From Waterburya sp. (lineage in GTDB: Bacteria > Cyanobacteriota > Cyanobacteriia > Cyanobacteriales > Xenococcaceae): 64,000 bases of DNA. Made by a program: the position numbers and the translations under genes. Below are positions 1 through 64,000 of the stretch, one piece after another (position 1 is the first letter of the stretch; the number at the start of each line of letters is the position of its first letter). The DNA is taken from NCBI GenBank assembly GCA_965217895.1, contig CBDCJV010000002.1, positions 4,896,001-4,960,000 on the forward strand. Reading direction: 5' to 3'. Under the pieces are notes generated by a model. It saw only the letters and a list, made by a program, of their open reading frames with translations. It had not been told where the DNA came from and did no database searches.

Positions 1-663
1 AGCTACGTTATGAGCCTGACGACGCTTATCAATAATTGCTAAAGGAGCATCGTTGAGCTTTTTGGCAAATGCTCTGGCTCTGGCTACACCACCTACATCT
101 GGTGAAACCACAACTATATCGTCTAAATTTTTGGTTGATAAATAATTTAAAATGGCAGGAGAACCGTATACATGATCAGTAGGAATATCAAAATAGCCTT
201 GAATTTGCGCTGAATGCAGGTCCATAGCTAAAACTCTATTTGCTCCTGCCTCTGTCAGCAAATTGGCTACTAGTTTGGCTGTAATGGACTCCCTCCCAGC
301 AGTTTTGCGATCTGCTCTGGCGTAACCATAATAGGGAATGACTGGGGTTATCTGACGTGCTGATGCTCGGCGACAGGCATCAATCATAATCATTAATTCC
401 ATTAGGTTATCGTTTACAGGATTGCAGCAAGGCTGAAGCAAGTAAACATCTGCCCCTCGGATTGATTCTTGAATTTGGATATAAAGCTCTCCATCAGCAA
501 ACCGCTTACGAATCATTGGACCAAGATCCATTCCTAGGTAGTGGGCAACCTCTCTTGCAAGAAAAACGTTAGCAGAACCAGAAAACAATCTAAGGCGATT
601 GGAGTCTGAGAAAAAGGGAGTTTGCTCCATCGACTGAGGCATTAAGGTGGTACTATGGCTCAC
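1..663 (-). CDS. prs: ribose-phosphate pyrophosphokinase (5' part; runs off window start)
   Basis: Manual translation from GTG at 663: ...RLRLFSGSAN...RFADGELYIQIQESIRG...IPYYGYARADRK...VVVSPDVGGVARA...IDKRR, which are PRPP synthetase motifs. Not in the ORF track because it is truncated. Confidence 0.95.
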   Translation of the reverse strand, partial: MSHSTTLMPQSMEQTPFFSDSNRLRLFSGSANVFLAREVAHYLGMDLGPMIRKRFADGELYIQIQESIRGADVYLLQPCCNPVNDNLMELMIMIDACRRASARQITPVIPYYGYARADRKTAGRESITAKLVANLLTEAGANRVLAMDLHSAQIQGYFDIPTDHVYGSPAILNYLSTKNLDDIVVVSPDVGGVARARAFAKKLNDAPLAIIDKRRQAHNVA

Positions 664-976
664 GGCAAATATATTCAACTTAATTCAGGGCAATCTTATC
701 ATTGACTAGGCTATTGTTATGCACAATATTTTTGGTAGAGAAAACCTAAAATTCCTAGTTAATTACAAATATTTAAAGCAAAAATTTAGCTTTTGCTCAG
801 GCTTTTGGATGATATTTGTTCATCTGTATACCAAATCTCTCTAACATATTATATTTTTTTCGGTACTTTTCAACATCAGTACATCTTACTATGGTAGATC
901 TCATTAGCTATATCTATCGCATAATCTTGATATTGTAATAGAGCAAGTATAAAAAGCAACAATCACATAGCAGGTT

Positions 977-1687
977 ATGACAGCACTATTAATTACGGGG
1001 ACAGATACGGATGTGGGTAAAACATTTGTAACCGTTGCTTTAGCGGCTTATTGGCAACGATACCAATTGGATAAATATAAGAGTGAGAAAACCGTTTTGA
1101 GCATATTTAAATTAATGCAAACTGGTTTAGGGGATGCCGAATTATATAACCGTTTATTTGCTGAGTCTGAATTCACCGATATTGTCGTACCACTACGTTT
1201 TGATGCTCCTTTAGCACCACCCATCGCTGCTGCCCAAGAAGGCAAGATAATTGACTTGGGTAAAATCTGGCAGGAGTTGCAAGCTTCGCAACGAAAATCC
1301 AACTTAGTGTTATTGGAGTCTTTGGGTGGTTTAGGCTCTCCCGTAACCAATGAACTGACTGTAGGTAATATTGCTGCGGACTGGCGTTTACCCACGGTTC
1401 TAGTTGTACCCGTAAAGCTTGGTGCGATCGCCAATGCTGTGGCAAATGTAGCTTTGGCACGCAGTCTTAATATAGATTTTAAAGGAATTATTCTTAATTG
1501 TTCTCAAACCGAAGCGATGACAAGAATTAAGGATTTGACCCCAACTGATTTGATTCAGGCTTTAACCCAGGTGCCAATTGTAGGTACTTTGCCCCACATC
1601 AAAAATTTACATGATACACAAAAACTAGCCCAGATTGCTTCTAATTGGGATTTGGAATTAATCTTTCCGAAGACAAAATCTATCTAA
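977..1687 (+). CDS. bioD: dethiobiotin synthase
   Basis: N-terminal ITGTDTDVGKT P-loop, ESLGGLGSP and LGAI motifs. Confidence 0.93.
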   Translation: MTALLITGTDTDVGKTFVTVALAAYWQRYQLDKYKSEKTVLSIFKLMQTGLGDAELYNRLFAESEFTDIVVPLRFDAPLAPPIAAAQEGKIIDLGKIWQELQASQRKSNLVLLESLGGLGSPVTNELTVGNIAADWRLPTVLVVPVKLGAIANAVANVALARSLNIDFKGIILNCSQTEAMTRIKDLTPTDLIQALTQVPIVGTLPHIKNLHDTQKLAQIASNWDLELIFPKTKSI

Positions 1688-1816
1688 CACTTTAATTCGT
1701 TCAATAACTCAGTTCACTGGCTAAAAATTCTGGTTAAAGTAGCCTCATCACAAGACAAAAAGGTGAATGTGCAAGTCCTATTTATTGATACTTTGGTATC
1801 TTTCAATACATTTTTG

Positions 1817-1842
1817 CGTGTCATTATTTTATTTTTGAAACA
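1817..1842. repeat. 26-bp quasi-palindromic cassette-boundary site 1
   Basis: CGTGTCA-TTATTTTATTTT-TGAAACA, 9 bp from the stop of the 1852..2319 gene. Confidence 0.8.
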
Positions 1843-1851
1843 TTATAGCTA

Positions 1852-2319
1852 CTAAAGAAATCTACTTAAATCAAATTCTTCACCACTAGATTCGGCACTA
1901 AATCTCTCCGCATTAAGAATTAAAACTAATCTTTCTGCATAATCTACCGCCCCACGTAATTCATAGCTCAGTTTCTCTAGACCGCCGTTGGCATATTCTT
2001 CAAATATAAGAACTCTTTGTGCTTCTATAGCTATATTCTCCGTCGAGAGAATTTTGATATCTTGAGTCTCGGTAACCGCAATAAGTTTAATCAGGCGATC
2101 GTAACCACGAGAGATAAATACTTCTAAACTGATTGGTGCAGGTTCACTTTGGGATATTTCCGTCAGCTTGACTCTTTTTTGATGTTTGACTCCTAAACTG
2201 GCTGCAAAAGCAACAATGTCTGCATAGGTTTGAAATGCTCCCGTTGTTCCTTTTGTATCTAATAGTTTTTGAACCAACTCAGCTTTGTCTTTTGCTATTT
2301 TTATTCTGGGTAAAGCCAT
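1852..2319 (-). CDS. DNA phosphorothioation (dnd)-associated protein 4 family
   Basis: RIKIAKDKAELV...FQTYADIVAFAASLG...IFEEYANGGLE matches the cyanobacterial dnd-associated protein 4 pattern. Confidence 0.8.
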   Translation of the reverse strand: MALPRIKIAKDKAELVQKLLDTKGTTGAFQTYADIVAFAASLGVKHQKRVKLTEISQSEPAPISLEVFISRGYDRLIKLIAVTETQDIKILSTENIAIEAQRVLIFEEYANGGLEKLSYELRGAVDYAERLVLILNAERFSAESSGEEFDLSRFL

Positions 2320-2395
2320 GTTTTCTAAAAATAAAGGAATGAGGAGGCAAATTAAAAATGATTCTGAATAAGCTAAATTTTGCTATTGTGTTATT

Positions 2396-2421
2396 GGTGT
2401 CAAAATTAAAATAATGAAACA
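2396..2421. repeat. 26-bp cassette-boundary site 2
   Basis: GGTGTCA-AAATTAAAATAA-TGAAACA. Confidence 0.8.
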
Positions 2422-2431
2422 AAACTCTCAT

Positions 2432-2704
2432 TTATTTTAGTTTTCCAATACCTTTCATAACTTCAACTATCTTTAAATTTAAAGCGAGATTATTGTCTTC
2501 TCTGCAAAGAAAAGCTGCTTTTGTAAGATATTTAATGCTTCTTTTCGCATTTTCGTGATTTAGAGCAGCTATACCCTGAGCATAGTATCCATGTTCATCT
2601 ATTGATTTTATCTGGATTTAACTGAATAACTTCTGAAAAATCGGCGATCGCACCGATTAAATCTCCTAAATATTTACGAACAAATCCCCGATAATAGATA
2701 AAGG
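2432..2704 (-). pseudogene. tetratricopeptide-repeat protein remnant (5'-truncated, frameshifted)
   Basis: Manual translation YYRGFVRKYLGDLIGAIADFSEVIQLNPD (TPR consensus), then a frameshift into IDEHGYYAQGIAALNHENAKRSIKYLTKAA...LK*. No start codon before site 3. Confidence 0.7.
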
Positions 2705-2758
2705 TGTGTCACAATTAAATTAATGACACAATTGAGTATTTCATTTTAAGCAATTATC

Positions 2759-3031
2759 ATGCTGATTAACGGCAAAAAATACAGTTATCGCCAGTTAATT
2801 GAAGAGACTGGCCTATCTAGAAGCACTTTGCATCGACGTATTAAAACTCTTAAAGATTCAGGTGTTCCCTTAACAATGGGAGCTATTATACAGTTTCCTA
2901 CTACCTGGGCTTTTCACGATCGCCAAGGAAAATTTTATTCTTCTAAAACTGACTACGCAATTAAAAACAACATTCCCTACTATGAAATGTTTCAAAATTC
3001 TAATTCTGACACAAATAAAGATATAAATTAA
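2759..3031 (+). CDS. small helix-turn-helix protein
   Basis: SYRQLIEETGLSRSTLHRRIK is HTH-like. Confidence 0.65.
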   Translation: MLINGKKYSYRQLIEETGLSRSTLHRRIKTLKDSGVPLTMGAIIQFPTTWAFHDRQGKFYSSKTDYAIKNNIPYYEMFQNSNSDTNKDIN

Positions 3032-3037
3032 ACAAAA

Positions 3038-3640
3038 ATGTTTACAGACTTATTAAATTTATCAATTAATCAAGATAGCTCAACTCTACAAGATCAGGTC
3101 TTAAGCCTGTCAGGTATGACTTGGGAAGATTACGATCGCCTAACTCAAGAATCGAATAGCTATCGCCTATCTTATTCAGAGGGAATCATCACTATCGTGT
3201 CGCCATCTTATAATCACGAGGTTATCGAGCGAACAATATCTGGGTTAATTACTGCTTACTGTCGTAAGTATAGTTTGCCCTATTTTCCGATGGGTTCAAC
3301 TACGCTAAAAAATCCTCCTTTAACTGGCAAAGAACCCGATAGTTCTTATGCCTTCCGTACTCGTAAGCCTATCCCCGATCTGGCGATAGAAGTCGTTTAT
3401 AGCAGTGGTGGTACTGCCGATCTAGATAAATATAAGCTGCTAGGGGTTGGCGAAGTTTGGTTTTGGCAGAATGAAAATATTAAGTTCTACAGGTTAACTA
3501 GCACTGATTATCAAGAGATAGAAACAAGCGATCGCCTATCTAGATTAAGTTCTACTTTTTTAATTGATTTTATCAACCGAGGATTAAGCGAAAGCCCTCT
3601 AACTATTGAGGCAGATTTTGTTCAAGCTCTACCTGATTAA
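3038..3640 (+). CDS. Uma2 family (PD-(D/E)XK) putative endonuclease
   Basis: MTWEDY, SPSYNHE, KEPDSSY, PDLAIEVV, KYKLLGVGEVWFW. Confidence 0.92.
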   Translation: MFTDLLNLSINQDSSTLQDQVLSLSGMTWEDYDRLTQESNSYRLSYSEGIITIVSPSYNHEVIERTISGLITAYCRKYSLPYFPMGSTTLKNPPLTGKEPDSSYAFRTRKPIPDLAIEVVYSSGGTADLDKYKLLGVGEVWFWQNENIKFYRLTSTDYQEIETSDRLSRLSSTFLIDFINRGLSESPLTIEADFVQALPD

Positions 3641-3646
3641 TCACAA

Positions 3647-4153
3647 TTAAATCTCTGCCATAACTCGCTTGATGTGCTGATAATTATCTAGTCCTTCGTC
3701 TATCTCAAAATCGTCTAAATTGAGAATTTCCAAGTTTAAAAATTCTGCTTGCTTGGCTTCTTCAATCTTTTTTCGTCTTCTGGCTATTTTTTTAGCCTCA
3801 ACTTCTGCCATCGGATCGAATTTTTCAATCAACCAAGTTGACTGTTTTTCTAGCTCGCCATTTTTATTGACAACATCTATTTTGCTGTAGCGAATAAATT
3901 TGTATCGTTCGTATTTATAGCCAGTTTTGAGGGGTTTGAAACCAATTAACTCTTTAATTTCTTTGTCAGTTAGTGTTTCTCTAGATTTGGCGTAAATTTC
4001 AAACTGGGCATAAGCCTGTATTCTTTCGTTAGAGGCGATCGCATCTAAGGCATTGCGTCTGATTATTTCCATATCCAGAATTGCTGGAAAATCAGTATCG
4101 TATTTGTCTTGGCAGCTTTTATTAGAGGTGCATTCAATCTGGTCTTGATTCAT
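3647..4153 (-). CDS. hypothetical protein
   Basis: 168-aa charged ORF, convergent with Uma2; no family recognised. Confidence 0.6.
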   Translation of the reverse strand: MNQDQIECTSNKSCQDKYDTDFPAILDMEIIRRNALDAIASNERIQAYAQFEIYAKSRETLTDKEIKELIGFKPLKTGYKYERYKFIRYSKIDVVNKNGELEKQSTWLIEKFDPMAEVEAKKIARRRKKIEEAKQAEFLNLEILNLDDFEIDEGLDNYQHIKRVMAEI

Positions 4154-4279
4154 GAGACAATTATTATTTTTAGCTTATATGTATCAAATATTTAATTATG
4201 ACACCTAAAGGCGATCGCTGTTGTAAATTCTGTAGGATAAGTGTGTAGCAAAGATGTTTTTTAAATACCAAAAATCAGC

Positions 4280-5371
4280 ATGGCTAAACCTAAAAAGACT
4301 GAAGAAAGAGACGGTTGCGCTATTCTAATGCGTCGCACGTTTTTATTTTTTGTTAGTTTGGCGATCGCAAAATTGCTCAATGAATATTTTTCCGTAGCTG
4401 CTAATCGTACTAAATCTTGGAATTTTTTACAAAGCCTCAAGGGTAAATATATTAGCTGGAGAACGGGAAAACCAGAGCCAGAGATAATTAAACCACTGCC
4501 AAAACAAGATTCGGCAATTAATTCTCAACCTGATAGTAGCAAAAAAAAGAGCGCGGAAGACAATAAACCAAATTCATCATCATCTCAGACAGTAAAGCCT
4601 GGAAAACCGATTAAATTTGAGAAAAAGACTTTGTTTGGAGTATCGTTCTATCAAACAACCATCGATTTACAAGATCCTGAAACTTTCATTACTATTGGTT
4701 TAGCTAATAATGCGCTACAAGCTAACAGCAACAAAGTATCTTCAGGGGACGAACCGTTTACGGAAATGGTTAATCGTGCTAAAGCAGCAGTAGCAATTAA
4801 CGGAACATTTTTTAGCATTGACGAAGAAAAGCGAGTCTTGGGAAATATGATCGCTAGTGGAAAGTTCCTGAAATATAGTCCTTGGGAAAATTATGGTACA
4901 ACCCTGGGTATTAAAGCAGAAAATCAATTAGAAATGGTTACAGCCAGAGAATCAGGTCAACCAGATTGGTCAAAACATTGGTTCTCGCTTACCTGTGGCC
5001 CTAGATTGCTTAAAGACGGAAAAATTTGGCTAAAACCAGAGTTAGAGGGCTTTCGTGACCCTCATATATTTGATCGGGGAGGTAGAACCGCGATCGGTTA
5101 TTCTCAAACAGAAGATAAGATCTATCTGGTTACCTTTCTCTCAATTCTTTCTTTAGAAGATGAAGCTAAATTAATGAGAGGGATTGGTTGTTATCAGGCA
5201 ATGAATTTAGATGGTGGAGCATCACGTTCTTTAGCCTATCGCGATCGCATTATCGTTCCCGCAGGACGTTCTTTAACCAACATTATTTTAGTTTACGATA
5301 CACAAAACCCTGCTCCAGAATCCTTAAAAGAATCCTGGCATAAGTTTCAAGTGCGGTCTGAAGCAAGTTAA
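4280..5371 (+). CDS. phosphodiester glycosidase family protein (NAGPA/DUF2233-like)
   Basis: AINGTFF, GPRLLKDG, RTAIG, AMNLDGGAS motifs. Confidence 0.85.
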   Translation: MAKPKKTEERDGCAILMRRTFLFFVSLAIAKLLNEYFSVAANRTKSWNFLQSLKGKYISWRTGKPEPEIIKPLPKQDSAINSQPDSSKKKSAEDNKPNSSSSQTVKPGKPIKFEKKTLFGVSFYQTTIDLQDPETFITIGLANNALQANSNKVSSGDEPFTEMVNRAKAAVAINGTFFSIDEEKRVLGNMIASGKFLKYSPWENYGTTLGIKAENQLEMVTARESGQPDWSKHWFSLTCGPRLLKDGKIWLKPELEGFRDPHIFDRGGRTAIGYSQTEDKIYLVTFLSILSLEDEAKLMRGIGCYQAMNLDGGASRSLAYRDRIIVPAGRSLTNIILVYDTQNPAPESLKESWHKFQVRSEAS

Positions 5372-5381
5372 TGATGTCTAA

Positions 5382-5505
5382 GGCGTTGGTGATTTAAGTA
5401 ATGACTTACAATATATTACTGCTCGTAGCTATTAGCTTTTAAAAAGTTGTATGTTTTTGGTTGATAAGTAAAATATGGGTTTAGCATTACGCATTCACCA
5501 ACGCC
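5382..5505. mobile_element. MITE-like element (GGCGTTGGTGA...TCACCAACGCC)
   Basis: 11-bp terminal inverted repeats; related copy at 52361..52560. Confidence 0.7.
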
Positions 5506-5534
5506 ATGTTTAATTACCAGTTAATCAAATTTTG

Positions 5535-5560
5535 TGTGTCAAAAATCAATAAATGAAACA
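5535..5560. repeat. 26-bp cassette-boundary site 5
   Basis: TGTGTCA-AAAATCAATAAA-TGAAACA, 24 bp from the MOSC stop. Confidence 0.8.
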
Positions 5561-5584
5561 TTTGATGATTTTTAAGATGTGTTT

Positions 5585-6124
5585 CTAAACTCGTTCAAGC
5601 GATCGATAGGGTTTGGCTGGAAGTTGAATACGAATATTATCCCCCGCACTTACTACTCCATCCGTTAGCACAATCCCCATAATCCCTGCTTTACGAATGA
5701 TATTGTGTATATCCTTGTCTAGCACGGCTGCCATTAAACCCGCTTTAAAGCCGTCTAGTTGAGCGCAGGGATTTCGTAACCCAGTTATCTGAATTACGGC
5801 TTTTTCACCAACATATAGCTTTGTATCAGTAGGTAAGCTTAATAAATCCATTCCCCTGGTAGTTATATTTTCTCCCATTTGGCCAGGAAGGATATCAAAA
5901 CCTTTTGTTTTTAGTTCATCATGTAATTCTGCGTGAATTAAATGCACCTGTCTTAAATTAGGCTGACTCGGATCTTTAGCTACTCTCGATCTATGTTTAA
6001 CCGTTTCTCCTGCATGAGAATCTCCCTCTATACCCAATCCTGCTATTAGTTTGATGCTTTCTCGGTTGGTTTTACTAAATGAATTGGTTGTACTAAGACT
6101 TACGACGATTACTCTTGCAGACAT
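5585..6124 (-). CDS. MOSC domain-containing protein
   Basis: GIEGDSHAG, RQVHLI, GQMGENITT, RNPCAQLD. Confidence 0.9.
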   Translation of the reverse strand: MSARVIVVSLSTTNSFSKTNRESIKLIAGLGIEGDSHAGETVKHRSRVAKDPSQPNLRQVHLIHAELHDELKTKGFDILPGQMGENITTRGMDLLSLPTDTKLYVGEKAVIQITGLRNPCAQLDGFKAGLMAAVLDKDIHNIIRKAGIMGIVLTDGVVSAGDNIRIQLPAKPYRSLERV

Positions 6125-6150
6125 TAAAATATTTTCTCTTTTATAGATAA

Positions 6151-6176
6151 TGTATCACTTCTTTATTTGTGACACA
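6151..6176. repeat. 26-bp cassette-boundary site 6
   Basis: TGTATCA-CTTCTTTATTTG-TGACACA, 26 bp upstream of the MOSC ATG. Confidence 0.8.
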
Positions 6177-6234
6177 TTTGAGTAACGTTGGTAATTTAAT
6201 GAAATCCCATTTTTTCGAGTCTTTTCTCGACCAA

Positions 6235-7686
6235 TCACAATATTTGAGACAGTTTCAAGATGCCTTGCTCTATTTGAGTTTCGTCTAGTTGGGCATAACC
6301 GAAGATAAATTCTCCTTGATGTTGAGGTTTTAAATAATATTCTCTAGCACTTATCAAGCCAATTCCAGCAGTAGCAGCCTTTTGAATAGCAATATCATCC
6401 GCTAAAACCGTTTCAATTTTTACCATCAGATGAATACCTGCATTTTCTCCCAAGATAGTTACTCTCTCTCCAAAATAGTCTTTAAGAGCCTTAATTAAAA
6501 CTTGGCGACGCAGATTGTAAAGATGTCGCATTCGCCGAATATGCCGTTCAAAATGTCCTGATGCAATCCAATCGGTAAGGGCATACTGTTCTAAAATTGG
6601 ACAAAAGCGATCGCATAACCACTTAGCTTTACTAATGATTGGTATCCATGCAGGAGTCACAACTAAATAGCCAATTCGTAGAGACGGAAAGAGAATTTTA
6701 GAGAAAGTACCAATATAAATTACCGACTGACTTCGATCCATTCCTTGCAAAGCGGGAATCGGTTGTTCTCCATAACGATACTCGCTGTCGTAATCGTCTT
6801 CAATAATTAGGGTGTTTGTTTTTTGCGCCCACTGAAGAAGTGCTATTCTTTGAGTTAACGACATAGTAACCCCTGTAGGAAATTGATGTGAAGGTGTGAC
6901 ATAAACCAGCTTGAATTTTTGACGATAATTACTAAGAAAAGATACGTCTAAACCTTCGCAGTTCACAGGTATAGGTTGTAAATTAGCCCTTTGTCCCATA
7001 AAACAATAGCGTGCGCCAAGATAACCAGGCTCTTCCATCGCTACCCAATCTCCTGGATCTAAGATTAGACGAGCAATCAAGTCTAATGCTTGCTGAGAAC
7101 CGTTAATAATAACTATTTGTTCTGGAGTACAGCGAACCGCACGGGAACGTCCTAAATAGTTAGCTATTTCTAACCTCAAAGGAAAATATCCCGCAGCATC
7201 AGCAGCATAATTAAGTAAAGTCGAATTTTCACAGTGGCGAGCCAAAAACTTCCGCCATTGTTGCATCGGAAAATACTTTACCGCAGGATTACCGTAGCGA
7301 AAGCTAATTTCATAATCTGGTTCTGAGACTTCTAAATGTTTGATAGAGGTTAAACTCAAGCCAAATTGGGACAAGGTACAAGCCTTAGATACTTTAGCTG
7401 TTACAGGTTCTATTGACTGCGATTTTAACCACTCATCGGGTATTTGCTGACAAATATAAGTACCACTACCACGACGAGTTTCTAAATATCCCTCGCTTTC
7501 TAACTGTTCGTAGCTTTGAACTACCGTAGAGCGAGAAATAGTTAAAGACTTTGCCAAACTTCGAGATGAAGGTAGTTTTTGGTTAGGCTTGAGTCTTCCC
7601 TCTAATACAGCATCACGAATTTTTTCTATTAGCTGCTGATACAGGGATGTTTTAGAAGCGCGATCTAGATGGATAGCTAAGTCCAT
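6235..7686 (-). CDS. MocR/GabR-family GntR regulator with PLP-dependent aminotransferase domain
   Basis: GntR HTH (LPSSRSLA...SRSTVVQSYEQL), VTPSHQFPTG, IIEDDYDSEYRY, GTFSK. Confidence 0.95.
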   Translation of the reverse strand: MDLAIHLDRASKTSLYQQLIEKIRDAVLEGRLKPNQKLPSSRSLAKSLTISRSTVVQSYEQLESEGYLETRRGSGTYICQQIPDEWLKSQSIEPVTAKVSKACTLSQFGLSLTSIKHLEVSEPDYEISFRYGNPAVKYFPMQQWRKFLARHCENSTLLNYAADAAGYFPLRLEIANYLGRSRAVRCTPEQIVIINGSQQALDLIARLILDPGDWVAMEEPGYLGARYCFMGQRANLQPIPVNCEGLDVSFLSNYRQKFKLVYVTPSHQFPTGVTMSLTQRIALLQWAQKTNTLIIEDDYDSEYRYGEQPIPALQGMDRSQSVIYIGTFSKILFPSLRIGYLVVTPAWIPIISKAKWLCDRFCPILEQYALTDWIASGHFERHIRRMRHLYNLRRQVLIKALKDYFGERVTILGENAGIHLMVKIETVLADDIAIQKAATAGIGLISAREYYLKPQHQGEFIFGYAQLDETQIEQGILKLSQIL

Positions 7687-7695
7687 AATTTTACC

Positions 7696-7743
7696 AAGTG
7701 GACTGATGTAAAAAACTTAAATTGGCTCTTGAATCATACCAAT
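7696..7743. promoter_or_regulatory. putative MocR-family operator
   Basis: AAGTGGAC...AATTGGCTC direct pair plus inverted ACCAAT between the divergent MocR and flavin-binding genes. Confidence 0.45.
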
Positions 7744-7788
7744 ATTCTTTTTATTCTGATCAGAGAAAAACAACTACAAAAATAACTA

Positions 7789-8454
7789 ATGTCTGATTCT
7801 GATAATCTTCAAGTAACTAAACGCAGTAAAATCAAACGCTTACCTAAACGAGGTAGTCAAGAGCGAGAACTGATCTACGATATTTTAGATGAAGCACTGA
7901 TAGCCCATGTGGGATTTATTACTGACAATCAGCCTTTTGTAATTCCGATGGCATACGGCAGAGAAGGCGATCGCCTATATCTTCATGGTTCTTCTGTTAG
8001 TCGCTTGCTTAAAACCTTAGAAAAAGGTGTTGATGTATGTTTCACCGTAACGTTACTAGATGGACTAGTAATTGCCCGCTCTTTGTTTCATCATTCAATG
8101 AATTACCGCTCTGTAGTCTTGTTTGGTAAAGCCAAGCTAGTTGAAAGCGAAACCGAGAAAATGACCGCTCTACGAGCTTTTACAGAACAAATGATCCCTA
8201 AACGCTGGTCAGATGCCCGTCTCCCTAATTCCCAAGAATTAAAAGCCACAACTGTTCTATCTTTTCTTATTGAAGAAGGTTCGGCAAAAGTTCGTACGGG
8301 TTCACCATCAGATGATGCAGAAGATTACGCATTGCCGATTTGGGCGGGAGAATTGCCCCTAAAAATAACACCAGGAGTTCTTATCCCAGATCCTAAGCTT
8401 ATAGAAGAAATTACACCGCCATCTAATTTGACCAATTACCGTCGAGGAAAATAA
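7789..8454 (+). CDS. pyridoxamine 5'-phosphate oxidase-like flavin-binding protein
   Basis: YLHGS, LDGLVIARSLFHHSMNYRSVVLFG. Confidence 0.9.
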   Translation: MSDSDNLQVTKRSKIKRLPKRGSQERELIYDILDEALIAHVGFITDNQPFVIPMAYGREGDRLYLHGSSVSRLLKTLEKGVDVCFTVTLLDGLVIARSLFHHSMNYRSVVLFGKAKLVESETEKMTALRAFTEQMIPKRWSDARLPNSQELKATTVLSFLIEEGSAKVRTGSPSDDAEDYALPIWAGELPLKITPGVLIPDPKLIEEITPPSNLTNYRRGK

Positions 8455-8562
8455 GAATTAAACTAAGTCTGACAGGTGGCGCATAGGCTTAGTTTTACCG
8501 CACTACCGATAACAGTAATTATCGGCACTGCCTTTTGAAAACATCTAAGGCGATCGCCATCC

Positions 8563-9404
8563 TTATGTAAGAGCTATTTGTGACTGACAGAACTGAATTT
8601 GCTGTTGCACAGTGCGAGCGCAGTTCTCAAATGCCTGAGCTTCCCGTTCACTAAGCTGAGTTTCGAGGCGACGATGAATGCCTTGGCGACCGATAACGCA
8701 GGGAACACTCAGGCAGCAGTTATAAACATTACAATAGCCATCGATTGAAACAGATACAGGTAGAGTATATCGTAAGTCTTCGACAATACTGCGGACAATC
8801 AGTTCTACTGCTAGAGATACCGTGTAATTGGTATAGCCTTTAGTTTGAAAAATCGTCCAAGCAGACTGCTTGGCATCCTCCACCATCTGTTGACGTAAAG
8901 GGTTAGCATCAATAAATTCACCGCCACACATGGCAGAACTGAGTGCAGCAAACTGCCCGTCTCCATGTTCTCCTAAAATATAAGCATTGATATCGGTGGG
9001 ATGGATACCTAATTGAGTTGCTAGAAGGTCGCGAAACCGTGCCGAATCGATTAAAGTGCCAGTTCCAATTACTTGTTGCCAATTAATTTGTTCGGAGTGT
9101 TGACTGGCAATTTGCCAAATCTGGTAGGTCAAGGCATCAACGGGGTTACTGAGATTGATCAAGATAGCTTTAGGGCTATGTTGGACGAGAAGAGGGATTA
9201 AAGACAGCATAATCTGAGTGTTGCTTAACAGGAGTTCATCACGACTTTTCATCTGCTTGGTCATGGGAACACTAACGGCAATAATAATAATAGAAGATTC
9301 GGCGGTATCTTCTATGTCTCCAGATCGAAAGCCAAGCCATCTTTGGCTAGTACGAAGCTGACGGTCGAACCCACTTTACCAATGCCAATAACAGAGATTT
9401 TCAT
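8563..9404 (-). pseudogene. lactate/malate dehydrogenase family, internal deletion plus frameshift
   Basis: ATG 9404 gives MKISVIGIGKVGSTVSFVLAKDGLAFDLET*. Another frame resumes RSGDIEDTAESSIIIIAVSVPM...SNPVD...GTLIDSARF...GEHGD. Confidence 0.85.
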
Positions 9405-9450
9405 AAACTAAAGCCAGCTCGAACAATGGTTTTATTCTATCAACTCACGT

Positions 9451-9542
9451 TAGAGCAATACGTACTTAATATTAGGACACCTGCTACTTGTTACTTACGA
9501 GCAGTTTATTTTTCTATCCTAACCAGTCAACGTACTGCGATA
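9451..9542. repeat. degenerate MITE-like repeat
   Basis: Aligns by eye with the reverse complement of 25664..25778 (AGC..TACGTAC...TTAGGAC...TGCTACTT..TACTTACGA...TCCTAA...GTAC). Confidence 0.5.
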
Positions 9543-9595
9543 ACTATTACCTATTACCTCAGCTTCACAGATCAATAAATGCATAACATCAATAA

Positions 9596-11014
9596 TTAAT
9601 TAGAATCTCCACCAATTGTGACATTTTTAATTCTCAAGCTAGGGCCACCACAGCCTACAGCAAGACCAGATTGACCTCCCTTGCCACATCCTCCAGATTC
9701 GTCCCAAATGAAATCATCGCCAATTGCTTCAATATCAGCCAGAGTTTTGAAAACATTACCAGAAAGAGTAACGTCTTTGACAGGTTCAGCTAATTCTCCA
9801 TTACGAATCATCCAGGCTTCTCCTGCACCAAAGATAAATATTTCGCCATTCGTCATTCCACCCAACCAATTGCGCGCATATACTCCCTTAGAGATTCCTT
9901 GAAATAATTCTTTTACTGGAGTATTGCCTCTACCAATCCAGGTGTTGGTCATCCTCACTATGGGCGAGTAATGATAGTTAAGACAGCGAGAATTACCTGT
10001 AGGTTTTGCATCTAATTTGCCTGCGGTTTCCCTGGAGTGAAGTCTACCAACCAAAACTCCATCCTCAATTAATTGGGTAGTAGTAGCAGGAGTACCTTCA
10101 TCATCGTAATAATAGCTGCCTCGATGGATATAGTTCTGCTCAGATTCCCTTGGTGCAGCACCATCAAATATCTGTAAATCATCTGTACCAAAACGTTTGC
10201 CTATACTCATTGTTTCGAGCAGATCGGGATTTTCATAAGCCATATCTGCTTCAGATAAATGTCCAAAGGCTTCATGGACAAATAGTCCTGTTAAAATGGG
10301 ATCGATGACTACGGTATAACTATCCCCTTTAATTTTTGGCAAGGACAAGGCATCTACCGCCCTTTGTGCCGCACTTTTTACCTGGGAGTCTAACTGAGTC
10401 AAATCTTCGTAAGCCTGACGCGAACCTGTTGTTTCTCTACCTGTTTGGATTACCTCTTCTTTTCTAGCAGTAGCTGAAAAGCGCATTTCCATATCTGACC
10501 AAGATTGTTCAATAACGCTGCCTTCAGATGTAGCGATAATTATCTTTTGGGAACTGTCACTGTAGCCCACAGTAGTAGTGGTTAGACAGTCATGATAACT
10601 GCGTAATAAGTCATTGTAGCGATCGCATAACGCTTTTTTGTCGGCTAAAAGTATTTCACGAGGATCGCTGCCTTTGAGGGGAATTTGACAGATTGCCTGC
10701 ACGGGTTCAACTGGGGCAAGGATAGTTTCTGAATCTCCCACTATTCTCGCAGCAGCAATTGCCTCCTCAAGTCTAGCTACTAGGGTCGTCAAATCATCGA
10801 ATGCTGCAAAACCCCAACCACCGCGATAGCAGGCGCGAACTTGCCCTCCCAAAGCAATACTTTCGCTTAGGGTTTCTATTTTATGATTGCGGAGAAAGAT
10901 ATTTGTTTCTTCTGCCTGTTCTAGGCGAATAGTCAAAAAGTCAACGCGATCGCTATAGGCAGCAATCAGTTCAGTTAATCGGTTTTTGTGTTCAGCAAAT
11001 AGCTTAGACATCAA
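9596..11014 (-). CDS. tldD: TldD/PmbA family metalloprotease (TldD type)
   Basis: HEAFGHLSEAD, YDDEGTP, RMTNTWI, GCGKGGQ. Confidence 0.92.
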   Translation of the reverse strand: MMSKLFAEHKNRLTELIAAYSDRVDFLTIRLEQAEETNIFLRNHKIETLSESIALGGQVRACYRGGWGFAAFDDLTTLVARLEEAIAAARIVGDSETILAPVEPVQAICQIPLKGSDPREILLADKKALCDRYNDLLRSYHDCLTTTTVGYSDSSQKIIIATSEGSVIEQSWSDMEMRFSATARKEEVIQTGRETTGSRQAYEDLTQLDSQVKSAAQRAVDALSLPKIKGDSYTVVIDPILTGLFVHEAFGHLSEADMAYENPDLLETMSIGKRFGTDDLQIFDGAAPRESEQNYIHRGSYYYDDEGTPATTTQLIEDGVLVGRLHSRETAGKLDAKPTGNSRCLNYHYSPIVRMTNTWIGRGNTPVKELFQGISKGVYARNWLGGMTNGEIFIFGAGEAWMIRNGELAEPVKDVTLSGNVFKTLADIEAIGDDFIWDESGGCGKGGQSGLAVGCGGPSLRIKNVTIGGDSN

Positions 11015-11097
11015 AATTTTAAATAGGCTTAAGCTTTAAGTTTACCGCTTTTTCAAGCTTGATAAATTAAACCTAATATTTGATAGCTATCTAAACC

Positions 11098-11559
11098 TTA
11101 ATTTTGTAACAAGGGTAAACATTGATATAATTTTTCATCTAAATACAAAGATTGCGGATAACTAATTGCCAAATCCATTGCTTCTAAAATGAGGCCAGCA
11201 TCACTTTCTTTGGTGCAGAAAGAATTGACTCCCAAAGAATACAAAAGCTCAATTACTTCTGGATGTTGATAATCACTCCAGTGAATAAAACTTGTTTGGG
11301 GCGAGATAGCTTTGATTAAACCTAAGTTATCAGTATCAGATTCTTCTTCAATATCAAAAAATAAGATATTAATGGTCATCTCACCATACATTAAAGAAAA
11401 TACCTGTTCTGAATTATCTAGCAAAATTATCTGAAGATTTGGTCTGGCAACTTTTATAAGTTGATTTAACTGTTGTCCTTGTTGTCTATGGGGTTCAATT
11501 ATGATGACGTTTAATGATTTAAATGATGATGGTTTTGAAGATAAAATATCATCCTGCAT
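11098..11559 (-). CDS. stand-alone receiver-like domain protein
   Basis: VIIIE, ILFFDI, GVNSFCTKE receiver pattern; no output domain. Confidence 0.6.
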   Translation of the reverse strand: MQDDILSSKPSSFKSLNVIIIEPHRQQGQQLNQLIKVARPNLQIILLDNSEQVFSLMYGEMTINILFFDIEEESDTDNLGLIKAISPQTSFIHWSDYQHPEVIELLYSLGVNSFCTKESDAGLILEAMDLAISYPQSLYLDEKLYQCLPLLQN

Positions 11560-11995
11560 AATTTTTAAAACGTATATTTTGCGTATATTTATTTAGATAT
11601 TATTACTTACATTATTACAGATGTTATTTATTTTTAAGTATTTTTACGGTCAATTGTTCAAAAGTTAATATAACTACCTCTCTTTTTAAAATTTGTTTAA
11701 AGATCTTATCTAGGTATTTAGACGCTCAAGACAAAATAGTTGATTTAAAATATTTAAATCAATAGGCATATTCTTTACATTCTGTTACAGTAGTGAGCGT
11801 AATTAGAAAATAAAGCAAAAAACTCAATCAAAAATATAAGCTGTCATACACGAAAGCTTGTTAGTTGAGACTGAGCAGAGGAAGCAGAAAAGGGTTTGAC
11901 TGCTCACCGTCATAAATGATCGGTGATTCTTAAGTAGCAAGTAGCAAGTAGCAATTAGCAATTAAGAAAATATCCCAATTGCTAATTGCTATCTG

Positions 11996-12054
11996 GAGAC
12001 GCGCTTCGCGTCTCGCCTTGCCAAGGGCAAGTCGGCGGACTCCAGTCCGCGCTA
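11996..12054. repeat. three-hairpin structured repeat, copy 1
   Basis: GAGACGCG-CTT-CGCGTCTC / TTGCC-AAG-GGCAA / GCGGACT-CC-AGTCCGC; second copy at 57404..57462. Confidence 0.8.
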
Positions 12055-12153
12055 CTTAATCGCACTCTTTGTGCGGGGCTTTAAACCCATTTATTACACG
12101 GTAAATAGCTTTACTAGCGATTTGCAGATCTATTTGTTTGAAACCAACCAAAA

Positions 12154-12396
12154 TTGCTAACAGATTTTTTTTGTAACTCAAGCCCATTTTTGATCATGTC
12201 TATCAATCCAATCAAAATTAATGGCGAAAGACCGTTCGCTGTAGAAAAGCTGCCAAAAATTTTCTTAATACCCAATAAAACTAGTTTATTCTTGTGTCAG
12301 CTAGATTTTATAAATTCTCAACAATGGCTGCTGTTAGGTATTATCAGTATTATCTGTTTCGTTTTTATTATTGGTTCTTGTACTTGGATTGTCTAA
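12154..12396 (+). CDS. small hypothetical membrane protein (likely start ATG 12196)
   Basis: C-terminal hydrophobic helix; short ORF. Confidence 0.35.
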   Translation: MLTDFFCNSSPFLIMSINPIKINGERPFAVEKLPKIFLIPNKTSLFLCQLDFINSQQWLLLGIISIICFVFIIGSCTWIV

Positions 12397-12444
12397 ATCA
12401 AGGTAATAGGTAATAAGCAAATATTTGAGTTGCCAAGCTATTTA

Positions 12445-13218
12445 CTATCCTAGATAGCTAGCGAAAAGATAAACTAAAGGCGCAACAGCGATCGCAGGTA
12501 AAAAAGAAGCGACGCGAATTTTAACGATTTCTAATAAGTTAAAGCCAATCGCCATAATCATTAGACCACCAATGCCCGTAATTATTAACAGATAGGGACT
12601 ATTGCTGGGATCGTGAATAGTATCGGCTACTAAACCAACAATTAAAGATAATCCGCCTTGATAAATCCCAATTACTAAGATAGAAAAAGCGACTCCAACG
12701 CCATAAATATTAGCTAAGGCAATAGATATTACTCCATCCATAGTTGCTTTTAAAGTTAATAAAGTATCGTCGCCATTTAGACCATTATTAAAACTGCCAA
12801 TGATAGTCATTGGACCAACACAAAATAGTAAACTACTAGCAACAAAACCTTCGGTAAACAATCCTTTGCCGCGAAACTTTTTCTTCAACCAATTACCAAT
12901 CTTGGTGAGTTTTTCTTCAATTTGTAATAATTCTCCAGTAACCCCTCCTAGCACTATTGCCAGTAGCCCTAGAATTGCGCCATCAATACCGCCAGACTGA
13001 ACTTTCCCCAGGCTGTTTGTCATGGTTAAACCAATCCAAATCGTCAACAAGCCAATGCCCTGGGTAATAATAGTTTGGATCTTAGGAGAAAGGCGATCGC
13101 TGAGTAATAAGCCCAAACTACTCCCTAACAAAACGGTAATAACATTAATCCAGGTACCGCTTGTCTTCGCCCAAAAGTTTAAATTCGCAATCAAGTAGAT
13201 TGATAAAATAACGTTCAA
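12445..13218 (-). CDS. DUF554 family membrane protein
   Basis: GTWINVITVLLG, EGFVASSLLFCVGPMTIIG, KATMDG. Confidence 0.9.
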   Translation of the reverse strand: MNVILSIYLIANLNFWAKTSGTWINVITVLLGSSLGLLLSDRLSPKIQTIITQGIGLLTIWIGLTMTNSLGKVQSGGIDGAILGLLAIVLGGVTGELLQIEEKLTKIGNWLKKKFRGKGLFTEGFVASSLLFCVGPMTIIGSFNNGLNGDDTLLTLKATMDGVISIALANIYGVGVAFSILVIGIYQGGLSLIVGLVADTIHDPSNSPYLLIITGIGGLMIMAIGFNLLEIVKIRVASFLPAIAVAPLVYLFASYLG

Positions 13219-13387
13219 ATAAATATTTATACAAGCCTGCGTAGATTATTACATAATGAAGCTTTAACCTGGACAAGTAAGGCTTTAAAGGTGTTCAAGT
13301 TTTACTTTGGTCTTTAGTGATGCTGATGTAAGATATATTCTGGGAATCAGATCGGCAAATATAAAAGAATAATATCAGGAGATAGCT

Positions 13388-14257
13388 TTGGATCATAATC
13401 AGCCTGAAAAGTTAGCAGAAGTTTTGAAGGTGGCGCGTTCTGTCGCCTGGGGAGCAGCAGATATTCTCAGTTCCTTTTATCACAAAGATACTTCTGACTT
13501 GGATATTAAAGACAAAAAGGATGGTCCAGTTACTGAAGCTGACATGGCTGCGAACAAGTATATTCTAGGTCGGTTTAAAGAAGAACTGGGTACAGAAGAT
13601 TTTGGTTATCTGTCCGAAGAAACTTTTGATGTCAAAAAAGCCGAACCAGTTGACCATGATTGGGTTTGGATTATCGACCCCTTAGATGGCACACGAGATT
13701 TCATCGACAAAAATGGTGAATATGGGATGCACATCGCTTTGGCTTATCAAGGTCGCCCTGTAATTGGGATTGTAGCTATTCCTGAAGCCGAAAAAATTTA
13801 TTTTGCCTCAAAAGGCAAAGGTACTTTTGTGGAAACTAAAGATGGTACGGTTACACCCATTAAAGTATCTGAACGTAACACTATTGAGAATTTATATTTA
13901 ATCGTTAGTCGATCGCACCGTGACGATCGCTTTCAGCAGCTAATCGATCGCTTGCCCTTTGCAGGTAAGAAATATATGGGTGGAGTTGGAGGAAAAATTT
14001 CTACCATTTTAGAACAAGAATCAGATGTTTATCTTTCGCTTTCTGGTAAGTCAGCAGCCAAAGATTGGGATTTTGCTGCACCAGAATTAATTCTCACCGA
14101 AGCGGGAGGTAAGTTTACCTACGTCAATGGTGAACCCGTTTATTATAACCAGGGTGACGTAAAACGCTGGGGGTGCATTGTTGCTACTAACGGTCACTGT
14201 CACGAAGAACTTTGTACTAAAGCTAGTGCCATTATTAACGAGATTGATCGTGGATAA
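13388..14257 (+). CDS. cysQ: inositol monophosphatase / CysQ-like 3'(2'),5'-bisphosphate nucleotidase
   Basis: PVTEAD, LSEE, WIIDPLDGTRDF, KDWDFAA. Confidence 0.8.
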   Translation: MDHNQPEKLAEVLKVARSVAWGAADILSSFYHKDTSDLDIKDKKDGPVTEADMAANKYILGRFKEELGTEDFGYLSEETFDVKKAEPVDHDWVWIIDPLDGTRDFIDKNGEYGMHIALAYQGRPVIGIVAIPEAEKIYFASKGKGTFVETKDGTVTPIKVSERNTIENLYLIVSRSHRDDRFQQLIDRLPFAGKKYMGGVGGKISTILEQESDVYLSLSGKSAAKDWDFAAPELILTEAGGKFTYVNGEPVYYNQGDVKRWGCIVATNGHCHEELCTKASAIINEIDRG

Positions 14258-14306
14258 ACCTCGTCTGTCAAACGAAAACCGTAGTTTTTGAATCGGAGAT
14301 TGAGCT

Positions 14307-14359
14307 AGTCACAGATTACTCCGCCCTAAACGGACGAAGCCTGCTGTGACCGTTGGTCA
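14307..14359. repeat. 53-bp hairpin repeat, copy 1
   Basis: AGTCACAGATTACTCCGCCCTAAACGGACGAAGCCTGCTGTGACCGTTGGTCA; one mismatch to 20984..21036. Confidence 0.85.
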
Positions 14360-14377
14360 AACAGCAGGATATAATTT

Positions 14378-14404
14378 CTACTTGCTACTTGCTACTTGCT
14401 ACTT
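14378..14404. repeat. heptamer tandem repeat (CTACTTG)n, STRR-like
   Basis: About four units; related AGTAGCA/AGTAAAA arrays near 11933, 19078 and 25711. Confidence 0.8.
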
Positions 14405-14558
14405 ACGAACAGTCAACTTAAAAACTCCTGGTTTCAAACTGGATGTGGTTTAATATGTTTGGTTAGTCTAAATACTCCTGGGGCAGTAGCAGGTAATTTT
14501 TGCTCTTTGAATTTAATCATAATTTCTTGGAGCAAGCTAAATATCTAGAAAAATATTC

Positions 14559-14849
14559 TTGATGAACAACGGTATTGATTCAAATATTATTTATCCCGAT
14601 CTAAAAGCTGCTGCTGCTGCGGTGTGTCGTAGGTGGTGTGAGCAACAAGGCTATAGCGATCATTTTTATCAACAGGGTAGTTGGTGGGCATTTCCTGCCA
14701 ATAGCGTGATTCCTATCAAAATTCATGAGGTAATTGATTTAAAGCATACTAAAGCCGAGCGAATTCAAATTAAATATTACTCTATTGCTCTATCAGTTGC
14801 CTTACTTCCAGATGGCTGTATTGCACCTCACAATCATCCTGAGATTTAA
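14559..14849 (+). CDS. hypothetical protein (cyanobacterial type)
   Basis: WCEQQGYSD...WWAFP motif; ORF fills the intergenic gap. Confidence 0.65.
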   Translation: MMNNGIDSNIIYPDLKAAAAAVCRRWCEQQGYSDHFYQQGSWWAFPANSVIPIKIHEVIDLKHTKAERIQIKYYSIALSVALLPDGCIAPHNHPEI

Positions 14850-15514
14850 TTTATCTGCCACTGTTCGAGATGATAGGCACTATCCCAAAACATCCATTCA
14901 AACTGAGAAGCGCGATAAAATACCTGACTCATTAAAGTTAATTCGCAACTGCTAGTCTTAGTTGCCATGTCATTTGCCACATCAATTACACTTTTGACAG
15001 CAGCTTCAAAATTTTTATCAATATAGGTATCAATCCATTTTTGATAAGGATTATTTCGATCATTTACCTGTTGATAAATATGTTTGCCTACTTCCAAATA
15101 AATCCAAAAGCAAGGCAAAACAGCAGCAACGCTAATAGAAAAACTATGTTGATAGGCAGTGGCTAATAAAAAATTAGTGTAATTCAAACAAGTAGGAGAA
15201 GCCTGACTGGCTAATGCTACTTCTGGCAGAATACCAAACTCGCGAAAAAATTCTGCGTGTAGACTACGTTCAACGGCGATCGCATTTTGAGCATTTTGAG
15301 CAAACTCTAACTGTAAGTCGGCAGTTGGTGCTTTGGCAGCAGTAATAGCTAATACGCGGGCAAATTCGCCCAAATATATGCCATCTTGAATTATGTAATG
15401 CTGAAATATCTCTTTGCTTAATGAACCTTGCTCAAGCTGCTGAATAAACTTCATCTTCAAGATAGAGTTGTAGATGTTATCAATGTTGTCCCAAGCTTGA
15501 GTAGAAAAATCCAT
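14846..15514 (-). CDS. tenA: thiaminase II / TenA
   Basis: YIIQDGIYL, ERSLH, LPCFWIY, YQKWIDTY, EWMFW. Confidence 0.9.
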   Translation of the reverse strand: MDFSTQAWDNIDNIYNSILKMKFIQQLEQGSLSKEIFQHYIIQDGIYLGEFARVLAITAAKAPTADLQLEFAQNAQNAIAVERSLHAEFFREFGILPEVALASQASPTCLNYTNFLLATAYQHSFSISVAAVLPCFWIYLEVGKHIYQQVNDRNNPYQKWIDTYIDKNFEAAVKSVIDVANDMATKTSSCELTLMSQVFYRASQFEWMFWDSAYHLEQWQIN

Positions 15515-15592
15515 ATATATTAAGCATTGAACATTAAGTATTATTGACTGTGAAAAACTATTGAATATAATCTATAGATTTAATTTATACAT

Positions 15593-15862
15593 CTAGCTAA
15601 TCAGCTTGTCATTTTCTGCATGAATATCAACCCACACCCATGAAATATCGTTTTTAACTTCAACTTCCAATGCTCTATAACCTTTCTCAGCACGAATTGA
15701 CCAGTATTGTCTAACCTTTTTGAAGTGTAGCGATGGATGTGATGGATTTGTTTTTAACAATTCATAATTTTCGTCGGCTATTGGCTGAACTGACTCTAGT
15801 AAAGCATTATAGCATTTCCAACTCAAGCAGCGATTTTTGTTACTCAACATCGATTGTTGCAA
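15593..15862 (-). pseudogene. degenerate RelE/ParE-like toxin
   Basis: YELLKTNPSHPSLHFKKV...WSIR...YRAL core is present; N-terminus and C-terminal W-x-G-x-H-x-E-Y-D motif are degraded. Confidence 0.55.
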
Positions 15863-15897
15863 TAACTGTCTAAATATTTGACAAAGTATTTAACCGA

Positions 15898-16503
15898 TTG
15901 CTATTATTTATAACAATTGCTCGATATAAATCAAATATGCCCAAGATTGTTGACCATGATCGCTATCGAGAAGAATTACTTAATAAGTGTTTCCACCTGT
16001 TTGCAGATAAAGGTTATGGTTCGGTTACGATGCGTCAAATAGCTCAAGAATTAGAAGTTTCTACTGGAACGCTATACCATTATTTTCCTAGTAAAGAAGC
16101 ATTGTTTGAGCAGTTGGTAGAAATGATGTCTCAAAATGACATTAATCAAGCACTAAGAGAATTAGATGGAGCGCAAACTCTGCAAGAAAAAGCAGCAGGA
16201 ATTGGAGAATACTTAGTTAAAAACGAAGATTATTTTACTAAGTGGACTTGTATTATGGTCAATTTTTATCAACATCAAGACGCTAAAGAATTAAAAAAAA
16301 GTGGTGTGTTTAGGCGAGCAAATGAAAATTATGTTAAGGCAATTTACGATCTATTAGGTGTTAAAGATAGAGCATTGGCTATATTTATTTATTCTTTTAT
16401 TGATGGTCTAATTCTCGAAAGATTATGGGGAGATGAATTAGTTTCTGTTCCCGAACAATGTCAATTATTAGGCAAAATGCTTACTGCTTATTTAGAAAAG
16501 TAA
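15898..16503 (+). CDS. TetR/AcrR family regulator (likely start ATG 15937)
   Basis: MPKIVDH...VTMRQIA...GTLYHYFPSKEAL. Confidence 0.92.
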   Translation: MLLFITIARYKSNMPKIVDHDRYREELLNKCFHLFADKGYGSVTMRQIAQELEVSTGTLYHYFPSKEALFEQLVEMMSQNDINQALRELDGAQTLQEKAAGIGEYLVKNEDYFTKWTCIMVNFYQHQDAKELKKSGVFRRANENYVKAIYDLLGVKDRALAIFIYSFIDGLILERLWGDELVSVPEQCQLLGKMLTAYLEK

Positions 16504-16564
16504 GATTTACGTTGTTGTATAAAAACTTAGAAAAAATTTTATTTCTGTTAAGGAAGAAGAAATC

Positions 16565-17758
16565 ATGACTTTTAAGCTATTTGTGAAACCTAGAAATAAA
16601 TGGTTAATTAGTTCAATAATTACCGCTACTGCTATTACTGGTGGAATTGCAATCTACGGCATTTCTCAGTATGGACAAGTAAATCAAACGACATCAAATT
16701 CAGTGCCAATTAAACCAGTTGCGCCTAAAATAACCGCATTAGGAAGACTCGAACCAGAAGCAGAAGTAATTAAACTGTCTGCACCTTTAGCATTGGATGG
16801 CGATCGCCTTACGAAATTGTTAGTACAAGAAGGCGATCGCGTTAAAGCAGGACAAGTAATTGCTATTCTCGATTCAAGAGATTCCTTGCAAAATACAGTG
16901 CAGCAAGCACAAGAACAAGTAAAAGTTTTTCAGGCTAAACTCGCTCAAGTTCAAGCTGGTGCTAAATTGGGGGAAATTCAAGCTCAAAGAGAACAGATTT
17001 CTCGCTTAAAAGCCGAATTAATTGGCGAAATTAAAAGTCAAAATGCAGCGATCGCTCGTTTACAGGCAGAGGTAAATAATGCCCACAGTGAATACAATCG
17101 TCATCAGCAACTATATCAAGAAGGCGCGATCGCAATTTCGACTTTAGACAGCAAACGTCTGGCTTTAGAAACGGCACAAGAACAATTGAAAGAAGCACAA
17201 GCAACGCAAGATCGCACTAATAGCACTCTTAAAGCGCAGTTAGCCGAAGCCAAAGCAAATTTAGATCGGATTTCTGAAATACGGCCAGTGGATGTTAATG
17301 CAGCACACACCGAAGTTGATAGCGCGATCGCTGCTTTAAACAAAGCCAAAACTGACTTAGCACAAGCTTATGTGCGCGCGCCGATAGATAGTCAAATTCT
17401 CAAAATTCAGACGCGCCCAGGGGGAAAGATAGGCGATTCGGGAATCGTCGAATTGGCACAAACGGATTCCATGATAGTCATAGCTGAAATTTATCAAAGT
17501 GATATTGCTAAAGTCAAAGTGGGACAGTCAGCAGAAATTACTGGTCAAGCTTTTGAGGGAATAGTCAGAGGCAAGGTCGTTCAAGTTGGCTTACAGGTTA
17601 GTAGACAGGATGTATTTAGCGATCAGCCTGGAGAAAATTTAGATCGCCGTGTGATTGAAGTAAAAATTCGTCTCAATCGAGAAGACAGCAAACGGGTTTC
17701 TGGTTTGACTAATTTACAAGTGCAGACAGCAATTAGCAGCGCAAGGCTTGCGCTCTGA
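16565..17758 (+). CDS. devB: DevB-family ABC exporter membrane fusion protein
   Basis: ALGRLEP, coiled coil, VRAPIDS, AEIYQSDI, DRRVIEV. Confidence 0.85.
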   Translation: MTFKLFVKPRNKWLISSIITATAITGGIAIYGISQYGQVNQTTSNSVPIKPVAPKITALGRLEPEAEVIKLSAPLALDGDRLTKLLVQEGDRVKAGQVIAILDSRDSLQNTVQQAQEQVKVFQAKLAQVQAGAKLGEIQAQREQISRLKAELIGEIKSQNAAIARLQAEVNNAHSEYNRHQQLYQEGAIAISTLDSKRLALETAQEQLKEAQATQDRTNSTLKAQLAEAKANLDRISEIRPVDVNAAHTEVDSAIAALNKAKTDLAQAYVRAPIDSQILKIQTRPGGKIGDSGIVELAQTDSMIVIAEIYQSDIAKVKVGQSAEITGQAFEGIVRGKVVQVGLQVSRQDVFSDQPGENLDRRVIEVKIRLNREDSKRVSGLTNLQVQTAISSARLAL

Positions 17759-17889
17759 AAAATAATGAGCGATCGCCTTTTTTTTTCAATTTATTTATAT
17801 CGAACGTTCGATCGCATACGAACTTGAAATGATGTCCACAGATAAATATTTGCTTGCTAATCACTTAATAAACAGATGAGATTGATACT

Positions 17890-19056
17890 ATGTTTTCTAA
17901 ACTATTTCGCAGAACACCGTTAGCACTTAGACAAGTAGTGAAAGACAAGACTCGTTTAGTGGTGGCGATCGCGGGAATTGCTTTTGCAGATATCTTGATG
18001 TTTGTGCAGATGGGATTTGAAAACGCGCTTTACGATGCTGCAATTAAATCGCATTTAAGTTTACAGGCAGATTTGGTGATGATTAACCCCCAATTTCAAA
18101 CCCTATTTTCCGTCAAAGATTTTTCTCGCGATCAACTTTATCAGACATTAGGAAATCAAGCAGTCAAGTCGGTTAGTCCTGTTTATATCTCCACTGGACA
18201 ATGGCGCAATCCCGAAACGCGACAAGAAAGAGCAATATTAGTCTGGGGAATCGATCCTACTGTCAGTGCGTTTAAGTTTCCTGAAGTCGAGCAAAATCGA
18301 GATAGTTTAAAACAATTAAATCAAGTATTATTTGATCGCGCTAGTCGTCCCGAATATGGTGTAATTCCAGACTGGTTAAAACAAAAAGGTAGTGTCGAAA
18401 CTGAGATTAACGATAAAGAGATCGCTGTCAAAGGATTATTTACTCTTGGTTCGTCTTTTGCTGCGGATGGCAATATTATTACTAGCGACTCAACCTTTTT
18501 GCAAATTTTCCCCCAACGCCAAAGCGATCGCATTGATGTTGGCTTAATTAAATTAAAGCCTAAAGTCGATCCCAAACAGGTGCAGTTGCAATTAGAAGCA
18601 ATGTTACTCCATGATGTCAAAATTTTAACCCCTAAAGAATTTGCTGAAATTGAAAAACAATATTGGGCAAACGGTACAGGTATCGGCTTTATTTTTGGAC
18701 TGGGTGTAATCGTAGGTTTTATTGTCGGTATCATCATTGTCTACCAAATTCTTTACTCCGACGTTTCTCAACATCTACCTGAATACGCCACTCTCAAAGC
18801 AATGGGTTATAGCGATCGCTATTTATTATGGGTTTTGCTACAAGAAGCCTTACTTTTGGCTTTATTAGGTTATTTTCCTGGACTGCTTCTCTCTTTTGGA
18901 CTTTATCAAATTGCCTATGCTGCTACTCTACTGCCAATCATTATGAAGTTAGAAACAGCAATATCCGTTTTGATCCTAACTATAGTCATGTGTAGCGTTT
19001 CAGGGGCGATCGCGATGAAAAAACTGCGATTGGCAGATCCAGCAGATGTTTTTTAA
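17890..19056 (+). CDS. devC: DevC-family ABC exporter permease
   Basis: AIAGIAFADILMFVQMGF, YQILYSDV...EYATLKAMGY, ADPADVF. Confidence 0.88.
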   Translation: MFSKLFRRTPLALRQVVKDKTRLVVAIAGIAFADILMFVQMGFENALYDAAIKSHLSLQADLVMINPQFQTLFSVKDFSRDQLYQTLGNQAVKSVSPVYISTGQWRNPETRQERAILVWGIDPTVSAFKFPEVEQNRDSLKQLNQVLFDRASRPEYGVIPDWLKQKGSVETEINDKEIAVKGLFTLGSSFAADGNIITSDSTFLQIFPQRQSDRIDVGLIKLKPKVDPKQVQLQLEAMLLHDVKILTPKEFAEIEKQYWANGTGIGFIFGLGVIVGFIVGIIIVYQILYSDVSQHLPEYATLKAMGYSDRYLLWVLLQEALLLALLGYFPGLLLSFGLYQIAYAATLLPIIMKLETAISVLILTIVMCSVSGAIAMKKLRLADPADVF

Positions 19057-19106
19057 AAAAGTAAAAAGTAATTTTTCAGGTAGCAAGTAGCGAGTAGCAA
19101 ACTAAA

Positions 19107-19778
19107 ATGATTATTTCCATCGACAATCTCAATCACTATTTTGGTGCAGGCGCGCTTCGCAAACAGGTCTTATTCGATATCAATTTAAAGATCAAAGCAG
19201 GAGAAATTGTAATTATGACAGGGCCTTCTGGTTCTGGTAAAACTACTCTTTTGACCTTAATGGGTGGCTTGCGCTCGGCACAAGCAGGAAGTTTAAAAAT
19301 ATTAAAACAAGAAATCTACAACGCTAGTAAACGACAATTAACCCAACTTCGCCGTCAGATTGGTTATATTTTTCAAGCGCATAATTTAATGACCTTTCTA
19401 ACAGCTAAAGAAAATGTGCGTATGTCTTTAGAATTGCATAACGAAATTTCAGATCGAGATTTAGATGATAAAGCGATCGCTATCTTAGAAAAAGTTGGCT
19501 TAGAAAATCGGGTTGATTACTATCCTGAAAGTTTATCAGGAGGACAAAAGCAAAGAGTTGCGATCGCCCGCGCCCTTGTTAGTAATCCTAAAATAGTTTT
19601 AGCAGATGAACCAACTGCTGCACTAGATAAAAAATCTGGGCGGGATGTAGTAGAGTTAATGCAGCAGTTAGCTAAAGAACAAAATTGTACCATTCTTTTG
19701 GTTACACACGATAATCGTATTTTAGATATTGCCGATCGCCTTATTTATCTGGAAGATGGTCGTTTAATTCAAAATTGA
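19107..19778 (+). CDS. devA: DevA-family ABC exporter ATPase
   Basis: GPSGSGKTT, LSGGQKQRVAIARAL, ADEPTAALD. Confidence 0.9.
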   Translation: MIISIDNLNHYFGAGALRKQVLFDINLKIKAGEIVIMTGPSGSGKTTLLTLMGGLRSAQAGSLKILKQEIYNASKRQLTQLRRQIGYIFQAHNLMTFLTAKENVRMSLELHNEISDRDLDDKAIAILEKVGLENRVDYYPESLSGGQKQRVAIARALVSNPKIVLADEPTAALDKKSGRDVVELMQQLAKEQNCTILLVTHDNRILDIADRLIYLEDGRLIQN

Positions 19779-19826
19779 GTTGAGAAATATCCGTATGGAC
19801 AGCTTGGTAACTTTTATCATCAGTAT

Positions 19827-20963
19827 TTAGGCAGCAGAAGATAAATTATATTCCGCACTCACGACGCTACGATAATACTCCTGTAGCTGTCTAGTAGCAG
19901 CAGCCCAACCCCATTGTTCAGCTTCAGAGCGCGCGTTTTGACGTAATTTTTCTCTAATATTTGTCGCTGCCAATAAAGATTTGGTGGCGTTAATTGCACC
20001 ATCAGGATCATCTGGTTCAAACAAATAACCATTCACTCCATCTGTAACTATATCAGGAATACCGCCCGACCGAGCAGCCACTACAGGACAACCCGCAGCC
20101 ATTGCTTCGAGTAAAACTAAGCCTAGGGTTTCGGTGCGGGAAGGGAATACAAAAGCATCAGCAGAAGCAAAAGCTGAGGCTAATTCTAATCCTTGTAAAT
20201 AACCTACAAAGTTAGTCTTTGTGCCTGCAAAGTGTGCCTCTAATGACTTTTTGCTAGGACCATCTCCAACTATAGCTAAACGAGCTTCGGGAATGGCTTC
20301 AAGTACAGGCTTGATCCGATCAATCTGCTTTTCGGCTGAGACTCGACCAACATAGAGCAATAAAGGAGCTTCAGGGTTTCCTTGAGATAGACGCGATCGC
20401 ATTTGGGCAGAAGCTAAATGAGGCTGAAACATTTCTGTATCTACCCCCCGTTGCCATAGATCTACCCTTTTAATGCCGTGATTGACTAATTCTTTGACCA
20501 TCACGCTAGAGGTACAAAGATTCAATCTAGCTTTGTTATGAGCAGCTTTTAGTAATTCCCACAGCAGTCCTTCTAAAGCACCTAAACCGTAATGCTGAAG
20601 ATATTGAGGTAAATGAGTATGATAAGAAGCTACTAAAGGTATGTTCATAGTTTTAGCGTAATAAATACCGCCCACTCCTAAAAATGCAGGATTTACTACA
20701 TGGATCAAGTCTGGCTGAAACTCTTCGAGCGCATTTTTGGTTCCAATAGGAGGCAAAGCTAATTTGAGTTCTGGATATAAAGGCAGAGGAACACCTCGCA
20801 CACCATATACTTTTGCTCCTTTATATTCTGTTAAACCACCTTCTGGCGCAACTACTAAAACGCGATCGCCATTTCTTTCTAAATGTTCAATTGTATGTCT
20901 AAGACGAGTAACAATACCATCAACCTTTGGTAAAAACGTTTCTGTAAACAGGGCAATACGCAT
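19827..20963 (-). CDS. sqdX: sulfoquinovosyltransferase (GT4)
   Basis: MRIALFTETFLPKVDGIVTRL, PSRTETLGLVLLEAMAAG. Confidence 0.85.
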   Translation of the reverse strand: MRIALFTETFLPKVDGIVTRLRHTIEHLERNGDRVLVVAPEGGLTEYKGAKVYGVRGVPLPLYPELKLALPPIGTKNALEEFQPDLIHVVNPAFLGVGGIYYAKTMNIPLVASYHTHLPQYLQHYGLGALEGLLWELLKAAHNKARLNLCTSSVMVKELVNHGIKRVDLWQRGVDTEMFQPHLASAQMRSRLSQGNPEAPLLLYVGRVSAEKQIDRIKPVLEAIPEARLAIVGDGPSKKSLEAHFAGTKTNFVGYLQGLELASAFASADAFVFPSRTETLGLVLLEAMAAGCPVVAARSGGIPDIVTDGVNGYLFEPDDPDGAINATKSLLAATNIREKLRQNARSEAEQWGWAAATRQLQEYYRSVVSAEYNLSSAA

Positions 20964-20983
20964 AATTTGTCAATTATAAATAG

Positions 20984-21036
20984 AGTCACAGATTACTCCG
21001 CCCTAAACGGACGGAGCCTGCTGTGACCGTTGGTCA
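20984..21036. repeat. 53-bp hairpin repeat, copy 2
   Basis: Near-identical to 14307..14359. Confidence 0.85.
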
Positions 21037-21244
21037 GTCCAGAGTAGAAGATAATTTAGTAATATCAGTAATACTGTAGATTGCAATTTTAATCTTGATT
21101 AAGATTTTACAGCTAATTTTGGCGAGATATGCTAACAATTTCTTATATTTTCATTAATTGCCTTAACAAAGCAAAAACTGCTGCCGAGAAAAACCAGAAC
21201 AGGTTAGTATTTTTCAATAACTCTTAAAGTTTTGATACGGATTT

Positions 21245-21610
21245 ATGTCGATCAAGAAAAATTTATTACCGACAGAAATTATTCTGACACCTGCTCGTCA
21301 ATGTATTGCCAAGCTTAATATCGATCGCCGACTTCAGCCAGGCGGCTATATGGATTATGAGGGTAAAACCTATGCTATCCTCGAACGTCATCACTTTTAT
21401 CAATATCGGGTAGGGGGCTATCGTTTTAATAAAGCCACTCTTCATGTCCAAGAATCAACCAGACCAGAAGAAACTACTTTAATTGGCGATCGCTATGTAG
21501 TTGGTAACGCTAACTGTCGCTTTAATGCTCGCTCAGAAATTATGCGCTGTGCGGTTGTCCCTGAAGGTCCTTGTAAGGGATGTCGTTATTTTGAACCAAT
21601 CGATAATTAG
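21245..21610 (+). CDS. DUF6464-like cyanobacterial protein
   Basis: ERHHFYQY...GNANCRFNARSEIMRCAVVPEGPCKGCRYFE. Confidence 0.75.
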   Translation: MSIKKNLLPTEIILTPARQCIAKLNIDRRLQPGGYMDYEGKTYAILERHHFYQYRVGGYRFNKATLHVQESTRPEETTLIGDRYVVGNANCRFNARSEIMRCAVVPEGPCKGCRYFEPIDN

Positions 21611-21640
21611 CTGATGTTACGTACTCATCGATCTGTAAGA

Positions 21641-21770
21641 TTTGGAGACTTGGGGACTTGGGGGCTTGGAGACTGGGGGAAAGAATTTGCTACCTGCGTA
21701 GTTGCCCCTCGTCTCCTGTTCTCTCCGTCTCCTCGTCTTCCGCTTCCCCCGTCACCTCGTCGCCTCGTCA
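21641..21770. repeat. degenerate octamer tandem repeats between convergent genes
   Basis: (TTGGAGAC/TTGGGGAC)n followed by (CTCGTCTC/CCCGTCAC)n. Confidence 0.7.
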
Positions 21771-21776
21771 CAGCAG

Positions 21777-22943
21777 TTAGATTAAATGCGTAACATTAGT
21801 AATTAAATTAAGTCTCGTCCAAGATAATTTTTGTTGTTTGTCCCAATGCCAATGCAGCAGGTTAGCTGGTTGTCCAATACCAATTCCTGATAAATTAATT
21901 GCTTTGCGGGGAGATTCTGTTGCCATGGCGATCGCTTTTCCGACATCGCAACCCCACTTAACTAAATTGGCTACGCCGACTAATAAAGGTAAAGCTGTAC
22001 CTGATAATGTACCATCAGGTAATCGAGCGATGCCCTCTTTAACGGTAATCTTGCGCTCATCCCAGGGATAATCCCCGTCAGGTAAACCCATGGGAGATAG
22101 AGCATCGCTGACTAAAAAGATTCCTTGGTCATAATTACTAGCTTTTAGAATAAGTTCTAGCATTGTTGGACAAACATGATTGCCATCAGCAATTAAACCG
22201 CAATATATATGAGGATTGACAATCGCTTCGCCTAATAGTCCTGGTTGGCGATGGTGCAGAATAGGCATGGCATTAAAAGCATGAGTCACCATTGATGCAC
22301 CCCGATCAAAGGCTGTTTTTGCTTGGCTAGCTGTAGCTAGAGAATGCCCCAGACTAACGATAATATTTTGTTCTGTTAGATAATTAATTGCTGTTCGGCT
22401 GCTGTCTAATTCTGGTGCTAGAGTCATCACCTTAACAACGTGGCTGTAGTTTCCCAAAACTCTTTTAAGATTAGCAATAGTTAAAGGCAATAAATATTGC
22501 TCTGGATGTGCGCCTCGTTTTTGATAGTTTAAAAATGGCCCTTCTAAATGAACTCCTAAAACTTGTGCCATATTTTGTAAATGATCTTGGTTTGCCATAA
22601 ATTGAGCTATGGTAGCTAGCGATCGCTGTATTTTATCAACCGCCGTGGTCACAATAGTTGGTAGAAAGCCATCTATCCCTTGCTGCCAGAGGAAGTCACA
22701 GATTTGTTTTAATTTGGGTAAATCTTTTGCTTCTAGATCGCTAAAAGCTAAACCCAAGCCTCCATTAATTTGTAAATCTACTCCTCCCAAGGACAGCCAA
22801 TCGCCATTTAAATCAATGACTGACGTTGCTTTACAGGCTAGCTGAGGAGCAATCTCTGCTATTTTTCTATCTTTAATAGCAATTTGTTGTAGAGTCTGAT
22901 ATCCAGCAAGACGGGCATTAACAATTAATTGGCTGACTGTCAT
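21777..22943 (-). CDS. nagA: N-acetylglucosamine-6-phosphate deacetylase
   Basis: HLEGPFL, TLAPE, SLGHS, THAFNAM, IADGNH, VSDA. Confidence 0.93.
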   Translation of the reverse strand: MTVSQLIVNARLAGYQTLQQIAIKDRKIAEIAPQLACKATSVIDLNGDWLSLGGVDLQINGGLGLAFSDLEAKDLPKLKQICDFLWQQGIDGFLPTIVTTAVDKIQRSLATIAQFMANQDHLQNMAQVLGVHLEGPFLNYQKRGAHPEQYLLPLTIANLKRVLGNYSHVVKVMTLAPELDSSRTAINYLTEQNIIVSLGHSLATASQAKTAFDRGASMVTHAFNAMPILHHRQPGLLGEAIVNPHIYCGLIADGNHVCPTMLELILKASNYDQGIFLVSDALSPMGLPDGDYPWDERKITVKEGIARLPDGTLSGTALPLLVGVANLVKWGCDVGKAIAMATESPRKAINLSGIGIGQPANLLHWHWDKQQKLSWTRLNLITNVTHLI

Positions 22944-23025
22944 TTATGGCGTTGCTTTTTTTATTTAATATTAATAAAGGTTGCCAAACAAGATAAAATA
23001 CATAATTCAGAATTGGTAGAAAATA

Positions 23026-23550
23026 TTGACTGAAACTACGCCGTTAATTGGAATTATTATGGGCAGTGATTCTGATTTGCCGACGATGGAAAAAGCGATC
23101 GCTGTTTGTGAGGATTTTAATGTTGCTCATGAAGTAGCCATCATTTCTGCCCATCGGACTCCAGAGAGAATGGTTGGTTATGCCCGTAATGCCCACCAAA
23201 AAGGGATCAAGGTGATTATTGCTGGTGCTGGAGGTGCAGCGCATTTGCCAGGAATGGTAGCGTCTCTCACTCCTTTGCCCGTTATAGGCGTTCCCGTTAC
23301 TACTCTTCAATTAAATGGAGTAGACTCTTTGTATTCTATTGTGCAAATGCCTAGAGGTATTCCTGTTGCTACGGTCGCTATTGGCAATGCTCAAAATGCA
23401 GGATTATTAGCCGTGCAAATTTTGGCCACTGGCGATCGCCAACTACAAAAAAAAGTAGAGCAGTATCGGCAAAGTCTAGCGCAAACCGTGCTTGACAAAC
23501 AAGATCGGCTTGATAGATTAGGATACCAAACATATCTCAAAGAAATGTAA
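23026..23550 (+). CDS. purE: N5-CAIR mutase
   Basis: IIMGSDSDL, SAHRTP, AGAGGAAHLPGM, SIVQMP. Confidence 0.97.
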   Translation: MTETTPLIGIIMGSDSDLPTMEKAIAVCEDFNVAHEVAIISAHRTPERMVGYARNAHQKGIKVIIAGAGGAAHLPGMVASLTPLPVIGVPVTTLQLNGVDSLYSIVQMPRGIPVATVAIGNAQNAGLLAVQILATGDRQLQKKVEQYRQSLAQTVLDKQDRLDRLGYQTYLKEM

Positions 23551-23750
23551 AAGTTACCGATTCTTGTTTATGGCTTGTTCTTGTAGAATTAAACCGTATG
23601 TTCAATATTAGCTAATAAAAAAATTAGTTTTTAAATGAGAAATCAGCAGAAAAACTTTACATTTCTTTACCATAGCTAAGAATTGGTGTAAACTACCTGA
23701 GAAATGTCATATATCAAATTATATCAAAAGTAAGAGGAGCAAAGGAAAAG

Positions 23751-24623
23751 ATGCAGTCGGTTCAGACACTGCGAACAGTACCAAGAGAGTATTTAAAAGC
23801 TCCTGGTGGATTCAATCCTAATGTGTTGATGGTGATTGCAGCGATTATGTTGCTAACTATCTCGACCACTGGTTATTTTCGCTGGGGATTCCCAGCTTGG
23901 TGTTGTTTTATAGCTAATGTCCTAGCATTACATTTGTCAGGAACGGTTATTCACGACGCTTCTCATAATAGCGCCCACAACAATCGTATAATTAATTCTA
24001 TCTTGGGACATTGTAGTGCTTTGATGCTGGGTTTTGCTTTCCCTGTGTTTACCAGAGTGCATCTGCAACACCACGCTCACGTAAATGATCCTGAAAACGA
24101 CCCCGATCACTTTGTTTCTACTGGTGGTCCATTATGGCTTATTGCTGCCCGTTTTTTCTATCATGAGTTTTTTTTCTTTCAAAGAAAACTATGGCGCAAA
24201 TATGAATTGCTCGAATGGTTGCTCAGCAGATTGTTTCTCGTTGCTATAGTTGCTCTAGGGATTCATTATGACTTCATCGGTTATGTAATGAACTTTTGGT
24301 TTGTACCAGCAATGGTAGTGGGGATGGCATTGGGTTTGTTTTTTGATTATCTACCCCATCGTCCGTTTCAAGAACGCGATCGCTGGAAAAATTCGCGAGT
24401 TTATCCTAGTGCAGTTTTAAATTTGCTTATTTTGGGGCAAAACTATCATTTAATTCATCATTTATGGCCTTCTATTCCTTGGTATAAGTATCAGGCAGCT
24501 TATTACGAAACTAAGTCCTTACTAGATGCTAAAGGCTGTGAGCAATCTTTAGGTCTTTGGAATAAAAACTTTTTTAGCTTTTTATACGATATATTTTTAG
24601 GAATTCGCTTTCGTAAACATTGA
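23751..24623 (+). CDS. crtR: beta-carotene hydroxylase
   Basis: HDASH, HLQHH, HLIHH His boxes; APGGFNPN N-terminus. Confidence 0.92.
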   Translation: MQSVQTLRTVPREYLKAPGGFNPNVLMVIAAIMLLTISTTGYFRWGFPAWCCFIANVLALHLSGTVIHDASHNSAHNNRIINSILGHCSALMLGFAFPVFTRVHLQHHAHVNDPENDPDHFVSTGGPLWLIAARFFYHEFFFFQRKLWRKYELLEWLLSRLFLVAIVALGIHYDFIGYVMNFWFVPAMVVGMALGLFFDYLPHRPFQERDRWKNSRVYPSAVLNLLILGQNYHLIHHLWPSIPWYKYQAAYYETKSLLDAKGCEQSLGLWNKNFFSFLYDIFLGIRFRKH

Positions 24624-24654
24624 GATTAGCTCTTAGCTTTTAGCTTTCATAGTT

Positions 24655-25587
24655 TTGCAGAGCAAAATGGACGATAAGTTTAAATTTAAATTTGATATTT
24701 ATCAACGTCGTTTTAAGCAACCCTTACATACTAGTCATGGTCTTTGGCAAATACGTGAGGGTATTGTTGTTAGCCTAGAAGATTCAACAGGCATTGCTCA
24801 AGGAGAAATTGCTCCTTTGCCTTCTTTTGGCTCAGAAACTATGTCTCAAGCTTTAAGTTTCTGTCAGCAGTTGGGAGATACGGTTAGTGTTAAAGATATT
24901 TTAAGTATTAGCGATCGCCTGCAATGCTGTCAATTTGCTTTTGAGTCAGCCTTACTAAACCTAAAGCAGCCTTTAGAACTAGCTGAATATACTAACTATA
25001 ATCTTGATTATTGTTATCTTTTACCCGCAGGCGATCGAGCTTTAACAAGCTGGCAGTCAATTTATCAGGCTCAATCAAATTCTACCTTTAAGTGGAAAAT
25101 TGGCGTGTATCCTTTGGCAACAGAAATTGAAATTTTAAAACAATTAGTTGCTAGTTTTCCCTCACATATTAAATTAAGACTTGATGCTAATGGAGGGTTG
25201 GATTTAACTCAGGCAAAAGCCTGGTTAGCAGTGACAGATAAATTACCAGCGATTGAATTTGTAGAACAGCCACTACCCTCTGACTGTTTTACTGAAATCT
25301 TAAAATTAAGCCAAGAATACAATACCCGAATAGCATTAGATGAATCTGTTGCTAGCTTTGCCAAACTCCAGCAAGCATATAAGCAAAAATGGCGAGGAGT
25401 GTTTGTCATTAAAGCAGCAATTATGGGTTTTCCTAGCAGAATTGAAGAGTTTTGTATCAGCAACTCTTTAGATATTGTCTTGTCCTCAGTATTTGAAACC
25501 AATGTCGGACGTAGTGCAGCGATCAAGCTTGCTCATAGATTAAATCATCCTCGTGCAGTAGGTTTTGGCATCGACCATTTTTACTAG
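24655..25587 (+). CDS. menC: o-succinylbenzoate synthase
   Basis: GEIAPL, FKWKIG, RLDANG, EQPL, LDES, SSVFET. Confidence 0.9.
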   Translation: MQSKMDDKFKFKFDIYQRRFKQPLHTSHGLWQIREGIVVSLEDSTGIAQGEIAPLPSFGSETMSQALSFCQQLGDTVSVKDILSISDRLQCCQFAFESALLNLKQPLELAEYTNYNLDYCYLLPAGDRALTSWQSIYQAQSNSTFKWKIGVYPLATEIEILKQLVASFPSHIKLRLDANGGLDLTQAKAWLAVTDKLPAIEFVEQPLPSDCFTEILKLSQEYNTRIALDESVASFAKLQQAYKQKWRGVFVIKAAIMGFPSRIEEFCISNSLDIVLSSVFETNVGRSAAIKLAHRLNHPRAVGFGIDHFY

Positions 25588-25663
25588 CTTACTAAGCTTA
25601 TTTAATTAGTAGACGTGGGCGTAAGCAATCATTTATTTAACTTAAAATCCCGACGATATCTAA

Positions 25664-25778
25664 TATAGCCGTACAAAATTAGATTAGGACAACGAGACTG
25701 ATTGGTTCGTAAGTAAAAAGTAAAAAGTAAAAAGTAGCAATTTAACCAAACGTCCTAACGTTCGTACGTAATGCTATA
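25664..25778. mobile_element. MITE-like element (TATAGC...GCTATA)
   Basis: Terminal and internal inverted repeats (TTAGGAC/GTCCTAA), internal AGTAAAA heptamers. Confidence 0.6.
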
Positions 25779-25808
25779 CCAAATGGAAAATAATTGGTAA
25801 TGCTATAC

Positions 25809-26744
25809 TTACCGAGCAAGTTGGGCTAAAATACTCGATTCTGGAAAAGTCATTTTTGGACTTTCTTCGAGCAAATAGTTTAAAAATGTTTCGGCAATCA
25901 CCGAAAGTTTTTTGCCTGTTAAATGAGATACAAACCAACGCCTTTTGATGGGAAAATTTTGGAAATCCAAAATAGTCAACTCGCCTAATATTCTCTCAGA
26001 AATGAGACAGTGTTCTGAAAGGATTGATATGCCTAATCCTCCTGCGATCGCCTGTTTAATCGCTTCATTACTGCCCAACTCTAGCTTGACCTTTACAGCA
26101 ATGTCATGCTGACTAAATAGCTCGAAAATTGCTTCTCTAGTTCCTGAACCTTTTTCTCTCATAACAAAAGACTGATGGTTTAATTCAGTCAAACTAATAT
26201 TTTTTTGCCCTGCTAAGGGGTGATCTTTCCTAGCGATAACAACTAAAGGATTGTTCAAAAACGGCTTACTGATTAGGTCAATATCTCGATTAGGATTACT
26301 AACTATATACAAATCATCTTTATTGTCTAGCATTCGCTGCTGAATTTCCTGATGGTTAGTTACTTGAAGTGCCACATCAACACCAGGATAATGCTGACAA
26401 AAAGAACCAAGCAGCCTGGGAACAAAATACTTGGCGGTTGTAATTACCCCCAGATTTAACTGTCCTTCTTTAGTGCCTTTGAGATCTGCCACCTTCATCT
26501 GAAAATTATTTAGCTTCTCAAAAACATCTTGGCAAGTAATGAGTAACTCTCTACCAGCATCAGTTAAGTAGAGGCTTTTACCTATTTGCTCAAATAAAGG
26601 CAAGCCGACAGCCTTAGTCAATTGCTTTACTTGGCTAGAAACAGTGGGTTGAGTAATTAGTAATTCCTCGGCTGCACGAGTAAAGCTGCCATTGCGTGCT
26701 ACCGTCTCAAATACCTTTAACTGATGCAGGGTTGCTGGAATCAA
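25809..26744 (-). CDS. ndhR: LysR regulator NdhR/CcmR type (TTG start 26744 after GAGGAGG; ORF track starts at 26798)
   Basis: ATLHQLKVFE...GSFTRAAEEL-ITQPTVSSQ...ITTAKYF-PRLLG...DDLYIVS. Confidence 0.75.
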   Translation of the reverse strand: MIPATLHQLKVFETVARNGSFTRAAEELLITQPTVSSQVKQLTKAVGLPLFEQIGKSLYLTDAGRELLITCQDVFEKLNNFQMKVADLKGTKEGQLNLGVITTAKYFVPRLLGSFCQHYPGVDVALQVTNHQEIQQRMLDNKDDLYIVSNPNRDIDLISKPFLNNPLVVIARKDHPLAGQKNISLTELNHQSFVMREKGSGTREAIFELFSQHDIAVKVKLELGSNEAIKQAIAGGLGISILSEHCLISERILGELTILDFQNFPIKRRWFVSHLTGKKLSVIAETFLNYLLEESPKMTFPESSILAQLAR

Positions 26745-27040
26745 GAACCGATCCTCCTCAATGGTAATTAAATGCTTATCTGCTTTAATCATATACAAAA
26801 GTCAATGTTTTGTAAAAAGATCATAATCAATTCTATATAAACATTTTAAATTAGTAAGTTTCTGTTTACTTATAGCAATGGGTACTTATAGTAATGGATA
26901 CTTATTTCTCTTCTCTTAAAGCAGGTAAGGTAAAATAAGAAAGAAAGCTAGAAACCTAGACAGAGAGTATGGTTAAATCTCGTTCGCCTTGAACAACAGT
27001 TTAATGTGTAGATACTTACTGTGAATTATACAGAGATTTA

Positions 27041-28654
27041 TTAAGACAGAGATTTGTCAATGATAATCGAGCGTATTTCTTGTCGATATTGTTTTAGTCG
27101 CTCGATCTGTAGGCGATCGCTTTCAATTGTTTTTTTTACCTCGGCTAGTTTTTCGTTGGCAGTTTCGGCGATCGTCTCAATTTGCTGTTGATAATATCTA
27201 GTTTCTTCATCCACCGCAGCAATCAGATCCCGCGTAACTTTATCTGCTGATAAGCGAATCAATATTTGGTACTTATTATCTAATGTTCGCTTTAATTCTT
27301 TACTTTGCTGTTTTAGTTTATTTGTTTTGGCATCTTGTCCTGTAAATAGATTTATAAACTGAAAAATTATAATTACAAAGCCAATCAATAGACCTTCACC
27401 TGATAGAAACCTAGTAACGAGATAAATCATTAAGCCTATGCTAGCAAACATAAACAACCTGAACCATTTACCTTGACAAAAGTGATAGTCAAAGGTTAGT
27501 TTGCTTCCTGCTTCTAAGATTGGTAAGTAAGCCAAATTAGATAACTCAAATTTAGGTGCAACAACTTTGGGTTTTATCTTCACATCGGCTAAGTGACCTA
27601 TAGATTGAAGCTCTACTGCTATTTGCGATCGCAGTTTTTTCAAGCCTCCATTAGCATAAATATTATTGCATCTATGCCATTCTTGCTCTAGATAGTTTTG
27701 AAATTTATCTTGATAAAAATCAGCTAGATATAAACAAAGCTGTGACTCGATATTATTATTTTTAACAATCGGTAATAAATAGGTATTCTTTGCTTCTTTG
27801 ATTATTTTTATTTTTGATTTATGAATAATTTCTTGTGTTGACCAAATCAAATTGTCCTGGACAAAAGGATTGATTAAAATAGCCTTGTTGTGATTTATTT
27901 CTTGCTTGATTATTTGTAAAATGTGCTGTTGCTTTTTATTGACTTTAGGAATTAGCTGATTAACTTGTTGCTGAGATTCGACTCCTTCTTGGCAATATAG
28001 TTCCTGTGATGCTCTGATTGACTGCCATTTTTGTTGATTAGCAACTTTAATACTTTTATCAATATTTCTAATTAGCTTTTGAGATAATCTTGTTTCTAAT
28101 TTAACTAAAGCTGCGGTCAATAACTGACCCAAATTGTACTTATATTGCTCAACACAAGCAGGATCTGTAACCACTAAAAAATTATCTAAAAGAAAGATAA
28201 TTTCTGACGGAAATGTATAAGATTGCTGTTTGAGCCAACTGTTTATATCTGCCTGACTATCATCGATTATAATTATTGCTATGCCAATATTTTTGGCAAG
28301 TGATTTTTCAATTAACTTTTTTTTAGCTGAGATTTGTTCATGGCGATCGCATACGAGGAAAATAAATTCGCAACCCTGTAAAATCTGCTGAATTTTTACA
28401 TCTGGGGGAATTATTTGTAGCTGATATTGCTGTTTGAGATTTACATCTTGTTCGCTAATGTCTTTTAGCTGCTTTGATAAAGATGTGTTGCAACTAACTA
28501 ATTTTATTTTTGGCTTGCTGTGAGCTAATCGATCGATAAGAGTATCTATTTCGGTAATTAAATCTAGGTAAACCGCTTTTTGCTCGACTTTTGTAGCTAG
28601 ATGTTCCTTTGCTCTAGTTAATTTTGGTGATAAACTGGATTCGATAGACTGCAT
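27041..28654 (-). CDS. hypothetical coiled-coil protein with hydrophobic hairpin
   Basis: 537 aa, helical, with two hydrophobic segments near residues 400-435 followed by a coiled coil. Confidence 0.65.
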   Translation of the reverse strand: MQSIESSLSPKLTRAKEHLATKVEQKAVYLDLITEIDTLIDRLAHSKPKIKLVSCNTSLSKQLKDISEQDVNLKQQYQLQIIPPDVKIQQILQGCEFIFLVCDRHEQISAKKKLIEKSLAKNIGIAIIIIDDSQADINSWLKQQSYTFPSEIIFLLDNFLVVTDPACVEQYKYNLGQLLTAALVKLETRLSQKLIRNIDKSIKVANQQKWQSIRASQELYCQEGVESQQQVNQLIPKVNKKQQHILQIIKQEINHNKAILINPFVQDNLIWSTQEIIHKSKIKIIKEAKNTYLLPIVKNNNIESQLCLYLADFYQDKFQNYLEQEWHRCNNIYANGGLKKLRSQIAVELQSIGHLADVKIKPKVVAPKFELSNLAYLPILEAGSKLTFDYHFCQGKWFRLFMFASIGLMIYLVTRFLSGEGLLIGFVIIIFQFINLFTGQDAKTNKLKQQSKELKRTLDNKYQILIRLSADKVTRDLIAAVDEETRYYQQQIETIAETANEKLAEVKKTIESDRLQIERLKQYRQEIRSIIIDKSLS

Positions 28655-28752
28655 AAAATTGCTACAGATGCGATCGCCTGAATAGTTCTAATCATTTCCT
28701 GCCTATATTAGCCAAAATAATTGTTTTCTACTGAAATTATTGAGCAAAATGT

Positions 28753-29397
28753 TTAAACAGAAAGAGATCTAACTGTTTCTTTGTCTAGATTTAGATAGAT
28801 GTAATCTTCATCCATACGAGCGATCGCCGACATGGGTAAGGTTAATTCTTTTTTGTGCCATAAATGCCCTTCTTCTAGTACTAGATGGGTAATGTGTCGA
28901 TCCTGGGGATCGAGCAAAAATTCTTCTATCCGCCCAATATGCCCATCTGTGGCTTCTACTGATGCGCCTCTGTGGATCGCTATCTCCCCAGCAGGAATTA
29001 TTTCCTCTTCTACTGGCATAGAAAATATATCTGTACTCATATCTCCGCCCATAGTTGGATCGGACCACATCAAATAAGAAGTGCGATCGGCGATCGCTTT
29101 GTCGCTAAAGTCTTCTAACGCTTCATACTTATAGGTAACAGGATTGAGGAAACGCATTTCGGTAAAGGGAGGCATAGCAGCCAATTCCTCTTTAGTGCAG
29201 CCTAAGGCAATAGATTCGGGGGTAGTTCTCACAACTTGGTCAATCGATACCAAATGTTTACGAGACTCCAACAAGTTAGAAACTTTGACTACAAAGTGAG
29301 TTACTTTTTGACTGTTACGCTCAACGATTACATGAGTTGATTTGCCGCATTCACCATCAACGCAGACAACTTTCGCATCTAAAGAAATTTCTTTCAT
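28753..29397 (-). CDS. PRC-barrel domain protein
   Basis: Two PRC-like repeats (VVCVDGECG; VEATDGHIGRIEE...ITHLV). Confidence 0.8.
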   Translation of the reverse strand: MKEISLDAKVVCVDGECGKSTHVIVERNSQKVTHFVVKVSNLLESRKHLVSIDQVVRTTPESIALGCTKEELAAMPPFTEMRFLNPVTYKYEALEDFSDKAIADRTSYLMWSDPTMGGDMSTDIFSMPVEEEIIPAGEIAIHRGASVEATDGHIGRIEEFLLDPQDRHITHLVLEEGHLWHKKELTLPMSAIARMDEDYIYLNLDKETVRSLSV

Positions 29398-29673
29398 TTT
29401 CCTTACCGAACTTTTAATGCCTGAGTATATTGTGGCACAATTAATAAAACTACTGATGTACCAAAAATCTTTTTCTTAAATCGTAAATAACCTTCTCTAG
29501 ATACCAGCTTTCCAACTTCCCTGGATGTGTATATCTTTCGAGGTTGATGAGTTTTTTAGCTATATCTTCTTCATTACCAGCTTCACCATACAGCAAGAGC
29601 CATAGTTCTCATTAAATCTATGCCGAGTTCAGTTAGCCAAAACTAAGATTGCACGATTATTTACAGCTTTGAT

Positions 29674-30468
29674 TTATTCTGTGTCAATCACAAAACTATT
29701 TGCCTCCATAATTTGATAGAAATTAATATCTGATTCAACTAAGCAAGCATGACCACTATGAGGTAAAGTGACTGCTGCTGCCTGGGGAAAAATCATTGCC
29801 AAATGTTTAACCTCTTCCACCGAAGGCAAAATTAAGTCTTTCTCACTACCGATTAACAAGACTGGTTGAGTTATCTGCCGTAGTTTGGTTTCATCAATGG
29901 TAAATTCTCGCATCATTGTCAAACGTTGTTGAGCAGTTTGTTTAGGAGCAGATTTAATTGTCTCTTTTAAGCCTTGACGAGCTTGAGGTGTAAGGTGACT
30001 AATGGGAGCCAAAAACGGTAGAGAAAGCCAGGCAGAATGATTATAAAAAAAGTCTGGCGTTAGGGGAAATAACAGCGAGCCAAAATTAAGCCAGGGAACT
30101 CGATGAAATGAAGAGGCGGGGTTGACTAAAACAATTCCTTTAAACAAGTCAGGTGCTTGCAGCAGCATTTTAAGTGCTACACAACCGCCAAATGATTCCC
30201 CACAAAGATAGACAGGACGTTCAGGAGTTTTCGCTAATTCGGCTTCGGTAAGAGCCAATGCCGACTCTGCCAAAAGATCGAAATCATCGATATCTTCGGG
30301 AGGAATGACAAAACAGCGCACGTCAAAGCCAGCTTCTAAACTATCTGTTTGCAACGACATCAAGTCTTTTCCTGTTTCATCTAATCCTGGTAAAAAAATT
30401 AACAGGGGAAGATTTGGTTTACTTGCTTGAGGATTAAAAAAGTAAGCATCGTGTTGGAGTTCGGGCAT
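29674..30468 (-). CDS. alpha/beta fold hydrolase
   Basis: FLPGLD, GESFGG nucleophile elbow, SGHACL. Confidence 0.9.
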   Translation of the reverse strand: MPELQHDAYFFNPQASKPNLPLLIFLPGLDETGKDLMSLQTDSLEAGFDVRCFVIPPEDIDDFDLLAESALALTEAELAKTPERPVYLCGESFGGCVALKMLLQAPDLFKGIVLVNPASSFHRVPWLNFGSLLFPLTPDFFYNHSAWLSLPFLAPISHLTPQARQGLKETIKSAPKQTAQQRLTMMREFTIDETKLRQITQPVLLIGSEKDLILPSVEEVKHLAMIFPQAAAVTLPHSGHACLVESDINFYQIMEANSFVIDTE

Positions 30469-30544
30469 AACTAGATTAATTAAGTAAACAAAGAGTAATG
30501 CTTCACTTTCCTAACGCCTAAAATTCTTGAAAAATTCCCTAAGA

Positions 30545-31276
30545 TTATTCAATCAAATTTTGCTGGACTGCAATCATATCTCGACCAACTTTAAGATAAG
30601 AATAGCCCTTTGAAGCAAGAACATCTCCGCATTCTACGGTTTGTTCGGGCAAAAGATGAACATACTCAAAGTTAATTAGATCTGGTAGTAAGCCTGATTG
30701 AAACGCCATCTTCAAAACTTCGTAATCAAATCCCTCAGTATCTATTTGTAGAAGATTGACGTGCTGAAGAGAATGTTTTTTTAACAGGGAATTAATCGTC
30801 ATTGCAGGCACTTCGATTGTTTCGATAAATTCCTCGATATTAGAAATTACGGGCTTGTTTTTGAGAATAATATTGCGATCAAAGCTGGCAAGTTGCCTAA
30901 CATATTTAGGCAGTGATTCATCTTCAATAACCCGATACATTGTTGCAACACCATTTTCGTTAGCGATCGCACAGTTTTCTGGGACTATATTTGGTATACT
31001 CTCATATGTATTTGTCAGCTCTTGATATAGACTTGGCAAAGGTTCGACTAAAATGCCAGACCAATTTCCCTCTGCAATGATCGAATGTACTGGGTCATCA
31101 CTCTTGCCATCATTAGCACCAATTTGAACAATAGTTGGTTGAGTAGTATTCCCGTACAATTGTTTGACTAATAGTTTTAGTACGTTAATATTTTTTTCGG
31201 GAAATTCGCGAATTCGTTGAAGATTATAACCATTTTTCCAGAGTACCGACTGAACTATCTCTTTGACTAATTTCAT
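30545..31276 (-). CDS. FkbM family methyltransferase
   Basis: VQIGANDG, VEPLP, LQIDTEGFD. Confidence 0.9.
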   Translation of the reverse strand: MKLVKEIVQSVLWKNGYNLQRIREFPEKNINVLKLLVKQLYGNTTQPTIVQIGANDGKSDDPVHSIIAEGNWSGILVEPLPSLYQELTNTYESIPNIVPENCAIANENGVATMYRVIEDESLPKYVRQLASFDRNIILKNKPVISNIEEFIETIEVPAMTINSLLKKHSLQHVNLLQIDTEGFDYEVLKMAFQSGLLPDLINFEYVHLLPEQTVECGDVLASKGYSYLKVGRDMIAVQQNLIE

Positions 31277-31379
31277 GTTGTATAATCTCTAACTTTTATT
31301 GGTGAACTAAATTTCAGATATAGTGTAAAAATTTTCTTACAATAAAGGAAAGCAGCGTTCTTGGTAAAGAATTTTTATA

Positions 31380-32153
31380 TTACTGTTCTTGATAGTTCCA
31401 TAGCAAACCTCCATCAACATAAAAAGTTGAGCCTGTGATATATCTAGCTTCATCGGATGCCAAGAACGCTACAAGTCCAGAAACATCTTCAGGTTCTCCC
31501 AAACGTCCCAAGGGGATATTTTTGGTGACTTTTGCTAGCAGTTCGGGATTGTTGAGCAGGTTGTGATTGATAGGAGTTGCGATCGCGCCTGGGGCAACAT
31601 TATTAATTGTAATGCCCATCGATCCTAGTTCTACTGCTAAATTACGCATAATCATTTTGACCCCGCCTTTGCTAGCACAATAGGAAGTAAAGTGAGGAAA
31701 AGGTAGCTCTTCGTGGACAGAGCTAATGTTAATAATTTTGCCTTTATTACTAGTTGCTCGAAAATGCTTAACTACGGCTTGAGTAGCAAAAAATACTGCT
31801 TTGAGATTGACGTTTAATACTAAGTCATAATCTGCTTCGGTTACATCCCAAAAGTCGGCTCGTTTTTCTAAACCTGCATTGTTGACTAAAATATCTACCT
31901 TGCCAAAATGATCGATACCTTGCTGAACTAGATTGTTAATGTGATCGACTTTACTTAGATCTGCCTGGATGATTAGACCTTCAGAGCCAGCTTGTTCGAT
32001 CTTTTGTTTAACTTTCTCGGCTTCTTCAGAGTGAGTGTGATAATCAACTACAATCTTTGCTCCTTCTTGTGCCAAACGCTGACAGATGCTTTGTCCTAAA
32101 CCACCGCTACCGCCAGTGACAATTGCCACCTTTGCTTCTAGTTTCATGATCAA
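31380..32153 (-). CDS. glucose 1-dehydrogenase-type SDR
   Basis: TGGSGGLG, NNAG, NISSVHE..P.P....YCASKGG, PGAIATPIN. Confidence 0.85.
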   Translation of the reverse strand: MIMKLEAKVAIVTGGSGGLGQSICQRLAQEGAKIVVDYHTHSEEAEKVKQKIEQAGSEGLIIQADLSKVDHINNLVQQGIDHFGKVDILVNNAGLEKRADFWDVTEADYDLVLNVNLKAVFFATQAVVKHFRATSNKGKIINISSVHEELPFPHFTSYCASKGGVKMIMRNLAVELGSMGITINNVAPGAIATPINHNLLNNPELLAKVTKNIPLGRLGEPEDVSGLVAFLASDEARYITGSTFYVDGGLLWNYQEQ

Positions 32154-32185
32154 CCTCGTTTAATTTGATTTAGATTGTCCGTTGC

Positions 32186-32800
32186 TTACCAAAAAGTTAA
32201 ATTAGGAAACAGTATGGCATCTATAGAATATAGTCCTGGTCCAAATACCGCAATCAGCATCATGATTAAAACGTAAATAAAGGCTTTTTCCATACTCGGC
32301 CCTTCGCCTTTACCATGTGGTCCTTTATAATAGTCGGGAGGATTCAAGTAAGGATCGCGGGCAACAAAGGGTTTGCCTGCCTTAATGTGTAGCACTAGAG
32401 CAAATGCCATCGAGCCTAAAATGCCGATGCTAGCTAGTAGAGTTAGAAAACCAGCAATTAAGCAGAAGCCGCCAAAAAACATGGTTGCTGCACCGATAAA
32501 ACAGAGAAATATCGGCATATTATTAAGTGACTTAGACCACTGCTTGAGGTGAGTCAACTTGGGATAGCCGTGCATTACAAAGATAATACCCATGCTAACC
32601 CGAAAAATTAGCAAAATTATGCTTTTAAATACTCCTGGGAAACTATCACTAGGATAGATTAAAGCAAATGAACTTGTAGCAGATAGGGCAGGAATTTTTA
32701 ATAAGATGCCGCTAGTTATCAAAAAAGCAACTACAGCAATTACAGCATAAATAAATTTGCTGATAAATTTGTTCATTATTTTCCAATTTTTAATATTCAA
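32186..32800 (-). CDS. DoxX family membrane protein
   Basis: RVSMGIIFVMHGYPKL, GPGLYSID. Confidence 0.85.
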   Translation of the reverse strand: MNIKNWKIMNKFISKFIYAVIAVVAFLITSGILLKIPALSATSSFALIYPSDSFPGVFKSIILLIFRVSMGIIFVMHGYPKLTHLKQWSKSLNNMPIFLCFIGAATMFFGGFCLIAGFLTLLASIGILGSMAFALVLHIKAGKPFVARDPYLNPPDYYKGPHGKGEGPSMEKAFIYVLIMMLIAVFGPGLYSIDAILFPNLTFW

Positions 32801-33705
32801 GGTACTTGTACACCTCTTGTATTAAGGTCGATCGCATACAAAGAGGTTTTAGCCGTAATAAACAGGCGGTTTTTCTCTTCACCGCCAAAAGTAAGGTTAG
32901 TACATACTTCTGGCACGAATATTTTACCCAAGCAAGTACCGTCAGGAGCGTATACCTGTATACTATCGGCAGAACTGGTAAAAATATTGCCTTCTACATC
33001 AACGCGAAATCCATCGGGTTCTCCAGGCTCGATGGTGGCGAAAACTCGACCTTCTTTTACATAGCGGTTTTCTGTCACTTCATAGACGCGAATATCATGA
33101 TGTTGCTGAGGATGTTCGGCAGCAGAAGTATCCGATACATATAGCAAACTTTCATCGGGACTAAATGCCAGTCCGTTAGGTTTTTCCATCTCCTTAATCA
33201 CCGCATCTATTTCTCCCGTAGCAGGATCGAAACGATAGATAAAATCCCCAGCTTGTTCTTGTTCGCCCCCGTACCCTTGGTCTTCGTGAGTGATCCCGAA
33301 AGTCGGGTCTGTAAACCAGATCGTCCCATCGCTTTTTACTACTAAGTCATTGGGACTGTTAAAGCGTAGACCCCAGGCGCGATCTATCAAAACTCGCCAC
33401 TCACCATCTGCTTCGCGCCGAACAATTGCTCGTTGACCTTGAGAACAGGAAACAAGACGACCCTCGAGGTCACGATAGTTACCACTTTGATAGTGGGATG
33501 GCTGACGAATAATGCTGTTGCCATCAGTCGGACTCCAGCGCAACAGACGGTTATCGTGGGCATCACTCCAAATTATGCTGTCATCCTCATGGAAATAAAC
33601 AGGTCCTTCTCCATGAACCGTTCCATCCGTAAGCTTTTGCAGGGTAGCACCCCGACGCAACAGAGGTTTAAGGCGATCGTCATAAATTTCAATACCTTCA
33701 GGCAT
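32797..33705 (-). CDS. SMP-30/gluconolactonase family protein
   Basis: EGPVY, NSPNDLVV, FTDP, PNGLAFSPDE, PDGFRVD. Confidence 0.92.
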   Translation of the reverse strand: MPEGIEIYDDRLKPLLRRGATLQKLTDGTVHGEGPVYFHEDDSIIWSDAHDNRLLRWSPTDGNSIIRQPSHYQSGNYRDLEGRLVSCSQGQRAIVRREADGEWRVLIDRAWGLRFNSPNDLVVKSDGTIWFTDPTFGITHEDQGYGGEQEQAGDFIYRFDPATGEIDAVIKEMEKPNGLAFSPDESLLYVSDTSAAEHPQQHHDIRVYEVTENRYVKEGRVFATIEPGEPDGFRVDVEGNIFTSSADSIQVYAPDGTCLGKIFVPEVCTNLTFGGEEKNRLFITAKTSLYAIDLNTRGVQVP

Positions 33706-33740
33706 AATAAGTCAACCTTATTAGCAATAATTTTCCAGAT

Positions 33741-34187
33741 TTAAGCAAAGTCACCAGGTTGTGCAGCTAGCCATTTCTTATCTTTTAGCTGCACTACCAT
33801 TAATACTGCTGGCTCATCACCTACCGTACCCGATAGATGACCTTTATGTCCTTTTTCATTGGGTTTTGTGTTTTGATCGCCACCAAAAGAAACCTCCCCA
33901 GCACCCATTTCGACCCTCGTACCGTCCGTTGTCTCGACAAACCATTTACCAGACAGAGGTACGATCCACTGAGGCTTAGGATTTTCATGCCACTCACCCA
34001 CCCAGCCAACTGGCTGGGTGGTAAATAATATCTCTGCGTCACTAGTAAGCAAATGGTCATTCCATTGGGGATCTGCACCGCCACCCATGCTTTCTTTGGC
34101 AAAATTAGTCAATTCACATTGGGTTTGATGACTAATACCATCTTCGTCTGTCCACACGTGCCAGTATTTTATCTTTGGTTTGCTCAT
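33741..34187 (-). CDS. cupin domain protein
   Basis: DEDGISH, WHENPKPQW, GHLSG. Confidence 0.8.
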   Translation of the reverse strand: MSKPKIKYWHVWTDEDGISHQTQCELTNFAKESMGGGADPQWNDHLLTSDAEILFTTQPVGWVGEWHENPKPQWIVPLSGKWFVETTDGTRVEMGAGEVSFGGDQNTKPNEKGHKGHLSGTVGDEPAVLMVVQLKDKKWLAAQPGDFA

Positions 34188-34394
34188 GTTTTTTTAGCTT
34201 TTTTATGATGAATAAAATAACAACGCGAGGTTATAACAGTGCTTCCTGTTTAAGCCTTTTTATGGATTGATTGTATTTAGGAAAGGTCTACGTAAGTTGC
34301 GCTCTTGTTCTTTTTTCTTTGCCCTTTGCCCCTTAATCTTATAGACCGATTGACACCTATTAAACAAGAAGTATTGGAGGTTATAGTACCTGAC

Positions 34395-35354
34395 TTATGT
34401 AGGCATCAGTTGCTGAAGTTTCTCTGGTTCTTCTCCCAGCCAATCAGGATTTTGAGCAGTGCTGTCAAAAATTGAAGAGGTTTTGAATGGCTCAAATTCT
34501 CCTTTCGCTCCTGCCTGTGCCGTTTTATCTAATAACGATTGTACCTGTTGTTCGTCCATTGGCTCAAAGCTACTTACGGCTTCAAATGCTTGGTCGAGAA
34601 TTTCGAGACTGTCAATTCCAGTAATTACCACTGAAGTAGGTAAATTGAGAGCATAATGCAGACACTCGATGGGAGTAGCAGTATTAGAGCGTAAAAGTAT
34701 ACCGTTTGCCATCGTTTTCATCGCCAAAATCCCAATATTTTGTTTAACTAATTCTGGAACAACTAACTTAGCAAAGCTACGGTAATGAGCATCCATTACA
34801 TTTAAGGGCATTTGAACTGTATCAAACTTAAAGTCGTTTTCGGCTGCCACTTTGAGCATATGTAAATGAATTTGGGGATCTTTATGTCCCGTAAAGCCGA
34901 TATATCGCAGCTTGCCAGCTTCTTTGGCTTCAATAAAAGCTGCATGAGCGCCTTGTTCGTCAAATACTCTGTGGGGGTCTTCGTAGCGGATAATTTCGTG
35001 ATACTGGATGAGATCGATGTAATCTACTTGATGACGCTGTAAAGATTCGTCTATCTGTTTGGCAGCTTCTTTTTTCGAGCGACCATCAATTTTGGTCATC
35101 AAAAACACTTTTTCTCGATAGCCGTCACGAAGAGCTTTGCCCATGCGTTGCTCACTGATTCCATCATTGTAATCCCAACTATTATCCATAAAAGTGATAC
35201 CGCGATCAATCGCTGTACGAACAATTCGGATACCTAGCTGCTCATCAACGTTTGGCAAGCCGATATGCCAACCGCCCAGTCCAATAGCTGAAACCTGTTC
35301 TCCTGTGCTACCAAGCTCTCGATATAGCATTTGTGATTGATTATTAGCTGACAT
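34395..35354 (-). CDS. aldo/keto reductase
   Basis: YRELGSTG..VSAIGLG, DNSWDY, FLMTK, RYIGFTGH. Confidence 0.92.
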   Translation of the reverse strand: MSANNQSQMLYRELGSTGEQVSAIGLGGWHIGLPNVDEQLGIRIVRTAIDRGITFMDNSWDYNDGISEQRMGKALRDGYREKVFLMTKIDGRSKKEAAKQIDESLQRHQVDYIDLIQYHEIIRYEDPHRVFDEQGAHAAFIEAKEAGKLRYIGFTGHKDPQIHLHMLKVAAENDFKFDTVQMPLNVMDAHYRSFAKLVVPELVKQNIGILAMKTMANGILLRSNTATPIECLHYALNLPTSVVITGIDSLEILDQAFEAVSSFEPMDEQQVQSLLDKTAQAGAKGEFEPFKTSSIFDSTAQNPDWLGEEPEKLQQLMPT

Positions 35355-35412
35355 TTTTTTCCTTTTAATTTATTTTTGTACTCGGACTGAATTGGGTATG
35401 TTTAAGAGTAAT

Positions 35413-36360
35413 TTAAACAGTGATTAACATCATTGCGTGTCCATTAGGATCTTTGACGATGCAAGCTTGAGAATAAGGATAGGAGTCGGGAAACTGGATG
35501 ATTTTAGGTGAAATAACTTTAACTCCGTTTTCTTTTAGAGTATTTATTGCTCCTTCGATATCCTCAACTACAAGCTGTACCTGCATAGATGCAATATCGT
35601 AACTTTGCCAATCATCGGCAAAGGGACGACCTGTTCCAGGGACGATGTAATCGAGTAATTCTATGCCCAAACCTTTTTGTTTGGGTCGCGTTCCTGTTAC
35701 TCGTACTTTAGCTTCTGGCAAACCATCGAGATGAGCCTGAATTTCGCCAGAGTTGATATTGCTTTCTTCAACCTCCATCCCTAAAAGATCTCGATAAAAT
35801 TTGAGACTTTGTTCCGTATCGGCTACAGCGATCGCAGTATGGTCGATGCCTAAAAATAATTCTTCGGTATTTTGTCGCCACTTTTCTTTGCTAAGCTCAG
35901 GTGGAAACCAAATTATTTCTAAATCGTGACCGTCTGGGTCTTTAAACTTGAAGGCACGTATGCCATTCGGAAGAGTTTGCAGTTTACTAGAAATCGGCTC
36001 GATCTCAAAAGATGTTACACGATCGTAGGCGCGATCTATATCACTTACTACAATTGCCATGTGCTGAAACCACAGGTCATTACTCTGGGAATCAGTCGGA
36101 ATGGGTTTTCCCTCGATATCGAGATATTCGATAAGCTCGATCAGTTCATCCCCAAGCTGCAATGTAACAAGGCGAATTTTGGTCGGTTTGATCCCTGCTA
36201 GTTCGCTGTAGTAACTTTCTTCAACCGTGAGATCGTCAATTAGCTTAAAGGAAAATGCTTGAGTATAAAATGAAAGCGATCGCTCTGCATCACTTACTGT
36301 TGAGCTTATAGCTCGAACTTTTTGTACCTGAACGTTGTTGGTGCGGGTTAAGGTCGTCAT
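35413..36360 (-). CDS. VOC/glyoxalase family protein (two domains)
   Basis: QHMAIVV, DPDGHDLE, DHTAIAV, DPNGH. Confidence 0.88.
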   Translation of the reverse strand: MTTLTRTNNVQVQKVRAISSTVSDAERSLSFYTQAFSFKLIDDLTVEESYYSELAGIKPTKIRLVTLQLGDELIELIEYLDIEGKPIPTDSQSNDLWFQHMAIVVSDIDRAYDRVTSFEIEPISSKLQTLPNGIRAFKFKDPDGHDLEIIWFPPELSKEKWRQNTEELFLGIDHTAIAVADTEQSLKFYRDLLGMEVEESNINSGEIQAHLDGLPEAKVRVTGTRPKQKGLGIELLDYIVPGTGRPFADDWQSYDIASMQVQLVVEDIEGAINTLKENGVKVISPKIIQFPDSYPYSQACIVKDPNGHAMMLITV

Positions 36361-36514
36361 TGCTCAATCTCCAATTTAAAAAGCTAATAGCTAATAGCGC
36401 GAAAGCTTCGCTTTCCAGTCGTCTTACGACAATCTGAGCCTTCGGCTTTGCGCTACAATTTGCGCTAAGAACAGATTACTTTTTTTTCATACCTAAAATT
36501 AGCAACGCCAAAGA

Positions 36515-37423
36515 TTACACTGGCATCTGACCGCCAGTGATCCCCATGACCTCACCAGTAATATAACTTGATTCTTGAGAAGCAAGCAGTACATAGAGAG
36601 GAGCAACTTCTGCTGGCTGACCAGGACGTTTAAAGGCTGTACTAGAGCCAAACTTCTCTATTTTATCTTGAGGTTGTCCTCCGCTAGATTGTAGAGGAGT
36701 CCAGAAAGGTCCTGGTGCGACTGCATTGACCCTAATCCCTTTTTCGGCTACCTGCTGTGCGAGTGCTTTGGTGAACGCTACAATCGATGATTTGGTAGGG
36801 GCATAGTCTAGTAGAGATGCCGATGGATCGAATGCCTGGATAGAAGTGGTATTAATAATCGCTGCTCCCGCATCCAGATGAGGCAAAGCAGCTTTACAAA
36901 TCCAAAACAAAGCGTACACATTTACTTTAAAAGTATTGTTAAACTGCTCGGTAGTAAGCTCCTCGATCGATTTTTGTGCAGTTTGCCGACCAGCGTTATT
37001 GACCAGAATGTCTAGTCCGCCCAACTGCCCAACGGCTTTTTCTACTAAAGTTTTACAGAAGCTTTCGTCTGAAATATCGCCAGGAATGGCAACGGCTTTT
37101 CTACCATCTGCTTCAATCAGCTCGACCACTTCCTGCGCGTTTGATTCCTCACTATCGAGGTAGTTAATGGCTACATCTGCGCCTTCTCTGGCATAGGCAA
37201 TAGCAACAGCACGACCAATACCAGAATCTCCTCCAGTGATCAGAGCCTTTCTTCCTTCTAGCCGACCAAAACCTTGATAGCTGGTTTCTCCATGATCGGG
37301 AACAGGATCCATCCGATCCGTAGAGCCAGGTCTGTCCTGTGGCTGTCGGGGAAAGGGTGGTTTTGGATATTGTTCGAGTGGATTTTGCTTAGTATACTGA
37401 TTGACTGTTTTTGTATTGTTCAT
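36515..37423 (-). CDS. SDR oxidoreductase (YghA/general-stress type)
   Basis: [32 protein letters not shown]. Confidence 0.9.
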
Positions 37424-37474
37424 AATAATGCTGTTCTTGTAGTTTTGAAAAAAATTGGTCTTAGTTTAAGCTAG

Positions 37475-37741
37475 TCAATTTCGTAAACCTTTAAACCAAA
37501 GCCAAATACCTGCTCCTGCCATAATTAATAAGGCAAGAGCATTATAAAACGGATAAAAAGAACTCAAGTCGATAGCCCCAAATTTACCTGTATGGATATC
37601 TATCAACCATCCATATTGTTTATCTTTTCCTGCTAAATCCGCTAAATGGAAAAGTCCACCTGTTATTGGAGTCAGGATTAAGGGAATAATTACAAAGGGA
37701 GCAAGGCTATATTTGATCTTTTTTAGACGACTGGCGCGCAT
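37475..37741 (-). CDS. small PepSY-associated-like membrane protein
   Basis: Two TM helices with WLIDIHTG loop. Confidence 0.6.
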   Translation of the reverse strand: MRASRLKKIKYSLAPFVIIPLILTPITGGLFHLADLAGKDKQYGWLIDIHTGKFGAIDLSSFYPFYNALALLIMAGAGIWLWFKGLRN

Positions 37742-37777
37742 ATTTAGTTACGATAATTTGCTTTAAGCTATTATCTC

Positions 37778-38656
37778 TTAAGCTGATAACTGTCCGCCAG
37801 TTACGTCATAAAGTGCGCCTGTTACAAAGCTACTGTCAGAACTACCTAAGAAAACATAAGCTGGAGCTAATTCTTCTGGTTGAGCAGTACGCTTAATGAT
37901 ACCATCGCTATCGTAGTTATCTACTTGCTTAGCAGTCATTGTCGCGGGAATATTAGGAGTCCAGACGGGCCCTGGTACTACAGAATTAACCCGAATACCG
38001 CGATCGCCTAAGTTTAATGCCAAAGATTTGGTGAAAGTATGGACTGCACCTTTAGAGGTGGCATAATCAATCAGAAAGTTTTTACCCATTTTGCCGACAA
38101 TGCTACCAGTATTGATAATCACATCACCTTCTTCTAAATGAGGTAGAGCAGCCTTAACCATGTAAAAATAGCCGAAGACGTTAGTTTCCATCGTGCGACG
38201 AAACTGTTCTAAGGTAATGTCTTCAAACTTTTTCTGCACCATTTGGTAAGCAGCATTATTGATCAGAATGTTTAACTTACCAAAGCGATCGACTACTTGC
38301 TTAATCGCCGATTCACAATCTTCATAGTTGCGAACGTCACCTTTAATTACCAGACAGTCTTTATTGCCAATGTCTTTAACCATTTTTTTTGTCTTTTCCG
38401 CATCACCGTCATTTTCGTTGTAGAAGATGGCTACTTCTCCTCCTTCCATGGCATAGGCGATCGCTACGGCGCGACCGATTCCAGAGTCTGCACCAGTAAT
38501 AAATGCTACTTTCCCCTTGAGTTTTCCTGCGGGAGAGTAGTTAGACAGATCGCTATCTGGCTGAGGAGTCATATCTGCTTGGGATGCAGGATATTCCAAT
38601 TGCTGTGGGGGAATATCATCGGGAGTTGGACGACGTTCTTGTTTTTCTGTTACCAT
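37778..38656 (-). CDS. SDR oxidoreductase (general-stress type)
   Basis: TGADSGIGRA, YATSK, PGPVWTP. Confidence 0.9.
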   Translation of the reverse strand: MVTEKQERRPTPDDIPPQQLEYPASQADMTPQPDSDLSNYSPAGKLKGKVAFITGADSGIGRAVAIAYAMEGGEVAIFYNENDGDAEKTKKMVKDIGNKDCLVIKGDVRNYEDCESAIKQVVDRFGKLNILINNAAYQMVQKKFEDITLEQFRRTMETNVFGYFYMVKAALPHLEEGDVIINTGSIVGKMGKNFLIDYATSKGAVHTFTKSLALNLGDRGIRVNSVVPGPVWTPNIPATMTAKQVDNYDSDGIIKRTAQPEELAPAYVFLGSSDSSFVTGALYDVTGGQLSA

Positions 38657-38963
38657 CTTTCATTTCTCCGTTTTTGATTAAGTATTTGTAGTAATTAAGC
38701 CTTCATACCAGTTGCTAAGGCGCGAATTATGTAGTTGATAATTTCGCTTTTCTACGAGCAAAACTTAATTTAGATAACTATTAGTTTTATTTAATTCTTT
38801 AACCAGTCAGCAATCCTCCCTCAAAAGATATACCTTGGCATTATTAAGAAAGATTAAATTTTTGAATCATATTTTTTAGTTATAGATAAATCGCATTACT
38901 AGAATTTACCTACACAAAGCTTAATAGTAACTAACTCTAAGGATAGAGGCTTAAGGGGCAGTT

Positions 38964-41363
38964 TTGAGTTTAGCTAAAAACATAAAACTAAAATGCAAAA
39001 CTACTATGGAAGAAACGCGAGATAGTATTGCAGATATTTGGGGTCAACGAACTCCCTATGTAGACAATTGGCCGACTAGAGTGGACGAGCGCATTCTTGA
39101 AAAACCCGAACGATGGGTGCAATCTGCTTGTATGCTCTGCTCGAATGGCTGTGGCATGGATATTGGCGTGAAAGGCGATCGCCTTGTCGGGGTTCGCGGT
39201 CGGGCTGTCGATGCCGTCAACCACGGCAGATTAGGACCAAAAGGTTTGCATAGCTGGATCGCAAATCATAGTAAAGATCGTCTCAAGAATCCTTTAGTTC
39301 GACGTAACGGTCAACTAGAAGAAGCAAGCTGGGATGAAGCAATGGATTTAATCGTGGAGCGTTCCCAAGAAATCATCGCTAAACATACCAGTGGCGCGAT
39401 CGGTTTTTATACTAGCGGACAACTATTTTTAGAAGAATATTACACTTTGGGCGTTATTGGCAAGGCAGGCTTGGGTACGCCTCACATGGATGGCAACACA
39501 CGCCTGTGTACGGCGACGGCAGCAGCAGCGTTACAGGAGACGTTTGGCTCGGACGGACAGCCGGGTTCTTACACCGACCTAGACACTACCGATGCCATTT
39601 TGCACGTCGGACATAACATTGCCGAACAACAGACCGTGTTATGGATGCGAATTCTCGATCGCCGCAGGGGTTCAAAGCCTCCGAAATTAGTGGTCATCGA
39701 CCCCCGCACTACTCCTACAGCTAAAGAAGCAGACGTACATCTAGCACCGCGCCTTGGGACAAATATTCCAGTTATGAACGGTCTGCTTAATTTAATTATT
39801 GAAGCTGGACAGATTGACAGGGATTATATTCAAGCTCATACGGTTGGCTTCGAGCAGTTGAAATCAACGGTGAGTCAATGGAGTTGCGATCGCGTCGAAG
39901 AAGTAACGGGAATACCTGCCGAGAAGTTACGCGCTGCTGCCGATATTTTGGGTTCGACTCCGACGTTGGTATCTACTGCCCTTCAAGGAGTTTACCAATC
40001 GATGCAGGGAACGGCAACAGCCTGTCAGATTAATAATTTACATTTAATTCGTGGTTTAATCGGGCGTTCGGGTTGTGGCATTTACCAAATGAACGGTCAA
40101 CCGACGGCACAAAACACCCGTGAATGTGGTGCTGATGGCGCGCTGCCAGCCTTTCGTAATTGGGATAATCCCGAACACATTGAAGAACTGGCAAGACTTT
40201 GGAATGTAGAACCAAACATTATTCCCCACTGGGCACCTCCAACCCACGCCATGCAAATTTGGCGTTATGCAGAGAAAAGTTCGATTAAAATGTTGTGGAT
40301 TAGTGCCACCAATCCAGCCGTATCCCTGCCCGATCTCCCTCGCGTCCGTCGCATTCTCGAACAGGATGAGTTGTTTACCATCGTACAAGACCCGTTTATG
40401 ACAGAAACAGCCCAACGTGCCGATGTAGTTTTACCCGCAGCAATTTGGGGCGAAAAAACGGGTTGCTATACCAATGTCGATCGCACCGTCCATATTTCTC
40501 ATCAGGCGATCGCTCCTCCAGGAGAAGCGCGATCGGATTTAGAAATTTTCCTTGACTATGCCCGTCGGATGGATTTTCGCGACAAGGATGGCGCGCCTTT
40601 GATTAAGTGGAGCGATGCAGAAGGAGCTTTTGAGGCTTGGAAAGAATGCACTCGCGGTCGTCCTTGTGACTATACTGGCATGAGCTATGCCAAGCTAAGA
40701 GGTTCGGGGATTCAGTGGCCCTGTAACGAACAGTTTCCCAATGGGACACCCCATCTCTACACTGATGGCGTATTTAATACCAGTGCCGATTATTGCGAAA
40801 ACTTCGGTCACGATTTAGTTACTGGTGCTGCCGTCACACCAGAAGAATACCGCGCCAAAGATCCTCAAGGCAAAGCTTTTCTCAAAGCTGCCGACTATCA
40901 ACCACCCCACGAACAGCCCGATGAAGAATATCCACTCTGGTTAACTACTGGTCGAGTCGTCTATCACTTTCATACTAGAACCAAAACAGGAAGGTCAAAA
41001 GAACTCTCCAAGGCTGCCCCAGATGCCTTTGTTCAGATTTCTTCAGAAGATGCAAGAAAGTATGGGATTGAAGACGGCGACCTGGTTGAAGTAAAATCCC
41101 GTCGGGGTCGAGTGATTGAACCCGCTCGAATTGGGGATATCGAACCAAGACACGTATTTATTCCCTTTCATTACGGTTATTGGGACAATCCAGACCGCCC
41201 TCGTGCTGCCAACGAGTTAACCATTACCGAATGGGATCCAGTCAGTAAGCAGCCTCATTATAAATATGCTGCCGTCAAAATTAATCCCCTAGCGCGAGTT
41301 CGGGAAGTCGAAGCACAAAGCGATTACGAAGTAGCAGCCCAGCGATCGCCAAACAGTAAGTAG
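38964..41363 (+). CDS. molybdopterin oxidoreductase, nitrate-reductase-like (likely start ATG 39006)
   Basis: CMLCSNGC, YTSGQ, DGNTRLC, GQP, LTTGRV..HFHT.TKTGR, FIPFHY, DPVSKQP. Confidence 0.88.
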   Translation: MSLAKNIKLKCKTTMEETRDSIADIWGQRTPYVDNWPTRVDERILEKPERWVQSACMLCSNGCGMDIGVKGDRLVGVRGRAVDAVNHGRLGPKGLHSWIANHSKDRLKNPLVRRNGQLEEASWDEAMDLIVERSQEIIAKHTSGAIGFYTSGQLFLEEYYTLGVIGKAGLGTPHMDGNTRLCTATAAAALQETFGSDGQPGSYTDLDTTDAILHVGHNIAEQQTVLWMRILDRRRGSKPPKLVVIDPRTTPTAKEADVHLAPRLGTNIPVMNGLLNLIIEAGQIDRDYIQAHTVGFEQLKSTVSQWSCDRVEEVTGIPAEKLRAAADILGSTPTLVSTALQGVYQSMQGTATACQINNLHLIRGLIGRSGCGIYQMNGQPTAQNTRECGADGALPAFRNWDNPEHIEELARLWNVEPNIIPHWAPPTHAMQIWRYAEKSSIKMLWISATNPAVSLPDLPRVRRILEQDELFTIVQDPFMTETAQRADVVLPAAIWGEKTGCYTNVDRTVHISHQAIAPPGEARSDLEIFLDYARRMDFRDKDGAPLIKWSDAEGAFEAWKECTRGRPCDYTGMSYAKLRGSGIQWPCNEQFPNGTPHLYTDGVFNTSADYCENFGHDLVTGAAVTPEEYRAKDPQGKAFLKAADYQPPHEQPDEEYPLWLTTGRVVYHFHTRTKTGRSKELSKAAPDAFVQISSEDARKYGIEDGDLVEVKSRRGRVIEPARIGDIEPRHVFIPFHYGYWDNPDRPRAANELTITEWDPVSKQPHYKYAAVKINPLARVREVEAQSDYEVAAQRSPNSK

Positions 41364-41833
41364 TGAGAAGTAAAATGCACGTAGGAAATTATTTGGGATT
41401 AATTCACCATAGCGAGCAACAGCTTGCCGATGCGTTTGAGACAATTGCCGAACATCATGGGGACGAACCAGATATCTATCAAAATTGTCTGCTGTTATCG
41501 TCTTGGTCGCAGCAACACGTCCAAGCACTCAAACCACTAATCGATCGCTATTCAGAAACAAAAAGCGAAGAACCAGAGCGACTTACTAAAACACTGTTTG
41601 AAGAACCGCGCACTGGTAGTCTTGCTTTACTGCGAGATTTACACGATCTTTGGTTGCTAGCTAATGAAGTATATTTGTGCTGGATAGTTTTATTACAGGC
41701 AGCACAAGCTTTAAGAGATCGAGAATTAGAAACAGTGTGTCAGCAATTGGATGACGAAACCAAGCGACAGATTTCTTGGTTAATGACTCGAATCAAACAC
41801 GCTTCACCACAGACATTAGTAGTTGCAGAGTAA
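41363..41833 (+). CDS. ferritin-like/helical hypothetical protein coupled to the Mo enzyme
   Basis: HHSE, HGDEPD, LLRDLHDL; its start overlaps the upstream stop. Confidence 0.65.
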   Translation: MRSKMHVGNYLGLIHHSEQQLADAFETIAEHHGDEPDIYQNCLLLSSWSQQHVQALKPLIDRYSETKSEEPERLTKTLFEEPRTGSLALLRDLHDLWLLANEVYLCWIVLLQAAQALRDRELETVCQQLDDETKRQISWLMTRIKHASPQTLVVAE

Positions 41834-41845
41834 GGAGTTGCGATC

Positions 41846-42379
41846 GTGACTAAAAATAGCCAAAACAATCAACCTTCAGAAAACTGGTTTTCTAAATTAC
41901 CAGATTTTATTTGGGCACCTTTAGCTTCTGGTTTATTAATCCTCGCAGTTGGTCTAATTGGTGTGACAGTAGGTCAACCGTGGCTGTTTCCCAGTCTGGG
42001 ACCTACTGTATTTTTACTGGTTGAAAATCCTCAATTGCCTTCGGCTCGATTTTATAACATTGTTGTTGGTCATGCGATCGGATTTGGTGCTGGTTGTCTT
42101 GCTGTAACTGTTATGGGTGCTGGAAATGCTCCAGGAGTACTTGCGTCTAACCAACTTACCCTGATTCGCGTTTGGACTGCTTTGCTAGCGGTACTATTAA
42201 ATATGTTGGGAGTTATACTCGCCCGTGCTTCTCATCCACCCTCGGCTGCTACAACCTTACTGGTTGCTCTTGGTGGTTTTAAACCAACTTGGCACAATGC
42301 ACTAACAGTAATTATTGGCGTTTTTCTCGTAGCGATAATAGGCGAGGGATTGCGATTTTTAAGACTTAGCAAAACATAA
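41846..42379 (+). CDS. HPP family membrane protein
   Basis: FPSLGPT, HPPSAATTL. Confidence 0.9.
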   Translation: MTKNSQNNQPSENWFSKLPDFIWAPLASGLLILAVGLIGVTVGQPWLFPSLGPTVFLLVENPQLPSARFYNIVVGHAIGFGAGCLAVTVMGAGNAPGVLASNQLTLIRVWTALLAVLLNMLGVILARASHPPSAATTLLVALGGFKPTWHNALTVIIGVFLVAIIGEGLRFLRLSKT

Positions 42380-42658
42380 TTTGAATTGAGAAATTTTAGT
42401 TTGTTATTTGCTTTTAGCAATTCTTTTTTTACTAGTCAACCTAAATTTTTCTGACAAAAAACTTTTCAATTTGTTCCAACTTGAAGATGACTTTTACATT
42501 ATTGACTGAACTTTAGGATAGAACAAATTTGCCAGATATTTTGATTGATGATTTAGAATTCTTATCGCTCATTGGAACGAAAAAATAAGTTTTTTTCCCT
42601 CCACTTCCTCTGCCTTTGAAGCCTGTCTCAGCTATCAAATGTAAAAAGTCTATTGTAA

Positions 42659-44809
42659 GTGTCTCTTATGTCTACAAAAGTTACTGTTAATTCTAATCAG
42701 ATCGCAATTAACGATGGTTCTTCGTTCTTAGTCACAGCCAGCGATGGTTCTATCGATGACGATCGCGCCCAAGGTTTTTTTGTAAGTGATACACGCTTAA
42801 TTTCTTACTACGAAATTTCTCTCAATCGTTATTCACTTTCACTATTAGCTTCTAGCAACATCACCCATCATAGTGCGCTGTACCAATTTACTAACCCGCA
42901 ATTTCCTACGGTTAATGGCAATTTACCTTCTGGGAGTTTGCTGGTAACCATCCGACGCGATATTGTCGGGGGGATGCACGAAGATATAGATATTACCAAT
43001 CATCACCAAGAAGCAGTAGAGTTTCAACTGATGCTGGCAATTCGTTCTGATTTTGCCGATATCTTTGAGGTAAAAGCCAAGAATGTTTTAATCAGAGGAG
43101 AAACAGCAACAACTTGGAAAGATGGCATACTCTCTACCGAGTATCGTAATGGTGATTTTTCACGAGGCATTGTAACTGAGGCAGTTAATACGAGTTCAAC
43201 AGTAAGATATGCTAACGGTCGTTTGATGTTTGATGTAGCGATACCTGCGGTAAGCTGCGCTAACGCTCCTGGTAAAACATGGCATACTTGTCTCAACTTT
43301 ACAGCTAAAGCTAATGGAAATATTCTCAAACCTGAAGCTACCTGTGCAGTGACTCACAGTACACCAGCGGGAAAAGTTAGAGACGACTTTCTAAATAATG
43401 CCACCAAGTTGCGATCGTCTAATGCAGAGATTCAAGCATTTTATCATCAGGCGATCGTCGATCTGGGCGCGCTGCGGATTAAAGTCGATGATAACGGGCA
43501 TCAGTTTTGGATGCCTGCTGCTGGTATTCCCTGGTTTGTTGCAGTTTTTGGACGCGACTCAATTATTGCTAGCCTGCAAACAATGGCGGTTTACCACGAA
43601 TTTGCTCATGGTACGCTTGTAAGATTATCTCAACTACAGGCAAAACAGTTAGATGACTGGCACGATGCCCAACCAGGCAAGATGCTGCACGAACTGCGTC
43701 ATGATGAGCTAACAAAAATAAATAAACTCCCGTACAGTCCTTACTACGGCACAGTAGATACCACTATTCTTTGGATTGTTACTTTAGCTGAAGCCTATGC
43801 TTGGAATGCTGACTTTGGTATGCTGGATGAGTGTCGATCGCCACTCTTAAAGGCATTAAATTGGATCGATAAATACGGCGATTTTGATGGCGATGGATTT
43901 GTTGAGTATTTAACTCATTCTAATGACGGATTACGTAATCAAGGCTGGAAAGATTCTGGTGATGCAATAGTTTATCCCAATGGTCAGTTAGTCGAGCCAC
44001 CAATAACTTTATGTGAACTACAGGGTTACGTCTACGATGCTTGGCTCAAAGCAGCTTCAATTTATGAGGTGTGGGGAGAAAAAGAACAAGCCAAACACCT
44101 ACGCCAAAAAGCAGAGTCACTTTATCAACGATTCAATGAACAATTCTGGATGGAATCAGAAGGTTTTTATTGTCTTGGTCTAGATAATAACAAGCAGCAA
44201 ATTAAGACTATTGCTTCAAATCCTGGTCATCTTTTGTGGTCTGGTATTGTACCCGAAGAACGAGCCACCAAAGTTGTCGAACGACTTTTCCAACCAGATA
44301 TGTGGTGTGGTTGGGGTGTGCGGACTCTTTCTGCGAAACATCGAGCTTATAACCCGATTAGTTATCAACTGGGTAGTATTTGGCCTCACGATAACTCGAT
44401 TATTGCCGCAGGATTAAAGCGTTATGGCTATCACGAAGAAGCGGGCGAGATTGCCGAGGGGATTTTTGCTGCTGCTAGTTATTTTCAAGCTGGGCGGATG
44501 CCAGAATTATTTGCGGGAATTGAACGCCGAGAAGATAACTTTCCAGTCCCCTATCCCGATGCTAATGTACCCCAAGCTTGGGCTGCTGGCTCGATTCCAT
44601 TTCTAATTCGTAGCATTTTAGGGCTTGAAGCCGATGCACCACAGCGAAAGTTAAAAGTCCAGCCTAATTTACCAGAGTGCTTGCCAGATTTAGAACTGAC
44701 AAATCTAAGTGTAGGAGACGCTACAGTTGCATTACGGTTTTGGCGCGAAGGCAAAAAAACTCAATGGAAAGTTACTGCTTTAGATGGTGAATTAAAAGTT
44801 TATCAATAG
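42659..44809 (+). CDS. amylo-alpha-1,6-glucosidase / glycogen debranching family
   Basis: AAGIPWF...FGRDS, PGKMLHE, NQGWKDS, ELQGY, GSIWPHDN, PQAWAA. Confidence 0.9.
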   Translation: MSLMSTKVTVNSNQIAINDGSSFLVTASDGSIDDDRAQGFFVSDTRLISYYEISLNRYSLSLLASSNITHHSALYQFTNPQFPTVNGNLPSGSLLVTIRRDIVGGMHEDIDITNHHQEAVEFQLMLAIRSDFADIFEVKAKNVLIRGETATTWKDGILSTEYRNGDFSRGIVTEAVNTSSTVRYANGRLMFDVAIPAVSCANAPGKTWHTCLNFTAKANGNILKPEATCAVTHSTPAGKVRDDFLNNATKLRSSNAEIQAFYHQAIVDLGALRIKVDDNGHQFWMPAAGIPWFVAVFGRDSIIASLQTMAVYHEFAHGTLVRLSQLQAKQLDDWHDAQPGKMLHELRHDELTKINKLPYSPYYGTVDTTILWIVTLAEAYAWNADFGMLDECRSPLLKALNWIDKYGDFDGDGFVEYLTHSNDGLRNQGWKDSGDAIVYPNGQLVEPPITLCELQGYVYDAWLKAASIYEVWGEKEQAKHLRQKAESLYQRFNEQFWMESEGFYCLGLDNNKQQIKTIASNPGHLLWSGIVPEERATKVVERLFQPDMWCGWGVRTLSAKHRAYNPISYQLGSIWPHDNSIIAAGLKRYGYHEEAGEIAEGIFAAASYFQAGRMPELFAGIERREDNFPVPYPDANVPQAWAAGSIPFLIRSILGLEADAPQRKLKVQPNLPECLPDLELTNLSVGDATVALRFWREGKKTQWKVTALDGELKVYQ
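43243..43263. mobile_element. 21-nt insertion splitting a HIP1 site (SDR5-like)
   Basis: GCGAT[ACCTGCGGTAAGCTGCGCTAA]CGC, in frame inside the debranching gene. Confidence 0.75.
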
Positions 44810-45092
44810 CTAAAGATTCCTAGATTTAAAGTATTACTCAATTATAGAGAGCGAATTTTCTAAAAATTTCAAAGAGCGAGAAATAGCATTAACTGTGTAA
44901 AGTTTAAAAGTAAAAATTTGTCAAAAATATCCTGAAATCAAACAGACTTAAAATCAAAGGTTTTTTACTAAAAAGTTTTGTTTTGTTCTTACTGAAGATG
45001 GATTTTTCCTAACTGAATCAACTTTACGATCTAAAGAAACCTTCAAACTCACAAAAATCTAATTCTCTCTTAAAGGAATTAAGGAGTGCCTA

Positions 45093-45791
45093 ATGCCAAG
45101 CTGGTTGTACAATTTAGCCATTCTTTCCCTAATTACAGCAGGAATTTGTGCGCTAATTATGGCGATTGATATTTTAGGTAAACATCCTCAAAATATGTGG
45201 ATTATGTCAATCGTATGGCCGATCACCGCGCTATGGTCGGGGCCAGTGGGGCTATACGCCTATTACAAAGTAGGTCGATTAAGCAGTAAGAAACGAGTTC
45301 AACGGGCAAAAGATCGGGGCGAAAAAACCCCCAACAAAAAGAAACCATTTTGGCAAAGCGTGGGCGTTGGGGCGACTCACTGTGGCAGTGGCTGTACCCT
45401 GGCAGATATTTGTGCAGAATGGTTTGCTTTCTTTGTTCCCGTCGTAGTTTTTGGCAGTCATATTCTTGATACCTGGATACTAGATTATGTTGTGGCACTT
45501 GTCTTGGGAATCGCATTTCAATATTTCACCATCAAACCGATGCGGGGATTATCGGTGGTGGATGGATTAAAAGCAGCGGTGAAAGCAGATATCCTGTCGT
45601 TAACTGCATGGCAGGTAGGGATGTATGGCTGGATGGCGATCGCTTTCTTTGTTTTATTCTCACCAGAAACCTTAAAACCGACTACTCCAGTGTTTTGGTT
45701 GATGATGCAAATTGGCATGGCTTTGGGTTTCCTTACCAGTTATTTAGTTAACTGGTGGTTGCTCAAACAAAACATCAAAGAAGTTATGTAA
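45093..45791 (+). CDS. DUF4396 family membrane protein
   Basis: THCGSGCTLAD, FQYFTI.PM, KADILS, FWLMMQ, NWWL. Confidence 0.85.
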   Translation: MPSWLYNLAILSLITAGICALIMAIDILGKHPQNMWIMSIVWPITALWSGPVGLYAYYKVGRLSSKKRVQRAKDRGEKTPNKKKPFWQSVGVGATHCGSGCTLADICAEWFAFFVPVVVFGSHILDTWILDYVVALVLGIAFQYFTIKPMRGLSVVDGLKAAVKADILSLTAWQVGMYGWMAIAFFVLFSPETLKPTTPVFWLMMQIGMALGFLTSYLVNWWLLKQNIKEVM

Positions 45792-45819
45792 ACCAAGTTA
45801 AGATTTTTTTGAAATAATT

Positions 45820-48243
45820 ATGGTTAAATTTCTCGACCGACAACAGGCATTTGGCGCACCAGGAATCGAACCTCGTTGGACTCATAGTAATAAAGAAGGA
45901 GTTGGCACGGCATACTCCACCGCTAGTCGCCTTTGGTTTACAATTTGGAACGGCATTGTTACCGAAGTCTACTATCCCACTATAGATCGTCCTCAAGTTC
46001 GCGATCTCCAGTATCTTATTACTGACGGCAACAGTCTATTTCACGAAGAAAAGTGCGATCTCAAATCGAAAGTCGAAAAAATTGACGCTCGTACTTTAGG
46101 ATATCGCATTACTAATAGTGACCCAAATGGACGTTATACCATTACCAAAGAAGTAATTAGCGATCCTCATCTATCTTGTCTTTTGCAACACACGAAGTTG
46201 AATGGAAATCCAGAAGATCTTTCTAAGTTAAAGCTATATGCTTTGTGTGCGCCTCACCTGGAGGTTGGCGGTTGGGGCAATAATGCTCAAATTGTTGAAG
46301 TTGGCGGAAAAAAAATTTTGACAGCACAAAAAGGGGATAATTGGCTAGCGATCGCAGCGACAATTCCTTTTACCCATGTTTCCTGCGGCTATGTCGGTCA
46401 GAGTGATGGTTGGACAGATCTGGCTGATAACTACCAACTAGATTGGCAATTTGATCGCGCAAGCAATGGTAACGTGGCATTAACGGGGGAACTAGACTTA
46501 AAACAGAGTCATGAGTTTACCCTAGGACTTGCTTTTGGCACTACCGTTCACAACGCTATTTCAACCTTGTGGCAATCGTTGTCAACTCCTTTTCAAGAGC
46601 AACAGCAAGACTATCAAAAACAGTGGTCGCGTACTTGTGATGACATTTTGCCTTTAGAAAAAGTTTCTGGCGATGAAGGTAAGCTATATCACACTAGCCA
46701 TAGTCTACTACTGACCCACGAAGATAAAACTTATCCTGGTGCTTTGATTGCTTCTCTGACAATTCCCTGGGGTGAATCTAAAGGGGACAGCGATCGCGGC
46801 GGCTATCATCTTGTTTGGACGCGGGATATGGTTAGTTCGGCAGCAGGATTAATGGCAGCAGGACACAACGCTATAGCCTTGCGATCGCTGATTTATCTTG
46901 CCACTACCCAAGAAGAAGATGGCGGCTTCGCCCAAAACTTCTGGATCGATGGTGAAGCTTACTGGACGGGAATTCAATTAGATGAAGTTGCTTTTCCCAT
47001 TCTACTGGCGCGCAAACTACACCAAGAAAACGCACTTTCTAACTTCGATATTTATCCGATGATTCTGCGTGCAGCAGAGTATTTAATTCGCCAAGGGCCA
47101 GCTACTCAAGAGGAGCGATGGGAAGAAAATAGTGGCTATTCTCCTTCGACTCTAGCTGCCTGTATTGCGGCCTTAATTTGTGCTGCCTGTATCGTACGCG
47201 AACACGGAGATGAAAATACGGCTCGGTTTATCGAAGAATATGCTGACTTTTTAGAATGCCACATTGAAGCTTGGACGGTGACGACTAAAGGAACACTAGT
47301 TCCAGGCATTAAACAGCACTATATTCGGATTACGCCAGCAGATTCTAGCAGTCCCCATCCCAACGAAGATCCTAACAACGGAACTGTAAATCTTACCAGC
47401 CGTCCTCCTAATAAGAAAAATGTCTTTCCCGCCAAAGAAATTGTCGATGGAGGCTTTTTGCAACTGGTTCGCTACGGTATTCGCGCTGCTGATGACCCGA
47501 TTATTGTCAATTCGGTCAAGGTAATCGATCGGGTTCTCAAAGTAGATACTCCTTTTGGTTTACTCTGGCATCGTTACAATCACGATGGCTACGGACAAAG
47601 AGAAGACGGAAGTGCTTATGACGGTTGGGGGACTGGACGGGGTTGGCCGTTATTAAGCGGGGAACGAGGACACTACGAGCTGGCATTAGGACACGATATA
47701 AAACCCTATATTGAAGCAATGGAAGGATTTGCTACCGATACAGGATTATTACCAGAACAAGCCTGGGACGAAGAGGATCTGCCCGATGCCCATATGTATT
47801 TAGGAAGACCTACAGGTTCGGCAATGCCTTTGTTATGGGCGCAGGCGGAATATGTTAAACTCCTACGCTCTACTAGTGATGGTCGGGTTTTTGATTCGAT
47901 CCCCGAAGTTGCCGAGCGGTACTTAGGCGATCGCAGTAAATGTAAATCTTTAGAAGTTTGGAAGTTCAACCGTCAAGTAGAGAAGATCGATCCAGAACAC
48001 ACCTTACGTATTCAAGCAACCGCACCTTTCCAACTCCATTGGACTCGGGATAACTGGCAAACGAACAAAGATACATCGTCAAGTACTACAGCTTTGACTA
48101 TTTATTTTGTCGATCTGACGATTTCAGATACTAAAGCAACAGCGATCGAGTTTACTTTCTTCTGGAGCAATTCTCATAGCTGGGAAGGACGTAACTATCA
48201 AATTGCAGTAAAAAGGGATGCGATCCCACATCCTACATCCTAA
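45820..48243 (+). CDS. GH15 glucoamylase/glucodextranase-like
   Basis: GGYHLVWTRD, QLDE, ERWEE, LPEQAW, PLLWAQAEY. Confidence 0.9.
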   Translation: MVKFLDRQQAFGAPGIEPRWTHSNKEGVGTAYSTASRLWFTIWNGIVTEVYYPTIDRPQVRDLQYLITDGNSLFHEEKCDLKSKVEKIDARTLGYRITNSDPNGRYTITKEVISDPHLSCLLQHTKLNGNPEDLSKLKLYALCAPHLEVGGWGNNAQIVEVGGKKILTAQKGDNWLAIAATIPFTHVSCGYVGQSDGWTDLADNYQLDWQFDRASNGNVALTGELDLKQSHEFTLGLAFGTTVHNAISTLWQSLSTPFQEQQQDYQKQWSRTCDDILPLEKVSGDEGKLYHTSHSLLLTHEDKTYPGALIASLTIPWGESKGDSDRGGYHLVWTRDMVSSAAGLMAAGHNAIALRSLIYLATTQEEDGGFAQNFWIDGEAYWTGIQLDEVAFPILLARKLHQENALSNFDIYPMILRAAEYLIRQGPATQEERWEENSGYSPSTLAACIAALICAACIVREHGDENTARFIEEYADFLECHIEAWTVTTKGTLVPGIKQHYIRITPADSSSPHPNEDPNNGTVNLTSRPPNKKNVFPAKEIVDGGFLQLVRYGIRAADDPIIVNSVKVIDRVLKVDTPFGLLWHRYNHDGYGQREDGSAYDGWGTGRGWPLLSGERGHYELALGHDIKPYIEAMEGFATDTGLLPEQAWDEEDLPDAHMYLGRPTGSAMPLLWAQAEYVKLLRSTSDGRVFDSIPEVAERYLGDRSKCKSLEVWKFNRQVEKIDPEHTLRIQATAPFQLHWTRDNWQTNKDTSSSTTALTIYFVDLTISDTKATAIEFTFFWSNSHSWEGRNYQIAVKRDAIPHPTS

Positions 48244-48334
48244 TACAACCCAAGTCTCTCGCTAGGTTCAAAAATTGGTATAACATTGAGATAATAACAT
48301 TTCCAACTTCAAGACCAGTGCCAGAGATAAAGCG

Positions 48335-49396
48335 ATGACTAAAAAACAATCTCTTTCTTTGATGGATAGACTTACTCAAGGTGCGCCGTTTGCTGTTTTA
48401 CTGTTATTATCTCTCCTCATCCTCTACCAACTTCGCGCGGTTTTAGAGCTTATTGCGATCGCCATTTTATTATCGCTAGTTTTTCAAACCTTACTGCATC
48501 AGCTAGAAAAATTGGTAAAAAAGCCTTGGCTAGCAGTTCTAATTCTATCCGTTGCCATCATTGGTTTAACCATAATGTTCCCCTTGGTTATTGTCCCTAG
48601 TCTTTTGGATCAGGTGGGAAAACTATCTTCACAATTACCACAATACATCAACAATTTAACCTCAGAGTCTCACAACCTCCACGAGCAATATCAACTTGTT
48701 CCCGATCTTTCTCAGGAAATTAGTAAATTAAAGAATTTTATCGATGGTGTTATCGGTTCATTACCCCAGATGCTAGCACAAGTCTTTGGGATTACTATTG
48801 AGGTGTTTGCTACAGTTGTTTTAGCTCTTTACATTACCAGTGACCCCAAATTTCTGATTAACGGACTGTTGAGATTTACACCGCGCCGTCATCATCAGCA
48901 AACAAAGCGCATCCTCAAAAATATCACATCAGGGCTTCAAGGCTGGATGACTGGTACACTATGGGCAATGCTGTTTCTTGGTGTTGGTACGATAATAGGA
49001 CTTTGGATTCTCGGCATTCCCTTGGCGTTATCTTTTGGTATTATTGCTGGTTTGCTAGAGGTAATTCCTTATGTTGGTAGTTTTGCTGGAGGCTTTTTAC
49101 CGGCGCTGGTTGCTTTAACTATCTCACCAGTAAAATTAATTTTGGTAATAATTTTATTTTTGATCCTCAACCAAATTGATGCTCATATTGTTCAACCCTT
49201 AGTTATGGGGCATCAAGTAAACATACATCCAATTGGCGTTATCGTAGCAATTTTAATTATGGGTGAACTGTTAGGCGTTATTGGTGTGATCTTTGCTATC
49301 CCTGCTGCGGTCATAATCATGAAGTTGCTCGATGAATTTACTCCACAGTCAAATTCTTCAAAACCCTCATTAGACCTCTTGCACAAATCACCATAA
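48335..49396 (+). CDS. AI-2E family transporter
   Basis: Multi-TM protein with IPYVG, VQPLVMG, IHPI, FAIPA. Confidence 0.88.
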   Translation: MTKKQSLSLMDRLTQGAPFAVLLLLSLLILYQLRAVLELIAIAILLSLVFQTLLHQLEKLVKKPWLAVLILSVAIIGLTIMFPLVIVPSLLDQVGKLSSQLPQYINNLTSESHNLHEQYQLVPDLSQEISKLKNFIDGVIGSLPQMLAQVFGITIEVFATVVLALYITSDPKFLINGLLRFTPRRHHQQTKRILKNITSGLQGWMTGTLWAMLFLGVGTIIGLWILGIPLALSFGIIAGLLEVIPYVGSFAGGFLPALVALTISPVKLILVIILFLILNQIDAHIVQPLVMGHQVNIHPIGVIVAILIMGELLGVIGVIFAIPAAVIIMKLLDEFTPQSNSSKPSLDLLHKSP

Positions 49397-49466
49397 ACTA
49401 CTTTTCCAAGAGGTAATAGGTAGTAGGTAATAAGAAGGCTAATATTTTATTCATGCAAGAGGTCTA
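49371..49466. mobile_element. MITE (TAGACCTCTTGCA...TGCAAGAGGTCTA)
   Basis: Perfect 13-bp terminal inverted repeats, with internal GGTAATA/GGTAGTA heptamers. Confidence 0.8.
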
Positions 49467-49528
49467 TTAATAAATAATTTGGTCATGTATTTAGCTAGAT
49501 TCGAGAATTGATAAATGCTAAATAATGT

Positions 49529-50071
49529 TCATTGCTTAACCGCATAAAAACTTAAGCTGGTATTTCCATAAGACTTAGTGCGATAGATCTCCAACCCTGG
49601 TATTTCTTTAGCTTGCCAGAGTTTGGGGTTATATTCAACTGCGATCGCACCTTCGGGGGTAATTAATTCAAGAGTTGCGATCGCTTTTAAAACTGGCAGA
49701 TATAAATAACTATGATCGTAAGGTGGATCGAAATATATCCAGTCAAACTGCTGTCCTTCTAAGCTATTTATTTTAACCAATACGTCTCCCTTAATTACTT
49801 TATAAGACTGTTCTGGAGAGGCTAGCTGCTGCCAATTTTGCTCAATAATGTTACAGGCTTTGCCGTACTGTTCAATGGCTGTTACTTTGCTAGCACCGCG
49901 ACAGAGAGCTTCTGCCCCCATCGAACCATTACCAGCACACAAGTCTAGCCAACGACTATCGGTCAAGCGATCGCACCAAATATTAAATAAAGCCTCTCTT
50001 ACCCTAGCTGAAGTGGGACGAGTTCTTTGTCCTGGAACTGTTTTTAGCTGTCGATTTCCATAGATTCTCAT
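49529..50071 (-). CDS. rsmD: 16S rRNA (guanine(966)-N2)-methyltransferase
   Basis: TRPT..RVREALFN, LDLCAGNG, DPPY, YG. Confidence 0.92.
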   Translation of the reverse strand: MRIYGNRQLKTVPGQRTRPTSARVREALFNIWCDRLTDSRWLDLCAGNGSMGAEALCRGASKVTAIEQYGKACNIIEQNWQQLASPEQSYKVIKGDVLVKINSLEGQQFDWIYFDPPYDHSYLYLPVLKAIATLELITPEGAIAVEYNPKLWQAKEIPGLEIYRTKSYGNTSLSFYAVKQ

Positions 50072-50162
50072 ATTTTTAGTTGATTTAACAGGACGGGATT
50101 GTTTTATTCGGTAAAGTTATGATAAGTAAAGAATCAATTTCCGCAGATAAATCAATTCTGTT

Positions 50163-50387
50163 ATGACAACCAAAAGTAATGTTATCTGTAGCGATCCAGA
50201 TATTATGGGAGGAACGCCTGTATTTAGAGGAACTCGTGTACCAATCAAAAACTTGCTTGATTATCTAGAAGCAGGAGATTCGTTAAACACATTTATCGAA
50301 CATTTTCCAAGTGTTACTAAACAAGATGCTATTTTAGTTCTCGAACTAGCAAAAGAAATGCTTATTGCTTATGCGAATCCTGCTTAA
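50163..50387 (+). CDS. DUF433 antitoxin-like protein
   Basis: DPDIMGGTPVFRGTRVP. Confidence 0.92.
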   Translation: MTTKSNVICSDPDIMGGTPVFRGTRVPIKNLLDYLEAGDSLNTFIEHFPSVTKQDAILVLELAKEMLIAYANPA

Positions 50388-50697
50388 TGAATGTGTTCCA
50401 AAACTATTAAAGCGTGAATTTTCCAATTTTAATATTAAAACGGTTGTGGAAATGGGCTGGTCGGGAAGAAAAAACGGAGCATTGCTAAAACTAATGTCTG
50501 AGGAAAGATTTACTGTTTTGTTGACTTCTGACCAAAATTTGAAATATGAGCAAAATTTACAGCAAGCAAGTATCGGACTAATAGTTATGGTTGCGCATAC
50601 TAATCGTCTGTCTGATTTATTGCCATTAGCATCAAAAGTGCGTGAAGCTTTGAATACGATTTTACCAGGGGAAGTAATTGAAGTTAATAATTATTAA
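50365..50697 (+). CDS. DUF5615 PIN-like toxin (likely start ATG 50371)
   Basis: MRILLNECVP...MGWSG..NG.LL...LLTSDQN; overlaps the DUF433 gene. Confidence 0.8.
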   Translation: MLMRILLNECVPKLLKREFSNFNIKTVVEMGWSGRKNGALLKLMSEERFTVLLTSDQNLKYEQNLQQASIGLIVMVAHTNRLSDLLPLASKVREALNTILPGEVIEVNNY

Positions 50698-50790
50698 ATG
50701 CTGTAATCGCACTACTAGCTAGTAGGACTGATTTGGTTGCGAGATTAATTGTACAAACAAGTAAGTATGGTAACAAAAATTAGTTAGTAA

Positions 50791-51621
50791 TCAGTCTCCA
50801 AAACAATAAGTACTAAAATTACACACTAATGTATAGCCAATTTTTTGATAAATACTATTTGAGGTGGGATTAGCTAGATCGGTAAACAAAAAAGAGAATT
50901 TGTATCCTCGATTTAGCAAATTCTGACTTAGAGCAGCAACACAAGAGCTTGCGTAGCCTTTTTGACGATATTCTGGAGGAGTATATACAGCATTAATTCT
51001 GATACCGTTAGGAGTTGCACCGCTAAAACTTGCCATCGATACAGGAAGGTCATTTTGCCAAATATATAAACTATTCTGGCTGAAACGGCGATCGCACCAA
51101 TTTTGATAATTTTGTTCTGATTCCTTTTCGCCAAGTGCTTCTTCAGTAAAAGCTTTAATCCAACTAATCAATAAAGAGCGATCGCTTTGGGTAGCCAAAC
51201 GCAGATAACCATCAGTCTTATTAACTGGTTTTACGGCTTCTAGCTGATAAATACGTTGTGCCAAACCCAGTTGAAAAGATTGCCCAGTCAGTGATTGCCA
51301 CAGTTGAGCAAAAGCCAATGCTTCAGGTTTGGGGGCGATAACACCAGGCAAAGATTCCTGCCGAGAAATCAAATCTCTGACAATAAGAGCGATCGCGTCT
51401 TTAGATAACGATTGGGATAGAATTAGTTTATGAGGTGGAGTAATACAAGCAGCAACTACAACAGTATTATTTTCCTTAACTACAGCTAGATATGGTTGCT
51501 CTTTGAAATCTTTTTGAGAACACAACCCTAACATCAAGCAGTGAGTAGCTTCTTGCTGGAGCAGATAATCTTTTACAGTTTGATAGTAGCGATCTATATT
51601 TTCAAAATGTTCAATTTGCAT
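50791..51621 (-). CDS. GNAT family N-acetyltransferase
   Basis: VYTPPEYRQKGYA, LFTDLANPTSNSIYQKIGY. Confidence 0.92.
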   Translation of the reverse strand: MQIEHFENIDRYYQTVKDYLLQQEATHCLMLGLCSQKDFKEQPYLAVVKENNTVVVAACITPPHKLILSQSLSKDAIALIVRDLISRQESLPGVIAPKPEALAFAQLWQSLTGQSFQLGLAQRIYQLEAVKPVNKTDGYLRLATQSDRSLLISWIKAFTEEALGEKESEQNYQNWCDRRFSQNSLYIWQNDLPVSMASFSGATPNGIRINAVYTPPEYRQKGYASSCVAALSQNLLNRGYKFSFLFTDLANPTSNSIYQKIGYTLVCNFSTYCFGD

Positions 51622-51696
51622 TTTCTGATTTTTACCAAATGCTAGTTTCTCGATCTTACAAATTTATAGTTGCAAGATACCTCATCTCTCATCCCT

Positions 51697-52194
51697 TTAA
51701 GAATTAATCCATTTAGGAGAAGTAAGCAGAAACAATGTGCTGCGAGAAATTGGCGTACCTATACCAGGAAGCTCTAAACCTACAATACCCGCTTTTTTAA
51801 CTACTATCTGACCTTTAACAGTACCCCAAATCAGCATTTCTGCCCAGTTACCTAAATCTGGCTGATGTCCCACTAAAGCTAGTTTTCCTTCAGGGTTATC
51901 AGCTTGCCATTGCTGTAGCCAGCTTAACCACTGCTCAATTTCGCCACGAGGTTTAAGAGGAGAAAAAGTATCCATTTTTTTTGATAAACCAACCTGCTGA
52001 AAAATTTCTGCGGTTTGATAAGCCCGTACTAAAGGACTAGTCAAAATTAGGTCAAACCTTAATTTAGTTGACAGCAGATGTTCTGCTACTTTCTTGGTCT
52101 TATAATGACCTTGCTCAACTAAGGGACGTTTTTCATCATCAGTATAAGTTCCTCGTTCAGCAGCTATACCATGACGAATTAGATAAACTTTCAT
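51697..52194 (-). CDS. sixA: phosphohistidine phosphatase
   Basis: LIRHGIA, RPL, SPLVRA, LVGHQP. Confidence 0.92.
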   Translation of the reverse strand: MKVYLIRHGIAAERGTYTDDEKRPLVEQGHYKTKKVAEHLLSTKLRFDLILTSPLVRAYQTAEIFQQVGLSKKMDTFSPLKPRGEIEQWLSWLQQWQADNPEGKLALVGHQPDLGNWAEMLIWGTVKGQIVVKKAGIVGLELPGIGTPISRSTLFLLTSPKWINS

Positions 52195-52360
52195 ATGATA
52201 AACAACCTCAAGGTTTTAAAATCACTTTACCTTTTTCTTGCTTAAGATCTTAAGATCACCGTGACAGATGGAGATGGTGGTGTTGCCGCTTCTAGCTTGG
52301 CGGTTGGGGTTCAACAGGTGTTTAAGATTAGACTTGTTGCGAAATAGAAAAGCATTTTTA

Positions 52361-52560
52361 GGCGTTGTTGATTTAAGTAATGACATACATAACAATTCTG
52401 TTTGGAGCTTCAGAGCCATTAGCCGTTAGCTATTAGCTTTTGAGCAATCTGTCTTGATGGCGAGAGAGGCTCTCGGTCAGAGAGCATCTCTAATCGCCAT
52501 GTTGATGAATAGAAATAGATAAGTAAAATTTTGTTTTAGCGTTAGACGTTCAACAACGTC
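52361..52560. mobile_element. MITE-like element (GGCGTTGTTGA...TCAACAACGTC)
   Basis: Same ends and subterminal TTTAAGTAATGAC / GATAAGTAAAAT as 5382..5505. Confidence 0.7.
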
Positions 52561-52871
52561 CATTTTTGGCACTAATAACTAAATTTGAACAAGTGTATCT
52601 AGTATCTACTCCTCCAAGAGAAAAAGCGAGAAAGAGAAAAATCAAAGCCGAGTCGAAAGCTAGATTGAGTCAAAATCTTGAGAATTCTACTACACAGTCA
52701 AAGAGTCGCAGTTCTCTTTGCTTAACACAGCAATCAAACTATAAATCAAGTTTTAACGTTAAGCAAATAAGCTACGTAGCAACATAACCAGGCTTTTGTA
52801 AAATAATAATAGGCATAATAGGCAAAGAAAGCAAAACCTCAGTAGAATAATTATGATGTAATGCTTAACCT

Positions 52872-52958
52872 GGAGAGGTGGCAGAGCGGTTGAATGCGGT
52901 AGTCTCGAAAACTATTTGAGGGTCAAACCTCACGGGGGTTCGAATCCCCCCCTCTCCG
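52872..52958 (+). tRNA. tRNA-Ser(CGA)
   Basis: GGAGAGG...CCTCTCC-G acceptor stem, anticodon arm GTAGT-CT-CGA-AA-ACTAT, long variable arm, GGTTCGAATCC T-loop; CCA not encoded. Confidence 0.95.
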
Positions 52959-53120
52959 TTCGCGCTAAACGCGCTCAGCTTAAGGTTTCTCATCAAAGAG
53001 ATTTAATTATTCAAACTTTTGAAAGCGATCGCGTAAGCGCAAGCAAATCGTTAGTAAGTGAACACAGATAACTGATAAGTTGAAAGTTAGTCAATTATCA
53101 AGTTATTTAAGAGGTGGGTA

Positions 53121-54050
53121 ATGCGAATTTTAATGATGGGGGGAACTCGCTTTATTGGGGTTTACCTGACTAAAGTTTTGGTTGAACAAGGACATGAGGT
53201 TGTATTATTCAATCGAGGCAATCATCCTGCACCAGAAAAAGCAACTCAGATTCCAGGCGATCGCCAAGATGCAGCCCAACTGAAAAAGCTGTCAGGTGAA
53301 AGTTTTGATGCCATATTTGACAACAACGGCAGAGAATTAAGTGATACTCAACCTTTGGTGGAAATCTTCAATGGCAAGGTAAAGCATTTTGTCTATGTAA
53401 GTTCGGCTGGGGTATATGCAAAATCTTCTCAAATGCCTCATGTTGAAGGTGATGAGGTAGATCCTAATAGTCGTCATAAAGGTAAACATCATACTGAAGC
53501 CTATTTAGCGGAGTCTGGTATTCCTTGGACTTCTATTCGTCCAGTTTATATTTACGGCCCTCAAAACTATAATGATTTAGAAGCCTGGTTCTTTGATCGT
53601 ATTGTGCGCGATCGCCCGATACCAATTCCAGGTAACGGGATGTTTATTACCCAGTTCGGTCATGTTCAAGACTTGGCTTTGGCAATGGCTGGTGTCTTAG
53701 GTAACGAAACTGCGATTAACAAGATTTATAATATCTCAGGCGATCGCTATGTAACATTCAACGGTTTAGCCTACGCCTGTGCAGAAGCTGCGGGGAAATC
53801 TCCAGAAGATATCAAGCTTGTTCATTACGACCCTAGTAAGTTTGACTTTGGTAAACGCAAGGCTTTTCCCATGCGTCAACAACACTTTTTTGCAGATATA
53901 GATCGAGCAAAAACTGATTTAGATTGGCAACCTAAGTATGACTTGGTATCAGGTTTGGAAGACTCTTTTCAAAATGATTATTTAGCTTCAGGCAGGGATC
54001 ACTCAGAAATTGATTTTTCTTTAGATGAAGAGATATTAGGCAAAATGTAA
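53121..54050 (+). CDS. NAD-dependent epimerase/dehydratase (CSP41-like)
   Basis: GGTRFIG, DNNGRE, SSAGVY, RPVYIYGP. Confidence 0.88.
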   Translation: MRILMMGGTRFIGVYLTKVLVEQGHEVVLFNRGNHPAPEKATQIPGDRQDAAQLKKLSGESFDAIFDNNGRELSDTQPLVEIFNGKVKHFVYVSSAGVYAKSSQMPHVEGDEVDPNSRHKGKHHTEAYLAESGIPWTSIRPVYIYGPQNYNDLEAWFFDRIVRDRPIPIPGNGMFITQFGHVQDLALAMAGVLGNETAINKIYNISGDRYVTFNGLAYACAEAAGKSPEDIKLVHYDPSKFDFGKRKAFPMRQQHFFADIDRAKTDLDWQPKYDLVSGLEDSFQNDYLASGRDHSEIDFSLDEEILGKM

Positions 54051-54547
54051 ATCCAGCCAGAGATTAGGCTAACTGCAACTGCCAACCAAAACAAGACTAT
54101 AGTTAGAGTATTCCATTGAGGAGCTAGGGGAGCAATCAAAAAAGCGATCGCGATAATTTGAACTACAGTTTTAAGCTTCCCCCAGATATTTGCTCCTGAA
54201 ATGCTGCTGTTGCCTGTTAATTTAGGGTTTACTCGCCAACCTGCGATCGCTAATTCTCTGGCTAAAATTAAAAATACTCCCCAGGCAGGAACAAGCTGTA
54301 GCTCAATTAAAGCCAGTAATGTACCCAAAACCAAAAGCTTATCTACCAGAGGATCGAGAAACTTGCCTAATTCCGTTACCAAATCGAGTTTGCGAGCCAG
54401 ATAGCCATCTACCCAATCTGTTCCTGCTGCAACTACAAAAATCCCCACACAGAGCCAACGGTTGACTGGTGTAGGGTCATTAAGTAGGTAAAGAATAAAA
54501 GGAAGTCCTAGAAGACGAGATAGAGTAATCCAAGTGGGAAGATTCAT
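53999..54547 (-). CDS. pgsA: CDP-diacylglycerol--glycerol-3-phosphate 3-phosphatidyltransferase
   Basis: MNLPT..T.SR, TDWVDGYLAR...GKFLDPLVDK, GKLKT. Confidence 0.92.
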   Translation of the reverse strand: MNLPTWITLSRLLGLPFILYLLNDPTPVNRWLCVGIFVVAAGTDWVDGYLARKLDLVTELGKFLDPLVDKLLVLGTLLALIELQLVPAWGVFLILARELAIAGWRVNPKLTGNSSISGANIWGKLKTVVQIIAIAFLIAPLAPQWNTLTIVLFWLAVAVSLISGWIYILPNISSSKEKSISE

Positions 54548-54618
54548 AAGCTTGCGCCAAATAATTGAGCATAGAAGCTAAGATCGATCATAGTGTTTTT
54601 TATTTCTATATTCAATTT

Positions 54619-55293
54619 TTAACACGCTCCTTTGCGAGCCAAAACTACGGCAATGGTTTTAATGATTAAGTTGATATCATACAGAAAAGACCATCTTTTT
54701 TGATAATCTAAATCCATAAGAACCACATCTTCAAAATCTTGGATTGTCGAACGACCTTTGACTTGCCATTCCCCTGTGATACCAGGTTTGACTTTTAAAC
54801 GTTGCAGATGATGAGCATCGTACATAGCAACTTCTTCAATAGTGGGAGGACGAGTCCCAACTAGGCTCATCTCACCCTTAAGCACGTTCCAAAATTGAGG
54901 AAATTCATCTAAGCTAGTACGGCGTAGAAAACTACCGATTACAGTAATGCGAGGATCATTGTCGTTTTTGAAAATGTGTCCTTTTGCCTGATTTTTTACC
55001 AGGTGCTTTTTGAGATCTGCATCGGCAATCATCGAGCGAAATTTCCAAATTCTAAAAGGTTTGCCTTCAAAACCACAGCGAATTTGGCTATAAAGAAGCG
55101 CGCCAGGGTCAGTAAACTGCATAGCGATCATTATCGGCATGGCAATAATAGCTGTAAGAATTAGCCCGATAATTGCCCCAAATATGTCTAGTATTCGTTT
55201 AGGTCTGCTGGTTACAGAGGGATGAACTCTACGTCCTAAAGGTAACGGCAGAACTTTTATTTCTCTAAGCTGAAAATTAGCAGGTGAAGTCAT
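54619..55293 (-). CDS. bacterial sugar transferase (priming glycosyltransferase domain)
   Basis: KRILDI, KFRSM, DPRIT, SLDEFPQFWNVLKGEMSLVGTRP, PGITG.WQ. Confidence 0.93.
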   Translation of the reverse strand: MTSPANFQLREIKVLPLPLGRRVHPSVTSRPKRILDIFGAIIGLILTAIIAMPIMIAMQFTDPGALLYSQIRCGFEGKPFRIWKFRSMIADADLKKHLVKNQAKGHIFKNDNDPRITVIGSFLRRTSLDEFPQFWNVLKGEMSLVGTRPPTIEEVAMYDAHHLQRLKVKPGITGEWQVKGRSTIQDFEDVVLMDLDYQKRWSFLYDINLIIKTIAVVLARKGAC

Positions 55294-55784
55294 GAAAAAA
55301 ATAATTTATAAAATTGGGTCAAGTCTAAGAATTAATAGATTTTAATTATTATCTTTATGCAATCTTATTTGTTTGACAGTAACTATTGCCAGGAATTAAG
55401 GAGTTCTTCACCAAATCTTCAAAAAATTATCGATAAGTTTAAAGGTTGTATGTTTTTTCAGTATTTAGTCTAATTATTCGATGCTCAAGAATTATCAAAT
55501 TAGATCATTTAACTTAACAAATTTCAAAAGCTCTAAAAAAATATGTCAATATTATGCAGTTTTAAAATAGGCTGACATATATAAAATCGAGAGACTTTAA
55601 TAGCCAAAACATAGTTGTTTATCATATATTTTAATATTAATAGTTTATTTTCTCAAGAGTTTAAAAGATGCTATGGAATCAAATTTGTTTAAATATCTGG
55701 TGCAGATTTAATTATTTCCCTATTTTTGATGATACAAAGGAGATATTTATGATGAACGAAATATAGTAAATAATAGATTTCTTT

Positions 55785-56492
55785 ATGGAAGATCAATCCC
55801 GTTATCTAGAATCTAATATCAATCTTGAAGAACTAATGGCTTTAGTTCCTTTTATGTCTGATTTGCCAGAAGACAGCATACAGAAAATTGCTGGTCATTT
55901 TGTGACCATATCTCATCCAGCTAATCAGGTACTCTTACTCGAAAATGATTGGGGCGGCTCAGTCTATTTTATTTTGGAGGGATGGGTGAAAATTCGTACC
56001 TACAATCTGGACGGCAAAGAAGTAACCCTTAATATCATCGGCAGAGGCGAAATTTTTGGAGAAATGGCTGCCATGGATAAAATGCCGCGCTCGACTGATG
56101 CTATTACCTTAACCAAGACTTTGATTGGTAGAATACCAGCAGAAGATTTTGTCAATTTGATTAACAACGAGCCTATGGCTGGAGTTCGCCTAGTTCAGTT
56201 AATGGCAAAGCGTTTACGCCAAGTTAACCGCAGACTTCAACTTAGAGAGGCAAACAGCATTTCTAGAGTTGCCGATGCAATTTTGTTTTTGGTTGAAGAA
56301 CAGGGTACAGAAGGGGAAAAAGGTACAGAAATACCCAACCTACCCCATCGAGAAATTAGCAGTCTAAGCGGATTAGCTAGAGAAACCGTAACTAGAGTTT
56401 TGACTAAGCTAGAAAAAAAGGGCTTGATTCAAAGAGATGCTGACTCAATGCGTATTCCCGATTTGCCCGCTTTAGAAGACACCATCTGTTAA
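55785..56492 (+). CDS. Crp/Fnr family transcriptional regulator
   Basis: FGEMA....PRST cNMP site, GLARETVTRVL HTH. Confidence 0.92.
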   Translation: MEDQSRYLESNINLEELMALVPFMSDLPEDSIQKIAGHFVTISHPANQVLLLENDWGGSVYFILEGWVKIRTYNLDGKEVTLNIIGRGEIFGEMAAMDKMPRSTDAITLTKTLIGRIPAEDFVNLINNEPMAGVRLVQLMAKRLRQVNRRLQLREANSISRVADAILFLVEEQGTEGEKGTEIPNLPHREISSLSGLARETVTRVLTKLEKKGLIQRDADSMRIPDLPALEDTIC

Positions 56493-56558
56493 GATACTCA
56501 GATCTCCTAATATTTATTTATCTATAATTTTTGTTGGTTAAATCAACTAGATAACCTT

Positions 56559-57302
56559 ATGTCTACAGAAGACCATAAAAACTCATCCTTTGATGATGAG
56601 GTTAACTGGGTCGATCAAGAGGATTCTGAGCTACCTCAATCTGGCGAATTAAAATCTTCCCAGTCAAAAACCAAGCAGGTCAAAACTCCGACCAACACGA
56701 TAGTGATGGTCGAAACTGCCTTTTTAGCTAGCGCAGCTAGTTTGGTGTGGTTAATTAATTTTTATTTTCCTGTTGGACCTGTTTTAAAAGTTTTCTTTCC
56801 TATTCCTATTGCCTTAATTTATTTAAGACGGGGTAATCGCGCTTCTTGGATGGCAGCAATTGTTTCAGGGTTATTACTTTTAGTCTTGATGGGGCCTACT
56901 CGTAGCATTATTTTTTTAATGCCTTATGGTTTGATGGGTGTGCTATTGGGAGCTTGTTGGCAACGTCAGGTAAGTTGGCTAGTCTCGATTGTTTTTGGTG
57001 CAGCTATCGGCTCTTTAGGGATATTTTTTCGCTTTTGGCTGACTTCAATACTTGTAGGAGAAAATCTCTGGATATATGTGATTACTCAAATTACTCAATT
57101 AGCAGACTGGCTATTTTTAAAACTAGGGATTTTGGCTGAGCCTAATTTTATCTTGATTCAAACTTTGGCTTTTGGCTTGATTATAGTTAACAATCTGGTT
57201 TATTTGTTTGCTGTTCATTTGGTAGCTTTAATGCTGCTAGATCGTCTTGATAATCCTATTTCTCGCCCTCCTGAATGGGTTAGAGTGTTACTAGATTATT
57301 AA
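56559..57302 (+). CDS. DUF2232 family membrane protein
   Basis: MVETAFLAS, LMGPTRS, NPI..PP.W. Confidence 0.8.
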   Translation: MSTEDHKNSSFDDEVNWVDQEDSELPQSGELKSSQSKTKQVKTPTNTIVMVETAFLASAASLVWLINFYFPVGPVLKVFFPIPIALIYLRRGNRASWMAAIVSGLLLLVLMGPTRSIIFLMPYGLMGVLLGACWQRQVSWLVSIVFGAAIGSLGIFFRFWLTSILVGENLWIYVITQITQLADWLFLKLGILAEPNFILIQTLAFGLIIVNNLVYLFAVHLVALMLLDRLDNPISRPPEWVRVLLDY

Positions 57303-57320
57303 TTAGAAAGTTTAGAGCTT

Positions 57321-57508
57321 ATACTAAATTCGATTGGGAAAAGTATTTTAAATATTAAGTTTGTAGTTTGTGGTTAGTCGTTTGTAGTTTAAAAAACTAC
57401 ATGCACACGCGCTTCGCGTGTCGCCGTTCTAAAAGAACGTCGGCGAACTCCAGTTCGCACTACATACTACCCAACAGTTAACTAACCTACGCCAACAGGA
57501 TTTAGTAT
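57321..57508. mobile_element. MITE with ATACTAAAT...ATTTAGTAT ends and 8-bp target duplication TAGAGCTT
   Basis: TAGAGCTT at 57313-57320 and 57509-57516; carries the three-hairpin repeat at 57404..57462. Confidence 0.8.
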
Positions 57509-57523
57509 TAGAGCTTCGCAAAA

Positions 57524-58636
57524 ATGATTCATGTTTATACTCAGCTACGCTCAGGAGTTAATTGGTTAAGAAAATATCAGCAAAAAAAGCCTAGTTTCGC
57601 CTGTATTTTGGGCTTTACCGCCACGGGACTAATTCCTGGTATTTCCGCTGCGGGTGCAACGCCACAGGAGCGAGAGTATACAGCGATCGCTGATGCTGAA
57701 TTTTTAGATAAGGGAGTACAAAAGAATTACCAACATCCTTTGCCTATACTGACGGCAGGAGTGTCTCCTACCTTTATTTCTCGCGGGATAGTAGAAGCGT
57801 TAAATATACCAACCTATATTTTTAATGCTGGTTTGCCCCATCCACCAACCGCAAATACTATTGACCTTCAAGGAATCCCTGCTGCTTGCGTTTCTTCAGG
57901 TCAAGCCTTGCCTCTGGAAAAGGTTCATCACCTATTTAAAAAGGGTCAGGAGTGGGGCGAAAAACTAGCTAGCACGACTGATTATTTGATTATTGGTGAA
58001 TGTGTTGTCGGTGGCACAACTACTGCACTGGCTATATTAACGGCTTTAGGAATAGAGGCAAAGGGAATGGTTAATAGTAGTCATCCTCACTGCAATCATG
58101 CTCAAAAGTGGTCTGTAGTTAAAACTGGCTTAGATAGAGCAGGTTTATTAAATCAGTTTAACGATCCTTTTACAGCCGTAGCAGCAGTAGGAGATCCGAT
58201 GCAAATTGTGGTAGCAGGGATGGCACTGGCGGCTAGTCTCCAGGCGGGAGTGATGTTGGCAGGTGGAACACAAATGCTGGGGGTGTATGCTCTGATTAAA
58301 GCGATCGCCAAACAGAATAACGTATCGACTCGACTGTCTCAAATTGTAGTGGGTACAACTCGCTGGGTAGCAGAAGATCCTACAGGCAACACAGTCGAGT
58401 TGGCTAGAACTGTCGGTGGAGTCCCCCTATTAGCTACTGGGTTAAATTTTGCCACTTCTCGCTACCCTAGTTTTCGTGCCTATGCACAAGGATATGTCAA
58501 AGAAGGTGTTGGGGCTGGTGGCTGCGCGATCGCTGCTCACCTCTCGCAAAATTGGACTCCTACTCAGTTGCTTACCATTATTGAAACCTTATTTGCTTGT
58601 TATCGCTACTCAAGAATGGATTCTATAGGTCAATAA
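57524..58636 (+). CDS. cobT: nicotinate mononucleotide-dependent phosphoribosyltransferase (cyanobacterial/archaeal type)
   Basis: IPGISAAG, GECVVGGTTTA, GDPMQ, LAGGTQM, VKEGVGAGG. Confidence 0.85.
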   Translation: MIHVYTQLRSGVNWLRKYQQKKPSFACILGFTATGLIPGISAAGATPQEREYTAIADAEFLDKGVQKNYQHPLPILTAGVSPTFISRGIVEALNIPTYIFNAGLPHPPTANTIDLQGIPAACVSSGQALPLEKVHHLFKKGQEWGEKLASTTDYLIIGECVVGGTTTALAILTALGIEAKGMVNSSHPHCNHAQKWSVVKTGLDRAGLLNQFNDPFTAVAAVGDPMQIVVAGMALAASLQAGVMLAGGTQMLGVYALIKAIAKQNNVSTRLSQIVVGTTRWVAEDPTGNTVELARTVGGVPLLATGLNFATSRYPSFRAYAQGYVKEGVGAGGCAIAAHLSQNWTPTQLLTIIETLFACYRYSRMDSIGQ

Positions 58637-58987
58637 CTGTTCTTCTAAAGCTGCAATACGATTGTATGCTGCGGTAAGCTGTGCTGTTAAACGGCGAATT
58701 TGGGTATCGGGAGCTAAATTTTCGCTGTTAGAATTAGCACTGCTGGTACTGCTAGTATCGTCTACCAAAACATCTTTATGAGTAAGCTGATAGTCTAATT
58801 TTCCATGCCGATTTGTAAACCCAACTGCGCCTGAAGCAAAGTTTGGTAGAGAATAAGAATCATGCTCTGTGCGCTTTGGCTGCTGAGAACTTAATTCTTT
58901 AACTTGGGTGCCAATTTGCTCAATCAACTGGTGTAATGTATCTATTTTTGCTCGTAGTTCGCTGATTTGTATTTGCAATGTATCCAT
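58610..58987 (-). CDS. hypothetical coiled-coil protein
   Basis: HKDVL.D and QIRRLTAQLTAAYNRIAALEEQLL, a conserved-looking cyanobacterial motif. Confidence 0.75.
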   Translation of the reverse strand: MDTLQIQISELRAKIDTLHQLIEQIGTQVKELSSQQPKRTEHDSYSLPNFASGAVGFTNRHGKLDYQLTHKDVLVDDTSSTSSANSNSENLAPDTQIRRLTAQLTAAYNRIAALEEQLLTYRIHS

Positions 58988-59218
58988 ATAATTTTGGGCA
59001 TTTATTTATGATTATGTTTTATATGCTAAAAGCATTGTTTAAAAAAAATACTACTATTCCTGATTCATTTAATAATTGCTCAATTTATGGGTAAAAATAT
59101 TAAAACTACTTAAAAACGCCAAAATTAGCTAAAAACCGTTAATTAATCTATCTATGGTCTACCAAAAACAGTAGGTTTCACCTAAGTATTTATACTCTTA
59201 TATTTTTAGTTTTGAATC

Positions 59219-60409
59219 TTGATGAATTATCAGCTATCTCGACGTTCTTTTATCCACGCTACTACTTTTATAGCTTTAACTCAGGCAATATCAGGATGTA
59301 GCAATCGCGAAGCAGCTTTCAAAATATTATTTCTCGAAAATTCTATTCCGCCACAGTTAATTAAAGACTTTCATCAGGCAATTAATGAGCAGGTAAGAGT
59401 AAATTTTCAACCTCAAGCTCAACTAGAACAAATTTTTGATTCACTTTTAAATTTGCATCAGGGCAAAGAGTCAGACGCAGAGAGAACTTTATTTGATCAA
59501 ATTCTCAGCAGACCCTCAATCTATCCGAGTTTGACTACTCTAGGAGATTTCTGGATATCTTCAGCAATTAAGCAAAATCTGATTCAACCTTTAGCAATCA
59601 ATGACTTAGCTAGCTGGCAAAAATTACCCGCTATTTGGCAAAAAATAGTTCAACGCAATGACCAAGGGAACTTGGCTGCTGATGGTAAAATTTGGGGCGC
59701 ACCTTATCGTTGGGGAAGCACGGTAATTGCCTATCAAAGTAAAAAGCTAGACAAAATCGGTTTGACAATTAAAGATTGGCAGGATCTTTGGCAACCAAAA
59801 TTACGCGATCGCCTTTCTCTTTTAGACTCTCCCAGAGAAACTATTGGTTTGACTTTGAAAAAATTAGGGCATTCTTACAATACCGATAACTTAAGCTCTG
59901 TACCCGAACTAGAAACAGAATTATTAGCATTACATAAACAAACAAAATTATACAGTTCAGATCGTTATTTAGAACCATTAATATTAGGTGATACCTGGGT
60001 AGCTGTTGCTTGGTCTACGGATATACTTCCCTTGCTTAAACGTTATCCTGATATCAAGTTAGCAATTCCCGCCTCTGGAGCTTCTTTATGGACAGATATT
60101 TGGGTAAAACCTCAAGTATCAAAACTAACAAACAATAGCAATTCTTTTAAGACCATTGCCGAATGGATTGACTTTTGTTGGCAACCAAAAGCAGCAGAAC
60201 AAATATCTTTATTTACTGATGGGATTTCACCAATTCTGTCAACCATCAAACCAAAAGAATTACCTTCAGATTTGAAAGATAATCTGCTGTCAAATTCTCA
60301 GGTTTTACATTCGCCAAAGAGCGAGTTTTTATTACCTTTGTCGGCAAAAACAGAACAACAATATCGAGATTTATGGCTTAAAATTCGGCAATCTGGAGAA
60401 AAGGGATGA
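59219..60409 (+). CDS. PotD/PotF-like extracellular solute-binding protein
   Basis: SRRSF Tat-like signal, GC lipobox, PYRWG, W.DLW, P.SGASLW.D. Confidence 0.85.
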   Translation: MMNYQLSRRSFIHATTFIALTQAISGCSNREAAFKILFLENSIPPQLIKDFHQAINEQVRVNFQPQAQLEQIFDSLLNLHQGKESDAERTLFDQILSRPSIYPSLTTLGDFWISSAIKQNLIQPLAINDLASWQKLPAIWQKIVQRNDQGNLAADGKIWGAPYRWGSTVIAYQSKKLDKIGLTIKDWQDLWQPKLRDRLSLLDSPRETIGLTLKKLGHSYNTDNLSSVPELETELLALHKQTKLYSSDRYLEPLILGDTWVAVAWSTDILPLLKRYPDIKLAIPASGASLWTDIWVKPQVSKLTNNSNSFKTIAEWIDFCWQPKAAEQISLFTDGISPILSTIKPKELPSDLKDNLLSNSQVLHSPKSEFLLPLSAKTEQQYRDLWLKIRQSGEKG

Positions 60410-60419
60410 GGGATAGGGG

Positions 60420-61886
60420 ATGAGGGAAGAGGAGAAAATAAACAGAGATACTAATCACGAGGCTATTAAAGAGAAGTTTAAACAAGTTTGGGGATATGAG
60501 GACTTTAGACCGCCCCAAGGAGAGATCATAAATACTCTTTTAGCTGGTCGAGATGCTTTTATTATTTTGCCTACTGGTGGCGGTAAATCAATTTGCTTTC
60601 AGTTACCTGCGCTGTTGCAAACAGGTTTAACGCTGGTGGTTTCTCCTTTAGTTGCCCTAATGGAAAATCAGGTTAACCAGTTAAAACATCTGGGACTATC
60701 TGGGGCATTGTTACACAGTGAGTTGTCTAGAAGTGAAAAGCAAAAAACTTTACAAGCAATCGAACAGCAAAAACTGAGCCTTTTGTATTTATCTCCTGAA
60801 ACTTTATTGAGTATTCCAGTTTGGAAAATTATCTCCCAACCAAAAGTTAAAATTACGGGGATCATCTTAGATGAGGTACACTGCTTAACTCAGTGGGGAA
60901 CTACTTTTCGCCCTGCTTATCGTCGTTTGGGGGCGGTGCGCCCTAGCTTATTAAAATCTAAGCCTACTGGCACAAAAATTGCGATCGCCGCTTTTACCGC
61001 GACAGCCGATCCTCAAGCACAGCAAGAGATTATTAAAGCTTTGGAGTTAAAGCAGCCTGAGACTTTTTTAGTTAGTCCTTACCGATCTAATCTCAGTTTA
61101 AACATTAAAACGGTCTGGACACCCAAAGGCAGAAAACAAAAGATGTTGCAGTTTATTCAAGCTAAACAAAAGCGATCTGGTTTAGTATATGTTCGCTCTC
61201 GTCAAGACAGCCAAGCTTTAGCAAGATGGTTTCAATCTTTGAGTTATTCTGTTGCTGCATACCATGCAGGGTTAATTACGACTGAAAGAAGAAAAATTGA
61301 ACAAGACTGGATCTCAGGCAAAATTCAGTTTGTAATTTGCACATCGGCTTTTGGTATGGGGATCGATAAACCAGATGTAGCTTTTGTCGTTCATTATCAT
61401 GCACCCGAATTATTAGCTGAATATATCCAAGAAGTCGGCAGAGGTGGCAGAAATGGTCAACCAGCCGAGGCTTTGACTCTAATTAGCGAACCTACTGGCT
61501 TATTAAACCCTGAAGATAAGCAGCGAAGTCAGTTTTTTAACCGTAAATTAGAACAACAGTATCGCGCCTCACAGCAGCTAATTAAACATCTACCCAGCCA
61601 AGGGGAGGTTGCCAAGATTAAAGAACAGTTTCCCCAAGGAGAAATTGCTCTAGGTATTTTGCACAGCTTGGGTTTAGTAGCTTGGCAAGATCCATTTCAT
61701 TACTGCAAACGCTCATCTAATTTAGCCATTGACAGCTTGGCTGCCAATCAAAAACATCACCAAAATCAAATGCAGCAATATCTAAAAACTAAGCAATGTC
61801 TTTGGCGGTATTTATTACAGGCTTTTGGATTTGAGCGAGAAGCACAAGGGTTTAGATGTGGTAATTGTGGTAACTGTCGCCAATAA
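60420..61886 (+). CDS. recQ: RecQ family DNA helicase
   Basis: PTGGGKS, DEVHC..QWG..FRP, TATA, GMGIDKPD, QEVGRGGR, C-terminal CGNCGNC. Confidence 0.9.
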   Translation: MREEEKINRDTNHEAIKEKFKQVWGYEDFRPPQGEIINTLLAGRDAFIILPTGGGKSICFQLPALLQTGLTLVVSPLVALMENQVNQLKHLGLSGALLHSELSRSEKQKTLQAIEQQKLSLLYLSPETLLSIPVWKIISQPKVKITGIILDEVHCLTQWGTTFRPAYRRLGAVRPSLLKSKPTGTKIAIAAFTATADPQAQQEIIKALELKQPETFLVSPYRSNLSLNIKTVWTPKGRKQKMLQFIQAKQKRSGLVYVRSRQDSQALARWFQSLSYSVAAYHAGLITTERRKIEQDWISGKIQFVICTSAFGMGIDKPDVAFVVHYHAPELLAEYIQEVGRGGRNGQPAEALTLISEPTGLLNPEDKQRSQFFNRKLEQQYRASQQLIKHLPSQGEVAKIKEQFPQGEIALGILHSLGLVAWQDPFHYCKRSSNLAIDSLAANQKHHQNQMQQYLKTKQCLWRYLLQAFGFEREAQGFRCGNCGNCRQ

Positions 61887-61970
61887 ATTTAGTTAAATTA
61901 ATCAAGCTTCTACTTTAGCAACGCGATCGCTGCTTTAATTAAGAAAGGGTTAAAAAAAATTTTTGGTTGA

Positions 61971-62882
61971 ATGGAACAGTCTGAAGCAGTTAATAAAGAC
62001 GAACAAGAAAATATATTATCTCAAGTAGAAGCAAAATTATCTCAGTATCATTCTGCCTCAACATCAAAAATATCAAATTCAGAAATAGTCTCTAATCCTT
62101 TCTTAAGACAATACATTTTATTAGGATTTGCTGCCAAAGGAGTTGTTTACTTTTTGATTGGCATTCTAGCGATTGAAGCAGCAATCTTGCCAGAAAAAAA
62201 GGCAGCAGGAACTTACACTGCTTTAAAACACCTATCAAGACAGCCTTTAGGCAGCGTAATCTTGTGCCTATTGTCAGTTGCCTTGCTTGGCTACGTAATA
62301 CGTCGGTTACTTCAGGCAATAATTTATCCTGGACACGCTGCAAATTTTAGTTATCAAGGCATATTGCAAAGAATGGGCTATATAATGAGTAGCTTGAGTT
62401 ATGCTGGGATAGCCTATTCAGCGTTGAACGTGGTCTTTAAATTGGGAAAATATGACGATAAAATTAAGCACTCGGTAGAAAAGTTATTTGAGCAGCCAAT
62501 TATAGGAGAAGCTATAGTTTTGATGGCAGGGATTGCCGTAACTGGCGTGGGAATTGCCTATCTTCAAGGTGCTTATACTGGTTCGTATATTAGTAAATTC
62601 ACCTCAGCTAATATGGATCATCGATTAGAATACTGTGCTAGGCTGATGGGAAAAATTGGCATAGCAGCCAGAGGTATTGCTTTTATAATCACTGGTGGTT
62701 GTTTGATTCTCGCTTCGGTTGCGTCTGATTCCAACTTTGCAGGAGGGCTACAACACGCTTTTCGGCTTTTAGCAGCACAACCTTTTGGCTGGTTATGGTT
62801 GGGATTAATTGGCAGTGGATTTATTGCCTACGGAATATATATGCTAATTGCTGCTAGATATCGGCTTTATACTATCAGGTAA
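61971..62882 (+). CDS. DUF1206 membrane protein
   Basis: GFAAKGVVY, QPLG/QPFG repeats, G..ARG. Confidence 0.85.
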   Translation: MEQSEAVNKDEQENILSQVEAKLSQYHSASTSKISNSEIVSNPFLRQYILLGFAAKGVVYFLIGILAIEAAILPEKKAAGTYTALKHLSRQPLGSVILCLLSVALLGYVIRRLLQAIIYPGHAANFSYQGILQRMGYIMSSLSYAGIAYSALNVVFKLGKYDDKIKHSVEKLFEQPIIGEAIVLMAGIAVTGVGIAYLQGAYTGSYISKFTSANMDHRLEYCARLMGKIGIAARGIAFIITGGCLILASVASDSNFAGGLQHAFRLLAAQPFGWLWLGLIGSGFIAYGIYMLIAARYRLYTIR

Positions 62883-62923
62883 AGGATTGATGACTGCAAC
62901 CACGTCTGCACTTTTTTTATGGT

Positions 62924-62959
62924 GTAGTTAAATATACTCAACAGTGTAGTTGAATATAC
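62924..62959. promoter_or_regulatory. two tandem GTA-N8-TAC (NtcA-like) boxes
   Basis: GTAGTTAAATATAC (62924-62937) and GTAGTTGAATATAC (62946-62959). Confidence 0.45.
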
Positions 62960-63217
62960 TTAATAGTTATGTTATTTAAATATCAACACCGTAGAAAAAA
63001 GTAATAGCGAGCTTTTATTTATAGTCTTTTAAATTTAAACAGAAAAGTATTACCTGCTACTTTATATGCAAAATAATGTGTTCAAAATCACTTTTGGTCT
63101 ATAAGTATTTTGAAATAAAAAAAGTTTGTTGTTCTCAAACTTACAATTTGCTGTTGTCATTTTGAAAGAAAGAACATATAAATAAGAAAGTTTATTCAAT
63201 AGGGAGTGTTTTAGATT

Positions 63218-63895
63218 ATGTCTTCAATTGTTAGTCCTATAGACGCAGCCGTCGCTGATTTTGTAGCTGATGGTTTAGAGTTAATTGGAACAGATGGATT
63301 CAACGCATTAGTAGGTTCAAATAAAGGCGATTTAATTGATGGGCTTGGCGCACCTGATTTTATACGGGGTGCTGCTGGAGACGATTTAATCAAAGGGGGA
63401 CTTGGTGGAGATTTTGTTGAAGCGGGTGAAGGTAATGATATTGTTCTTGGTGAAGGTGGAAGTGATGTTATTTTTACTGGCGGAGGAAATGATCTAGTTG
63501 ATGGTGGTGAAGGCAACGACGTTATCTTTGGTGAAGGTGGCGACGATTATCTTTACGGTAGTTTCGGCGATGACACCATTTTAGGTGGTGACGGTCAAGA
63601 TACTATTAATGGTGGTCTTGGCAATGATTTGCTCTTTGGTAGTGCTGGAGATGATCTATTTGAATTTGATGCTCAAAACTTTGATGGCACCTTTATTAAT
63701 AGAGTTGGCGATTTTACTTTAGGTGAAGATAGCCTAGTTATCAAAGGTACAAGTGATGCCGATCAAATATCTTTTGACTCTAAAAATGGCTTAATATCTA
63801 TTAACGGCGAAGTTGCAATTAATCTTAATAGTATTGGTGATTCTACGGACATTGACATGGAAAAAAATGATGATGGTGATTTTGAATTAATGTAA
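63218..63895 (+). CDS. RTX-type calcium-binding repeat protein
   Basis: Multiple GGxGxDxLx nonapeptide repeats. Confidence 0.9.
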   Translation: MSSIVSPIDAAVADFVADGLELIGTDGFNALVGSNKGDLIDGLGAPDFIRGAAGDDLIKGGLGGDFVEAGEGNDIVLGEGGSDVIFTGGGNDLVDGGEGNDVIFGEGGDDYLYGSFGDDTILGGDGQDTINGGLGNDLLFGSAGDDLFEFDAQNFDGTFINRVGDFTLGEDSLVIKGTSDADQISFDSKNGLISINGEVAINLNSIGDSTDIDMEKNDDGDFELM

Positions 63896-63921
63896 ACTCA
63901 TCTAAATTACTTCCTTAATAT

Positions 63922-63960
63922 ACTGAGCATAAACAAATTTTGTTTATGCTCAGTTTTTTT
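63922..63960 (+). terminator. intrinsic terminator
   Basis: ACTGAGCATAAACAA-ATT-TTGTTTATGCTCAGT hairpin followed by a T tract, 26 bp after the stop. Confidence 0.85.
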
Positions 63961-64000
63961 AGATAATAAAAATCTTAGGGGAAATTTGCCAATTAGCTAA

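Follow-up and report, generated by a model that had tools for sequence, protein, structure and literature searches.

An array of 26-bp palindromes beside a predicted dif site in Waterburya sp.: candidate binding sites of a resident HTH protein

In a 64,000-nucleotide stretch of the Waterburya sp. genome (the window), small accessory genes are punctuated by 26-bp quasi-palindromic sites, which raises the question of whether these sites border mobile gene cassettes, as the original prediction held, or do something else. The six sites on which that prediction was built have the positions and sequences it gave, but their true number is seven, the extra one lying at 2988-3013. All had been described as intergenic; this top-scoring seventh site sits within the 3' end of an HTH open reading frame, and an intergenic location is therefore not true of every site. 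In window coordinates the sites are:

1817 to 1842, 26-bp site 1, centre TT on the + strand, 9 bp from the dnd4 stop
2396 to 2421, 26-bp site 2, centre AA
2705 to 2730, 26-bp site 3, centre AA, putative autoregulatory operator 28 bp ahead of the HTH start
2988 to 3013, 26-bp site 4, centre CT, within the HTH 3' end, at the same position in relatives
4180 to 4205, 26-bp site 5, centre TT, absent from close relatives without NAGPA
5535 to 5560, 26-bp site 6, centre CA, 24 bp from the MOSC stop
6151 to 6176, 26-bp site 7, centre TT, 26 bp ahead of the MOSC start

The spacings to neighbouring genes agree with those first reported, being 28, 26 and 26 bp to ATG codons, 9 bp to the dnd4 stop, 24 bp to the MOSC stop and 10 bp to the frame end of a TPR remnant. 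The 12-bp spacer, thought to be invariant, is constant in length but not in sequence, with a T and an A fixed on either side of the 2-bp centre; the centres are asymmetric (AA or TT in 212 of 297, TA or AT in 10). Fifteen strand matches were counted against 3.4 expected, and 0 of 100 shuffles reached 15. With the strict pattern, the whole 5.29-Mb genome yielded just the seven sites, which scored 21.5-32.4 bits on a position weight matrix (PWM) of the family, the next best score in the genome being 14.4; 3 Mb of Markov sequence gave 0 matches of at least 14 bits on the same matrix. The expectation of a cluster, as opposed to a genome-wide regulon, was thus borne out, the matches forming one cluster with none elsewhere in the genome.

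The unit had been delimited at 1817..6176, and the conserved unit reaches further, from 1796 to 8529. Its remaining features are:

1796 to 1809, GTA-N8-TAC box, NtcA-like, exactly 7 bp beyond the outermost site, marks the left boundary of the conserved unit
1852 to 2319, - strand, dnd_assoc_4 (dnd4) gene (TIGR04062, E 6e-58), usual array resident
2422 to 2704, - strand, deleted remnant of a TPR gene, with a longer copy at the same position in relatives
2759 to 3031, + strand, gene of a 90-aa HTH protein (HTH_24, E 2e-7), best candidate binder of the sites
3038 to 3640, + strand, Uma2-family passenger gene (PF05685), same position in L045 and L048
3647 to 4153, - strand, 168-aa ORF, family not assigned, intact in L126 and decayed in L045, L048 and L074
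4280 to 5371, + strand, phosphodiester glycosidase (NAGPA) gene (PF09992), recent passenger
5585 to 6124, - strand, MOSC-domain gene (PF03473), frequent array resident
6235 to 7686, - strand, MocR/GabR-type regulator gene, within the array interval, site-bounded in L045
7789 to 8454, + strand, pyridoxamine-oxidase-family gene, followed by an extra site in close relatives and by none in this genome
8502 to 8529, dif-like 11-6-11 palindrome, ACTACCGATAA CAGTAA TTATCGGCACT, single copy, terminates the array

A resemblance of the 26-bp sites to Xer/dif cores had been proposed, and a link with Xer/dif does exist, but it runs through the separate 28-bp palindrome 2.3 kb away and not through the 26-bp sites. 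The arms of the latter score -12.6 bits on a matrix of the local dif arms, against +14.8 for the real arms, and the inner motif held to be Xer-like, ATAA/TTAT, is present on both arms in 5 of 300 sites. The 28-bp dif-like site is present in 37 of 45 family genomes and is strongly predicted to be the target of the single Xer-family recombinase of this genome (G000:C2:1453149-1454159), whose best NCBIfam matches are XerC/XerD, below cut-off, and in which R, K, HxxR, H and Y motifs are visible. An ortholog of the recombinase is found in 22 of 24 genus relatives; among 101 genomes of the order, the 8 with a strong dif-like match all belong to the 13 that have the ortholog. In two other cyanobacteria (L220, L289) the dif-like site lies 40-150 bp from the recombinase gene, and 11 of 30 loci of the recombinase family, one of them marginal, have their own 11-6-11 palindrome adjoining the gene. 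The distance between gene and site is 1.2-2.3 Mb in 4 closed genomes. In 5 closed genomes the dif-like site lies at 8-21% of the chromosome from dnaN and not opposite it, where dnaN serves as a proxy of the origin only. This genome exhibits no GC skew, and its one FtsK-domain match is a 1784-aa ORF of an unrelated operon, no cell-division FtsK being found in it. The recombinase gene and dif-like site are present in L289, L220, L213 and L218 without any array, and the array is therefore dispensable for dif generally. G006 (99% complete) has the Xer ortholog, with sites, HTH and dif match all absent. The survey PMC3025954 could predict no dif for cyanobacteria, and a 2019 paper (PMC6416890) likewise gives none and still terms it unknown.

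In 37 of 45 family genomes the 26-bp sites are gathered in a single cluster, and sites, HTH and cap are kept in 6 of 9 genera. Measured from the dif-like site in 23 complete arrays, the closest 26-bp site stands at 0.12-3.2 kb and the most remote at 1.0-8.7 kb; the first of these distances spreads about 25-fold (2.3 kb here), and in G286 the sites extend at least 26 kb from dif. The HTH gene is found in 35 of the 45 genomes, every one of them with 26-bp sites, and shows more synonymous than non-synonymous codon changes in 8 of 8 comparisons. The protein is restricted to the family, a search of 1.84 billion representatives giving one close cluster and one partial one. Its structure model (pLDDT 76) returned generic HTH matches only, the best with a Z of 5.1 and an rmsd of 2.6 over 45 residues, and neither a sequence nor a fold link to MatP was found. 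At feature level the protein is weakly like phage NUMOD1-type proteins (0.81-0.86; leads only). Across 63 HTH genes a site lies at a median of 20 bp upstream of the called start, with centre AA in 56. At the outer end, 25 of 691 site flanks have an NtcA-like box at offset +7, and every other offset has at most 2; homology with close relatives stops at 1779-1792. The box at 1796-1809 agrees with the GTA-N8-TAC consensus of NtcA, as that consensus is given in PMC3898017, and binding of NtcA is predicted only. These observations show the clustering, the position beside the dif-like site, the co-occurrence with the HTH gene and the fixed NtcA-like cap. We infer that the HTH protein is what occupies the 26-bp sites, one at its own promoter among them, and we hold at roughly even confidence that the palindromes are likely HTH binding sites that organize or gate the DNA beside the predicted dif, not a means of shuffling cassettes. 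An HTH-bound, NtcA-capped array would act on Xer recombination at dif, as the accessory DNA of cer/psi does, or it may instead position the dif region, as in MatP/matS. Weighing against this reading are the spread of the nearest site-to-dif distance, unlike the accessory DNA of cer with its roughly 180 bp, the genomes that have the Xer gene and dif-like site without an array, the state of G006, the place of the dif-like site relative to dnaN together with the lack of GC skew, and the reach of the array in G286.

The genes between the sites are those from which the cassette reading arose. As was expected of it, inter-site gene content differs among relatives, and homology often breaks off no more than a few bases from the edge of a site. 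The dnd4 gene, whose product we presume to be DndE-like, is dispensable to the array, no copy having turned up in 3 of 5 examined genomes with an array, and occurs in other genera without sites; a DUF6262 gene, like dnd4, is missing from some arrays. The TPR remnant was matched by tblastx to L035, L042, L047 and L180, and the longer copies carry a Pfam TPR match. At the minimum, arrays are about 1 kb long (L181, L270, L277) and hold dnd4, HTH, four sites, dif and nothing else; in L272 four sites stand in tandem without an intervening gene. The array grows when a site is duplicated in direct orientation together with one of its flanks, all 7 of 7 within-locus site-plus-flank duplicates being direct. 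Under the HTH reading, passenger genes would arrive and decay between the sites via ordinary insertion, duplication and deletion, and the sites would resemble cassette borders because selection spares them. The locus is a family-wide hot spot of gene gain, whichever reading holds.

The strongest rival, which we regard as fairly unlikely, is that the sites are crossover points of a trans-serviced cassette system that adds and removes passengers beside dif, by a Xer-family enzyme with the HTH protein as adaptor or by some other enzyme not yet identified. The asymmetric centre of the 26-bp dyad and the changing order of cargo among relatives agree with such a system; site number also scales with array length (rho 0.83, n=23), and for 35 of 243 stop codons there is a site no more than 10 bp away. 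Among 374 sites we found two apparent site-to-site deletions, one clean and the other plausible, which keep some probability on recombination at the sites. The clean case is a single hybrid site in L205/L285 where L202 carries a 192-aa gene flanked by two direct sites, and it can be explained by slippage, considering the 15 identical bases at the joint. At L045:8756, positions 1-10 match one neighbour and 11-26 another, the boundary being the edge of a 6-bp spacer. The scaling of site number, the site that arrived with NAGPA and the two hybrid-looking sites fit recombination equally well. Against it, a strict hybrid test of 300 sites returned 0 true hybrids and 194 same-site matches, and a loose test had no left-donor preference (15:17 at informative left-half positions). 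In 29 breakpoint pairs the far half-site goes with the near flank (identity 0.92 vs background 0.52); sites are inherited whole and half-sites are not swapped at breakpoints. Shuffling or inversion between strains had also been anticipated, but core gene orientation is kept in 50 of 51 loci despite coexisting polarities. Adjacent AA/TT pairs have the same polarity in 88 of 132 cases, as do 28 of 39 pairs less than 260 bp apart, and these short pairs persist. No inverted or circular forms were among the joints listed for four contig sets, in which rare variants are dropped, and in 73 + 24 loci the sites have no recombinase among them. The PF00239 matches in this genome are a Tn3-type resolvase, a broken fragment and an XisF-like gene, and no PF00239 gene occurs among the sites in 73 loci. 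NAGPA orthologs, present in 4 of 44 other family genomes, have no site within 1.5 kb. With the un-Xer-like arms and the 43 different spacers of the sites, these results leave the cassette-recombination reading mostly unsupported: the clustering, variable genes and homology edges stand, while Xer arms, exchange, inversion and a linked recombinase do not.

It is unlikely that the sites are simply operators of a local HTH repressor silencing itself and the island genes, with the link to dif being an insertion hot spot. Sites 26-28 bp upstream of three starts here, the site upstream of HTH in its 63 copies and the NtcA-like box adjoining the array would be accounted for in this way, but sites also abut stop codons (median distance 2.5 bp for dnd4 and 11 bp for MOSC), sit in the HTH 3' end and form gene-free tandems, and centre polarity is independent of gene starts (14 AA vs 13 TT by gene family); moreover, the array remains next to dif in 6 genera although other neighbours differ. 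An eroded mobile element integrated at dif in the family ancestor, with the sites as old operators or arm-type sites and HTH as its repressor or directionality factor, is improbable, although a TnpC-like DUF6262 gene flanks dif in one genus and a phage-like HNH gene does so in a different one, HTH has its weak phage likeness and elements integrating at dif are described in PMC5357621, since a dead element would show neither the conservation of sites, HTH and cap in 6 of 9 genera nor purifying selection, and this genome has no second dif-like junction at the far array end, 24 of 24 viral-contig matches are single sites, and HTH is unmatched in 72,556 plasmids.

Returning to the HTH-bound array, the locus might be a cyanobacterial dif under novel control in multiple-fission cyanobacteria, a proposal we offer only tentatively, in which the HTH array and NtcA cap would replace FtsK in setting when, and between which chromosome copies, Xer acts, and the array would double as a landing strip for foreign genes. 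What the locus offers is a concrete candidate for a 28-bp cyanobacterial dif with its recombinase, testable in E. coli, and a further signal, hitherto undescribed, that has a candidate binder of its own and a fixed NtcA-like cap and is kept beside the 28-bp site in six genera. Control of Xer by the array, if real, would explain how polyploid cells without an evident division FtsK avoid chromosome fusion; should the array prove to be a cassette system instead, that system would be new.

Several known systems resemble the array in part. The serine invertase sites of the hix/gix type are likewise 26-bp dyads with an asymmetric 2-bp centre, as originally noted, and that likeness holds; unlike in hix/gix and shufflons, segments are not seen to invert, half-sites are not exchanged, and no invertase is linked to the sites or co-occurs with them. 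An integron cassette array was rejected, there being no integrase by the array and a variable arm position often unpaired between the arms. The arms presumably resemble parS half-sites; as a candidate, parS/ParB was dropped, TIGR00180 not being found in this genome and not tracking the array (22/45), and no arm pair with a spacer below 7 bp was found as a parS-like dyad. MatP/matS consists of a dedicated protein on repeated palindromes confined to the dif region, with matS shorter than the 26-bp sites and spread across hundreds of kb; the array here is about 100-fold smaller in scale. Acinetobacter pdif modules are small variable gene blocks between repeated sites, as described in PMC6449649. 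The pdif sites are XerC/XerD sites inversely oriented around the module, whereas the 26-bp sites mismatch the local Xer arms and are mostly of the same polarity, and the transfer of a module with its sites to new contexts fails for NAGPA (0/4 orthologs) and dnd4.

In cer/psi-type systems, the accessory proteins are PepA with ArgR or ArcA, and the accessory DNA spans about 180 bp at a fixed distance. As outlined for cer in PMC5357621, a Xer core is joined by adjacent DNA to which other proteins bind, a host global regulator among them, and acts independently of FtsK. The locus differs in having 3-9 discrete sites over 1-9 kb at variable distance, a chromosomal location and a dedicated HTH gene; a fixed short spacing of the cer/psi type fails, given the range of the nearest site in the 23 arrays. 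XerS/difSL, XerH/difH, archaeal XerA/dif and Legionella XerL/dif use a single recombinase, as seems to be the case here. Such systems are described as having one tyrosine recombinase and a near-palindromic, often gene-adjacent site (PMC5357621, 10.1101/2021.09.12.459815). The 28-bp site is alike in being an 11-6-11 palindrome in single copy, gene-adjacent in L220 and L289; in the closed genomes measured it is distant from its gene and not opposite dnaN, and what sets it apart from all of them is the array of a second, 26-bp signal that adjoins it.

The 26-bp sites belong to a conserved unit that is real and larger than first reported, spanning 1796-8529 and comprising an NtcA-like cap, seven sites, a small HTH gene and a dif-like site. 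Its parts in the window are as follows:

1817, 2396, 2705, 2988, 4180, 5535 and 6151: 26-bp quasi-palindromic sites
1852-2319 (-): dnd4, a dnd_assoc_4 gene
2422-2704: TPR remnant
2759-3031 (+): HTH, gene for a 90-aa protein
4280-5371: NAGPA
5585-6124: MOSC
8502-8529: 28-bp dif-like site

The original prediction located six sites correctly, and its count was incomplete by a seventh at 2988-3013, within the 3' end of the HTH ORF. Strand matches in the window numbered 15 against 3.4 expected, a count reached in 0 of 100 shuffles, and the strict pattern retrieved these seven sites and no others across the 5.29-Mb genome. When the proposed matrix scan was carried out with a matrix built from 101 related sites, the seven scored 21.5-32.4 bits compared with 14.4 for the next best in the genome. 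As neither strict pattern nor matrix found sites outside the array, a genome-wide regulon was rejected. The sites share the consensus TGTGTCA-N4-T-NN-A-N4-TGACACA, in which a single position of the arms varies, and the 2-bp centre among 297 sites is AA/TT in 212, CA/TG in 50 and TA/AT in 10.

A strict pattern had matches in 19 of the 24 genus relatives, for the most part as one cluster per genome, and a refined pattern was present in 37 of 45 family genomes (6 of 9 genera). A scan that took a single genome for each species yielded 29 stretches with matches; multi-site stretches came from records named Waterburya, Pleurocapsa, Xenococcus, Xenococcaceae or unclassified cyanobacteria. Each of the six mapped non-cyanobacterial matches was a lone site, as were 24 of 24 viral-contig matches. 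Two genomes, G006 (99% complete) and G009 (93%), had no match to the sites, HTH, dnd4 or the dif-like site, through loss or an assembly gap; G006 carries an Xer ortholog despite this. A GC-rich dispersed palindromic repeat in genome G035 (loci L004 and L030; 20 strand matches genome-wide), sharing the outer arms and 12-bp spacer length of the 26-bp sites, is a different element. HIP1 octamers were about 4-fold enriched 10-30 bp off site edges (54 in 690 flanks where ~13 would be expected, in part through shared descent), and one octamer is found 5 bp off site 4180, where the NAGPA block begins.

In relatives, a site and dnd4 are followed by site(s), HTH, another site, variable genes, often MOSC, and again site(s); the 28-bp site comes last, a second signal that ends the array and was missed originally. 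Across 23 complete arrays, the nearest 26-bp site lies 0.12-3.2 kb and the farthest 1.0-8.7 kb from the 28-bp site, and site number (3-9) grows with array length (rho 0.83, kin not being independent). The 26-bp sites flank the 28-bp site on both sides in genomes G266 and G287, and extend over at least 26 kb in G286. At the array end away from the 28-bp site, a GTA-N8-TAC box stands exactly 7 bp beyond the outermost site; this +7 offset was found in 25 of 691 site flanks, any other offset in at most 2. Judged by sequence, the box is a putative NtcA site that matches the NtcA consensus, GTA-N8-TAC in a passage of PMC3898017. A centre polarity towards dif (116 of 155) was not retained as a rule, since kin are again not independent and G286 and G288 point away; an embedded -10 promoter as source of the AA polarity was not supported. 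The RNA family search gave no match. Between NAGPA and the sixth site, 5379-5506 holds a dispersed repeat of ~130 bp, 99% identical to C2:4377372-4377480 and with many weaker copies.

Judged purely by co-occurrence, HTH is the best candidate binder of the 26-bp sites, because it tracks them while dnd4, DUF6262, the Xer protein and ParB fit poorly. Of the 45 family genomes, 35 carry the HTH gene, and every one of these has sites; two genomes have sites but no HTH gene, both of them fragmented, with 1 and 2 site matches. HTH has almost no relatives outside the family, synonymous changes exceed non-synonymous ones in 8 of 8 codon comparisons, and in 63 copies a site lies a median 20 bp ahead of the called start. 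The fold search returned generic matches only, and HTH as part of a longer recombinase was not seen among longer proteins, which is weak evidence. Dnd4, which we take to resemble DndE, was rejected because sites exist without it (no match in 3 of the 5 array genomes checked) and it exists without sites in other genera; dndD, at C2:4341237, is distant from dnd4. DUF6262 is not a required part, being missing from the array of the source genome, G000, whose sole copy lies 250 kb off in an unrelated triple-recombinase element. The Xer-type arms originally read into the sites did not hold up: the 26-bp arms score -12.6 bits on a dif-arm matrix against +14.8 for real dif arms. With 43 spacers besides, the Xer protein makes an unconvincing candidate. 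A parS reading was rejected, as ParB was not found in G000. Two HTH genes (L207:2882-3160 and L288:1261-1602) have degenerate flanking sites (<14 bits), possibly marking HTH separating from the array. We hold with moderate confidence that the array is a predicted HTH-bound accessory or organising element.

Recombination of cassettes at the 26-bp sites, as originally proposed, seems unlikely and was mostly not borne out, considering whole-site inheritance, stable orientation and the lack of a linked recombinase. In 73 array loci, queries with 12 of the 13 G000 recombinase matches (the broken one omitted) turned up a single XisF-like gene, judged incidental and ~6 kb away from a site, and 24 further loci gave one integrase fragment beyond dif plus the Xer gene of an array-less genome. 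A conserved XisF-like large serine recombinase homolog at G000:C2:3506076 (L053) and L038:9309-10619 has an apparently altered N-terminal catalytic motif. Core markers kept one orientation in 50 of 51 loci, and joints in contigs of four runs, which hide rare inversions, were of deletion or replacement type from related strains only; four joint ends fall 1-7 bp beyond a site edge and none within a site. Where non-coding sites had one flank in common and the other not (29 pairs), the far half-site was still held in common (identity 0.92 against a background of 0.52). Strict searching for true hybrid sites yielded 0 of 300, against 194 same-site matches, and of 39 AA/TT pairs <260 bp apart, 28 of the same polarity stand uncollapsed. 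The NAGPA orthologs of 4 other genomes lack sites.

In favour of cassette recombination, a looser hybrid search flagged 17 of 374 sites. The clean case (L205, L285) is a lone site joining the left flank of one L202 site to the right flank of the next, L202 having a 192-aa gene between these two direct sites. At L045:8756, a plausible case, positions 1-10 match one neighbour and 11-26 another, and the left flank has diverged. The other flagged sites were read as whole-site loss or gain, and L190 was rejected as its joint reads ~20 bp beyond the site. Site 4180 is new together with NAGPA, with polarity opposite to 5535. Cargo order varies within one clade, and 35 of 243 stops are no more than 10 bp away from a site, mostly those of dnd4, MOSC and a few passengers.

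We infer that selection on the sites, combined with duplication and deletion, accounts for array growth and decay without a cassette recombinase. Within loci, 7 of 623 site pairs have 45-150 bp of common flank, all direct and two of them one arrangement; copies of this kind enclose a VapBC pair (L129) and a DUF2264 gene (L045). In L272, four tandem, gene-free sites are spaced 70-129 bp apart. Genes decay between kept sites, namely the TPR remnant in G000 and MocR, MOSC and ORF168 in relatives.

Local silencing by HTH, the candidate binder itself, is a doubtful reading that ranks below cassette recombination. A mobile-element relic is improbable. Inspection of site flanks by eye found no target duplications of a micro-transposon. 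Insertion of the whole unit into an empty bioD-ldh site was not seen in 4 relatives checked, bioD and ldh being far apart in the 3 closed ones and on separate contigs in the fourth.

Ten loci (L031, L032, L033, L036, L038, L041, L042, L044, L046, L050) have an orphan DUF6262 (TnpC-like) gene that starts ~60-80 bp past the dif-like site, with short direct repeats ahead of it; L045 and L048 have only a pseudogene of it, and G000 no longer has the gene. Three tandem tyrosine recombinase genes, then DUF6262 and a DnaB-type helicase-like ORF, at G000:C2:5147875-5153061 (L054, L058, L059, L064) look like an intact Tn554/RIT-like element that has no relation to the array. Between array and dif, another genus carries a 100-aa ORF and a gene for a phage-like HNH endonuclease with two repeats at its C-terminus, a possible trace of a dif-targeting element:

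L133:7338-8021, HNH/100-aa ORF locus
L142:2270-2944, HNH/100-aa ORF locus
L134:6360-6614, HNH/100-aa ORF locus
L275:11293-11817, HNH/100-aa ORF locus

The 28-bp site and an Xer-family recombinase likely constitute a new, predicted single-recombinase Xer system. The site, an 11-6-11 palindrome, occurs once in G000 and in 37 of 45 family genomes. In two array-less genomes it lies upstream of an Xer-like tyrosine recombinase gene, by ~150 bp in G210 and 40 bp in G274; the intact G000 ortholog, at C2:1453149-1454159, is 1.76 Mb away. Orthologs were found in 22 of 24 genus relatives and, at >=59% identity, in 13 of 101 order genomes, which include all 8 order genomes with a strong site match (E <1e-4). 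Among 30 loci of this recombinase family, 11 have an 11-6-11 palindrome of their own beside the gene, one marginal. A strict dif pattern occurred in only 3 of the 151 class genomes, which makes this dif type patchy rather than phylum-wide. In 5 closed genomes, the distance between the site and dnaN, a proxy for the origin, is 8-21% of the chromosome; this and the absence of GC skew may count against a terminus role. The only FtsK-domain match in G000 falls within a 1784-aa ORF that belongs to an unrelated operon (G000:C2:4255003-4270271, L306), which also has PAPS reductase-like and cysteine desulfurase-like ORFs and presumably resembles a BREX/phosphorothioate-type defence system.

Genome G038 has two dif-like sites, L213 (G038:C24) and L232 (G038:C67), one abutting two repeats that we take to resemble CRISPR repeats. 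Many Xer-family paralogs in L248-L263 (G216 with 11, G039, G207 and others), several with their own adjacent 11-6-11 palindrome, are probably plasmid or island resolution modules. G000 has further copies on a plasmid (C1:44087) and, broken, at C2:592866.

Known systems considered beside the 26-bp sites are MatP/matS, parS, hix/gix and plasmid cer/psi accessory sequences, on which ArcA can act. Literature searching, with subscription papers outside its scope, listed no account of the array or the 28-bp site. For cyanobacterial dif, sections of the sources report unsuccessful prediction in 5 of 5 cyanobacteria (PMC3025954), and term it unknown (PMC6416890). A distinct 'Cyan' subgroup that stands in for Xer is noted in PMC8138268. 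The likeness of the 28-bp site to single-recombinase dif systems, as described in an excerpt of PMC5357621, lies in a shared layout, with the site beside the recombinase gene.
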